From Felis catus (Eukaryota): a DNA stretch of 64,000 bases. The stretch's first letter is position 1. Every line of letters starts with the position of its first letter. The stretch is taken from assembly GCF_018350175.1 (NCBI RefSeq), contig NC_058368.1:78308001-78372000 (forward strand), written 5' to 3'. Shown one piece after another: positions 1 through 64,000 of this stretch. Below the pieces are notes generated by a model that searched no databases, was not told the origin of the DNA, and saw nothing but the letters and a program-made list of their open reading frames with translations. The translations under genes were made by a program, and so were the position numbers.

Positions 1-197
1 GAGAAAGGAGCATCTGTCCATAGCAGTTCTGAAATCCAGCCAAGCTCGTGCTGGGAATTCCTGGATTCGTTTTCAAAGCTTGGGAATAATTCTCGGTGGC
101 TCTTGGCCTGACTCTCTGTACTCAGTAGTTCTGCCCTCAGACTCATCCTTCCTTCGTTCATGCACGAAGGCTTGTTTGCAGCTGAGTAGTCTTCCAA

Positions 198-842
198 TGT
201 GGGGAGTCAGCTTAGGAATTCCCTGAGCTTGCACCCCTGGGTTAACAAGGTTTAGGAATAGGAAGCCTCAGGATGAAAGCATCCAAGATGAGGTAATCAA
301 GATGAGGTATTCAGGGCAGAAGCAACCCCCCAACTTAGTACAATAGCAGGAAGCTGCTTTCACAGGAAGGAAGGACCAAATTAGGTAAACAGGTAAATAG
401 GGCTATAGACTGCAGCAGGGTCAAGTTTCCCAGAGGAGAGCTAATTAGCAAAAGAAAGGCGCCTTGTTGACCCAGAGGTAGCAGCTCTGTCTTATCCCCT
501 AGGCAAGCTAAGATAAACAGGCTGGCGTCTCACACCTGACATAGACAACCATCTGCCCAGCACCAGGACTTTGTTTTGTATTGACCCAAACCCCTAACAC
601 CGCATATCTTCGAAACCCCCTTCCCGCCCGCCCCCCCACGCCCATGAGTTAATGTTCATGGATTCATTGTCTCTTTGTACACATCCATTACGCTTGTAAG
701 CCTTCTGATCCTAATAAAATCAGAGCAAGGACCCTCACTCAGGGCTCTTGTCTCCTCCAGGACATTAGCCTCTCTCTCATTTTAATCCTGCATCTACCCT
801 CTTGCTGGACAAGAGAGAATTCCAGACCCAGAGTCTACGACA
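198..842 (+). mobile_element. Endogenous retrovirus solo LTR, ~645 bp, class II/ERVK-like
   Basis: Begins TGTGGGG (198), ends ...CGACA (842); perfect 6-bp TSD TTCCAA at 192-197 and 843-848; internal AATAAA at ~713; direct repeat CAAGATGAGGTA x2 at ~284-309. Confidence 0.8.
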
Positions 843-1161
843 TTCCAAGACTGGTTCCTGCCAGTAGAGCTTTGGTGGTTTTCTCTGTTTCTTTCAATCC
901 ATACTGGCAATGATTCTGCTGAAATAACTTTCCGAAGAATCCCGTGGGGTCTCCTGAGGATTTCAGTGGGGTTCTCTCCTCTCAGCAAAAGGCACACAAC
1001 AGACCTTTGCAAGATGAGATCTTCTCTGCTTCAGCCTCCTGCTGAGGTGGTTCCGGAACACAACACAGCTCATCTTCTCGCAGGCCCTGTAGCTTGAGAG
1101 GATCGAAGGCTGTCATCTGAAATCATGCTTGGTGAAGTTGAATAATCTGATCTCAGGTGTT

Positions 1162-1375
1162 TCTTTTTTCTTTTTTTTTTTTTAAGTATATTTATTTATT
1201 TAGAGAAAGAGACAGAGAGTGGGGGAAAAGGCAGAGAGAGGGAGAGAATTCCAAGCAGGCTCCACACTGTCAGAGCTGAACTGCATGCGGGGCTTGAACT
1301 CACAAAACGTGAGATTGTGACCTGAGCCGAAATCAAGAGTGGGATGCTCAACCGACTGAGACACCCAGGTGCCCC
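1162..1375 (-). mobile_element. CanSINE (tRNA-Lys derived)
   Basis: Reverse-complement GGGGCACCTGGGTG head, (CT)n region and A-rich tail; TSD ctcaggtRtttct on both sides. Confidence 0.93.
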
Positions 1376-2229
1376 GAGCCTCAGGTATTTCTGAGGTTAG
1401 AGCAGAAATTGCGCAACCACGCCTTTGGCTTTTTCTGTATGTGACAATTTTGAAGCAATTCATTAATTTCAGTGGACCTTACAGCTGGAGAAGCAGAGAA
1501 TTTTCAAAGTCATGAAATTGTGGTTTCTTTTTGTAAAAAGCAGATTTTGTTTAAAATCTTTTGCGTTTATGGTAAACAGTGAGAACTCAGGTGGCATCAT
1601 GGACACTTTGCTTGCAAGTAGGTATACATCCAAGTTCAGCACCTACACATTCTTCTTTTTATTCAAGTGCAGGAGACAATTTCACTAAGCTTCTGTCACT
1701 ACATAACACGACACCCCTTCCTCCCTTCCTTTTGAGCCCTCATTGGCAGCACCCTTGAAATCCCGATTTCTACCAATAGTCTCCTTGGAGATTTTAGGCT
1801 TTACCCTATAGTGTTTCTTGCATTTCTTCCTGACTGTGCCCATCACCCATTCCTAAAGCCACTTTGTAAGCATTTGTTAAACAGCACCCCGCTTCTGGAA
1901 CCAAAAATTTGTATTAGTTTCCTATTGCCAACTTCTCATCTGAAAGATTAGCTGGGGAACCACCATTTCTGCACTCGTGGTTGTTGCCAGCATGCAGTTC
2001 CCTGGGCACATCCTTCAAAGCCAACACGGGGAGGGAGACTCTCGGAGCTGAGTCTGTAATCACAGTGGTAACAAGACAAGACATTTTGCTTGTATGTGTT
2101 CTGAATATGTGGGCATGATGGAAATGGTTGTTTTATGCCACTGAGGTTGGGGTTGACTTGCTATGCAGTCATAGGAACAGGAACAATACCCAGAAGTCCA
2201 ATTTTTGCCTTTTGGTAAATACATTTTAA

Positions 2230-2471
2230 TTTATTTTTATTTTTTAAAGATATATATATATATATATATGTTTTATTTATTTATTTTGAGAGAGAGAAAG
2301 AGAGGAAGGGAGGGGCAGAGAGACAGAGGAAGAGAGAATTCCAAATCCCAAGCAGGCTCCACACTGTCAGCACAGAGCCTAACGCAGGGCTTGAACCCAC
2401 AAACCGTGAGATCGTGACCTGAGTCAAAACCAAGAGTCAGGTGCTTAACCAACTGAGCCACAAGGGGCCCC
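2230..2471 (-). mobile_element. CanSINE with (TA)n in tail
   Basis: Reverse-complement head, CT-rich body and tail. Confidence 0.9.
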
Positions 2472-2610
2472 AATTTTAAATTTTTTTAAGTGAATGAAAG
2501 TAAATCATGATATGTTGACAAGAATTTTTGCCCATTGTGTTTATTGCTGTTTGCCCAAGTACTTAGATGACACTCATATTTGTAAACGTTTACATAAAAA
2601 AATGTAAGGG

Positions 2611-2823
2611 GGGGCGCCTGGGTGGCGCAGTCGGTTAAGCGTCCAACTTCAGCCAGGTCACAATCTCGCGGTCCGTGAGTTCGAGCCCCGCGTCAGGCTC
2701 TGGGCTGATGGCTCAGAGCCTGGAGCCTGTTTCCGATTCTGTGTCTCCCTCTCTCTCTGCCCCTCCCCCGTTCATGCTCTGTCTCTCTCTGTCCCAAAAA
2801 TAAATAAACGTTGAAAAAAAAAA
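2611..2823 (+). mobile_element. Young felid CanSINE (SINEC_Fc type)
   Basis: GGGGCGCCTGGGTGGCGCAGTCGGTTAAGC head, most CpGs intact, A tail; TSD ~aaaaWtgtaaggg; nearly identical to the copy at 30294. Confidence 0.95.
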
Positions 2824-2836
2824 TTGTAAGGGATGG

Positions 2837-3222
2837 TGCTATGGACTAAATGTGTTCCCTCAGAATCCCTAATCCTTAGAAGCCCTAATCCTTAATCTGA
2901 TACTTGGAAGTGGGGCATGCATGTGTTGGGGGAGTGTCTTTGGGATGTAATTGGGTTGAGATGAGTGAATGAGGGTAGAGCGCCATGTTAGAAGTTGTGC
3001 CCTTATAAGATGAAGAGCCCAGAGCTAGATCTCTCTCTACAGCACGTGAAAATACAGGAGCAAGGTGGCTCTCTGAAAGCCAGAAAGACGGCCCACACCA
3101 GAACTCAACTTTGCTGGCACACTGATCTCAGACTTCCAGCCTCCAGAAACGTGAGAAAGAAATGTTTGTTGTATAAGCTACTTGGCTGATGATATTTTTG
3201 CTACATGAGCTTGAACTGAGGA
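2837..3222 (+). mobile_element. MLT1-type MaLR LTR
   Basis: Starts TGCTATGGACT; contains the typical ...CTGATCTCAGACTTCCAGCCTCCAGAA...GAGAAAGAAATGTTTGTTG motif. Confidence 0.8.
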
Positions 3223-3646
3223 GGGAGAATCAAGAAATCAGCCTTAGACAAGAACCTGAAATACCTTGCTAAAAATTCTTCAGTGCATTTTTCCTGAGCA
3301 CCAGATACAACGCATGTTCTGCAGTGTAGCATTTGAAATCATTCAAAATTTATCCTAATTTACCTATACCTCTCCCTCCCACCTAAATTTGAATGTTTTA
3401 CAAACACTCACTTTCCCCCAAATGTTTGTACTCCCCATGCTTGTATTTATAACCTTCCCTCTGCAAGGACAAACCCTCCATACCAATATGCCTGAGGGAA
3501 TTCTACTTATGGTTCCAGAATGCACTCCCTTATTAACCCCCATTGGATTAATGAACCCCCACTGGGGAGGCCTGGATAAGAGCAGCAGATAAAAGCTGGA
3601 GAGTTTTTCTGTATGCTGGGCACTATAATTCTGTTCTCATACATGC

Positions 3647-3855
3647 TTTTTAAAAATTATTTCAAGTGTATTTATTTTGAAAGGGAGAGCAGATGAGTGG
3701 GGGGAGGGCAGCGAGAGAAGGAGAGAGAGAATCCCAGCAGGCTCTGTACTGTCAGCACAGAGTCCCACGTGGGGCTCAACCTCATGAACCAGGAGATCAT
3801 GATCTGAGCCAAAATCGAGTTGGATGCTCAACCGACTGAGCCACCCAGGTGTCCC
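3647..3855 (-). mobile_element. CanSINE, inserted in a MIR-like fossil
   Basis: Reverse-complement CanSINE; degenerate TSD tgttYtcataYat. Confidence 0.9.
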
Positions 3856-4589
3856 TGTTTTCATATATTCTGCGTGAGGTAGATACTGTTTCCATTTGAA
3901 AGTTTAGAAACTAAGGTTTAAGGAAATTGTGATTTGCTCAGACAACAGAGACAATTGGTGGCAGAACTGGAGTTGAGCCCAGGAAAACTAGATTCTAAAA
4001 CTTGTATTCATTTCATTACAGCATATGGCTTCCAGGGAATCCATCATTCTTTCATAGGGAAGCACTTTCTTTTGTATTCCAATTATTTTTATCTTTCAGG
4101 AGTTCCTTAAAAGCAGAGACTGTCTTGTTCATTTTTTCACTCCAATGACTATCAAGGAGAGTAAGAACTTAATATATATTGGTTGAAATTGAATGGGAAC
4201 AGTTTATAAAATAGCTCTAGTGCTCAAAGAATTTCATATTAGATATTTTAAAGCTATGTCCAACCTACTTCCCCCAAAGTAAGAGTTCCAAGTTTCCAAG
4301 CCAGACCCGTTCACTCTAATGCCAGGTAGAGTGCATGCCTATGATGCCTATGAAGCAGTTAGGGTAGCCACTTGATCTTCAAAGAAGGTGCCATCAGCCA
4401 CAAAAATAAAAACAAAAAAAACAAAAAACAAAAAAAAAAAAAACAAAAAGCAACTCTTTCAGGATGGTGATAAGTCATCAGGAATGCAGAAAAAGGCGGA
4501 GTTCTTGAACAGTGTCTTGTCCTGCCTGCTTTCTGGCAAGAACACATAGACTTGGAGAAGAGCAAAGTAGGCTTTTCAGTATAATTCAG

Positions 4590-5700
4590 AGAATTTATTC
4601 CATTAATATTTATTGAGTGACCAATTACAACAGTGAACAAAACATACCGAGTGACTTCATTCATGGAGTTTCTATTCTAGTGGTAGGAAATAAAGGTGCA
4701 GTGCTTTGGAAAAAATAAAGCAGAATGAAGGGATGGTGTTGGGGTGTGGGTGGGGGAAAATACACCAGCCCTGAATGAAGTTCAAGGAAAAAGCACACAG
4801 ACAGATGAGACTACAGTGTGGTGAGCAAGGGGGTAAGTGATAGGAAATCAAGTCAGAGAGCTAACAGAAGATGGGTAATCGGGGCCACCTCCAATGGACC
4901 ATTTATGACTTTGGAAGTTATGAGTGATGGAGATTCAGTAGTTTTGGTTAGTGGAGGAACATGAATTGACTGCATCTTTGAAAGTAAAAGTGAGTGTCCT
5001 CAAGAGCTGACAGTAGTGGAATAAGAGTGCAAAAGGGAAGGCCAGTGAGAAGGTGATGGTGGTCTGTGAATAATGGTGGCAGGTTACTGGGAAAAGTGGT
5101 GAGAGGTCATATTCTGGATTATTTGGAAGCTCCAGGCAACAAGATTTTCTGTGAATTCGAAACATGAGAACAGACGGAACCAAGGATGACAGCATGGTTT
5201 TCAGCTTGAGCAGCTGGGTGAATAGATGCACCATTTTGTGAGGAGGGGAACACTGGGGAGGAGCGTTAAGTGTATTGCAGAAATCCAGAGTTCTGAACAG
5301 AACACTTGTGAATTGTTAGGTAATCTAAATGACTGCAAAATAATCCTGAGGTCTGTAAATAGGACAGTTGTTCAGACTGAGTGGTGAGCACGTGCATTCA
5401 TTACACCATTCTCTTTCATATTTTAAAATGTTTTCTATGAGAAATATTTTATAGTTCTAGTTAGACACATTAAGTACGAGAGGTTCATTAGACTTCATGT
5501 GGAGACGTTATGTGGATACATACACGAACTGAAGTTCAGCAAAGAAACCAGGGCTAAAAATACATGGGAGTTATCAGCATATTTAAAGTCAGGGGATGGA
5601 TGAGAATGTGTAGAGAGTGAGTAAAGACAGAAAACAGGTCCAGTACTAAGAAAATGAACTCCCCAACATTTAGAGATGGGAAAGAGAAGAATCTAGAAAG
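4590..5700 (-). mobile_element. L2 LINE fossil (degenerate)
   Basis: TATTTATTGAG...ACAGTGAACAAAAC...CATGGAG..TTCTATTCTAGTG 3'-end signature followed by purine-rich L2-like sequence. Confidence 0.6.
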
Positions 5701-5756
5701 GCATTTTGCCAAGTTTTTGAAATGCGTATCCATTTACTAAAAAATATGTACCTTTG

Positions 5757-5985
5757 GGGGCGCCTGGGTGGCTTAGTCGGTTAAGCATCCGACTTCGGCT
5801 CAGGTCATGATCTCGCGGTCCGTGAGTTCAGGCCCCGCATCGGGCTCTGTGCTGACAGCTCAGAGCCTGGAGCCTGTTTCGGATTCTGTGTCTCCCTCTC
5901 TCTCTGCCCCTCCCCTGTTCATGCTCTGTGTCTGTCTCAAAAATAAATAAACGTTAAAAAAAAATTAAAAAATAAATAAAAAAAT
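5757..5985 (+). mobile_element. CanSINE (SINEC_Fc type)
   Basis: Full head, body and tail; long TSD aaaaatatgtacctttg on both sides. Confidence 0.95.
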
Positions 5986-6462
5986 AAAAAATATGTACCT
6001 TTGAATCAGCAATTCCATTCTAAGGATGTATAAGAAACAAACAGGACTAGAATACACAGACTACAGTACAGATTGATTACAATGTTCGTTAGGAAAACAA
6101 AAAGGTGGCAAGGTCAAATAACCTAGAAGTCGAACAACAATGGGCTAGCTGAACACATTACACTACATTCAATGGTATAGTGAACAGCAATTTAAAGTAA
6201 TGTAGGCATATTTTAGTGGCCTGCCTGTAATTCTCCCACTGAGAAAAGCTGATCAAATAAAACATTATAGTTTTACACTTTTCTGTTACACTGTAAACCC
6301 ATGTTTTGTGCTTTCCTTACCATCAAAAACCTGAAGGAGTGAATGTTACTGTCTTTGGTGGTAAAATTAGGTACTTTTCTTTCCACTGCACTTACTGGTT
6401 ATCTACTTTGTAGTTTTTCTCAATAGGTATTATAAAAATATGCAAGTTTAATTTTTAATACA

Positions 6463-6694
6463 TTTTTAATTTTTTTTTTAATTTTCTTTTTGAGAGAGAG
6501 AGAGAGCGACAGAGAGAGAGAGCACGCACATGAGCATGGGAGGGGCAGAGAGAGAGGGAGACACACAATCCGAAGCAGGCTCCAGGCTCTGAGCTGTCAG
6601 CACAGCCCTGACGCAGGTCTCAAACTCACCAACCGTGAGATCATGACCTGAGCCAAAGTCGGATGCTCAACCAACTGTATCACCCAGGTGCCCC
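6463..6694 (-). mobile_element. CanSINE
   Basis: Reverse-complement full-length copy; TSD ~aagtttaa(a)tttttaata. Confidence 0.93.
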
Positions 6695-6848
6695 AAGTTT
6701 AAATTTTTAATAAAGTTCATTCAATAATATGAAACACAAAGGACCTCAAATAGGAACCTGATTTGAATCAGTCAAAAATTATAGATACCACAGTATTTAA
6801 TCTGATTGAAATAACTATTACAAATTGTCTCAAAATAAATACATCATA

Positions 6849-7025
6849 GGGGTGGCTCAGTTGGTTAAACATCTGACTCTTGATTTCACCTGAGGTCATG
6901 ATCTCACAGTTCCTGAGTTGGAGCCCTACATCGTGCTCTGTGCTGACAACGTGGAGCCTGTTTGGAATACCCTCTCTCCTCCTCTCTGGCTCTAGCTCGT
7001 GCTCTCTCTCAAAATCAATCAATCC
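6849..7025 (+). mobile_element. CanSINE, older and slightly 5'-deleted
   Basis: GGGTGGCTCAGTTGGTTAA...GTCATGATCTCACAGTT...GGAGCCTG, (CT)n and degenerate tail. Confidence 0.85.
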
Positions 7026-7061
7026 ATCAACCACCATAAATTTCAATAGCATATTAAATAT

Positions 7062-7067
7062 TTTATT
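7062..7067 (-). terminator. LIG4: Probable distal LIG4 polyadenylation signal (AATAAA)
   Basis: TTTATT on plus strand at the far end of the repeat-free AT-rich ~1.07 kb after the stop codon, just before SINE sequence begins. Confidence 0.6.
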
Positions 7068-8118
7068 TAAATTAAGAAATAAAGTTACATTTGTTCCACC
7101 ATTTCAATAAAATCTCAAACTACTTACAAATAATCTATACACAGTTCCTTGGGTTCCATATTTTAAGTATTTCAAAGGTGTCATGAAAATATATTTTTCA
7201 AAATGAATACACTGTATTCCAAAATTTAGTACATAAATGCAGACATAATATATATTATATACACTGAATTTAAATAACCTAAGATAAAAATCATTTTAAA
7301 TAGAGCAATTTACCTCTCTGTAATGAAAGTCCCAACACATAGGCTATTTTGACATGTGGATTACATCTAGGAAAATCACTCTTTGTGAATACTATTCATC
7401 TTGGAGTAAAGCTCACATAAAAACATGGTCTTTGAAACATGCTCTATTTTAGAGAAACAATACATGTGGGCCCAATACTTGCAAAATGGTAACTCAAACT
7501 GATCTAATTTTAAGTTTTTAGACCATCAAGTCTCATTCAATTTCCCCTAATTTACCTAGTTACATCAAATAACAGGTTTCATTCATGAGCTTGCCCTTAA
7601 CCCTAAAAAACAAATTTGTTTACAACATTTCACACTTTGAAGAATTTTAGTCTTCAATTTAAGATATATTTTTATAAGTCTATAACAATTCTTCTTTCTT
7701 GCAATGCTTTATTATATAACAACTATTAAAATTTTTATTTGACTCCAGAAAATCCATTTAGATCAATGCTTTTAATGACTCTAAAAGCTTCTGAATGTAT
7801 TTTATTAATATTGGAGTCAAAATTCTAGATTTCTATAGGGATATTATATCAACACCTCTTCTTTAAACTGTTTATCTCATCTTGGTTTTAAAAGTCATCA
7901 AATATTACACTGCTAAAAGATTTTTTTCTTTCTTGGCTTTGGGCTATTCAGGGTCTTACCTATCTCAAAACTTAAAAATATTGTTTTCCTATTCTAATAA
8001 TACCATTTAAGCATAAATTTGAAGGGATAAAAACAAAATGTAGTTTAAAATTTTATCTTTACCACCTGTTACGAAGTGTCCACCAGATCACAGGCTTTCC
8101 TCACTAGAAAAGCTAGCT

Positions 8119-10878
<2,760 letters not shown>

Positions 10879-12084
10879 TTAGCTAATAAGGAAAAAAGAA
10901 GAACTTTAAGTCAAAGATAAACTTCAACTGAATATTTAACGTAAAGACTTCACAGACAGTGCTTCGTTCGTGATAAAAGATTTATCAACATATGCAAAAT
11001 GAAAGTGAACCAATGCTTATAAATTCTGTCCCTTTTCCACCTCTACGTTTAATGAAAATCAACTATTTTACTTCAATTCTATTCCGTATTTATTACTAAA
11101 AGTATCAGCAGCCCCACTCACTACATTAGCAATATTGAAATCGACTACCTCGTCTTTCTCCGTAAACTCCAACTTCTATTGAATTAACTATTCCGTTCCT
11201 TATTCAGTGCAAGATGCAAAAGAATAACAACAGAAAAAGAAGGCTCAATGCATTTCATTTCTGGCCTTCTGAGGTAAGGCCTTTCCTTTTATTTCTCCTC
11301 TTTTTCTGTCAGACTACCACACAGCCTCAGAAACAGATGTTTCTAACAAACCACCAGCTCATGGAATTGAATTTGGCTCTGCAGGAAGTTTGGACTCCTA
11401 CACAGGTAGGAGTTCACCACAAAAAAAAAGCCCAAAAAACAAACAAACAAACAAACCCCCCCCCCCCCAAAAACAGCTACCTTCTTCTTTAGGCCAAACA
11501 AAGCCTATGTCTGTCTGTGTTCACTTTCACATCACCACTAGCTTTACCCAATCATTCCAATCAATATTCAAAACCCAACTCAAAATAACTTCCACATGAA
11601 ATCCTTACTTGACTTACCTCTTCTAACTATTTTGTCTAACTATTTACAGCTTCATAAATTTAAATTCAGTAGTACATTTTTTGGGTTCATACTCTCATCT
11701 CATGCCTGTTACCCCTAACAATTCACTGACCACATATCCACCAGGCACCGTGCTATGTTTCTGCTTTCAGAGAGCATATGTTCTGTAAAGAAAAAGGGGG
11801 TATGATGGGAACTAATTACAAAATGCTAAGTGCTGTAACAAAAGTGAATTGTCACGAGGCAGTTGTCCACTGAAGTATCTTCTAAAGTCAGACGAAATAA
11901 TGAGTACCTTGCTGGGCTAGGGTCTAGACTATTTCCTAAAGTGGTCACCACAAGTGTGAAATTTCCTGAAAGTTTTAAATATTCATGCAAGTCCTATTAG
12001 AGTCTATAAGATATCAGAGCTACTATGTGATGTAAACCATAGAACACTAAAATCAACTAACTTTTCCAAAAAAGACTTCAAGAA

Positions 12085-12260
12085 GGGGCTCCTGGGTGGC
12101 TCAGTCAGCTGAGCATCCAACTCTTGATTTCGGCTCAGGTCATGATCTCAGGGTCGTGAAACCCAGCCCCGTGTCGGGTTCCATGCTGAGCGTGGAGCCT
12201 GTTTAAGATTCTCTCTCCTTCTGCCTCTCTTCCGCACACACACGCACTCTCCAAAAAAAA
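12085..12260 (+). mobile_element. CanSINE, older carnivore-wide type, in LIG4 intron
   Basis: GGGGCTCCTGGGTGGCTCAGTC head with TCTTGATTTCGGCTCAGG...CAGGGTCGTG variant, short CT region and A tail. Confidence 0.9.
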
Positions 12261-13362
12261 CCAAAGCCTTCACGTAAAATGTGTGTTCTGGGAATAAAAA
12301 CCATGTTTTATCTTGTGGTTTCAGACACCTCCTGGTACATCCCCGTCAAGCCTCAGAGCAGCTGCACAGGGAGGAGGGAGCCCCGTAGCGGTCTCAGGGA
12401 CGGTGAGATTCCCCCACAGCAGCAAACAAGCCACAGGCACCATCAGTACGAGGCTATGTTGCCTAACATCTGGCGTAAGAAATCACATGGCTGGTTATGG
12501 TACAGCCGTTACTACCCCACCAGTCTCCTGAGGTCAGGAGTTGTAATTTGTGTCAGTAGTGCCTGGCACTTAGTAGGTTTGTTTGCTGAACGAATTACTC
12601 AACATCTAGAGTAGAGTTCCTGGAAAAGCACACGAGAAAAGGCCAGGGGCTGATTGCATTCACTCCCCACTATGCCTGGTGGGATTCAGTCTGGTCAAAA
12701 CCATTTAGCAGCTATGACTGCACAGGACAAGTTCCACAACAGCCATTTGGTGGCCTTTAGGGGAAAAGGCTCCACTTCTCAGTCGAATTCCTAACAAAGG
12801 AAACTCAACTTCTGTTGGGTCAGTTAAGACCAAGAAATAAACCCATGAGAGACAACTTTCCTGAGACTTTTGTCTTTGAATACAGTAACTGCTTCCTCTT
12901 GAGGTGTCTTATCAGCGTAACGGACTGAACCACCTGCTTATGTTTACTGTCTTACTTCCCAAAACATGCCCCCTTAAGTCAGTACGCTGTGGTATATAAT
13001 GTTATATTTACAACCCATATATGATGTATAAAAAATGAAGAATGTTGAGAAATTCTTCTTTGAATGTACAAGGTGGGAATACAGTTTCCGATCTATCTGA
13101 ATATTCTACTTGGTCTCAGTTTCCTTCAACAAGTTCCAGGCAAAGACTCAAATTACTTTATAACAACACTGAAATCTAGGTAATGGGGCGGACACCCATG
13201 TATGCCAAAACTGCTACAAATACAACAAGGATTCCAAAACTAGTAACAAATGAACAGCTTTAAATATTTTTACTCATAAAATTGTACCACTGCTTTTACA
13301 TGTTCCCTAATTTTATCTTCTGGATTCTGGGTTTGTTAGTTGATGTTTTTGACTTGTGGTTT

Positions 13363-13590
13363 GTGGTTAGGGTTCAGGCTTCACAGAGTCCAATGTTAGT
13401 TCAATTCTAGACTCAAAACTTAACAGCTGTGTGACATGGGGAAACCACTTAATTTCTCTGAGAGTCAGTGTCCTTAAGTGAAAAATGGGGTTAATAACCG
13501 CAGATGGTAAGAAGAGGATGAACTCAGATAATTTACATAAGGTACTTAACACAGTAGTTGGTAGCTGGTAAATCCTTGATCAATTTTAGG
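13363..13590 (+). mobile_element. MIR SINE
   Basis: Core ...AGCTGTGTGACATGGGGAAACCACTTAATTTCTCTGAG...TCAGTGTCCTT...AAAATGGGGTTAATAA. Confidence 0.8.
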
Positions 13591-14373
13591 ACTATACTAC
13601 TTGTTGACGCAAGTAACATTTAAAATATAAATATTATAAAATATTAAGGAAATAAGGGAGGGATATGCTTCGCTTTTTGATAAAGAATAAGCAACTTTCA
13701 AGAGAATGAATACAGATCATTGATATTACAATAATGACTCATCGTCCATTCAGCAACTGCCTATATTATCCTAAAGTGACACAATGAAACATACCAGCAA
13801 GGTTGCATTCAGTGAATATGACGCTTTAGTGCTATTTTACTGCAGAGAAAGTGACTGGTACAATTTAAGTTTCCTTCCTGCAGCCCCTTCAAGAAGATGC
13901 GCTTCCCTGTGAGACAAGGGGTTTACAGCAGCCTTTATACACTTGTGATATTTGGGGAGACTCTAACCGGAGAGAAACTTGTGATAGGAAAAAGCCAGAA
14001 GGCTGTGGGAGCCAGGAGGTTGACAGAAGACGAAAAGAAAGAAGAGAAATAAGGTGGTTCCCTCTAAGGATACTGTATCTCTCTCCAACTGCACCGGGAC
14101 AGGCCTGCAAAATCTCTGGAGGGGTCCACACCACTCCCTTAACCCCGCAAATAAAACCCGCAACGGATCCGGGGTGAACTCGCACCGGCTTGGGGGGAGG
14201 GGGTCCCTAACACCAGACAGTCCGCAAACACAGCATCACAGCAGCCAGCTGCGTTCCCGAGAGGCAGGCCCCTCGCCCCCGCATCCCAAGGGTGCGGGTC
14301 TAGACCCAGAACCCCGAACCAAAGACCCGGCTTCCACCGCAGCGCGGTCGCCAGGGCGGCCCGCGACCCTCAC

Positions 14374-14442
14374 CTGCGACTCCGGCCGGGGCGAATGGGC
14401 CGAAAGACTTCCTGTCCCGAAACAAGAAAAAAACTTTAAAGA
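14374..14442 (-). other. LIG4: LIG4 non-coding internal 5'-UTR exon (69 nt)
   Basis: Minus-strand acceptor ttgcttatAG (AG at 14444-14443) and strong donor CAG|GTGAGG (intron begins 14373); no AUG inside. Confidence 0.7.
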
Positions 14443-14529
14443 CTATAAGCAATCGGTGGGCCGAAAAGACGCGGGGTGGTCCCCTCCGGCTTGGGTCACC
14501 CCAGCCCAGGGTCTGTCTGCCAAACGTAC

Positions 14530-14650
14530 CCCACCCCGGTTCGCTCCGGGGACTCCGAGCCCCCTCCCGGGCCGCGCAGCCGCACAAACACCCCACAGGA
14601 CGCGAAGCCCCAGGTGCGTTCTCCAAACCGGAAGCCGCAGTCCAGGGAGC
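14530..14650 (-). other. LIG4: Probable LIG4 proximal first exon (5' end approximate)
   Basis: Minus-strand donor GGG|GTACGT at 14530/14529, downstream of the NRF1/ETS motifs; gives an 87-nt intron to the 14442 acceptor. Confidence 0.5.
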
Positions 14651-16458
14651 CCGTTCCACCAGCTGTTCCTGGCGCAGACGCGATCTCCACTTAAGGCCGG
14701 GGAGGCCCTGACATCATGAAGATGCTTGCGCAGGCGCAGTCGCATCTGCAGGCCTTGAGGGCACAGGGATGATGTGCGCACGCGTTCGGGTTGGGCACTG
14801 GTCCACCTTGCATGGCTGAGGCGGACTCCAGGGAGCCTGGTGGCAGCGTGACCACAAATACAACTCCTGTTAGCCTCCCAAAGTAGCAGGTGCTCTTTGC
14901 CAGTGTTTCACCCATGGGAGTGGATTTTGTCTGAGCGAGGATTTTGTCTCCCAAGAGCACTTTGTGCACTGGCTCCTTCCTTGGAATGTGAACCTGAGTC
15001 TTCCCTGGCCTTGGTCTGCTCACTAGCAAGTGACAGCCTCGTAGAGTTCTGTTTGCTGTTATGTAAACTGTACCAATACTCATCTCATTGGCTGCTTGTG
15101 AAAGTGCCCATAATTGAAAAGGGCATCTTGCCTCCCCAAACATCAGACGTTTCATTTAAAATGGAAAAATAGGCTTGTCCAAAATTGCTTAAGGCTGTCC
15201 TTTCCTATTTGTTTCTCATGATGGTACAGCTTGGATGTGAGTTCTTGTCTCCTAATACAGAAATAATACATAATTCATAAAAGTACATAATATACAATTC
15301 ATAATACAGACATAAAGAGTTGCATGCCTGGAAATCAACTATGGATTCTTCTAGTGTCTGTCCAAGGAGTCAAAATAAAATTATTTGGCAAATCTTCACT
15401 GAGCACCAACCATGATATAGTAATTTGCTAGGCATTCAAGATTGAGATAAAAACAAACTCAGTCCTTAGGTTCCAGGAACTGTTGATTTCTACTAATATT
15501 TTGTTTTGGTTTGTCTTCTTTCATGGAGAACTGAAAAATTATCCATGACGGTGGAAACACCTTTGAGAGTTATTTCCTCTTGCCATAAAATACTGTTGCT
15601 TTAAGGGGTGATATTTTAAGAAAGTGATATTTTGCTGCAACAGTCTCTGAGAGCATTTTAGAGCTACTAAGTGCCCTTTGGGGTTGTCTAATGTTCAAAA
15701 ATCTCATTTTACAAAACTGTCACTTATTTAATTCACAGCATTTGTTTGTAGCAGAGCTAGACTTAGCCCAACAACATTCAATTAATTTCCTTTTATGTCG
15801 AATGCACCTACGTTATCCAAATATTTCTCTGAAATCAGCTATGAAGTTTACAAGTCACATGATACTCTTTTGATGGTAATTTCCCTAACTACTATTCAAC
15901 TGAATTATCAATTTATTTTGGAGTAGCACCCAACAATGTTGGTAACGGACCCCCCCACAAAAGTCCATCTTATGAAAGGGCATTTGTGCGCATTTATACC
16001 TTGTTCAGCATCTACTGAGCTCCTATAACGTCAGAGTTTGCACTTTGTATTACTGATGGAAGAGAGGAACCATGGATTATGAAACCAAACTCCAAATTGA
16101 TTCAAATCCTAGTCCATGATATTTTAGCCTTTCTAATCCTTGATTCAAAGATAATCAAGGGTTTTTCATTAAGTATCTTCTAAAGTTGCTGTGACTATTA
16201 GTTTATTTACGTTAAGTGGTCTATCTTAGTGCCTGGCATTTATCAGGTGACAAACAACAAGAAGCTAATATCGAGAGCCTGGCTTTGACCTGGAGCTCTC
16301 CATCTTGGCAAGATACATGTTTTTTGTTTTGTTTTGTTAAATATGAAATATTCTTTGTATATATAAAATAGGGGACAGAGAATAGGGAATGACCAAGGGG
16401 CGGGGGGAATCAGACATCTGTAGATAAACAATTTAGTACAACTTGGTGCCTTGGGAAA

Positions 16459-16651
16459 GTGAAGGTAATGAAGCACCAGCTTCAAGGGCCCCTTTGTGTG
16501 GACACGTCCCAGGCCCTGGGCTCTAGCAGTGTTCCCTGGTCTTGTGCTTTTGGAAAAGTTGCAAAAGTAAGATAATTTTGCATTCCTGTTCTTTGGAAGG
16601 CCCTCTAAATCTCCTCACGTTCAGGCCTCAGAAAACCTCCATCTGCCCGTG
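16459..16651 (+). mobile_element. hAT-Tip100 DNA transposon fossil (MER69A/Arthur1-like)
   Basis: GTGAAGGTAATGAAGC...CTTCAAGGGCCCC and GCAAAAGTAAGATA motifs resemble the recalled consensus. Confidence 0.45.
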
Positions 16652-16867
16652 AAGGTCCATTCTGATAGAGGTAAGGGAGGGCTGGGCTGGGAGAAAAGAG
16701 AAACAAAATAAGTTACGGATGCGTTTTTAAGGAAGTACCGGAACGCACGGTACATACCCCTCCTAACTCTATTGGCCAGACACGCTGTCTTAGGTAATTA
16801 ATCCTAATCTGTGTACACGCTTAGAGCTGTGTCCCAAAGGGAAATCTGGTGCGTTACCAACACTCAC

Positions 16868-17000
16868 CCTGGGGGCCTCGGATGAGGGGCAGGAGGCCTC
16901 CAGGTGCCCCGGGCTCAGAAGCCGCCGGGTCCGGTAGCCCACCGCGAGATCCAGCGTGCCGGCGGCCAGGCTCCAACGTATCTTGTCCGTGCCGGCCACC
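16868..17000 (-). other. LIG4: Probable LIG4 distal alternative first exon (5' end approximate)
   Basis: Strong minus-strand donor AGG|GTGAGT (plus-strand ACTCACCCT, 16862-16870) at the left edge of the CpG island. Confidence 0.6.
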
Positions 17001-17790
17001 GTCGCCGGGGACTCCCCCGACTGTGGTTTGTGCGCATGCCCGGGAGGGCGGGCCGGGTTCCCACTAGGAGGAGGAAGGCGGAGAGGGGAGCAGGTGATGT
17101 GGGAGCCGGCGGGGACATTTGCCGGCGACACCGAGCGTGGGCCGGAAGTGGAGGAGCCGCGAGCGGCGCCGCAAGAGCTCCGGGCTAGACCGTGGCGACG
17201 GCGGCGGCCCCTCGGCTGGAGGAGGACGATGAGGAGCGACGGAAGCGGCGCGGGGGGACGCTGCCGCGCGGCAACGGGTTCCGTGTCCGCGGCCCACTGC
17301 GCAGCCTGCGAGCAGGTCTAAGTAAGTACGGTGCGCGGCCGCCGAGCCGCCGGGTGCGCTCCCGCCGGGGAGGGACGCGGGGGGCGGCCGGCGGGGCCTC
17401 GCGGGCGCCCGGGACCCGAACCGCCTCCCCGGGGGAGCGGGACCCGCTCCGCAGCCCCGCGGCCCGTCGCGGGACGGGGCGCGCCGGTTACCGAGCGCCC
17501 GGCGCTGCCGTGCGGGGCTGGACGCGGAGCGCGTCTCCGAAGCCTGTCGGCGGTCAGGTCAGGAGCGCGCACAGACCGGTACTTAGAGCTCGCCCCTCGC
17601 GGCCCGCGCCCTCCCACGCTCCTGGCGAAAGTGACACCGAACTCCCCCAGCTGCGCGGTCAGAGAGGGCCCGCAGAGTCCCGGCCGCTCCCCGCCACCGA
17701 CAGGTGTAGACCTGCGGATTGCATGGCAGCAAGTTTGGGGTGTCTAAGAAACGGCGCGAGTGCACCCCACGCAATTGAAGTCGACTTTGC
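16870..17790. promoter_or_regulatory. CpG island, bidirectional LIG4/ABHD13 promoter
   Basis: Very high GC/CpG; NRF1-like TGCGCATGCC (17031-17040), GC boxes, GABPA/ETS GCCGGAAGTG (17141-17150); splice donors point outward on both strands. Confidence 0.9.
17150..17321 (+). other. ABHD13: ABHD13 exon 1 (leader; TSS approximate)
   Basis: Donor TAA|GTAAGT at 17321/17322 inside the CpG island, downstream of the ETS motif; pairs with the acceptor at 35378-35379. Confidence 0.8.
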
Positions 17791-19423
17791 CGTCGATTTT
17801 TGTCAGCTTTTGCTTTCTGCAAAATGCGATGCTGGTGATACTCCCCGGGGCATCATAACCGAAAACAAATCTTTTATTCGGGTGTTTTACATAGGTTCAC
17901 TAGGTCATAGTAACAACATTAAGGCACAAGAGGCTTCCAGTTTTGATGTTTGATTTATATTGATCCTGTCCTGGTTTCTTTGGCCCGGGTGAATACTTAC
18001 CTGTGTCCATACTTAGATTAATCACATGTCTTTTACCAAGAAGTTGCATTTTATTTGAGTAAACGATAATTTGCTGCCATGCATGTAATGGAATCTCATA
18101 ATTATGCCACCTAAAACATAGACTGCTCAATTCAGTTAATTGTTGACTTACTATGTGCCAGGCACTGACTACCGAAAATAGAGAATCGAATAGATGAAGT
18201 CATGGTCATCGAGGAGCTCCCAGTCTGTGTAAAACAGGTGAATTAATTATTCTACAGTAGTAAGCGTCACCACATAAATTTGTACGAACTGCAGGATGTG
18301 GAATGGTTGGTAGGGGGGAGTAGAGGTCCAGGAAAGGCTTTCTGAAGGAGCTGCTACCTGAACTGGGTTTTGACAGAAAGGTAACGCATTGCCCTATTTA
18401 TTTCCTGTGTGCACATCCTCCGGTATTCTCCAGTGAGTCTCATCCATTATTTAATCCAAATCTAGCAGAACTTGTAGTTGTGCTTACTTTCATTCACCCT
18501 GCTCTAGTGGCTGTTAGAATATTTAAATTTCGTCTTCTAGAAGTGGCTGCATTAACACACTACGTATGACATTTGATGCCAGCAGTTTTTCTGTTACATG
18601 TTTCGTCTCCCTTTTAGACGTGAGGAAGTATGTATTCAGAGAAGCTAAGTGAGTTGGCAAAGGCCACCTAGCTATTAGCAGACCAGGCCAGGAAACCTGT
18701 CTCTTTCCACTGCCCCACGCTGGCTGCCTCCCATTGGTAGCTGATTGGAAATGATGACTGTGAACCTGCTTAGGGACGGCTGTGTGTCCAGACCCAGGCG
18801 CACCACATGCCTTCGCGGGCCCGCTTCTGGCCCCTTGCCCTCTGAGTGACAGGATTTACAAACCAGATTGTGCTGGGTTAACGAGATCACTCAGTGATAG
18901 GTTCAGGAAGCTGTCCAGCCTGGCATTTTTCTAGGGTGCCCTCTCTCTTGTTACTCATCTCATGGGATTCTTTTCCTATTTTTCTGTTTCCCACTAATTT
19001 AGAACTCAATTATTACTCAGATTCTAAAATCTTTCCGAACCTTGTTTCATCACCTCAGGGATGCCTGGGGCCCTTACATATGCTTCTTGGATGTTGACCA
19101 AAAAAGGTGTTAGTTTTCCTAATTCTTCTAATTAAGATTTCTGCCCCTCAAATGATACCTTTCATAATAAGTTATTATAGTTTATGTTAATGTTTCTTAT
19201 AGGTCTTAACTCCTTCAGCAGTGCATTCTACTAAAATTGCAAAGGTGTACTATTTCCAGGGCATGCACTATATGCATTAATGAGTTAGACTAGGGTCTTA
19301 CCTTTTCTGTAACAGTGTTGTTATAAGAAAATGACTTTTCAGTTCCATCCATCTGGTTTATAGTAAAGTGTCTAGAACAGTACCACTTCATAAGTTGGAA
19401 ACATACTAAATTTCACTATCAGT

Positions 19424-19642
19424 CTTTTTTTTTTTTTTTAGTGTTTATTTTTGAGAGAGAGAGAGAGAAATAGAGCACGAGCAGGGAAGGGGAACAAAGA
19501 GAGGGAGACAGAGAATCTGAAACAGGCTCCAGGCTCTGAGCTGTCCGCCCAGAGCCCAACGCGGGGCTCGAACTCACAAACGGTGAGATCGTGACCTGAG
19601 CCAAAGTCAGACGCTTAACCTACTGAGCCACCCAGGCGCCCC
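19424..19642 (-). mobile_element. CanSINE
   Basis: Full-length reverse copy; TSD caYtatcagtctt. Confidence 0.95.
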
Positions 19643-20721
19643 TCATTATCAGTCTTAATTCTAACATCACTATTTGCATTTTTAGCCTCCGTGGATTTTT
19701 TTTAAATGATTTTCTTTCTTACAGATATTTGTAATCTCAGAACAGATTGTGATTGGCTTCCAGTGGCAGTGAGCTGTCCTCTTTGTTCTGTCAGTTGACT
19801 CTATCTGCCACCCCTTCCTTGCTTCCAGTAAAAGGGGAAGGCACAAAAATGCTCTGTGTCACCACCTGGTGTGTTTGAGATACCTGCCCAAGCAGAGTTC
19901 AGTCCCTGAACTAGTCTGCTGTCCACCATTTTCGTAGGCAGTTGGTGCTTCATTTGTCCCCTGGGGCTATTAATACACACTTCTTCATTATTGATGACAT
20001 GTGGGTAACCGTTAGGGAAATAGATAATTCATTCTGTGGTGTCTCCCAACACTCTGATAGCTTTTTGTGTTTCCATTTCAGCTGTGCAGCTGGCATGGTT
20101 TCTTCTCTTTCCAGCGCTTCGCAGAGAAGGGGATATATCGATGCAGGAAGGCTGAATCTGCATTCTTCATTACTTGAAATGTGATTGGAAACTGAATTCC
20201 CTTAGAGTCCTTAATAGTGCCGCGGAATACTCGTTCTTCCCCTGTTGTACAGCTGTTAGCAGCTGTTAGAATTTGCTTTCTACTTTTTACAGTCTTCTTG
20301 CGAACCTCCATGCTGTTCTGTCACTTGTAGGTAGGTTTTTTAATGTATGATCAGTTTTTGTTCTTAAAACTATTCCTGAAATTATCAATCTGAGATGGAC
20401 TCAAGGGTCTTTAAAAATAATAGTACATTGATGAATTAGGAGTTTCTTAGTTGCATTTATAATTGCTTAACCTTTAGTTTGGGGGGAATTCGTGTGTCAC
20501 GTCTAGGTAAACGTTGTTTCAAAGAACTTTTTTCTGTCGGCAGAATCAGTAAGTCAGTAATGCAATGTAAACTTTTGCAGTTAAAAAAATAGAATAATTG
20601 GCATTTACTTTTTTGTGTGAGAATTCCAGCCTTTATTAAAGTATAATTTTAAGTGTGATTAAAAGAATAACTTACATACTTTGCTAGTTATTGAGGCAAT
20701 AATCAAAAAATGTGTTCAATT

Positions 20722-21063
20722 AGAGAAAGACAAACGTATGACTTCACTCATAGGAGGAATTTAAGATACAAAACAGATGAACATAAGGGAAGGGAAGTAA
20801 AAATAATATAAAAACAGAGAGGGGGACAAAACATAAGAGACTCTTAAATACAGAGGACAAACAGAGGGTTGCTGGAGGGGTTGTGGGTGGAGAGATGGCT
20901 AAATGGGCGAGGGGCATTAGAGAGGACACTTGTTGGGATGAGCACCGGGTGTTATACGTAGGGGATGAATCACTGGAATCTACTTCTGAAATCATTATTG
21001 CACCATATGCTAAATAACTTAGAGGTAAGTCAAAAAATTAATTAATTAATTAAAAAAAAAAAA
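20722..21063 (+). mobile_element. 5'-truncated carnivore/felid L1 3' end with poly(A)
   Basis: AAAACAGATGAACATAAGGGAAGGGAAG...TTGTTGGGATGAGCACCGGGTGTTATA...GATGAATCACTGGAATCTACT signature followed by an A tail. Confidence 0.88.
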
Positions 21064-22130
21064 GGCAACCACACATGAGAAGTATCAGGCATGTGATGTG
21101 AGAGGGGCTCAAATCAGAGCCCCCTTCCCTGCATGGTACTGATGTGACCTGCCAGGCCAAGTCCAATGGCACTGGAGGGGGTGGTGTCTGAGGGCCCTCC
21201 CTGCTCCAGACTGCCCCAGAACTCAGGCCCAGGAAGGGATGAGGTGGGCCGTGTGTGCATCCCTGTACCTCTGTCTCAGGTTTCTGCCTGACTCCATGGC
21301 CCCCTTCAAGGTGTTTTTCAAGGCTAGCTGCTTCCGATCCATTACTTTCAACCAAGGCCTGGACCCAGATGGTCCCAGCGGCCTCTCACTCTTTCCTTCC
21401 CACCACAACCCCCACTGCCCCCCAGTCCCCCAGCCCCCAGGGGCCCCTCTGCCCGCCGCCTGCCCACTCACTACCAGCTGGCTACCTCAGGGGCCACCTG
21501 CTGTCAGGGGCTTCTTCCGCCCACTGCACCTCCCCCCAGGCTCCCAGCCCCCCGACAGAACTAAGTTCCCTTTGGCCGAGCCCCTCAGCACCGCCGCTCC
21601 CGGCTCACGCTGACCACCCAGCATGTCGCACCATGCCATACCATGCCACGCCATGCCCAGGGTGCAGGCTCTGGCACCACAACCCCAGTCCAGGTCGGTG
21701 AGCACACTGGACAAGACAGTCCCTTCTCTCTTTAGAACCCAGTTGCCATGCCTAACCAGAAAAGAGGTGATCCATGGGGTAGTGATGGTTCCTTTCAACA
21801 GTGGTGGTCCGGGTCCGCAGCCAGACCGCCTGGGTGCCAGCTCTGCGAATCTCCCCCCCCCCCCCCCCCCCCCCGCCCCAGCCACATGACCCTGGGCACA
21901 TCTGTATGTGGGGGTGGCTGGTACCTACCTTGAAAAGTTCAAGGCATTACACGAGGAAATATTAGGGTGACCATATATCTGGCTGTGCCCAGAACAGTCC
22001 CAGTTTGTACCTGTTGACCTGTCACAGTTAATTGTGCCTCCTTTCGCTCTCACTAGTGAAGAGAGGCAGAGAGCGTGCTGTGTGCCTGGCAGGATATTCA
22101 GCTATTCAATGATTATGACAGTGCTCATTC

Positions 22131-22243
22131 TTTTTTTTAAGATTTATTTTTTCACTTAATCTCTACCCCCAACGTGGGGCTTGAACTTGCTACCCCAAGA
22201 TCAAGAGTCACAGGCTCCAGTGACTGGGCCAGCCAGGTACCCC
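22131..22243 (-). mobile_element. Short tRNA-Lys-like CanSINE lacking the CT body
   Basis: Reverse of GGGGTACCTGGCTGGC...CTCTTGATCTTGGGG...AAGCCCCACGTTGGGGGTAGAGATTA with A tail. Confidence 0.8.
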
Positions 22244-22244
22244 T

Positions 22245-22469
22245 GTGATGTCAATTCCTGATTGCTGAGGCAGTGACACAAATCTGCATGTGATAGAATG
22301 ACTTGGAACCTGTATGGATGTCAGCTTCCCGTAACGATGCTGTTCTCCAGTGATGGGAGGTGTTGCTGTGGAGGAAAACTGGGGGATGTGTACATGGGAC
22401 CTCTCTTTACTGTTCTTGCATTTTCTTTTGCATCTGTAATTACTTCAAAACGAAAAGTTAAAAAAAAAA
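22245..22469 (+). mobile_element. Old L1M 3'-end fragment
   Basis: GGAAAACTGGG...TACATGGGACCTCTCT..TACT...TTGCA...TCTGTAATTACTTCAAAA..AAAAGTTAAAA signature. Confidence 0.6.
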
Positions 22470-23001
22470 TGTATCCCTATAGTTTGAGTTTTAGTTCTTG
22501 ATATATTTAAGTTGTTCTCCTCTTTAAATTTTGGATAAGGAGTTGATAATAGATTACCAACTTCAGTGGGCAAGCAGTAATATTTTTTGGCAGGGAGGAA
22601 GTTGATGGTGGTTGTTACTCTGGACTTGAAATTAATCTTTAGTGTTTGCCATCGTGTACTTTACTTTCACTGGAGAGAATGACCCGAGTTCCATTAACAA
22701 AGCAAAAGCAAAGCATTGCAGTGTTCATAGCAACTCATGATAGTTCCTTATATAGTCCTGGCTTTTCTTTGTCTCTGCCCAGTAATACTCCTAAAACAGG
22801 CCAGGTCTGTTGTTTTATGTGAAGGTTGTGTAGCCAAACTTATTTTCTACAATTTAAGTGTGTGCTCTTTAAAAATATGTTTCTTTGATAGTAGTGGTCT
22901 GGGAAGGAGACTGAAATGTATGATGAATAAAATATCTTACAAACCTCAGTTGAGATATAAAATCACTGTATCTCTGTGCATCTGAGTTTTCTAGAGACTC
23001 A

Positions 23002-23212
23002 TTTAAAAAATTTTTTTTAATGTTTATTTATTTTTGAGAGCGTGTGAACAAAGTGGGGGAGGGGCAGAGACAGTAAGAGACACAGAATCTGAAACAGGCT
23101 CCAGCTCTGAGCTGTCAGCACAGAGCCTGGCACAGGGCTTGAACTCAAGGACTGTGAGATCCTGACCTGAGCCAAAGTCAGACACTTAACCAGCTGAGCC
23201 ACCCAGGTGCCC
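23002..23212 (-). mobile_element. CanSINE
   Basis: Full-length reverse copy; TSD ~gaSactcattt. Confidence 0.93.
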
Positions 23213-23760
23213 GGACACTCATTTTTAATCTTGGTGCATACTTAACCTCTCTCACTTACTTTTCAATTACTCCTTAAAGTCAACTGGGCCCTCCAACCTC
23301 TACTAGTCAGTAAAGACCATGTATTTTGTAATCTAATGCTTATTTTCCAGTTCTGCCTTTCATTTTTCTCTGTCACCTGTAAAATGAATTTGTGAGACCC
23401 TAGGGATTATTCAGTTTAACAGTTTGGTTCGACAGATACGGAAACTGATACCCAAGGTAAAAAGTGATAGACAGGAAGACCCATTATTCAGGGTCCCCAT
23501 ATTTAAATGTGGACTTAGTGATTTGAGAATGTGTGAAGCAGGGTTCATTGGGTAAAAGCCTCACCCAGGTGACACAGAACTTGTGCCTGAGCTGAAAGTT
23601 CTCTCTCCAAAGCTTGTCGTTTGTCTTATGTTTGTGATCCTTGGGAACCTGAAGAATGTTAGGTGTTTTTGTTAAAGGTATTTATCTTCCAGAATCTAGC
23701 AAGCTGTAACAGTGTATTACAATGCACAGAATATTTAAATTAAAAGAGTACATCATTCTT

Positions 23761-24590
23761 TTGGAGGTGGGGGAGTTCTGTTTTTATTTTATTTTGTTTT
23801 ATTTTATAGTATTTTATTTTATTTTGTTTTATGTTATGTTATTTATTTTTTAATTTTAATTCCAGCATAGTAACATACAGTGCTACACTAGTTTCAGGGA
23901 TTTATTCTGAGGCTGCAAAAACATTTCAGTATTCTCAGCATGATACAACACATTAACAAATTGTAGGACAAATCATATGGTCATTTTGACATTCGGAAAA
24001 ATCATTTGAGGGGCGCCCGGGTGGCTCAGTCGGTTGAGTGTCCAACTTCAGCCCAGGTCATGATCTCACGGTTCATGGGTTCGAGTCCGGCATCGGGCTC
24101 TGTGCTGACAGCTCAGAGGCTGGGGCCTGCTTCGGATTCTGCGTCTCCCTCTCTCTCTGCCCCTCCCCCTAACCCCCCTCTCAAAAATGAGTAAACATTT
24201 AAAAATGTATTTTAAAAAAGATTTGAAATAATTGAACATCATTTCATGATAAAAACTCTCAACAGAGTGAGTATAGAGGGAATACACTTCAATATAATGA
24301 AGGCCATGTATATAAAAATCCCAAAGCAACATTGTACTTAGTGGTGGAAAACGGAATGCTTTTCCCCTAAGATCAGGAACACGACCAGGAAGTCCACTCG
24401 CCTCACTTTTAGTGTTCTATTACTGCGGGTGCCGGCTGTAGGAGGCTTCAGTGTGGCCTCTTCTCTCCATTTTGTCATCGAGTTTCTTCTGTCAGTCCTC
24501 GGGTTGATTTCCAGTGTATTTCGGGTGATTTGGTGGCTACCTGGTTGTGTTCCTGGGCCGAGACAAGTGCCGCTGTCCTCCTCTCCCCGT
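23761..24590 (-). mobile_element. Rearranged carnivore L1 insertion (5'UTR piece + inverted ORF2 piece + 3' tail)
   Basis: 14-bp TSD AGTACATCATTCTT at 23747-23760 and 24591-24604; three L1-like segments in alternating orientation between them. Confidence 0.75.
24010..24212 (+). mobile_element. CanSINE nested in the L1 ORF2 fragment
   Basis: Full head and body; TSD ~aaaaaWSatttga. Confidence 0.93.
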
Positions 24591-24668
24591 AGTACATCAT
24601 TCTTAATGTGAGAGTGACACATCTGCGGAGGGAAAGGCAGTAAGGTTCTAGGGTCAGGCACTATGGAA

Positions 24669-26145
24669 CAGTGGTTTTTAAGCTTTCTGGTCTCAGAACC
24701 CCTTTACATTTTAAAAAATTGTCAAGGATGCCAAAATGGTTTTTGACATGTGTACTATACACAGATTTATTGTGTTAGAAATTAAAGCTAGGAGTTTATA
24801 AAATATATAACGTTGTCATTTTAAAGTGGCAGTAAAAAATCATTACATATTCACAATTAAAAAAAAATTTTTTTAACGTTTATTTATTTTTGAGACAGAG
24901 AGAGACAGAGCATGAGCAGGGGAGGGTCAGAGAGAGAGGGAGACACAGAATCCGAAACAGGCTCCAGGCTCTGAGCCGTCCGCACAGAGCCCGACGCGGG
25001 GCTCGAACTCACGGACCACGAGATCGTGACCTGAGCCGAAGTCGGATGCTTAACCGACCGAGCCACCCAGGCGCCCCCACAATTTTTTTTATCCAAAACA
25101 GGTGTCTTTGCAAAACAATTAATGGGGAGTGTGGCATTGTTTTACATTTCTGTAAGTATCTTTAATGTCTGCTTAAATGGAGGCTGGCAGATTATTATCA
25201 TCCTTCTGCATTCATTCTCCTAAGGTAGGTGGTTTTAGGTAAACTCTGAAGAAAATTGGGCTCACATAACCCTGCAGCTGTCAAGGGAGGAGTATCGTGG
25301 CTGTTCTTTGGTAACTGCGGTATTCAACAGACGGTAGTCAAACTGTAGAATCCGAACCCCGTATCAAAGAACTTTTCGTCTTTGTCACCTTGACATCCAA
25401 AAGCTTATGTTATAATGAATTTTTATCCATGCTGGATCATGGGACATCATTCATTGGTGACTTGGAAAATACTAGTATGCCGTGTTGGGCAGATTCTTCC
25501 AAATGTTGAGTCATTTCGTAGGTTGTCAAAAGTCACGTTTGCTAATATCGTCACCACCACGATGCCATCAGAAGAGTCTCCGAAGTCATGGGATGCTATT
25601 GGCCACTTCACATTCATTTTTCATAAAATGTCTACTAGACATCTAACTCTGAATGAGCATACTTTATCAGGTGGCTGTTTCAGTAAAAATGTTGTCACCT
25701 AGAAAAGCAGCTGGGTCAGCTCACAGCTCAGAATTTCAGCATTCAGCGCTGGTGTTGTTTGTGTCCTCCGCATTTTGTCACACAGAATATTAAAGACGTG
25801 TACTCACTGGTTGAGATATAATCCTTCCCATTTTGTCACACAATATTAAAGATGTATATTCAGTCGTTGACATATAATTACATTAATAATTTTTGCGGCT
25901 CTCTCAGTGACATTCTTATGTAAAAATGACTTCTCTCCTTCCTGGAATCCGTGGGGATAAAGAATATGATTCTTAAGTCTTGGTGCCTCTGCCTTGATTC
26001 TTGTTGCCTGTCATTGGTTTTGTACCTTAAATGTGAATGTCCAACAGTGAAAAGCCAAATAGAGTATAGGCAAATACGGTATAATTGTAATATTGATCTT
26101 GAAGACACCTATAAAGGGTCTTGGTGACCCCTGGGAGTCTGCATT
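24669..26145. mobile_element. hAT-Charlie DNA transposon fossil (Charlie1a/b-like)
   Basis: Begins CAGTGGTTTTTAAGCTTTCTGGTCTCAGAACCCCTTTACA; contains GAGTGTGGCATTGTTTTACATTT and CTTCTGCATTCA motifs; ~1.25 kb once the nested SINE is removed. Confidence 0.75.
24859..25077 (-). mobile_element. CanSINE (young, CpG-rich) nested in the Charlie element
   Basis: Full-length reverse copy; TSD cacaatt. Confidence 0.95.
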
Positions 26146-27345
26146 GGCATAGAAAGGTCTCAGGTTTAAGAGGGACCTCAAAGATCATCCAGTTCAACTG
26201 CTCTGATTTCCTCTACACTGGGGTTGCCAGGTGTTTACTTAGTTATGCTTAAATACTTCCAGTTCCTGTGAGTAATTGTGCTGAGTAGAAACAAGTGGCA
26301 TAGACAGTTCTTTGATGGCAAGTAAGAGAAATTCTTAATCCTGGAGTTATGCTTTGTCCTGTGTTTTAAGAATTTGCGTACATTTCCGCTTGTTTTCTGT
26401 AAGTAATTGAACATGATGAAACGCAGGGATTACTAAAAATTATGTTGTAAAGGACACATAGTTGTGGTTTTATTTTTCTGTTGGTGTATTTAAGGACAGT
26501 TGTGATCTTTGATTTTCTTTGTCTCTTCTATACTGAAATGAACTTATGTTAGACACGCACTGTTATGTATGCCCATGTCTGTTTCCTGAGTAGATCACGA
26601 GCCACTTGAGAACAGGGGCTGTACATGTACAATTTTTAAATAGTCTGTAGTGCCTAAACACTATTATTCACCCGGTAGGGTCCGCATATGTGTGGCATTG
26701 TCTTTAATCTGTAAATAGTGTGGTAGGACACACTGGAATCTGATGAGGCTGGGAAACCAAGTATGGGTGCTTCAGTGGCCCAGCTGGGTTTGAGAAATCC
26801 CCCGGGCTTGGCGGTAGTACCTAAGGACTCGTGTCATTGAGGATGGACATGACTTCCATACTGATCTCTTTTATTTAAATATTTTTCCTCGGAATGGGAG
26901 CATTTGCGTTTCTCCAAGGACATACATATGAGGGAACGCACGAGGTAATTCATGGAGATCAGAGGAGCACGCCCTCACTAACCCTGCTGACTTAGCACTC
27001 TGCTCACACTAGCCAACCTGGTGGTTCTGACACATTTACAGCTTCAAATTGTTTTTATTTTTTAGTCTTAAATTGGTTATTGTATACTTATAATGGTCTA
27101 ATAACTTAAATACCTGAAGCATATGGAGCACTAAGCTGAATAAAACAAGTTAATCAGGACCATAAAATTCTCAAGATGATCGTCACCAGACCTGTAAGTT
27201 GTATTCATAGGATTAAAGTGCTTATATAGTACATCAAGATGTTGCTGATGCTTCAAAACTATTCTTCTGAAAGGAAAACTATCCTAATTATTTCTACTTT
27301 GTCATAATAAAATCATAATAAAAATTAGTCATGTTTTCAATAGAT

Positions 27346-27547
27346 TATTTTATTTTATTTATTTTTATTTTTGAGAGACAGAGCACGAGCAGGGGAGGGG
27401 CAGAGAGAGAGGGAGACACAGTGTCCGAAGCAGGCTCCAGGCTCCGAGCTGTCAGCACAGAGGCCGACGTGGGGCTCGAACTCAAGAACCACGAGATCGT
27501 GACCTGAGCCGAAATCAGATGCTTAACCTGAGCCAGCCAGGCGCCCC
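27346..27547 (-). mobile_element. CanSINE
   Basis: Full-length reverse copy; TSD tcaataRattattt. Confidence 0.95.
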
Positions 27548-29432
27548 TCAATAAATTATTTCTTGAGACGTGCTTACTAATATCACTATGATACCTCTAA
27601 TCACTTGGTCTAAATAAAAAGCACAAAATTATCTTTTAGGTTGGTTGGTTTTCATTCAGAGTCAAGACCTGTGCATGTTATGATAATATGCTTATTTTTG
27701 AAATTATAACACAGTAATTAAATTTTAGTTTAATATATTATTATACATTGAGCCCCAGAATTTTACCTGTGGTTTTTGAAAAAGTATTTGTTTATACATC
27801 ATGCGTTTTTTTTTGTTTGTTTGTTTGTAACTAATGTAAAGCATGGAAAATGTGAGGCGGAGAAGGTTGTGGTTAGTTGTAGAGCAGTTTGAGGTGTCAG
27901 TGAAATATCAGGTATTCAAGGAACAGATAAACCGAGATCGTAGGTGGAGTAAACATAGAGAATCAGAACGATTTATACACGAGTGTGATACTCCGAGGCA
28001 TGAAAAAGAATGAAATTGCTGAGGGAAAGGAGGTAGATGGACAGGACCTTGGGAAATGCCTCTGTTTGGGGTGGGTCAGAAGGAGCAACTCTGGAATTGG
28101 AGTTACCGGAAGCTGAGGGAGAGTCTGCGTTCGGTGCTGCTTAGGGTTTTGGGGCCGCGGTGTGGATTGAGAGAATCTGCTGGATTTGTTAGCAGGTGAG
28201 GTGCACTTTTTGTGAGAGATCGTGGTGGGAGCTTGCGCATCACATTCTCAGTGAGTAGTTACTGGGGTGGTTTAAGCCACAGGTAGACGGGCTGTAGAGA
28301 CATTTGACATGCGAGGCCTGGTGTGATAAAGTGGCAAGAGCAGAACTGAGGGTTGGGAATAAGTCAGATATTCAAGATGTAGGCATGAGGTGAAAACATG
28401 ATAATGACGGAGAGGCCTGGAAGATGACAGGGTGTCTGTCGGTTGGCTGAGTTTCTGCCGTCATCAGGTCTAATGAATGCCTTTTACCTCGAGGCACCTT
28501 TCTAGTTAGTGTCAACTTTGGTTTAACTTTGAACGTATTTAACTCACCATTTCTGTGGATTGTTTATGATACTAACGTGACGCATTTGAGCACGCAAAAG
28601 AAGCCGGCAAATAAATCGATGTCTTCTGGAAGCACATTTCATAAACGTTTGCCCCGTAAAACGCACTCTCGGGTGTAGCCAGTTGCCTTGCGTATTGTCC
28701 GTGACCGGCGGCTGGATATCCGCGCTCTGGAGACCTGATAGACCATACCTGGCACCACTTCTGTCCCCTCTGTTGAAGGACATGGGATAGAAAACCCAGC
28801 ACGTCAGCATCAGGTGTGTTGTCCCCAGATAATAATAGCTCAGGCTGTGGAGAGGGAGGGGACATGTGGGTGGGAGCAGATGCCACCCTGACTTGGCTAC
28901 TTCTTGCTCCTCGGGAAGTAGTATCTTTTGTAATAGCACGTGCACACTGCGTCCGACTCAGCAGAGGACACGCCAGTTACGGGTCAGATCCCCGCTGCCG
29001 GAAGCCCCTCTTTATCCTTCCCCTTGGACATGTGTTGCCCTACTCAGGGCCTGCTTAATCCACATTTAGCTCACCATGAGGGGTCAAGTTTACCACGCAC
29101 AATGTTGCTTAGAAACGGCTGCTATCCCACCTTTATCAGGTTTCCAGGGAAACAGTGCTAGAAGGTTAACCAGAGGTCATTTTTTTCATGCTAGAGAAAA
29201 GGTTTTGTTAACCCTTTACCTACACGAATTTATTGGCAAAATAGATGGCAGACTTACATACCACTAGCTGTAGGATCCGTGCGGTGTACCGTTTCAGAGG
29301 TACTGCGCATTGGCAGGGACTTTTGTAACATCTGGGTCTATATGAAATTGTTTTTACGTGCCAGCAGGTGACTCCAGTAACTGTGTTCTGCTGATGGTTT
29401 CAACAAATTCAGTAAATAAAAACATCCTTCCT

Positions 29433-29655
29433 GGGCGCCTGGGTGGCTCAGTCGGTTGAGCGTCCGATTTCGGCTCAGGTCATGATCTCACAGCTCGTGA
29501 GTTCGAGCCCCGCGTCGGGCTCTGTGCTGACAGCTCAGAGCCTGGAGCCTGCTTCTGCTTCTTTCTGTGTCTCCCTCTCTCTCTGCCCCTAACCCACTCG
29601 CATTTTGTCTCTGTCTCTGTCAAAAATAAATAAACATTAAAAAAAATTAAAAAAA
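29433..29655 (+). mobile_element. CanSINE (young)
   Basis: Full-length; perfect TSD aaataaaaacatccttcct. Confidence 0.95.
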
Positions 29656-30293
29656 AAATAAAAACATCCTTCCTATTCGAGGCTTGCTTGTTCCAGTTCC
29701 CTTAAGAGCATAGAGGTGTGACACAGACTGGGGAGCAGAAATTACTATCAAATTGGGTCAGGTAAGAGTAAGGCAGTCTGTGAGTAGAGGTCTCTGTCTA
29801 AACCACCAATAAATATGCCAAAGCGTATTAAAAAGGGGACAGCACACTTTCAAGTGTGTACTTGAGAGCAGTTTTTATTAACCTGTCCTTAGAATTGATT
29901 TCCATTTGAGATTCCTCCAAATGGATTGACATTTATTCTGGCTTCCACCACTTAAGATTATAAAATTGCCTTTGTTTATCACAAAGAGCTTTAGTTAAGG
30001 TGCCTTTTCAGGAATGCTTTCTGGAAAACCGTAAGTTTAATTCTTGTTATTTCTAACCAAAAGTGGACTCACATATGCCATTTTCCTAATGTCCAGGCTT
30101 AAATATATGTGCCCAGTACTCAGAATACAGTTATGTTTTCTTAGAAGGCTAATAATGTACATACATTATTTATTCATTTAAAAAACATTTTAGTTTGGAA
30201 TATATGTAAAGTGGTGTCCTACCCAGTAGAGATAACAGTAGTGAAAAAGAGAAAAACGGTTCTTGGCTTTATAGATTTAAATTCAATATTATA

Positions 30294-30520
30294 GGGGCGC
30301 CTGGGTGGCGCAGTCGGTTAAGCGTCTGACTTCAGCCAGGTCACGATCTCGCGGTCCGTGAGTTCGAGCCCCGCGTCAGGCTCTGGGCTGATGGCTCAGA
30401 GCCTGGAGCCTGTTTCCGATTCTGTGTCTCCCTCTCTCTCTGCCCCTCCCCCGTTCATGCTCTGTCTCTCTCTGTCCCAAAAATAAAAAAAACGTTGAAA
30501 AAAAAATTTAAAAAAAAAAA
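30294..30520 (+). mobile_element. Young felid CanSINE (SINEC_Fc type)
   Basis: Full-length; perfect 16-bp TSD taaattcaatattata. Confidence 0.96.
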
Positions 30521-32737
30521 TAAATTCAATATTATATGTTGAAATCAGAAATTAAAGAGGCTACTTTGAAAAAGATAATTTTTCCAAGTTTGAATAATTG
30601 AAAATTGTAACTCTTTTTTCTGTATGTTTGATATATATGTATATATGAAATGTTCAAGTAGTTTTTGGTAACAATTTTGTTTGATTTGAAAACTGAGTCA
30701 ACTCCTGATTATCCACGATATAGGAACCCTTATCAAATTTCTAGATTTGCTTGGCACATTCTGATGTTGATGTTAATTTGAGCAGAACATGGTTAAGAAC
30801 ATAGTGGTGTAGCTAGAAACACTAGTCACAAAGGCAAATAAAGTTCATATATCTATAGTATCTGTAAATGCTTTTCAAATTAGTTTCATTTGGTAATGCT
30901 GACCAGCCTTATATGTAGGCATTTAAAAAATTATTCCACTGAAAAGGGAATTCAGACTGGAAATAAGTGATAAACACAAGATTGCTCAGCAGCTATATGG
31001 TAGAGCAGAATTTTAGGGTCATGGAATTTTAGCCGTGTGTTTTTTCCTACTAAATCACCAAATGAATGGTGTTTCAGTTACTCCTCTCTCTGATACCACT
31101 GTCACAAATGATTGGCTTTAACTATGAAAAAGACAGTAAAATTGTTCACTGAAGACATACCTTAAATGGTATCTTATTTTCCAAATAGTGCGGTGCTCTA
31201 GTATGTTGGTATTTTATATCCCAGACCTTGTTAATCCTAATCATTACACAGAATTTTTTCATTTTGATGTATAAAGTTAACAATGATGTGTTTTCACCTT
31301 TCTCCAGTACAGCGCTTGGTACACATGAAAATCCTTGACAATCATTTGTACTTAAAAAAAATAAATAGAAGTAAGTAAACATGAGATGAAAAGTTTAAGT
31401 GGGCCAGATATGTTGTTGAGACTCGCGCACTGCGTTGAAGGGATGTGGCATAGCCCTGTGTGATCTAAGCTGTCGATAAATAGCCGTCAGAGAGGCTATT
31501 ATTATGAGAGGCATTGGTTGATGAACGATCTGGAATATTGGCTTATTTGGCTGCTCTGAAGCAGCCCCTCTCAGTTCTGGTTTTTAACCAGGTCGTGACA
31601 CCCAGTGCTCGGGTGCTTTTAAGCTTGAATTTTTTGTTTGACTTTCTGTATCTGCTGTTCTCTAGCTCAGCATGGTGTTCATGTAATAAAACTTGCTACA
31701 GCTGGGTGGCAGTGTTGACCACAGAGAAACTTCAGGAAAATGCTGTGCTGTTGGTTTATGTTCAGAGAGAGTCATTTGGGTAAGAATTCAAATTTGAAAG
31801 TGTATGTTCAGCGAGCTAGTAAGTAAGGTATGTTTGGTGAGGTAGTGGTGAAATGTCAAATCTGTTAAATCGTCTAACTCGGCTTTATGGCCAATCTAAT
31901 TTAATTTGGTTTTATGATTTTTTTTTCAGTGTTTAATTCAGTGAACAAAAATGTCAAGTTTATTAGCTTATAGAATACAGTAAAATTTTTAAAAATCAGT
32001 CGTTAACAATTATCTATGAAATTTAAGAATAACTTCTTTATGGTAGTTTTGTTTGCAAGTAAAAGAGGATTTAATATTTTTTAAAACTCGGCAAACGTAT
32101 AAATAGATGACTGCTACATAAGAAAGCTTACAACATACCTCACTTTTTTTGCTTTTTTTAAGACAGTATGCATAAAGTTTTTTATTTGATAACCAAAAGA
32201 TATTGACTTAAAGTGCTTTTCTTCTGTATTTTCTTTTATCAATTATAATTTTCAGAAATCTTTAAAAACATTTTTCTCCAATAAGTCATTTTCTTCATTT
32301 TTCTCTGGTTCTCAAATAGAATTGCTCTGTCTTCGTTTCACACTTCTCCCCCAGGTGTTTATGGCCTTTCTAATACGTCATACTAATCTGGATTGACTCA
32401 TGATGGGAAATTGTAGTAAGGGCTGTATAAAGATTGTGCTTATTTCATGATGCTAGCAGTCTGAAATTTCTTTTTAATCCAGTGTGAAATAAATTATTGA
32501 ACTCTTTCTAAAAAATAATGCAATGCTGGAAACTAGTAGTTAATTTAAATAAATTATTGTTTAACTGGGAAATCCTGCAGGTAGAGAAGAAAATATTTTA
32601 TTCTTACCTCAGTTTGTTTAGGTACAATTTATAATGTGAAAAAGAAAATTGACAATAAATTGTATCAGATTGATCTTGACTAATTAGAATATATTAACTA
32701 TCTCTTTAATAAAATTTGCTTTCAACCTGCCTAGCTC

Positions 32738-34910
32738 AGTGAAGTTGTAGGATACAAAATCAATATACGAAAATCTGTTGTTTCTTTATACTAATAATTA
32801 TCAGAAAGAGAAATTAAAGAAAATGGTTTTGTTTATAACTCCATAAAAAAATAGAATACCTAGGAATAAGTTTAGTCAAGAAAGGGGAAGACCTCTACCC
32901 TGAAAACTATAAGACAAGTATGAAAGAAATTGAAGAAAACACAAATAAATGGAAAGATAATTCTGTTTTCATGGATAAGAATTGTTATTATGTCCATATT
33001 ACCCAAAACGGTGTACGGGTACAGTGCAATCACTACCAAAATTACAATGGCAATTTTTACAGAAATAGAACAGTGATCTTACAATTTGTGTATGGAACCA
33101 CAAAAGATCCCAACTAGCCAAAGCAATCTTGAGAAAGAAAAACAAAGCTGGAGGCATACTCCCTCATTTCTAACTATATTACAAAGCTATGTCAAAACAG
33201 TGTGGTATTGGCATAAAGACAGACACAGTGATCAATGGTGCAAAATAGAGTCCAGAAATACACCTACACATAGATGGTCAATTAATTTACAACAGAGAAG
33301 CCAAGAATATACAATTGGGGCAAATGGTGCTGGGAAAACTGGATATCCACCTGCAGAAGAATGAAACTAGGGCACTACTTTACAACATACACAAAAATTA
33401 ACTTAAAATGGATTAAAGACTTTAAGATCTGAAACCATAAAACTCCTAGAGGAAAACAAAGTAGTGAGCTCCTTGATGTTGTCTTGGCAATGATTTTTGG
33501 ATCTGTGACACCAAAAGCAGAGACAACAAAAGCAAAATAACTAGGTGGGACTACATCAGACTTAAAAAGCTTCTACACAGCAAGGGAAATCAACAAAATG
33601 AAATGACTGAAGGGGAGAATATATTTGCAAAGCATATATCTGATAAGGGATTAGTATCTAAAGTATGTAAAGAACTCACAGAACTCAGTAGCAACAAAAC
33701 AATATGATTATGAAATAGATGATCTAAATAGAAGTTTTTCCAGAGAAGACATACAGATGGCCAACACGTACCTGAAAAGATGTTCAGCATCACTGATCAG
33801 GGAAATGCAAATGAAAAACCACAGTGAGATGTTACCTCACACCTGTCAGAATGGGTATTATCAAAACGCAAGAAATAAATATTGGCGAGGACGTGGAGAA
33901 AAAAGGAAACCCTCAGGCACTGTTGGTGGGAATGTAAATTGGTGCAGCCAAGGAAAAATAGTATGAAGGGTTCCTCAAAAAATTAAAAATACAACTACCA
34001 TATGATCCAGCAATTCTGCTTCTGGCTGTTTATCCAAAGAAAACAAAACCGCTGACTCAGGAAGCTATATGGACACCCATGTTCATTGCAACATTATTTA
34101 CAATAGCCAAGATATGGAAACAACCTAAGTATCCATTGATGGATGAATGGATGAAGAAAATATGACATGTACACACAATGAAATATTACCAAGCCATAAA
34201 GAAGAATGAAATCTTGCCGTTTGCCACAAAACAGATGGACTTGAGAGCATTATGCTAAGTGAGATAAGTCAGAGAAAGACAAATCTATATGATTTCATTT
34301 ATGTGTGGAACAAGAAAGAAAGAAAGAGAAAGAAAAACACCTAAACCCCAAGTTTACAGATACAGAGAACAGGCGGCTGGTTGCCAGAGGCAGGGATGGA
34401 GGAAATGGGTGAAGGGGATCAAAATGTACAAACTTCCAGTTTGAATTGTTTGGGGACATTAGGTACAGCTTGGCCGCTATCATTAATACTGTAGTGCATA
34501 CTCATGGGGTGCTGGGGGGGCTCGGTTGAGCGTCCAACTTCGGCTCAGGTCACGATCTTGCGGTTCGTGGGTTCAGGCCCCACGTCAGGCTCTGCGCTGA
34601 CAGCTCGGAGCCTGGAGCCTGCTTCAGATTCTGTGTCTCCCTCTTTCTCTGCCCCTCCCCTGCTCATTCTCTGTCTCTCAAAAATAAAGATTAAAAAAAA
34701 TTTTTTTTTAAATACCGTATTGCATACTTGGAAGTTGCTAAGAGAGTGGATCATAGAAGTTCTCATCACAAGGAAAAGAATTTTGCAGCCATGTTTGGTG
34801 ACAGATGTTAACTAGACATACCGTGATAGTTTCTCAATATAGACAAAGATCCTTACGTTGTACACTTGAAAACAATAAAATGTATGTCATTTATGCCTCA
34901 ATACAAAAAA
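32738..34910 (+). mobile_element. 5'-truncated L1 (L1MA/L1_Carn-like): degraded ORF2 3' part plus 3' UTR
   Basis: ORF2-like peptides (MKEIEENTNKWKD; KTVWYWHKDRHSDQW), typical 3' UTR; degenerate TSD tcaacctRcctagcYcaStga. Confidence 0.9.
34506..34709 (+). mobile_element. CanSINE nested in the L1 3' UTR
   Basis: CanSINE body and tail; TSD ~aatacYgtaKtgcatact. Confidence 0.92.
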
Positions 34911-35344
34911 GAAATTCTCTCAACCTACCTAGCCCACTGATGGGCACACCAGGAGCTTCGGGATCATGCTCGTTGGCCTTTGGGCTCTTCATCCTGAGGA
35001 GCTGGGAGCACAGCCATTGACTTAAGCCCCTGAGCTTCTGTTGCCTCATAAAAATTTGGGAACAGGGCATTAGCTGATTTTTGTGTCAAATCAAGGAGGA
35101 TGCATTAATGAAAGTCCCTGACAGTAATTAAGCACTTTTTTAGAAAAATGTATATATTTTGATAAATATTTGTATTTCGTAATCCTAGCAGTGGAAGCAG
35201 AAAGGAGACTGTTGAGACCAGAAGAAACAGGGGAATTTGAACAACGGTGGATGGAATGATGTAGCCTTCCAAGGGTTCTCTTAGTGCCGTGATTTACTGT
35301 CACATGGATTTAACTTTTTAAATAATGTAAGTTGAATTACTGAT

Positions 35345-35375
<31 letters not shown>

Positions 35376-35377
35376 TT
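35345..35377 (+). repeat. (CT)n microsatellite forming the ABHD13 polypyrimidine tract
   Basis: Lies directly between a branch-point-like TACTGAT (35338-35344) and the acceptor AG (35378-35379). Confidence 0.85.
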
Positions 35378-35399
35378 AGGACACTTACGGAGAGCTACA

Positions 35400-36413
35400 A
35401 TGGAAAAATCCTGGATGCTGTGGAACTTTGTTGAAAGATGGCTAATAGCTTTGGCTTCGTGGTCTTGGGCCCTTTGCCGTATTTCTCTTTTACCTTTAAT
35501 AGTGACTTTTCATCTGTATGGAGGCATTATCTTACTTTTGTTAATATTCGTGTCAATAGCAGGTATTCTGTATAAATTCCAGGATGTATTGCTTTATTTT
35601 CCAGAGCAGCCATCTTCTTCACGCCTTTATGTTCCCATGCCCACTGGTATTCCACATGAAAACATTTTCATCAGAACCAAAGATGGAGTGCGTCTGAACC
35701 TTATTTTGATAAGATACACTGGAGACAATTCGCCCTATTCCCCGACTATAATTTATTTTCATGGGAATGCAGGCAACATAGGTCACAGGTTACCAAATGC
35801 ATTGCTTATGTTGGTTAACCTCAAAGTTAATCTTTTGCTTGTTGATTATCGAGGATACGGAAAAAGCGAAGGAGAAGCGAGTGAAGAGGGACTCTACCTG
35901 GATTCTGAAGCTGTGCTAGATTACGTGATGACTAGACCTGACCTTGACAAAACAAAAATTTTTCTTTTTGGCCGTTCCTTGGGAGGAGCGGTGGCTATCC
36001 ATCTGGCTTCCGAAAATTCACATCGGATTTCGGCCATTATGGTGGAGAACACGTTTTTAAGCATACCGCATATGGCCAGCACTTTATTTTCATTCTTCCC
36101 AATGCGTTACCTTCCTTTATGGTGCTACAAAAACAAATTCTTATCCTACAGAAAAATCGCTCAGTGCAGAATGCCTTCTCTTTTCATCTCTGGGCTCTCC
36201 GACCAGTTAATTCCACCAGTAATGATGAAGCAACTCTATGAACTGTCCCCGTCACGGACTAAGAGATTAGCCATTTTTCCCGACGGGACTCATAATGATA
36301 CGTGGCAGTGCCAGGGCTACTTTACTGCCCTGGAACACTTCATCCGAGAAGCAATAAAAAGCCGTTCTCCCGAAGACATGGCACAGACCTCACCCAACGT
36401 CACGATTATATGA
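35400..36413 (+). CDS. ABHD13: Alpha/beta hydrolase domain-containing protein 13, 337 aa, single coding exon
   Basis: Intact ORF with strong Kozak (acaATGg), N-terminal hydrophobic helix, HGNAGN motif, nucleophile elbow GRSLG (Ser193), downstream SDQLI and GTHND catalytic Asp/His motifs; exon starts at 35380. Confidence 0.98.
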
Positions 36414-39400
36414 TGCTCTTCTGTTTGATTAACGCACTGTATTTTAATTTGCGCGGAACGATAAAGAATGTTCCTTTCTACAAGTGTGTTATGTCTGTAC
36501 TTGTCTGAAGAGTGACATTAAACCCTGAAAGGACTTCAGTGCTCCTTTGAGACGATCCAAATAGTTTTTGACATGTGAAGAACTGTAATTCTTGGGATTA
36601 TTTCATAGTTTTCATCAAACCTTTCAGTGTGGTCATGTATCCGTATCTTTCGTTTAATATGCCAGTATAATAGCATATTGTATTCAAAAGTTTCTTGTTG
36701 CCAAAATGGTGTGCTTCGCGTGGCACTTGGATCCGTGGCTGGGTGTGGAAGGAGATCTGCCAACGAGAAACCTTTGAGTATTCCTTTAGTAAGTACCGGG
36801 ACAATCATGGCAAGCAAACTTAGTTCTGTAACTGCATTCTTCACCTTAAAAGTTAAAATGAAATGCATGATGGTATTTTAGTCCTTGAATTATGCAATGC
36901 ATCGTTTTTACTGTAAATAGCACTGGTCATTGACCAACGTATACGGTAACCTGGGTTATATCTATTTTGATGTAAACTCTATTTTGTTTTCGGCGAGAAG
37001 TGAAATCGAGGCCTGTGTGCCGGCTGCCATTGCATTTTGCTCTGGTGAATGCTGAGATCCAGCTTTTTCTTACAAGTAAATGGGACCCCATTTTCCAATA
37101 TAAATGTACCGTGTTTTGTTAGGTACAGTCTGGATCATAGCATGTAAAAATAGAAATTTAGAATTTTACTGCAGCTTTGATGTGCACATTTGAACTTTTT
37201 AACATTTGTAATTTTGGTGGCAAAGAGAATTTTAGCTTCTGTCGATTTTGTAAGTCTACAGCTCAACCACTAATAGCGATCATAATGACAATTAGAACTT
37301 GTTTAAGAAATAAATTGGCGAGACTTATCATTACATGATTGTACAGACTATTTTACAGAAATTCCCACACTTGAGTTTTAAGTCCAGTATCTAGGTATAT
37401 CTAGCCTACAACAGCCAAGATATCATTTATTGGACTTTCTGAAAATAAAAGTTACAAAATCAAAAGCAAAAAACCTGTTCTTTGGTTTAATGTTTCAGTT
37501 GTTCTTATATACAGCATTAAAAGACAGTTTCAGGAAGTTTTCTTTCTTTTTCTCCTCCACATAGGAGTGTGGGAATGAAGGAACTCAAGAAGTTTTTCTT
37601 GCAGAACCTATTATCACATTTAACAATTACGTGGCTAGAAGTGAGAAGTAGTATTTAGACATAGAGAAGAGTAAGAAAAAAAAAAGAGCCCCGTAAAACT
37701 TGCAGAACATACCTTAAAAAATATAAGCTATGGGGTATAATTGTGCTACGTTTTTCAGGCTGTCCTCAAAAATTAGATGAAATTGAGCTCTGTACATTAT
37801 GTCAGCTTTAACATAGAATATTTTGAATATTTAGCTATATTTATTGGCTTTGTGCAAGCGGCTAGAGCAGAGAAATCATGGGTCAATATTCTTGACCTTA
37901 ATTTTAGAATCTTTCCACGGAGATAGGGCTAGAGATACTTTTGCCAAATAACATTCTTATTCACTTTATGTCAGTATTTAGAAAAAAATTCTAGCAAGTA
38001 TGATTTCCTGTTTTTCTATAAATTGTTGTTTAAAAGTCATGCTTTAAAAAAAAGTTGGTAATGCATATCATGGAAGGCATATTTTTATGTATAAATTCAC
38101 CACAATTAAAGGATACTTTTCATCTTATTGGTCATTGCGATGTAGAATGACTCTCCTAAATAGTAGTGTATTCAAAAGAAAAAAGTTAATACAACAATCG
38201 TAGTGTACTTAGACATGAGCTTACTTGGTGCACCTTAGCTTGTATCATCTTTAAGGTTTGGAGTACCTTTGTATGCTTCCCTGTAACCATTTAGCGTAGT
38301 ACTTGTGAAGGGGTTTATCCACTTTAGTTGTAATGAGTATTATGCTGATGAAGTATAAAAGCTTTTTCTTCATCAGTGTTTTGTTCTTATGCTGCTTTTT
38401 TTTTTTTTAAGGTTTATAAACAAATTTTTTCCCCCCTCTAAAGCCAGGCTTTCAAAAGTTGCACAGTACTAGTGTATTCACCCCCACCTTCACTCTCTTT
38501 GGATTAAGGGGCATTTGTTCTGCAGCAGAGGGAAGGGACTGTGTTTAGGGTGGTAGGACATCTTTCTTTCCTGGCTTCTGTATCTGAGATTTCCTTAGAT
38601 GGGAAGAGGGCAGAACACAAACTGTTGTGGTCAGAGGTCCATGAAGCCTGTGACATCGTTTTTTCACAACATGTCTAATTTTGTGGCCAAAGCAGTTGGT
38701 CTTAATAAAATGTGAATTCTTCATGAGTCACTCCTTCATTGGGACCCAGGTTTTAGTGGGAATAGAAGTGTGTCCACCTCGTGTATTAATTTCTGGCTCA
38801 TTTTGCAAGAGCAGCTGTAATAAGAGTTTATGAATGAATTTTAAGTTTTTAAGCTACTGTAAACTTGGAAATCCTAGAATGATTTTAAATCTGTCAAGAT
38901 ACAATTCATTTAGAGAAAGTTCCGATATTTTAAAAGGGATTATTGGGGCGGGGCGAGTGGGGGATGGCAAAAAGGACACTCAAAAGGAGATTGTAGAATA
39001 TGGGGAGAAATAGTTTGTGATGCATAAAAGGTGCTAAATGAAGAGAAATGGCTGGAAAGGGATACGTGACGTGGTTCTTCAGTGTCGATCCAGGAAATGA
39101 CAAAATGACTAACCGATAAGGTTGGGCGAAAAGGCTGCCTAACTGTGCAGAACAAAACGTTCGAATGCATGTCGCCTCTAACCAAGAAAGTGACTAGAGC
39201 ACCTGACACTGCAAATACCTTGACTGTAAAATTGGCATTTTTATCAAAATGGTATTTTCAATTTTGTTACAGGGCAGCTTAAACTGATTTTTTTTTCATG
39301 ATGAGCTGTAGACACTTGGTAATCACCCAAGTTCCAGCTTTGGTGATGTGTCAGTTGCATTGTGGTTCTCATTGAGAATTCATACCACCCGATGCATTTA

Positions 39401-40372
39401 TATTCATTTCTTATTTTTGTAAGATTTGGTTTGAGGTGGGAATAGGTTTGTTTGGTCCAATACGGAATGAAGGCCATATTCAATTTTATATAAATTATCT
39501 CCCAATCTCAGTTTAAGAGAAATTTCATTGTTGAGTCCCTTTCTTCCTTAAGGTTAGGAAAAAATAGGGTAAACTTTTTAAAGGATGTCACAGAAGTCAC
39601 TTTTAAAATTAGGTCATGATTGAGATGTATTGAACTCCTCCAGTGACCACTCCCCTCCATTTTTCCTATTAAGTTTGACAACAATTATGAAGAAAAAAAA
39701 CTGTGAAAAATACTAGTTATAATGCTTTTGGATTATCCACTTAAGTTTGTGTATTTTCATATCACTCAGGTAAAGTTGGAAATGACAGAGCACAGACATC
39801 TATTTTTTAAATCAATAGGGTAGAAAATGAAAAGCACTTCTGTTTATTTATATTACCATATATGCAATCATCTTAGCTAATCAGACGTAATATATTCATT
39901 TGTATAGCAAAATAAATGCATTCATCCTAATTATAGTCAACACGTTTTTGCCAAATGGTGCAAATATACCTCCATTTATATTTTGTATCTTAAAATTGTA
40001 GTTTAAAAATAGGACTATGTATAAGAGACACTTTTTACAAAAAGTGCCATATATACATATGTAACAGGGATGAGTGTGTGTTGTTTCATATAATTTATAA
40101 CAATTTCTGTCAGTACAGTGAATACTGAAAATGTGTTTTCAACACATCTAGGTACATTCAGGATAAGAGAAGTTAACCCAGTCTCATGTAAATCATATTT
40201 TTGTTATTTGCCATATTTTATTTGAAGCAGTAATACAATTTTATAACAAATTTGAATGTTATAGTACACAGACAGTGTACTAGCCATAGCAAGCAAACAT
40301 TTACATTTGGTTTTTCATTTACAATAGATTTCTTTTAGAATATACTTTCTATTTTTCTGTACTGACATATGC

Positions 40373-40392
40373 AATAAATTGATAACATTAAA
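40373..40392 (+). terminator. ABHD13: Probable distal ABHD13 poly(A) signals (AATAAA then ATTAAA)
   Basis: Tandem hexamers at the end of a ~4 kb AT-rich, SINE-free stretch, followed by T/GT-rich sequence. Confidence 0.6.
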
Positions 40393-43300
40393 AGTTTGAT
40401 TAATGTCTTAAGATAGTTTGTATTTAGTCTCCCCCCCCCCCCAATTTTCTATTAGCCTAAATTATATGGTAGAACATTAAGGTTTCCTTAATGGTTAAAT
40501 AAAATTTCTGAATTTGTGCGGAAATTAATGAATTTTTATTGTAGTAATGGTGTGGATGATAAGTGTAAGTTAGATTTATATTCTCTTTTTTCATATTATT
40601 CTCCCACAGACATTTAATTTAATAGTAAATGTTTTCTGTATATGAGCTGCTGGTGAATGAATAGGCCCCAAAGCATTTGATGAGTTAAATGAATCTGGGA
40701 ATGAATAAATTTTAACTGTTCACAGTCCTGTTGTGTTCAGATTTCATAAGTGCCTTTTCACAAAATTCTGGTCTTTTATTTTTCTCCCATTACTATTGAG
40801 TTGATGGTTGAAGATGATTAAAAATTGCCTGATGCTCATTCAGTCTTCAAGAGTCTGTAGCTTGCTTTCCCTGACAAGAAACTCACATGCTTCAGTAGTG
40901 TCAGAACCAGTTGGATAATAGGAAATGTATTACAATTACAATACAATACAAAATGTCACAAACCTAAATGGCTGTCTACCGGTGGAGATGAAGAGTTCAC
41001 CTATTCGAGACCACCCTTCATGAACAGATGTAGGGGGAGATAGGATCTCCTGTAGATTTCCCTGAAAGACTGCCAACCTGAATCCCAAGAGGAAGTAGTT
41101 TTGAGATTCCTCAGTTCTTACTCTCCAAAAAAAAAGTTTTCACATTCCCATTTCACTCTCCAACTCTTGTTTTACATTCTGTTGCATGCTAAAAGTCATC
41201 AACCGTTGGTTCTGTTCAGAGAATAGACCAGTTACCTTGTTAAGGACAAGGGAGGGAAAGACATTTTTTGAATACCTACAAGTGTTCAGACCCGAGTGTA
41301 GAGCATGCTAGTGACCATTGAAGCCCCACAACAAACCTTTGAGTAATTTGTTCAGGAGTAATTTACTCTTTAGGAGCACTTCCAAAAAAATTGGCTGTCA
41401 ATCAAAAATTAGAAATACTACGCAGCAAACCACACTTTCCCCAAAATATTTGTTTTTCTGTAGGAAAAGCTAGAAGTTAGCCTTGAAATACTTCTCATTC
41501 TCTTTTTTCAGCCCTTGATGGATCATAGATAACCAAAGCTCAAAAAAATAGGGGAGTTCTCTTCCTCGTGTACTGAAATAGATACTTTGGAAACTGATTC
41601 TTTTTCCAGTCCGATTTCTTTTGCATCCTTAACCACCACTGCCCTGAAATGATTTCACAGTAGGTAGGTCTTCTGTTGAATGCTTGTGACATGCCAGGGA
41701 CTGCCCTGACTCCTTTTTGTTCTTTATTCCTGATCACTGACTAGTTTGTAGAACTGGTTTCCAACTTCACTGATCTCACTCCTTGATCTTTGTCCTGTTC
41801 TAACTTGCCAAAACAACACACCTTTCCCTCACAAAGGGCACTTAGTGACTGCCATCTCTCTATTTAGAGTCAGACTTCTTGGTCCCTTGGGTCCTTCACA
41901 AAGTAAACTTAGCCAAGTTCTAAAAGGTGGCGACTCTTTCAGGAGTCCGACTCCTTTCTCTTCTATGTAGTTGAACATGCCAGGGGCTTTCACCTCTAAA
42001 TCGAATGCCGTTTCACCTCGTTAGGCTCCCACACCCATAACCCAAATTCCTGGTAGTTCTAGGAATAGTTTCTCCTTTCCGTAGAGCAGTTGCCCTCACT
42101 ACCTTTTATGGTTTGATACTTCGTTATATTCACTTCAGTTCTTTGTTACTCACTGTCTGATTTCCCTTTTGTATGTCTTTCTTCTGCAATAAACCAAGAT
42201 CTGACAGGCTGCAGTGTGATTTCTTTGTGTCTGACCTAGCACCTAGCACCATGCTGAGCCCTTTCTGGTGCTTAGTAGGTGTCCCATGTGGAATGTGTTC
42301 ACCAAAGTTAGCCCACATTTTTCCTTCTCTAAGAATGAAGATGCACAAATATTTTGTATTTCTTTAAGGTTTAGACAAAACTTGTAAGGGGAAGGAAATG
42401 CACCCACACACACATACCTAGCTGGTGATTAAAGTAGAAACATCAGAAGTTGCCCGGGTGATTAAATCACCCTTCAGAGGGGGGAGAAAAGGCAATAATT
42501 ATGCAAGACGCATGCCACTTGCAGGCTGTAACTTAAGCTGAGCAGAGGAGAGAGACAAAGGTGAAAATACACTTGAAAAGAGACAAGGAGCAGGGAGGGT
42601 GGGTATGGAACAGAGATGAGATGTGATCACTAAGCCTGGCAGTGACCAGTAGAAGTGGTATAGGGTAAGACAAGAAGGACCACAAAGCTAGCAGGCATGC
42701 TGGCAGAAAGCCAAAGAACCCCTTGTCTTGAGATTTCTACTCTGGTTGGTAGTGATTATGCCCCAGTTTTGTTATCTTCCATTATAATCATGTGCCTGTA
42801 GTTCCCTATAAAAATTTTTTATCATGATCCCTATTATTATTTTTTAAACCAATAAGATATGCATCTCATGTGGCATATTGGTATGTTTGTGGCCTTTATT
42901 CCCAGGACATGTTCCCTGGGGTGTAAGTGAGTTCAAGGCTCCTCTAGAGACCCTGCAAGCCTCTAAACCCAGAACAGACTGGGTTAGGGAGAGAGAAGCT
43001 CAAAATCTCTGGAGACCATTGGTAAACAATTGTAGCAGTTCTCCCATTGCCTTGGACACAGAGTTGGCGTCCAAGAAATACCGGGTGAATGAAAAATATA
43101 CCATGGAAATAGCAAGTACTCCAATTACAATGATATTGATGGAAAATGGATGTAAATACCTCTGCACTCCAGAGACATCTGCAAGAGCAGGCCTCAAAAG
43201 GCTGCACTACGCATTACAGGGTTCATCTAAGTATTGAAGTTAGGGTGGTTATGAAGGTCATGGGGCCAGTGTAAGTGACATTTTCATCATTGAAACAGAG

Positions 43301-43680
43301 AAAGGTTAGCTTGCATAACATACTGTGTTTACTAGAATACCAAGTAGTTGGGGTAGGTGGCTAATAATGCTTTACACTGTCTTTCCATTAAAAGAAATGT
43401 AAATTCTTGAGGGGCAATTTAAACATTTTCATATACTCTTGACGAATTGTAGGTTCTAGACCATCGTCCTACAGGTCCTACTAGAACTGTCCCATGAAGA
43501 CCAGTTTTCTCGGGTCGACCTCATATTTGGCATATGTATATTGCATATCTTAATTATTTGTCTTTAATTTTTCAAGGGGGAGCTAATCCAAAATACAAAC
43601 CATTTGTGTTCTAATAGCGTCATGTGTTTCCCTTATTTGAATGATTGTTGCTTAGAGCCTAAAATTTAAGAAAATAGATA

Positions 43681-43894
43681 TTTTTTTAAATTTTTTTAAC
43701 GTTTATTTATTTTTGAGACAGAGACAGAGCGTGAACGGGGGAAGGTCAGAGAGAGGGAGACACAGAATCAGAAACAGGCTCCAGGCTCCGAGCTGTCAGC
43801 ACAGAGCCCGACGCGGGGCTCGAACTCACGGACCGCGAGATCATGACCTGAGCCGAAGTCGGCCGCTCAACCGACTGAGCCACCCAGGCGCCCC
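43681..43894 (-). mobile_element. CanSINE (young)
   Basis: Full-length reverse copy; perfect TSD aagaaaatagatatt. Confidence 0.95.
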
Positions 43895-44691
43895 AAGAAA
43901 ATAGATATTAATGGCGAGTAACTCACTGCCCTTTAATTCTTATTGTTAGTAGAACTGGAGGAGAAGAAAGGACGAGGGGCCAATCTACCTGAGAAATAGG
44001 TCATTTTAGTGAAGGGTGTTCTTATCTCATCCTGAGCTTTGGGAGAATGCAAAGGAGTGATGATCCTGGCATGTGAAAAAAGTGCAGGCCTAGATTATAA
44101 TGGGGCACAGAAAATAGCCCTCTTTTTTTACTTCCCTCAAGATTAAAGAGCCCTGTGGCATCTTGTTGGATTCTGCTTTCCTGCTTAAACTTCTCACTTC
44201 TTCCTCTGGAGACATTAGTCTTTCAATTCTCGTCCCACGCCCACTTGTTCATTCTCTACCCACCCTTTCATTATGTCATTCTTGTTGTTTTCAACAATCC
44301 GAAGCTTACAGAAAAGGTAAAGGTAAGGTAAAAACTTTTAAGGAAGCATTTGAAAGTAAATTCCCAAGGGAATGCCCCATCCTCTCTGAATACTTCAACG
44401 TGTTTTTAGTGAACATTCTCCTGCATGTGTACTGGTAATGCAACCTATAAAACCAGGAAACTAACACAAGTCCATTACTACACCTACTTCTCAGATCTCA
44501 TTCACACTTGGCCAGTTATTCCAATATCATTTGTGGGAAAAGTGTCTCCTTATTGAGTGTAGGTGCAGAACCCCTCAACAGAATACTGTCAAACCAAATC
44601 CAGCAAAATAGAAAAGGATTACGGACCCTGATCAAGACCATGTGATCCTTATCATAGGAACGTAAGATTGATTTAGAGCCCGAGTTAATGC

Positions 44692-45066
44692 TATACATTA
44701 GTCAGCTTGGGCTGCTTCAACAGAATACCACAGACTGGTGGTTTAAACAACAGACATTTATTTTCTCACAGTTCTGGAAGGTAGGGGTTCATGATCAAGG
44801 AGCCAGCAAATTTGATTTCTGGAAAGAGCTCTCTTACTGGCTTGTAGATGGTCTTCTTGATGTGTCCTACATGGCCTTTCGTCTGTGAGTTGATGTAAAG
44901 AGATCTCTTCCTTTTCTTATGAGGATCCCAGCTATCAAGTTAGGGTACCACGATTATGACCATATTTAACTTTATCCCTTTAAAGGCCATATCTCCTAAA
45001 GCAGTCACACTGAGGGTTAGGGCTTCAACATAGGAGTTTCTGGAGGACACAATTCAGTCCCTGATA
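44692..45066 (-). mobile_element. MLT1-type MaLR LTR
   Basis: ATTAGTCAGCTTGGGCTGC...ATACCACAGACTGG...CATTTATTTTCTCACAGTTCTGGA...GACACAATTCAGTCC. Confidence 0.82.
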
Positions 45067-46557
45067 CCATATGAACAGGAAAAAGCATTTGACAACATCC
45101 AACACACTTTGTTCATGAAAAACACTCAACAAACTAGGAATTGAAGGAAAATTAAGCTCATAATGAACATTTATAAAATGCAGCTAACATTGTATTTCAA
45201 GGTAAAAGACTGAAAGCCTTCCTCCTTAAGATCAGGAACAAGACAAGGATAGATACTCTTGCCACTTCTATTCAACATTATACTGGAGGCTCTGTGCAGA
45301 GCGATTAGGCGAGAAAATAAAAAGTATCCAGATCAGAAGGGAAGAAGTAAAACTATAGTTGTAGGTGAAATGATTTGTATATAGAAAATCCTAAGGAATC
45401 CACTAAAATCAGAAGTAATAAATGAGTTCATTGAGGTTTCAGGATTCAAGATTAAGGTGCACAAATATTTATATCTATGTACCATTAATAAATAGCCCAA
45501 ACATGGCAGTGTTGTGGGTTGAATTGTGTACCCCCCCAAACGGATTTTTGACAAAAATGCCAAGACAGTTCATTATAGAAAGGACAATCTTTTCAACAGA
45601 TGGTGATGCGTCAACTGGATGTTCACATGCAAATGAATAATTTGGATTCCTACACCACACTGTACAAAAAGTAACTCCAAATGGAACAAAGACCTAGAAG
45701 AAAATGTAGCCACAATCTTTGTGACTTTGGTTAGATTAGGCAATGGTTTCTGAGGTATGACACCAAAACAAGCAGCAAAAGAGAAAAAAAAAATAGGTAA
45801 ATTGAGCTTGCTAAAAATTTTTTAAAATGTGCCTCAAAGAACATTATCAAGAGAGTGAGAAAAATAACCTACACAATGACAGAAAATATGTAGGCATCAC
45901 ATATCTGATAAGGGACTTGTTTCTAGAATATGCAAACATTACAACACAACAATATAAACACAACCCAATTTAAAAATGGACAAAAGGATTTGAATACATT
46001 CTCCAAAGAAGATACACACGTGGCCAATAAGCACGTAAAAAGATACTCAATGTCATTAGTAATAAGGGCAGTGTGAATCAAAACCACGATGAGATAGCGC
46101 TTCACACCCACAAGGATGGATATAATCAAAAAGAAAACAATAAGTGTCAGCGAGAATGTGGAGAAAGTTTCAACACTCACATTGCTCGTGGTTATGTAAG
46201 AGGGAGGAGACGTTTTGGAAAACAGTCTAGCAGTTCATATAATGTTAAAAATGGAGTTAACATATGACCCAGGACTTCTACTCTTGGGTATATATCCAAG
46301 AGAACTGAAAATCTGGTCACAAAAAACTTGATTGTGCACAGTTATTCATAGCAGCATTATTCATAATAGCAAAAAAAGTGGAACCAATCCAAGTGTCCAT
46401 TAAGTAATGGTTGAATAAACAAAATGTCATGTGCCCATACATGAATGTAATGTTCTTCTGCAATAAAAAGAAATGAAATACTACTAGATGCTAAAACATG
46501 AATGAACCTTGAAAACATTATACAAAGTGAAAGAAGCCAGTCACAAAAGACTGTGTA

Positions 46558-46863
46558 TAGCTGGCCCTTGGACAACACGGGTTTGAACTGCGCAGATCCA
46601 CTTACACACGGATCTTTTAAATAGAAATACAGTATGTATTTTTCTCTTATGATTTTCTTAACACCTAGTTTCCTCTAGCTTTATTATAAGCATACGGTGT
46701 ATAATACATATACAAAGTATACTTCAGTCAACTGTTATTGGTAAGGCTTTTGGTCAGCAGTAGGCTATCAGTAGTTAAGTTTTGGGGGAGTCACAAGTTA
46801 TATATGAGTTTACAGCTGTGTGGGGGTTCAGCCCCCTAACTTCCGTTGTTCAACGTTCAACTG
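46558..46863. mobile_element. TcMar-Tigger MITE (Tigger2/MER8-like)
   Basis: Imperfect terminal inverted repeats (TAGCTGGCCCTTGGACAACACG ... CGTTGTTCAACGTTCAACTG) with TA on both flanks. Confidence 0.8.
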
Positions 46864-48900
46864 TACCATATGATTCCATTCATTTGCAGTGTCCAAAATG
46901 GGTGCCTCTGTTGAGACAAAAAAGATAAATGGCTGTCTAAAAGAGGCACTGAGGGGAAATGGGGAGTGACTACTGATGGATACAGAGTTTCTTTTTGGGG
47001 TGATGACAATGTTCTGAAATAGATATTATCTACCTGTATTCACTATATGAAAATGCTTCACCTTTAAACCCGTGAAGAGCGTTGCAGGTAAATTACATCT
47101 CAATAAAGCTGTTATAATAGGTGAGGCCATTTAGGACTATTCTAAGTAAAAAAAAAAACAACAACTTGGATTCAAATGATAGTGTTGGATCTGTATACAA
47201 GTGGCTGGATTCAAGATATACTTGGGATGTAGCTGGTGGGGAGGAGTGTGGAAGAATACAGAATGAATAGTTCTGTATCTCTGCCTTTAATACCTGGATG
47301 ATTAGGAGAACACAAGAAGGTCTTGAGAGAAACACCAGGAGTTCCAGTTGATTTTATAATGAGTTGGAAGTGCCTGTAAGACAAACTAATGAGCATTTTT
47401 CATTCTTTTGACTGCACAGCACCCATCCTTTGCTCTGGCAGTTCTATTGGATGAGTCAGAGCTGGTCTCCCAGTGTGGGATGCTCCTCTCACAGCAAAGG
47501 TGCAGGTTCTGTCTGTAACCCAGACTTTGTCAACCAGACACAGTTGCCCCAGACTTTGAAGTGGAGGGTGGTAACATGGAAAAGGAAGGCCATACAAAAT
47601 GCACACTAGGGCGGCGGTAGCCATGAGCAGCCGCTCAGAGCCTCCAGAGCCTGTGGCTCTGACGGTTTCCCAGATACAGGAATGCACGTGGCGGTGTAGG
47701 CTCAAGGGCCTGTGCTAATGGCAGCAGCAGAGGTATTCCTGTGGGCCCAATTCTGCAGTGTGATCAGGAGGGGATATATAGATACAGAGCCTCCATGCAC
47801 GATTCCCTAGTTCTTTACAAAGATTCTGGAAGTTATCCCAAATCCATTCAGTGAAATCCTTTTCTGTTTAGTTAGCTAGAGGCGATTTTTGTCATTTGCA
47901 AAAACAAGAGAAGCCTGAAGGACACGACATCCAACAGGTCATTAGGTTCTGGGACAGAGATCTGAAGCTAGGCATTGGCGTAGCCATCAATGACATCACA
48001 AGAATGGGTGGTGCATGACAATGTGTGCTTAATGCACCGAGCTGTATATTTAAAAAACAGATAAAGTGGTAAATTTTATGTTATGTATGTTTTACCGCAG
48101 TGTAAAAAAAAAAAAAAAGAGAGAGAAAGAGAAAGACAGAAAGAGAATGTTGAGGGCAAATGTCTAAAAGGAAGGGTAGGACCTACCCTGAGGAACTTGA
48201 ACATTTAAATGATAGGAGAGGAGAAGATCTCCCTAGAGGAGAAAGAGAATGAGACGTCTTGTGGGACTCTTTGCATAGCTGGCACTTGATGGTTCAGAAC
48301 AGGGCTTGCTCACCATGTGAATGAATGAATGAGCTCAATGCTCAACTAGAGGACTTCTGAGGCTGTGGATTATTGATTGCTTATGCAAATACGCATGAGT
48401 TATCAAAGTTGGTGGATAGTATCCTGGTGAAAAAGATTAGCAAATTGGTGTCGCAGGAAAGAACGGCTTCTTTTATCACAGGGCAGAGTCCACAGGAACT
48501 AAAGTGGGACAGGCGGCTCTCAGCCCCATCCTGCTGACTGTCACTGCATGTGACAAGAAGCAAGGCGCCACCTCTGAAGCACTTGGGTTAACAGTCTTAA
48601 CCCATAACCACATTCTCAACGCACACTTTGATTCGATGGGTTGCTTGTCTATTAAGTAAGGTTTATGCATGGATTTAGGTCATTATCAATAACCTTCATT
48701 ACTACTGGAATACCACACCTTTATTTAATTAATAACATCAACTTCTTTAGGTTGACAATAAAAATGACGGCAAAGTTAACTCTTTTCTTTTTTTCCTTAG
48801 CTGGATACTTAGAGGTTCCAGAAACAAACGTATTCACAAGCAAGTGTAGAAAGAGAGTGGCATTTATGTTTAGACTTTCGGTTACCTTGAAATTTTTTGT

Positions 48901-49077
48901 TTTTTTTTTTTAATTTTTTAGTGTTTTATTTATTTTTTGAGAGAGAGAGAGAAAGAGAAAGAGAGCGTGAGCAGGGGAGGGGCAGAGAGAGGGGGAGACA
49001 CAGAATCGGAAGCAGGCTCCAGGCTCTGAGCTGTCAGCACAGAGCCCGATGAGGGACTCGAACCCACGAACTGCGAG
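48901..49077 (-). mobile_element. 5'-truncated CanSINE followed by (GTTT)n
   Basis: Tail, (GA)n and 3' half of the head present; A-box end missing. Confidence 0.88.
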
Positions 49078-49667
49078 GTGAAGTTTTTGTTTGTTTGTTT
49101 GTTTGTTTGTTTGTTTGTTTTGACTTATAACCAGTCACTAACCAAGAGCAGAAGATCAAGGCAGTCTATTCCAGTATTGACTCTCTTTGCTGCCATCGTA
49201 GGGGGGCGGGGCAGGGAAGTTGGTTGGTTGAGAAAGACTATCTCTGGCCTTTTTATTTTGTTCCATTGACTTCTCTATCTTTATTTCAGTACTACTCTCT
49301 TATTGAATCTTTATAGAAAGTTTTGAAATCATTTAGTGCAAATCCTCAATATTTATTTTTTTTCAAGATTTTTTAACTGTTAGGAATCATTTGCATTTCC
49401 ATACACATACTGAAATCAGCATGTTACTTTCTAAAAAGAAAAAGCCTGCAAATTGATGAACTATTTATCAATTTCAGTCAAATTAATATCCTAAAAATAT
49501 TCATCTTTAGGCTTTAAGTTCTCTCAGCATCCTTTTTAAATTTGTAATTTATCTTCAAATAGTACTTACATTTTTCCTTCTCTTGCCTTTGTGCTATTTT
49601 AGTCAGCTATTTTGCTTCTATGAGGCTTATACATTTCATAATTATTATTTTGTCATCAGTTATTTAT

Positions 49668-51645
49668 CTTTTTTGTGGTAAAAGTCACATAGCAAAATGT
49701 ACAATCTTAATCCTTTTTAAATGAACAGTAGTGTTAGCAATATGCACCTTGTGCTTCTAGAACATTTTTATCTTACAGAACTGGAGCTCTGTCCCCACTC
49801 AGTGACTCCCCTCCCCCTTTCCCCCAGCCCCTGACAACTGTCTTTCAACCTTTCGTTCCTATAAATTTGGCTGCTTCAGATTTTTCACTTGAGTGGGAGT
49901 AGGCAATGTTTTTCTTTTTGTCACTGACATTCGCATAGCACAATGTCCTCAAGATTTATCCGTGTTGCAACTGATGACAGGGTTTCCTTCTATTTTAAGG
50001 CGGAATAGTATTTATTCCATTGTATGTAGACACCACATTTTCTTTCTCCACTCATCGGTCGATGGACATTAAGGTTCCACGTCTTGGCTATTGTGAATAA
50101 TGTTTCAATGAACATAGGTGTGCACATATCTCTTTGAGATCCTGTTGTCAATCATTTTGGATGTATACTAGGAAGTGAGAGTTGCTGGATTATATGCTAG
50201 TTCTATTTTTAACTTCTTGAGGGACCTTCATACTGCTTTCCATAGCAGCTATAGTATTTTGCATTCCCACCAACAGAGCACGAGGGTACAACTTTTTACA
50301 CATCCTCGCCAACATTTCGTTTTCTGCTTTGTGACCATCTAGTGAGTGTGAGGTGCTATCTCACTGTGGTTTTGATTTGCATCTCTCCAATGATTAGTGA
50401 TGTTGAACATCTTTTTCATGTGCATGTTGACCATCTGTATATCTTCTTTGGAGAAATGTCTGTTCAAGTCTTTTGCCCATTGTTAACTCAGGTTGTTTGG
50501 GGTTTGCTGGGCTGTAGTTCTTTATATATCCTGGATATTGCTGCCTTATCAGATATGTGGCTAGCAATATTTTCTCATTCTGTCAGTTGCCTTTTCATTT
50601 TGCTGTTTCCTTGGCTGTGAAAAAGTTTTTAAGCTTGATATAGTCTCAATTGTCTATTTTTGTTTTTTAATGCCTGCTCCTTTGGTGTCATATCTAAGAA
50701 ATCCTTGTCAAATCCAACATCTTGAGGTTTTTCCTATATGCTTTCTTCTACGAGTTTATAGTTTCAGGTCTTAAGTTTAGGTCTTTACTCTATTTTGAGG
50801 TGGCTTTGGTATATGGAATTGATGTAAGGGTCCCACTTCATGTGGGTGTCCAGTTTTCCCAGCACCCTTTGTTGAAGAGAGTCCTCTCCCCACTGTGTGC
50901 CTCTGGCAACTTTGTCAAAGATCCTTTGATCATATTCATGGCCATACGCTTATTTCTGGGCTCTCTATTCTGTTCTCTTAGTCTATATATCTATTTTCAT
51001 ACCAGTAACACACTGTTTTAACTACCGTCACTTTATGCTATGTTTTGAATTTAAGAAGTGTGAGGTGAAGCTTTGTTGTCTTTTCCCCTTAAGATTGTGT
51101 TGGCTATTAGGAGACCATGGAAATTCCATATGAATTTTAATATGATTATTTCTATTCCTGCAAAAAAATGCCATTAATATTTTGACAGGGATTGCATTGA
51201 ATCTGTAGGTCACTTTGAGTATTATGGTGATTTGAAAGATACTAAGTCTTCCAGTCTGTGAATACCGACTGTTTTTCTATTTATTTGTGTCTTGTTTGAT
51301 TACTTTCAGCATCGGTTCCTAGTTTTTAGTGTTCATGTCTTGTGCTTGCTTGGTTAACTTTAACCCTCATTATTTCATTCTTCTTAAATACTATAGTAGG
51401 TGGGATTATATTCGTAATTTCCTTCAGATTGTTCATTGTTATTGTACAGAAGCACAACTGATTTTTGTGTGTGCATTTTATATTGTACAACTTTGCTGAA
51501 TTTATTTATTGGTTCTGTTTAGGGTTTTTATGGAATCTTACTGTTTTCTACACATAAGATCATGTCATCTGTAAACAGGGACAATTTTACTGCTTCTTTC
51601 CAATTTTGGATCCCTTTTATTTCTTATTCTTGCCTAATTGCTCTA
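49668..51645 (-). mobile_element. L1M element (3' UTR plus degraded ORF2)
   Basis: Reverse-strand L1 3' end and ORF2-like peptide YRFNAIPVKILMAFF at 51028-51213. Confidence 0.88.
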
Positions 51646-51783
51646 GGGAACGTAGGAAAAGGGAAGAGGACATGATAAGCTTTTTTCTTTTTTATAGCAT
51701 TTTTAGCACAAATATATTTGTTTTGGAATATAGGAGTTCTAGAAAGATTTGTTGGAAATTATATTTTAAAAACATAAGAATTT

Positions 51784-51945
51784 GGGGTGCCTGGATGGCT
51801 CAGTTGGTTAAGCATCTGACTCTTAGTTTTGGCTCAGGTCATGATCTCACAGTTCGTGAGTTTGAGCCCCATATTGGGTTCCTTGCTGGGCGTGGAGCCT
51901 GCTTGGGACTCTCCCTCTCGCTGTCCCTTCCACACTTGTGCTCAT

Positions 51946-51996
<51 letters not shown>

Positions 51997-52040
51997 CTCC
52001 CTCCCTCCCTCCCTCTTTCAAAATACATAGATAAACTTTT
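51784..52040 (+). mobile_element. CanSINE with expanded (CT)n
   Basis: Full head; ~20 CT units; TSD ~cataagaattt. Confidence 0.93.
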
Positions 52041-52580
52041 AACAGCATAAGAATTTAATTTTTAGTAAAATTAATGTAGGATTAGGACATTTCAATATGG
52101 AGGTAGTTGGAGTAACAATTTAATTTGGTGTCAGTGTATGAACGACACACTGTTTTGTTTTCCAGGGTTAACAGGAACAAAATGTAAATGGTCAATAAGC
52201 CCCCATGCTGACAAGGGTACAAGGCAGTGTTGCTGGCGCTGTTGTGAACTGTTACATTTTGGAGACCAAATTGCATCTATGTATTCAACTTGAAGATTCA
52301 TTTGATCACTTTCAACCAAGTGTTTTCACTCTGGAGTCTGTCCCCAAAATATAATTAGATGAAGGCGTGTGTAAAATTATATTTTCATGTGGCATTTTTG
52401 TAGCAGCCAGAACACACAAGCAAACAAAAAACCTGCAAAGCGGCTTGAACCTCCATCAGTGGGAAATAATACAATACATTACAGAAGGAGTTAACTCTAT
52501 ACTTTTTGATCTGCAAAAGTACCCATGATATATTTACTGGAGAAAATGCAGTGCAACATGAATAGTAATAGTCTATTAGA

Positions 52581-52582
<2 letters not shown>

Positions 52583-52621
<39 letters not shown>

Positions 52622-52749
52622 TATATACATATATATGTATATGTACAGATATACACAGATATATGTATATGTACAGATATACACAGATATATGTATATGT
52701 ACAGATATACAGATATATGTGTATGTATATATGTACATATATATGTGTG

Positions 52750-52796
<47 letters not shown>

Positions 52797-52830
52797 TGTA
52801 TGTGTGTGTGTGTGTGCGTGTGTGTGTATA
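52583..52830. repeat. Compound (TA)n/(CA)n/(TG)n microsatellite with a 26-bp higher-order unit
   Basis: Seen directly; unit ATATGTATATGTACAGATATACACAG repeated about 2.8 times. Confidence 0.95.
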
Positions 52831-53142
52831 CCAACTCTTGACCCAGTGACATACCTCACAGTGTCCATGAGCTCAGTATATTTTTTTCTCATTAAAAGTT
52901 CAAAACAAAAATACACACATACATACACACAGAGGGGAGTGTTGGTATAGAATTCGTGTTATCTGACGCGCATATAATATACACAGTAGACACATTAAGC
53001 TGTTGATACTAATTACATGTCAGGGAAATAGACTGCTGTAGGTAGGAGAAAGAAGAAAGATCAGTAACTGGCATAGAATTCAAAATTGTACTGACCTAAA
53101 GTGTAAATGAAATAATGTTTAATAAAAGGGATCTTTAGACAT

Positions 53143-53330
53143 GGGCTGAGGCTGGGTGGCTCAGTCAGTTGAGTTTCTGACTTCGGCTCAGGTTCGTTAA
53201 TTTGAGCCCCGCACTGGGCTTTGTGCTGACAGCTCAGAGCCTGGAACCTACTTCAGATTCTGTGTCTCCCTCTCTCCCTGCCCCTGCCCCCCCCCCTCAA
53301 AAATGAATAAACATTAAAATTTTTTTAAAT
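53143..53330 (+). mobile_element. CanSINE with internal deletion
   Basis: Head lacks the CATGATCTCAC segment; TSD ~aaaaggatctttaSaca. Confidence 0.9.
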
Positions 53331-53899
53331 AAGAAAAAGGATCTTTACACAAAAATACAGGTTTTGTTGTACTTAGTATTTAAAAGATAATGTAGGAGGG
53401 TTTTTGTGTGTGATTGCTTTAATAATTTTCCCCTCCCCTACTTTACTGAAGTCTTTTCTAGGAATACGGTGTTAGAGTTTGGGGCATTGTGGCTTGTAAA
53501 ATTGCCTTAAATAAAGGAAAGTTATTTTAAATATTTCAGTTGTGATTTACCATTCTAACAACTGTCATTATACGTACACGTACATCTGTATTTATAATAT
53601 ATTCCATGTATCCCCTATCTATCCACCCACCCTGATCTCTTCTTAGAGAAATGGTAGCATTCTATACATGATTTATTCTACCATGTACTTTTCACTTAAA
53701 ATATTTAGGAGTATTTAAAAAATGTAAGAGAAGCACTTTCATATGGTTGAACATTTGAGGATCTAAATATAATTTGGGTACGCAAAAGTTTATATTGAAC
53801 TTCAAACTTCAAGTCCCTTCAACAGACCTGTGAAATTTATTTGCTAGATCACCAGCTTTAGATTGTCATCACCTTATATCTGTGGGTGTCTATATTGTC

Positions 53900-54545
53900 T
53901 AGCTGTTCGAGGCAGAAGTTCATGAGCACCAACCCCTCCACCTAGCAACCAGATAGGAAGTTAGATGAGAACGTCAGACTGACGTCTCCCAAGTGCACAG
54001 ACTCTAATTATCAAGCAGGCATGGCCACATTGGATAGAGGTGCTGGGAGAGTGTTATTCCTGGAGGGGGTGTGGAAACTCCAGACCCTTTCCCACATACC
54101 TTGCCATATGCACCTCTCCCATCTAGATGTTTACATGTATGCTTCATCATATCCTTCTAGAACAAACCGGTAAACAGTAAGTAAACTGTCGTCCTGAATT
54201 CTGTGAGCTGCTCTCACTAATTAATCGAACCAGAGGAAGGGGCGTTAGGGACCTCTGATTTACAGCACATCTAACAGAAGCACAGGTGACAATGCGGACT
54301 TATGACTGGCATCAGAAGAGGGGTGGAGGCAATCTTGTTGGACTGAGTCCTTCCCCTGTGGGATCTGACCCTCTCTCCAGGTAGATGGTGTCAGTCAGAA
54401 CTGAGTTAAGTTGTAGGACACCCAGCTGGTTTTGCAGAGAATTGCTGATGGGGGGAAACACACGTCTGTTATCAGAAGTGTTGTGAGTGTGGTAGTCATG
54501 TGGGAGCCAAAGAGATACACGGGGCGGAGGACAGAAGTTTTCTTT
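53900..54545 (+). mobile_element. MER21-like LTR
   Basis: CTGAATTCTGTGAGCTGCTCT...TTAATCGAACC...CAGAAGCACAGGTGACAA...CCTGTGGGATCTGAC...CTCCAGGTAGATGGTGTCAG motifs. Confidence 0.7.
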
Positions 54546-54689
54546 ACAAGCATATTTGAGAAAATTTGCCGATCAATGAGCAAGAGCTATGTGTCTGTCC
54601 ATAGCTTTATTTTACAGTGTAAACCAGTTAGCATGTGTGCTATTTTTTAAGGAGATTTTTAAAAGAGCTTTAAAAATAGTCCATGGTTC

Positions 54690-55600
54690 TTCACTAATCA
54701 GGGACATGGAAATCAAAACCACAATGACCTATAACTTGTAAAGTGATATGCTAACTTTTCTATGCTAATTTATTTACAATGTGAATTAGAGCTAAGCCAT
54801 TAGGGTGGCTTCTGACAAAAATTAGAAAGTAACAAGTGTTGGCAGGGATGTGGAGAAATTGAAACCACTTTGCACTGTTCATGGGACTGAAAAGTGGTTC
54901 AGCCACTACAGAAAACAGTATGGAGCTTCCTCAAAAGGTTAAAAATAGAAGTACCATAAGACTGAGAATTCCACTACTGTGTATGTATCTGAAAGGATTG
55001 AAAACAGAATCTCCGGGAAGTATTTGCACACAAACATTCTAGCAGCATTATCCACAATAGCCCAAATGTGAAGCAGTCCGAGTCGATCATCATCCCTCCC
55101 TGATGGATGATTGGATAAACAACGTGGTACTGCCTTCACCGGGGCTCTCCAGAGAGACAGGAACAATGAGATATGTGTATATACGTACGTTGTCTGCTAC
55201 AAATCCAATGACCTGAGATCCAGGAAAGCTGGTGTGGTAAGTTCCAGTCTACAATTTCGCAGGCTCAGGACCCCAGAAGAGTTGATGTTTTTGTTCACGT
55301 GTGAAGGCAGGAAAAGGAAGGAACTCCTGTAGGAGTCCGCTTATAGGAGTATCTAGAGTCGTCAGCATCCTAGAGACAGGAAGGATCATGATGGTTATCG
55401 GGGGCTGGAGCAGCGTGGTTGTTTAGTGAGAATAGAGGTTCGGTTTTGCAGGATGAAAAAGTTCTGGACACGGATGGTGGTGACGGCTGCCTGCCAGTGG
55501 GAATGCACGTAACACTACTAAACTGTAACTGAGAAGTTGTTAAGATGGTCAGTTTTATGTTGTATGTTTTTTCCCACCATTAAAAAAAAACAAAACAAAA
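54690..55600 (+). mobile_element. L1M 3' fragment, with an MLT2-like piece at ~55135-55320
   Basis: AACAAGTGTTGGCAGGGATGTGGAGAAATTGAAACC and 3' end TTTTGCAGGATGAAAAAGTTCTGGA...GATGGTGGTGA. Confidence 0.7.
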
Positions 55601-55904
55601 CAATCTAGGACCAGAGGGGGCATTAGAGGCAGAGGATATTCCTGGGACTCAAAACACATTTCTCTTTACCACGTAGAGTGGCATGGTCCACCATCGTTGC
55701 CAGCCTTCTAGAGCCCGAGATGATGTATAAATCCTCTCTGTGCCACAAAATCCATGACATCCAGAGGTTTCCCAAAGTGCAATAGGTTTCCCTGTCTGCG
55801 TTTGGGTGACAGTTATAAATTCGGAAGCCACCTATGTTAAAGAAAAATTGAAGAGTGACTTTATAAAGGTGGTAAATTTTATGTTTTGTGTATGTTTTTA
55901 AAGA

Positions 55905-56374
55905 AAAAAAATTTTTAATGGTTATTTTTGAAAGAGACGGAGAGAGAGAGTATGAGCAGGAGATGGGCAGAGAGAGAGGGAGACACACAATTTTTTTAAA
56001 TGTTTTTTAACATTTATTCATTTTTGAGAGACAGAGTGTGAGCAGGGGAGGGGCAGGGAGAGAGGGAGACATGGAATCTGAAGCAGGCTCCAGGCTCGGA
56101 GCTGTCGGCACAGAGCCCGACGCGGGGCTCGAACTCATGAACCATGAGATCATGACCTGAGCCGAAGTTGGATGCTTAACTGTCTGAGCCACCCAGGAGC
56201 CCCCACCCTTTTTTAATTTTTTTTTTTTTTGAGGGAGACACAGAATCCTTAGCAGACTCCAGGATCCGAGCCGCCGTTAGCACAGAGCCTGATGTGGGGC
56301 TCAAACCCACGAACCGCAAGATCATGACCTGAGCTGCCTTCAGACCTTAACCGACTAAGCCTCCCAGGCTCCCC
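55905..56374 (-). mobile_element. CanSINE containing a second, nested CanSINE (55991-56204)
   Basis: Host element split at GAGGGAGACACASAAT, duplicated at 55976-55991 and 56231-56246. Confidence 0.9.
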
Positions 56375-56465
56375 TTATGTATGAATATGTTAATGCAATT
56401 TTATAAAAAGTCAAAAAATGTCTACAGTTCATGATTTAAGATTAGTGTCCTGAAATGGTGAAGGA

Positions 56466-56584
56466 TTTTTTTTTAACTTTTATTTATTAAGTAATATGGA
56501 CTCCCAGTGTGGGGCTCAAGCTCACCACCCTAACGTCAAGATCAAGAGTCACATGCTCTAGCAGCTAAGCCAGCCAGGTGTCCC
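56466..56584 (-). mobile_element. Short tRNA-Lys-like CanSINE
   Basis: Same short type as 22131-22243. Confidence 0.75.
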
Positions 56585-57759
56585 TATAGAGGGGAAGGAT
56601 TTTAATAGTCACTAGCAGATACAGTTTATACTTTATTCGATTTTCCTTGTTATCCTCGGTTAATTATTAGTACTGCTGGTTGATAAGTGATAATGAAAAT
56701 TTCACAGGACTTTTGCACTGCCTCACGACTGTTTCTCCTGAGTGTGGAAACACCAACTTGGGTCTGGATTGTGTTTAATTTTTGAAAGTATTAGAAGCTC
56801 GTTATTCAGTTTAAAATATGTAAACAGCTAAAGCTGTGGGATAACAGATTATGCTTTTGGTTAAAATTCTGGAAATCACCCTCTTTTTTAAACGAGGATA
56901 AAGAGACTTATTTTTAAGACGAATAGACAAAAAAAAATCAGTTCATTTTAAATGCAGGAAATTCAAAAGTAATTGACGATAAGACTTATGAATTCTTACT
57001 AACATATTAGATGAGTCTTAGGAGTCTCTGCGATTATCTAATACGGCTTTTACAAATTTTCTTATAAATTTGTTGGGCAATCAGACGTGGTAATAAAACA
57101 GTTTGAGTACAATAGACTCTGTAGCTTTATATTTTGAGTAGCCTGAAAACACACCAGAAGAAGTTGCCTATTCCCAACAGAGGACTAAATGGGATTTGAT
57201 TTTACTTGAGACAGTATGTATGTAAGTCCTTTGCTACCGTTTCCTTCCCCACCCCTGCCCCCCACCCCCATGGATAACTTCTCAGCAGCAGGACTGTTGA
57301 GTTGAAGTGCTTTTGTGTTTTCAGTGTTACTAGGTATTGCTAGATTGGTTTCCAAAACAACTTTTTTTTTTTAATTTTGCATTTTTGAAGGAGTTCTCTT
57401 TTCTCCCATTCGAACTAGCAGTACATAATTAACAACTAACCATCAATGTGTGTTACTTAATTTTCATTTCCTGAATTATTTTGGCTTATTTTGTTCCCTT
57501 TCTGATTTCTTCAGAATATGATTGTGTTTTGATGATAGCTTTGTTTTCAGTGGTCGGTTTTCATTAGTGACTATAGCCTGGCTGTTTTAATGTAAATTGT
57601 TTCCCTTCTCATTGTTTCCCAAGGTAGTTTCTTAACTTCAGTTTTGTATACCTCTTTGTTTCAGATTTTATCTGTGAACATAGTTTTACATTTTCAAGTA
57701 AACAACTCTTTGACCAGCTTTTTAAATGATTTCTATTTTTATTAAACTGTAATCAGTGC

Positions 57760-58230
57760 GATATTTTCGTTCTCTATTGCTAAGTGACAGACCACTCTAA
57801 TTTAGTGGCTTATAACGGTGATGATTTATTTTTTTTCGCGATTCTGTGGCTTTGTGGCCAATGCATCTGCTGGTCCCACTGTGGGTCACTACTGTGGCCG
57901 TGTGCCTTTGGCAGCTCCGCGGGCCGCGAGGCTCCAGATGGCCTCCCTCACATGTTTGACACCAGATGCTGGCCCTGGGCTGGGACTCTGGGCTGCTTCT
58001 CCATTTATCTTCTCATCCCCCAGTGGGATAGACTGACTTTCTTACATGGTGGTCTCAGGGAAGCAGTCCAAGAGAGCGTAAACTGGAAATGGAGCGCATC
58101 TGCAATATTCTATTGGTCCCAGCAACTCACAAGGTCAGCTCAGATTCAGGAAGCAAGGAAATAGAGAAACTCTGTGATAGGAAGAGCTATGGAATCACAT
58201 GGCAAACGGACCTCCACCGGAGGGTTTATT
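57760..58230 (-). mobile_element. Old MLT1-type LTR
   Basis: TCTATTGCT...ACCACTCTAATTTAGTGGCTTA...AGATGGCCTCCCTCACATGT...ATATTCTATTGGTC motifs. Confidence 0.65.
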
Positions 58231-58287
58231 CTCACCGTGTTCCAAAACTACTCCTCACAGCAGCTTGTACAAAAACTCTGCCATTGT

Positions 58288-58530
58288 GGGGCGCCTGGGT
58301 GGTGCAGTCGATTGGGCGTCCGCCTCTTGATTTTGGCTGAGGTCATGATCTCAGGGTCCTGAGATTGAGCCCTGCCTCGGGCTTCACGCTGAGTGTGGAG
58401 CCTGCTTGAGTTTCTCTCTCTGCCTCTGCCCCTTCCCTCTTCTCACGTACATGCTGTCTCCCTCTCTCTCTCTCTCTCAAAAACAACAACAACAAAAACA
58501 ACAAACCAACAGCAACAAAGCCAAAAAAAT
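58288..58530 (+). mobile_element. CanSINE, older type, (CAA)n tail
   Basis: Full head and body with degenerate TSD. Confidence 0.9.
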
Positions 58531-59519
58531 TCTCCCTTTTGAGGGTGGTTAATGTTGACTAAATTTTGTGTTTCTTGAACGTTTGGAAAAAAAAAAATCT
58601 CTGTCATAGATAGGAGTCATTATCCTCCTTTTTAAGAAATATCTTTATGCTAATAATATACATAATGGTAAATAATGTAACATTGAGTATTAGAGCATCA
58701 GTACCCATAACCCTAATCCACAGGATGAATAACTGGAAATGCACAGATAAAACACTAGTTGTAGGAGACTTTCCTCCATCTCATCAGTTGGTAACATATT
58801 ATAAACAAGCAAATCAAAGGATATTACAGATGTAAAAAATAAAAGTATCTGTGTTATAGTCACACAAATGAAAATATTATGAATCTACAAAGAAACGTTA
58901 AACTTTATAAATAGAAATAGAGGAAAAGATCAGAACGCAATGGAATAAACTAGAAATGGGTAAGAAAAATGAAAAAAAAATGCCTGGAAATTAAAACAAA
59001 TTAGCAAATATCTCCTAAATGGCTTTTGAGTCACGGCTGAAAAACAAACCAAATTGTGAGATTTTTCTTGAAAATATGAATAATAAAAACATTGCCTGTC
59101 AAATCGGATTGAATCTTGCTAAGCAGTGCTCTTAGGACATATACTAGCCTATTTTTTGGTATCAAATAAGAAAGGAAATGAGTGATTTAGGCATTCAGCA
59201 GAAGTTAGAGCAACAAAACAAGAAAAGCAGAATGAAGCAAATCCTAAAAACAACAAGTAAAACCCTCTGCTGATTTCTTAGCCAACAGTACATAAACAAA
59301 TTAGTTTTAGCTATCCCTTCATGAAATAAAGGGAGAAATCTCAAGTACAGAATTTAAAACACAGTAAAAGACAACCACAGATACAAAATAAATTGAAAAC
59401 CAGATAAGAAGCCATTTTGCATCTCTATTATAATGTGAAATTGTTTGAAATGAATGATCTCACACACAGCAGAATTTAACCTCCACGGACCGGGAAGGTT
59501 CAACTTCTCTTTCTTAAAA

Positions 59520-59544
59520 TTTTTTTTAATGTTTATTTATTTTT

Positions 59545-59597
<53 letters not shown>

Positions 59598-59762
59598 CAA
59601 GAAGGGAAGGGGCAGAGAGAGAGGGAGACACAGAATCAGAAGCAGGCTCCAGGCTCTGAGCTGTCAGCACAGAGCCTGATGCGGGGCTCAAACTCATGAA
59701 CCGTGAGATCATGACCTGAGCCGAAGTCGGACTCTCAACCGACTGAGCCACCCAGGCGCCCC
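59520..59762 (-). mobile_element. CanSINE with expanded (GA)n
   Basis: Full-length reverse copy; perfect TSD aacttctctttcttaa. Confidence 0.95.
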
Positions 59763-62700
59763 TAACTTCTCTTTCTTAATTCTTTTTTCTTTTTTCTTTC
59801 TCTGTCTGTCTTTCCTTCTCATCCCTAGCACCTAGAGCATTAATGACGGGTGAATGGTAATTCGTCTGGCCTTTGCTTTCCCTGATTTATTATTTCATTT
59901 TTCTTGTACAGAAAATAGAAATAATATAAACTCCTGTTTCCCCTTATCATGATTGTAAAAATTTGTTCATCACCACCTCTTAGTACCTTTTTGGCATCTG
60001 TAATAGCTCTAGAAATGCCCGAGGTTTCATTTCTGTTAACGCAAGCTTGTACTTTCTTTTTTCCTTTGTTCTTCCTAAAAGTTACTCGTTTTATTTTTTG
60101 TTTCAAATAACCAAATTCCTGTATCCCCTCCATTGTATGGTTGCTTGCCATTTATTTTATCAATTTCTTATGTTCTTTTTGTCTTTCTTCTATCTTTAAG
60201 CTTCATTTGCCCTTATTTCTTCAATTTCTCAGGAGTCTGGCCTGTATGCTTAGCACACTGTTGGCCACTCTTTTCTAAAGTATACAATTGGAATGTGTTT
60301 CTCTGCAGATCACATAAATCCTTCACCTTTCCCCAAAATACACAATTGAAGCTATCACTTTTTTCATAAAAGTAGCTTTAAATGCATCTCACAAAGTTTG
60401 ACACGCTTTATTTTCTACATATCCCACGGATTTTGTTGTGTTCAGGAATTTCATCAGGCTTTCCTGGGTCTGTTTTTCTTGGAGTTACCACTTGGTGAGC
60501 ATTTTCAAACTGGTTTTAGGTCTTTATGGGATTCGGAAAAAGAACTTTTCCCCTTCATGTTTTTGAATCACTGTGTCTTTAATCTACCCTCTTACATCTG
60601 CTAGCTTTTGTGTGCTGTGTTCTGACGTTTTGCTCCCACTCGAGCCCGCAGGCCAGTGTTTCAGAGCTCCAAAGTGACTGTCCTTTCCTCCTATTAAACT
60701 GTTTAGTAGGAAAATTATGGGAAGCTTTCTCAGTTCCTGAAAAAAAAATTACCTGCAATTGAATCTTCTGTCAACTTTAAAATTCACGTTGTCTGTCTCC
60801 TCTCTTTTGTGTCTGTGCAGGGGCATTTCTGTGTTCGGTTTCTTTGTGGGACTGCTTACCTTTCCTAAACACCTCACTGGCTCCCTTTAAGGGCAAGGTG
60901 GGCAGTCTGGGCCCAGCTGGTAGGAGATCATGTATCTCTAACCCCGTGAGCCATCAATGAACCCCAGGGAAACCACAGTCTGCTGATGGGCACTGGGGGT
61001 CTCCTTATATTCTCCCAGCCTTGGGACACGAGGACTGACTCTACCCATGCTTGGGGCTCCAGGAGATGTGGCTCATCCCCATGGGGCTGATGGTGACCAT
61101 TGTCAGCTCACCCTTTCCTTCACAGACACATGGAGCCCCCTACCCTCTGGTCTCACATAAATATGTAAACGCTCACTTGCAGGGGCGGAGGGGGAAGGAA
61201 AGCCTTGACCCATCCATCTGTCTCAGACTAGTTAGAGCCCAAGGCATCACTACGGTCTACCTGTCTCTGGGATGTAGTGCAGTTTGGCTAGGGAAAGACA
61301 GATAATCGGGAGCTGGTAAGGACAGAGAGATGGTTCACACTGCCCCCAAACACCCTGGGCTCCCCTTTGCTTGTGTGTGTGTGTGTGGGGGGGCTCCCTC
61401 CCCATACAGAGACTCACGATTCTGATTTCATAGTTTCCTTTCAGAAAGAGGTGACTGGGTTTCTTCTAGTTCCACACAGAAAAGACAGATCCATTACACA
61501 TAGTAGCATTTCCAAAGGTGTTTGTTTCTTAAGTTTCCCAACACGATGAAATAACTGAAATTGTCAAAAAATAAGTGAAATCAGAAAGAAGACTCTTAGT
61601 GAATGAGTTTGTTTTTTCCAGCTGCGGGTGCTGACCTTTTCTGTCTTTACATTATAGTTCTAAAAATGTGGACACGTGGAAAAATTCTGAAAGCATGTTC
61701 AAAACTGTTCTGTACAGAAAGTCTAATTGCAGGACTATAAACATCCTCTAGCTAGCAGAGCTAGTTGGGACGTCTCTGGGTACATCAACATCTAATCATG
61801 TAGCAAATTGGCTTAAAGAATCAGGAAAATGTAGTACTTAATATGCGAAATCCCTGAACAGGGAGCGTGAAGAGTTGATTAATTCAGCAGCAGGTAGTGC
61901 CATTAGAGACCCAGATCTCTTCCTGTGCCCTCAGCCTGGAAGCCTGGCACACTGCTGGCTGGGTTCTAGATTGTCATATACAGACATGTGATGGAGCAAG
62001 TGTTTCCTTTGTTTCTCTTTAAGCATGATGAACTCCTTCTCATGAGCCCCTCACACATGGTTGTTAGAAACCTCGCTAGTCTGTCCACACTTGGCAAACA
62101 GGGACGATGTGCATGGAGTCACCAGGGCTGCGTTTTCAATGATTAGGATTTAAGCGTCCGATTGGGCAGCATCCCACCAAGACAGACATCTAAACAAAAT
62201 CACTTTGTAGATTCAGGGCAGGGAAGTGTCTGTCCAGATGGTAATGCAGCCCGGGGCGCGCAGACATGTCTGACTCAGCCTGTGCCCTTGGCCCCTATCA
62301 TTTTTCTTCCAACATTGACGGAGCAAAATAACAAAGAACTTATCTTAAATGCTTGCAAGCTCTGCCTCAATTTTTAGAGGCAGAGAGTTCTAGTTCTCAC
62401 CTGGGTAGAATTGCTCTATCATTTCACCCAATGTCTTTGAGGTGGTTCAATCGGACCAGGTTTTATTCAGGTGTCCCGATGTGTCAGTGTGTATTCTGTG
62501 TCTGCATATTTGAAATAGAAAAATTCATCTACCTATGAAGGAGGCAGATGATGGCCTCGATTGATACATATCCATTTTAATACTAAGTAAAATTTTATTT
62601 GTGTGGGTATTATAAACGTAAAGACTGCAAACTAAACCTCTGTAATTGAAAGTAGCATTGAGGTAAACAGAAATTTTCTAAAAGCTCACACTTAACCACC

Positions 62701-64000
62701 GTTACTCAAGAGCGTTACATCTGAAAGCAGTCCCACAACGAATTAAGGACATTGACAAATGAAACTGAATTCTTACAAAAGTGGATGTTTTTCCCACCAG
62801 TTATACAAACTAAACTCCAGTAAATGCACATTCCTCTTTTTAGTAAAACTGTTGAGAAATAGAAATCATCATTGCCAACATCATTTTTCATATGTGAAAT
62901 GACTAGAGGTGTGTATTTTCGATAACATCTCATCAGTTCATGGTTAAATTACCGAGTGATTAGCATTTAGCCTTCCAAATCAAGTTTCACTGACTGCGTA
63001 TATATTTCCAACAGAAAACAATGTGATTGTTTCTCAAATGTAATAATTATTTGTATCCTACTATTTACCGTATTTTGAGCACTTTCGGAAGCCAGTTTTA
63101 CTGAGATCTATTGTTAGGTCTATCCACATGTCTAGAAGAGTTGTTGTCTACGTGCTAGAATGGTCCAGTTCTTCAGGAAGGACACTTTTTTGTCCTCATA
63201 GAAGGTGTATAAGAGAAGCTAATTCGTCATAATACTATCAAGCTAGAAGGTTCTAATTAAACTCTGTGGATATTTTGAAGTTGTCAGTATAAGAAGCAAG
63301 CAGCCAGAGTTCCTGTTTGCTTTATTCTCTGGGTCGTACGCCTGGATAAACTCAAAAATTAAATTCTTTTCAAATATACTGTCCCATATTCCCATGTAGG
63401 CAATTCTGAGCGGACGGGACAAGGAACATGTATTTGCTTATTACATCTGGTATAGCTGTTCCGGGGGAATGTTTTACATTTCAGGTGAGAAAAAGAAGTG
63501 GGTAAAAAGTGGCTAAGTCCTGACAGAGAACATTCTAGTATTCCTTGGCTCAGGTATGCCAGCTTCCTTCACTGAATATATTTGTGGTGGGGCCTGTTTT
63601 TCAATGAATGGCATGCAATTTGCGTAACAGAATTTCAGTTAAATTATTGTCAAGCCATTTCCTTGACAGGAAAGAGATCTTTGATTTATGGAGTGATAAC
63701 TTCCTTTTGTTCCTCTAATAAGAAATCCAGGAGCACATGAACGCCACATAGTTTCTACCTGCCTTCAGAGAAATTCGATCGTGTGATCGCTGTGGAGGAC
63801 TGCACATGGCAGTGACCACTAGCCTCATATCTGGGTGGAGGGAAGCTGCTGCCCTCTGCCTTCCAGGGAAGAAGCCCCAGCCCTCCCTCTCTGTGCTTAG
63901 GGTGCCCACTGCTTGATCCAAGAGGAGACACTACCTGCCCCTGAGCTGGTCGGTGGCGCTCTCTCCAGTCAGTTGGGCATGAAGGCCTCTGCCCACAAAA

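What the first reader, a model, noticed from the sequence alone, without database searches (positions are those of the whole stretch)
17192..35402. Candidate GUG-initiated, 50-aa N-terminally extended ABHD13 isoform
Seen in sequence: GTG at 17192 has an ideal context (accGTGgcg; A at -3, G at +4), two codons after an in-frame TAG (17186-17188). It is 130 nt from the GTG to the donor at 17321, and exon 2 adds 20 nt (35380-35399). The total of 150 nt is in frame with the ATG at 35400 and has no stop: (M)[54 protein letters not shown], giving 387 aa instead of 337. The extension has an acidic patch, an RRKRR basic cluster and an Arg-rich amphipathic-looking stretch just ahead of the hydrophobic helix. 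Established: near-cognate starts in strong context produce N-terminally extended proteoforms in mammals. Inference: the extension could change targeting or membrane topology of this poorly characterised serine hydrolase. Caveat: GC-rich leaders are often stop-free by chance, and one frame in three matches at random.
Basis: partly seen in the sequence, partly recalled or inferred. Interest (0 to 1): 0.75.

Follow-up and report, generated by a model that had tools for sequence, protein, structure and literature searches.

The report
Catalogued GUG-start extension of ABHD13
The leader of the ABHD13 gene really can be read in frame for 50 extra codons from a well-placed GTG, but the same extension of the human gene is already listed in published genome-wide screens, remains unproven, and shares its RNA with ordinary AUG-started upstream reading frames.

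Summary
The sequence facts hold. TAG 17186-88 is followed by ACC and GTG 17192 (A at -3, G at +4). The donor is CTAA|GTAAGT after 17321, the acceptor is at 35380 and the ATG at 35400. The 130+20 nt are stop-free and in frame, giving 387 instead of 337 aa. The open frame itself is not special: 30% of dinucleotide shuffles keep it open, and all six frames of this CpG island have stop-free runs of 100-254 codons.

The idea is not new. The human orthologous extension, also 130+20 nt, is in the updated PhyloSET of Fedorova et al. with PhyloCSF120 +22.7. It is also among their top-5000 Ribo-seq-ranked extensions, but not in any top-500 table I could search.

Ten lineage groups retrieved from protein databases keep the frame, with only 3n indels. 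However, the leader just upstream of the stop is conserved equally well.

Two AUG uORFs overlap the extension. Their human counterparts are GENCODE Ribo-seq ORFs.

Neither source I could search listed peptide or targeting-signal evidence.

Verdict: a plausible, minor, already-catalogued non-AUG proteoform within a uORF-bearing regulatory leader.

The parts
16800..17750 (.). CpG island (GC 0.65-0.83) holding ABHD13 exon 1 and the divergent LIG4 promoter side
   Evidence: composition profile; LIG4 ORF on the minus strand
17036..17038 (+). ATG in the main frame but upstream of the TAG. It is homologous to the start of the 437-aa cetacean gene models, where the TAG position is a Tyr codon.
17097..17321 (+). 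uORF from uATG1 (G at -3, T at +4): 74 codons plus TAA, in the +1 frame relative to the extension
   Evidence: the same 74-aa ORF in two other records, P0039 and P0040; human counterpart c13norep66 starts with the same MWEPAG
17186..17188 (+). In-frame TAG bounding the theoretical extension. Not conserved: the position reads Q, E, Y or R in other lineages.
17192..17194 (+). Candidate GUG start (A at -3, G at +4)
   Evidence: The position is Val or an ORF-caller start codon in 9 of 10 lineage groups and Ala in P0038.
17192..17321 (+). Exon-1 part of the extension (130 nt)
   Evidence: the human counterpart chr13:108218530-108218659 is also 130 nt
17229..17321 (+). uORF from uATG2 (A at -3, A at +4): 30 codons plus TAA. 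It lies between the GUG and the main AUG, out of frame with both.
   Evidence: the human counterpart c13riboseqorf56 ends at the same exon end
17322..17327 (+). Splice donor GTAAGT
   Evidence: junction reading ..AGL-R.. in 6 of 6 spliced models or transcripts
35380..35399 (+). Exon-2 leader (20 nt) after the acceptor ...ctttag
   Evidence: the human counterpart is 20 nt
35400..36413 (+). ABHD13 coding sequence, 337 aa, single exon; ATG in strong context (A at -3, G at +4)

Best explanation
Exon 1 of ABHD13 is a conserved, very GC-rich leader inside the CpG island it shares head-to-head with LIG4. Most ribosomes that start in this leader probably do so at two upstream AUGs (17097 and 17229). 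Their +1-frame uORF ends exactly at the exon's last codon, 20 nt before the main AUG in the spliced mRNA.

The main frame is open for 51 codons behind a TAG. Its second codon is a GUG in good context. A small share of scanning ribosomes probably starts there, or at one of the other in-frame near-cognate codons. That would give a minor 387-aa ABHD13 with a disordered, highly charged N-terminal tail: an acidic patch followed by many Arg, net +8. By the positive-inside rule this tail would sit on the cytosolic side, ahead of the hydrophobic anchor.

Shown here: the sequence geometry, frame retention in other mammals, and the listings of the human orthologue in a Ribo-seq screen and a PhyloCSF screen.

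Inferred: that the GUG is the start used, that the product accumulates, and where the tail sits.
For: Geometry and start context.

The human orthologous extension has the same 130+20 nt layout. It scores PhyloCSF120 +22.67 in the updated 177-gene PhyloSET. ABHD13 is also listed in the RiboSET_ext sheet, which holds the top-5000 Ribo-seq-ranked extensions.

The frame is kept from the T-V-A-T-A-A-A motif to the donor in all 10 lineage groups retrieved. Ruminants carry three separate indels, of +1, +2 and -4 codons, all 3n. The translated frame falls apart immediately in the intron.

The residue before the GUG is Thr or Ile and the residue after it is Ala wherever they are visible, so A at -3 and G at +4 are kept.

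Spliced ORFs that carry the extension exist: a 386-aa ruminant ORF seen on 27 contigs and annotated 437-aa cetacean models.

Over nearly the same nucleotides the uORF frames score strongly negative in mammals, -231 and -786. In my two-frame reconstruction against a cetacean-like sequence, 7 of 8 substitutions change the uORF peptide, whereas 3 of 6 changed codons are synonymous in the extension frame.
Against: An open frame is expected here by chance: 30% of shuffles keep it, and all six frames are long and open.

The 33 codons upstream of the TAG cannot belong to this extension in this species or in human. Yet they are as conserved in translation as the extension, 0.85 against 0.84, and diverge equally at the nucleotide level, 6 of 92 against 8 of 133. 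The conservation may therefore be a promoter or 5'UTR constraint.

Codon-position counts of 1:3:4 from 8 substitutions do not differ from neutral.

The extension changes about twice as fast as the enzyme core, 3 of 44 against 9-10 of 337 residues.

ABHD13 is in no top-500 RiboSET or original PhyloSET table that I could search. It is not among 192 peptide-supported upstream regions.

One lineage (P0038) has Ala in place of the Val.

Replicated human Ribo-seq evidence belongs to the overlapping uORF. That uORF could account for footprints in the leader.

Retrieval by protein search is biased towards species where the frame is intact.
Confidence: 0.55

Rival explanations
1. There is no meaningful extended protein. 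Exon 1 is a purely regulatory leader and promoter. Its main frame is open by chance in GC-rich DNA. It is conserved at the nucleotide level because of the bidirectional CpG-island promoter and the 5'UTR. Leader footprints come from the AUG uORFs and from scanning complexes.
For: Chance openness. Equal conservation of the non-extension leader upstream of the stop. The human uORFs are Ribo-seq ORFs, one of them replicated. Both uATGs have a purine at -3. The human Ribo-seq support for the extension is low-rank, and no peptide evidence was listed in the one catalogue searched. The predicted RNA fold is no more stable than shuffles, z = -0.48.
Against: A positive PhyloCSF over 120 mammals was found for only 177 genes after filtering. 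The ruminant indels are all 3n. The start context is kept. The uORF frames score strongly negative over the same bases.
Confidence: 0.38
2. An extension is made, but it starts at another in-frame near-cognate codon: ACG 17198, or CUG 17216, 17261, 17297 or 17306. This would give a shorter tail. A start at one of the later CUGs would leave out the acidic patch and expose the Arg-rich segment, which has no acidic residues.
For: Eight in-frame near-cognate codons were listed. CUG is usually the most efficient near-cognate (recalled knowledge). The Leu residues at 17261, 17297 and 17306 are largely conserved.
Against: Only GTG 17192 and ACG 17198 combine a purine at -3 with G at +4. The reconstructed cetacean-like codon at 17261 is no longer CTG. 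TargetP found no presequence in the human extension: ABHD13 is absent from that sheet.
Confidence: 0.12
3. In lineages that have lost the TAG, a longer extension of about 100 codons is read from the upstream in-frame ATG (homologue of 17036), as cetacean gene models annotate it. The 50-codon form in this species would be the remnant left after a stop arose.
For: 437-aa models from 3 cetacean species (Physeter, Mesoplodon and Kogia), a 469-aa Balaenoptera musculus record that starts at an ATG still further upstream, and P0036, which starts with M at the position of 17036. In all of them the frame is open through the TAG position.
Against: These are automatic longest-ORF models. The residues at the stop position (Q, E, Y, R, stop) look like neutral drift. 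Human and this window differ by a 4-nt indel between uATG1 and the GTG: 91 against 95 nt. In human annotation the ATG lies at or just outside the transcript start (inference).
Confidence: 0.1

Closest known systems
Human ABHD13 theoretical non-AUG extension (ENST00000375898.3) in Fedorova et al., Nat Commun 2022 (RiboSET_ext) and the 2024 Addendum (updated PhyloSET)
   Same: The same gene and the same layout: 51 codons behind an in-frame stop, 130 nt in exon 1 plus 20 nt in exon 2 for the last 50 codons. No AUG is available in that frame.
   Different: That listing is for human, and only in supplementary tables. No start codon, rank or experiment for ABHD13 was visible to me. This window is another mammal, for which I have no expression data.
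GENCODE Ribo-seq uORFs of human ABHD13, c13norep66 and c13riboseqorf56, as tabulated by Sandmann et al., Mol Cell 2023
   Same: Both uATGs are present here at homologous places, with peptides beginning MWEPAG... and ...MRSDGS.... The second uORF ends at the last base of exon 1 in both species.
   Different: Here the two uATGs share one frame, giving a single 74-codon uORF. In human a 4-nt difference puts the first into the third frame, where it has 42 codons.
Classical near-cognate N-terminal extensions (PTEN-L, FGF2, MYC; the conserved set of Ivanov et al. 2011). Recalled, not looked up.
   Same: An upstream in-frame near-cognate codon in good context, a GC-rich structured leader, and a long plus a short proteoform from one mRNA.
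   Different: Those have direct protein evidence and strong codon-level conservation. ABHD13 has neither so far.
Cetacean ABHD13 gene models of 437-480 aa (Physeter, Mesoplodon, Kogia, Balaenoptera)
   Same: They contain the same extension peptide in frame, 41 of 44 residues identical to this window.
   Different: They start at upstream AUGs, because the TAG position is Tyr in those species. They are automatic predictions.

Membership tests
Non-AUG-initiated N-terminally extended proteoform | Stop-free, AUG-free in-frame stretch between a near-cognate codon and the annotated AUG in the spliced mRNA | tested here: met
   150 nt, no stop, no in-frame ATG after the TAG
Non-AUG-initiated N-terminally extended proteoform | Near-cognate codon in a favourable context (purine at -3, G at +4) | tested here: met
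   (accGTGg). The context is kept wherever the flanking residues are visible in other lineages. One lineage has Ala instead of Val.
Non-AUG-initiated N-terminally extended proteoform | The start codon lies inside the mature mRNA (TSS upstream of it) | not testable with these tools
In human the extension begins at transcript position 148, and a translated uORF starts 91 nt upstream of it.
Non-AUG-initiated N-terminally extended proteoform | Codon-level purifying selection in the extension frame | tested here: inconclusive
   My reconstruction gives only 8 substitutions, at codon positions 1:3:4, with 3 synonymous and 3 replaced codons. Conservation equals that of the upstream leader. The published PhyloCSF120 is +22.67.
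Non-AUG-initiated N-terminally extended proteoform | In-frame ribosome footprints or an initiation peak upstream of the AUG | not testable with these tools
   Only the literature bears on this: human ABHD13 is in RiboSET_ext (top 5000) and in no top-500 table I could search.
Non-AUG-initiated N-terminally extended proteoform | Peptide or protein evidence for the longer form | not tested
   ABHD13 is absent from the supplementary list of 192 peptide-supported upstream regions. No proteomics tool was available.
uORF-regulated leader | Upstream AUG(s) within the leader, with a purine at -3, and an ORF ending before or near the main AUG | tested here: met
   uATG 17097 (G at -3) and uATG 17229 (A at -3); TAA at 17319-21, 20 nt before the main AUG after splicing
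uORF-regulated leader | Evidence that the uORFs are translated | not testable with these tools
   The human counterparts are GENCODE Ribo-seq ORFs, with 0 MS studies and negative PhyloCSF.
ABHD13 (alpha/beta-hydrolase domain protein 13) | Alpha/beta-hydrolase fold domain and near-identity to named ABHD13 orthologues | tested here: met
   Pfam Abhydrolase_1 and Hydrolase_4. 321-328 of 337 residues are identical to four named ABHD13 orthologues and to the 386-aa ruminant-like ORF P0007, which carries no name.

The most novel reading that the evidence does not exclude
The leader works as an isoform switch. The out-of-frame uATG2 (17229) lies between the GUG and the canonical AUG, and its uORF ends only 20 nt before that AUG. 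It therefore drains ribosomes from the canonical start but cannot touch those that have already started at the GUG. The ratio of long to short ABHD13 would then be set by uORF capture and start-codon stringency (eIF1/eIF5, eIF2 phosphorylation). The long form would put a conserved acidic-then-basic cytosolic tail on this membrane hydrolase, conferring a distinct interaction or retention property.
Probability: 0.12. Interest if true: 0.55.

Novelty: already known. Interest (0 to 1): 0.3.

Why it matters
ABHD13 is a very conserved serine hydrolase about which little is known. A second, longer proteoform would matter for its localisation and for reading variants in its 5' leader. However, the candidate already sits in public catalogues of human non-AUG extensions. 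The added value here is small. The layout carries over to another mammal. The frame is kept in about ten lineage groups. The extension overlaps AUG uORFs that probably dominate leader translation. And conservation alone cannot separate a coding constraint from a promoter or 5'UTR constraint at this locus.

Tried and rejected
- **RNA reads for the TSS and the junction.** The look-up of sequencing runs listed 24 runs. There is therefore no expression, TSS or junction evidence for this species.
- **Orthologous DNA.** A degenerate pattern scan of metagenome contigs returned 58 loci. None is homologous to exon 1: blastn gave 0 hits.
- **Retrocopy as a record of the spliced 5' end.** The genome holds only one copy of the coding exon.
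- **Structure of an extended orthologue.** An AlphaFold2 run on P0007 with an 18-row alignment gave mean pLDDT 43 and pTM 0.29, and even the hydrolase core was poorly modelled. Nothing is inferred from it.
- **RNA hairpin downstream of the GUG.** The leader folds strongly, -67.3 kcal/mol over 136 nt, but no better than shuffles, z = -0.48. It is not used as evidence.
- **Pfam on the 43-residue exon-1 peptide.** 0 families.
- **Earlier notes of this scan.** Nothing on this locus.
[quoted passage not shown] ABHD13 with 'ribosome profiling' gave 1 paper, on hens and unrelated. In the library searched, the extension is in print only in supplementary tables.
- **Alternative donor after 17315.** Considered and rejected, because 6 of 6 spliced forms use the 17321-type junction.
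- **Supplements I could not see.**
  - Fedorova 2022 MOESM5 (too large) and MOESM13 (pictures) could not be read. They may hold the predicted start codon and rank for ABHD13.


Full report
**Observation**

TAG lies at 17186-17188, followed by ACC and by GTG at 17192-17194, with A at -3 and G at +4. Exon 1 ends at 17321 in CTAA|GTAAGT. The acceptor ...ctttag|GACAC puts the first exon-2 base at 35380, and the ATG is at 35400. The 130 + 20 nt contain no stop and are in frame with a 337-aa ORF at 35400-36413. That ORF carries alpha/beta-hydrolase Pfam domains. It is 321-328 of 337 residues identical to four named ABHD13 orthologues and to the unnamed 386-aa ORF P0007. A second donor-like site after 17315 would also be in frame. 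All 6 spliced forms seen in other species read ..AGL-R.. across the junction, which is the 17321-type junction.

**Chance**

Openness of the frame carries little weight. The leader is 72% GC. 30% of 5000 dinucleotide-preserving shuffles keep the main frame open, and 72% keep at least one frame open. Between 16700 and 17700 every one of the six frames has a stop-free run of 100-254 codons. There are eight in-frame near-cognate codons. Only GTG 17192 and ACG 17198 have both a purine at -3 and G at +4.

**Surroundings**

Exon 1 sits in a CpG island at about 16800-17750, with GC up to 0.83. On the minus strand a 911-aa ORF at 8119-10854 is DNA ligase IV. The island is therefore a head-to-head promoter region.

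Both run to a TAA that forms the last three bases of exon 1. This gives uORFs of 74 and 30 codons that end 20 nt before the main AUG in the spliced mRNA. A further ATG at 17036 is in the main frame but upstream of the TAG.

**Literature**

[quoted passage not shown] The supplementary tables do hold the gene.

- *Fedorova et al., Nat Commun 2022 (PMC9789052).* I read passages, section 14, the supplement list and part 1 of file 13, and searched the supplements. ABHD13 appears once, in the sheet RiboSET_ext_HPA. RiboSET_ext is the set built from the top-5000 extensions ranked by Ribo-seq. ABHD13 is absent from the files holding the top-500 RiboSET and the original 60-gene PhyloSET. It is also absent from the SignalP, TargetP and DeepTMHMM sheets for RiboSET_ext.
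- *The 2024 Addendum (PMC10764858).* I read the whole text, searched Supplementary Data 1 and read part 2 of 3 of it. The updated 177-gene PhyloSET lists ENST00000375898.3 ABHD13. The theoretical extension spans transcript positions 148-301, at chr13:108218530-108218659 plus 108229199-108229218. That is the same 130 + 20 nt, with a 51-codon primary extension behind a stop. PhyloCSF120 is +22.67. In the part I read, scores run from about 0.8 to 1216, so this is a lower-middle value.
- *Tress-group paper on 192 peptide-supported upstream regions (PMC11317171).* I only searched its supplement. It does not list ABHD13.
- *Sandmann et al., Mol Cell 2023 (PMC10032668).* I only searched its supplement. 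It tabulates two human GENCODE Ribo-seq uORFs in ABHD13.
  - c13norep66, chr13:108218439-108218567, peptide beginning MWEPAG, PhyloCSF mammals -785.6.
  - c13riboseqorf56, chr13:108218564-108218659, peptide beginning MMRSDGS, PhyloCSF mammals -231.3.
  - Both have 0 MS studies. They are the counterparts of uATG1 and uATG2 here.

The human distances also bear on the frame. From uATG1 to the extension start is 91 nt in human and 95 nt here, a frameshifting 4-nt difference upstream of the GTG. From the extension start to the exon end is 130 nt in both.

**My own comparative data**

No mammalian DNA collection was available, so I used ORFs stored in the protein databases. The 43/44-residue exon-1 peptide retrieved genomic ORFs and spliced ORFs from other mammals.

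Together with the window they fall into 10 lineage groups:
- the window and P0001;
- P0005, P0006, P0034, P0035, P0036, P0037 and P0038, each on its own;
- six cetacean sequences;
- four ruminant-like sequences.

In all 10 groups the frame is intact from the T-V-A-T-A-A-A motif to the donor, and the translated frame falls apart at once in the intron. Ruminants have three separate indels of +1, +2 and -4 codons, and P0037 and P0038 have one of -1 codon. All are multiples of three.

The TAG is not conserved. The position reads Q, E, Y or R elsewhere. In cetaceans the frame then runs on to an upstream ATG, the homologue of 17036, which gives the annotated 437-aa models. The Val or start codon at the GTG position is kept in 9 of 10 groups and is Ala in P0038. 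The flanking Thr/Ile and Ala residues keep A at -3 and G at +4.

Two cautions apply.
- A protein search can only find species in which the frame is intact, so this is not an unbiased sample.
- Indels in triplet-like GC-rich repeats tend to be 3n anyway.

**Controls that weaken the coding reading**

The 33 codons upstream of the stop cannot be part of this extension here or in human. They are as well conserved in translation as the extension: mean pairwise identity 0.85 against 0.84 over six sequences.

The uORF frame was also stored as a 74-aa ORF in two other records, with the same start, length and stop. I could therefore reconstruct a cetacean-like nucleotide sequence from two overlapping frames.
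- There are 14 differences from the window in 225 nt.
- 6 of 92 lie upstream and 8 of 133 lie in the extension.
- By extension-frame codon position the counts are 1:3:4.
- Three codons changed synonymously and three were replaced.
- 7 of the 8 change the uORF peptide.

The numbers are too small to show selection. They do say that the extension frame fits better than the uORF frame, in line with the published PhyloCSF values.

The extension changes about twice as fast as the enzyme core: 3 of 44 residues against 9-10 of 337.

**What could not be done**

I therefore have no TSS, junction or expression data for this species. An AlphaFold2 model of an extended orthologue was too poor to use, with pLDDT 43. 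The leader RNA folds strongly but no better than shuffles.

**Interpretation**

The best reading is that this is a regulatory, uORF-bearing leader whose main frame can also be entered at a well-placed GUG, giving a minor 387-aa form. The tail has 13 Arg, 1 Lys and 6 acidic residues, net +8. It has no Pfam match. In the human tables it has no predicted signal peptide, presequence or membrane helix. The hydrophobic anchor of ABHD13 lies at about residues 27-65. By the positive-inside rule (recalled general knowledge) extra positive charge on the N-terminal side would reinforce a cytosolic N-terminus. A change of topology is therefore unlikely.

I put about 0.55 on a real, low-level extended proteoform. 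I put about 0.38 on no meaningful product. Which near-cognate codon is used remains open.

**Novelty and verdict**

The human counterpart is already in two published catalogues, so the finding is already known as a candidate. Nothing here turns it into more than that. The one untested idea worth keeping follows from the position of uATG2 between the GUG and the main AUG. That uATG would drain ribosomes from the short form only, so the leader could set the ratio of long to short ABHD13.

Noticed in passing
window 8119-10854 (-): A single-exon 911-aa ORF with DNA ligase N/M/C, BRCT and DNA_ligase_IV domains: this is LIG4, arranged head-to-head with ABHD13 across the CpG island.
   Followed up: partly
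window 17097-17321 (+): Here the two upstream ATGs share one frame and form a 74-codon uORF. Its TAA stop is the last codon of exon 1 and overlaps the splice donor. In human a 4-nt difference splits this into two separate uORFs in different frames.
   Followed up: yes
window 17186-17188, and the aligned position in P0002-P0038: The in-frame stop position reads stop, Q, E, Y or R in different mammals. Apart from Arg, each of these residues is one base change from TAG. The stop therefore comes and goes, and where it is absent automatic annotation yields ABHD13 models of 437-480 aa.
   Followed up: partly
window 35335-35379: A (CT)n-rich polypyrimidine run of about 45 nt lies directly before the exon-2 acceptor.
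   Followed up: no
P0014, P0017, P0018, P0019: Gene models in a monkey, a mouse-like rodent, a sheep and a reptile use other first exons with an AUG. They read the short exon-2 leader in the same frame, so that leader is open in frame widely.
   Followed up: no
P0001 against window 17189-17953: The stored 241-aa ORF that is identical over the extension differs from the window's own intron read-through at a few residues. It comes from another individual or a very close relative.
   Followed up: no
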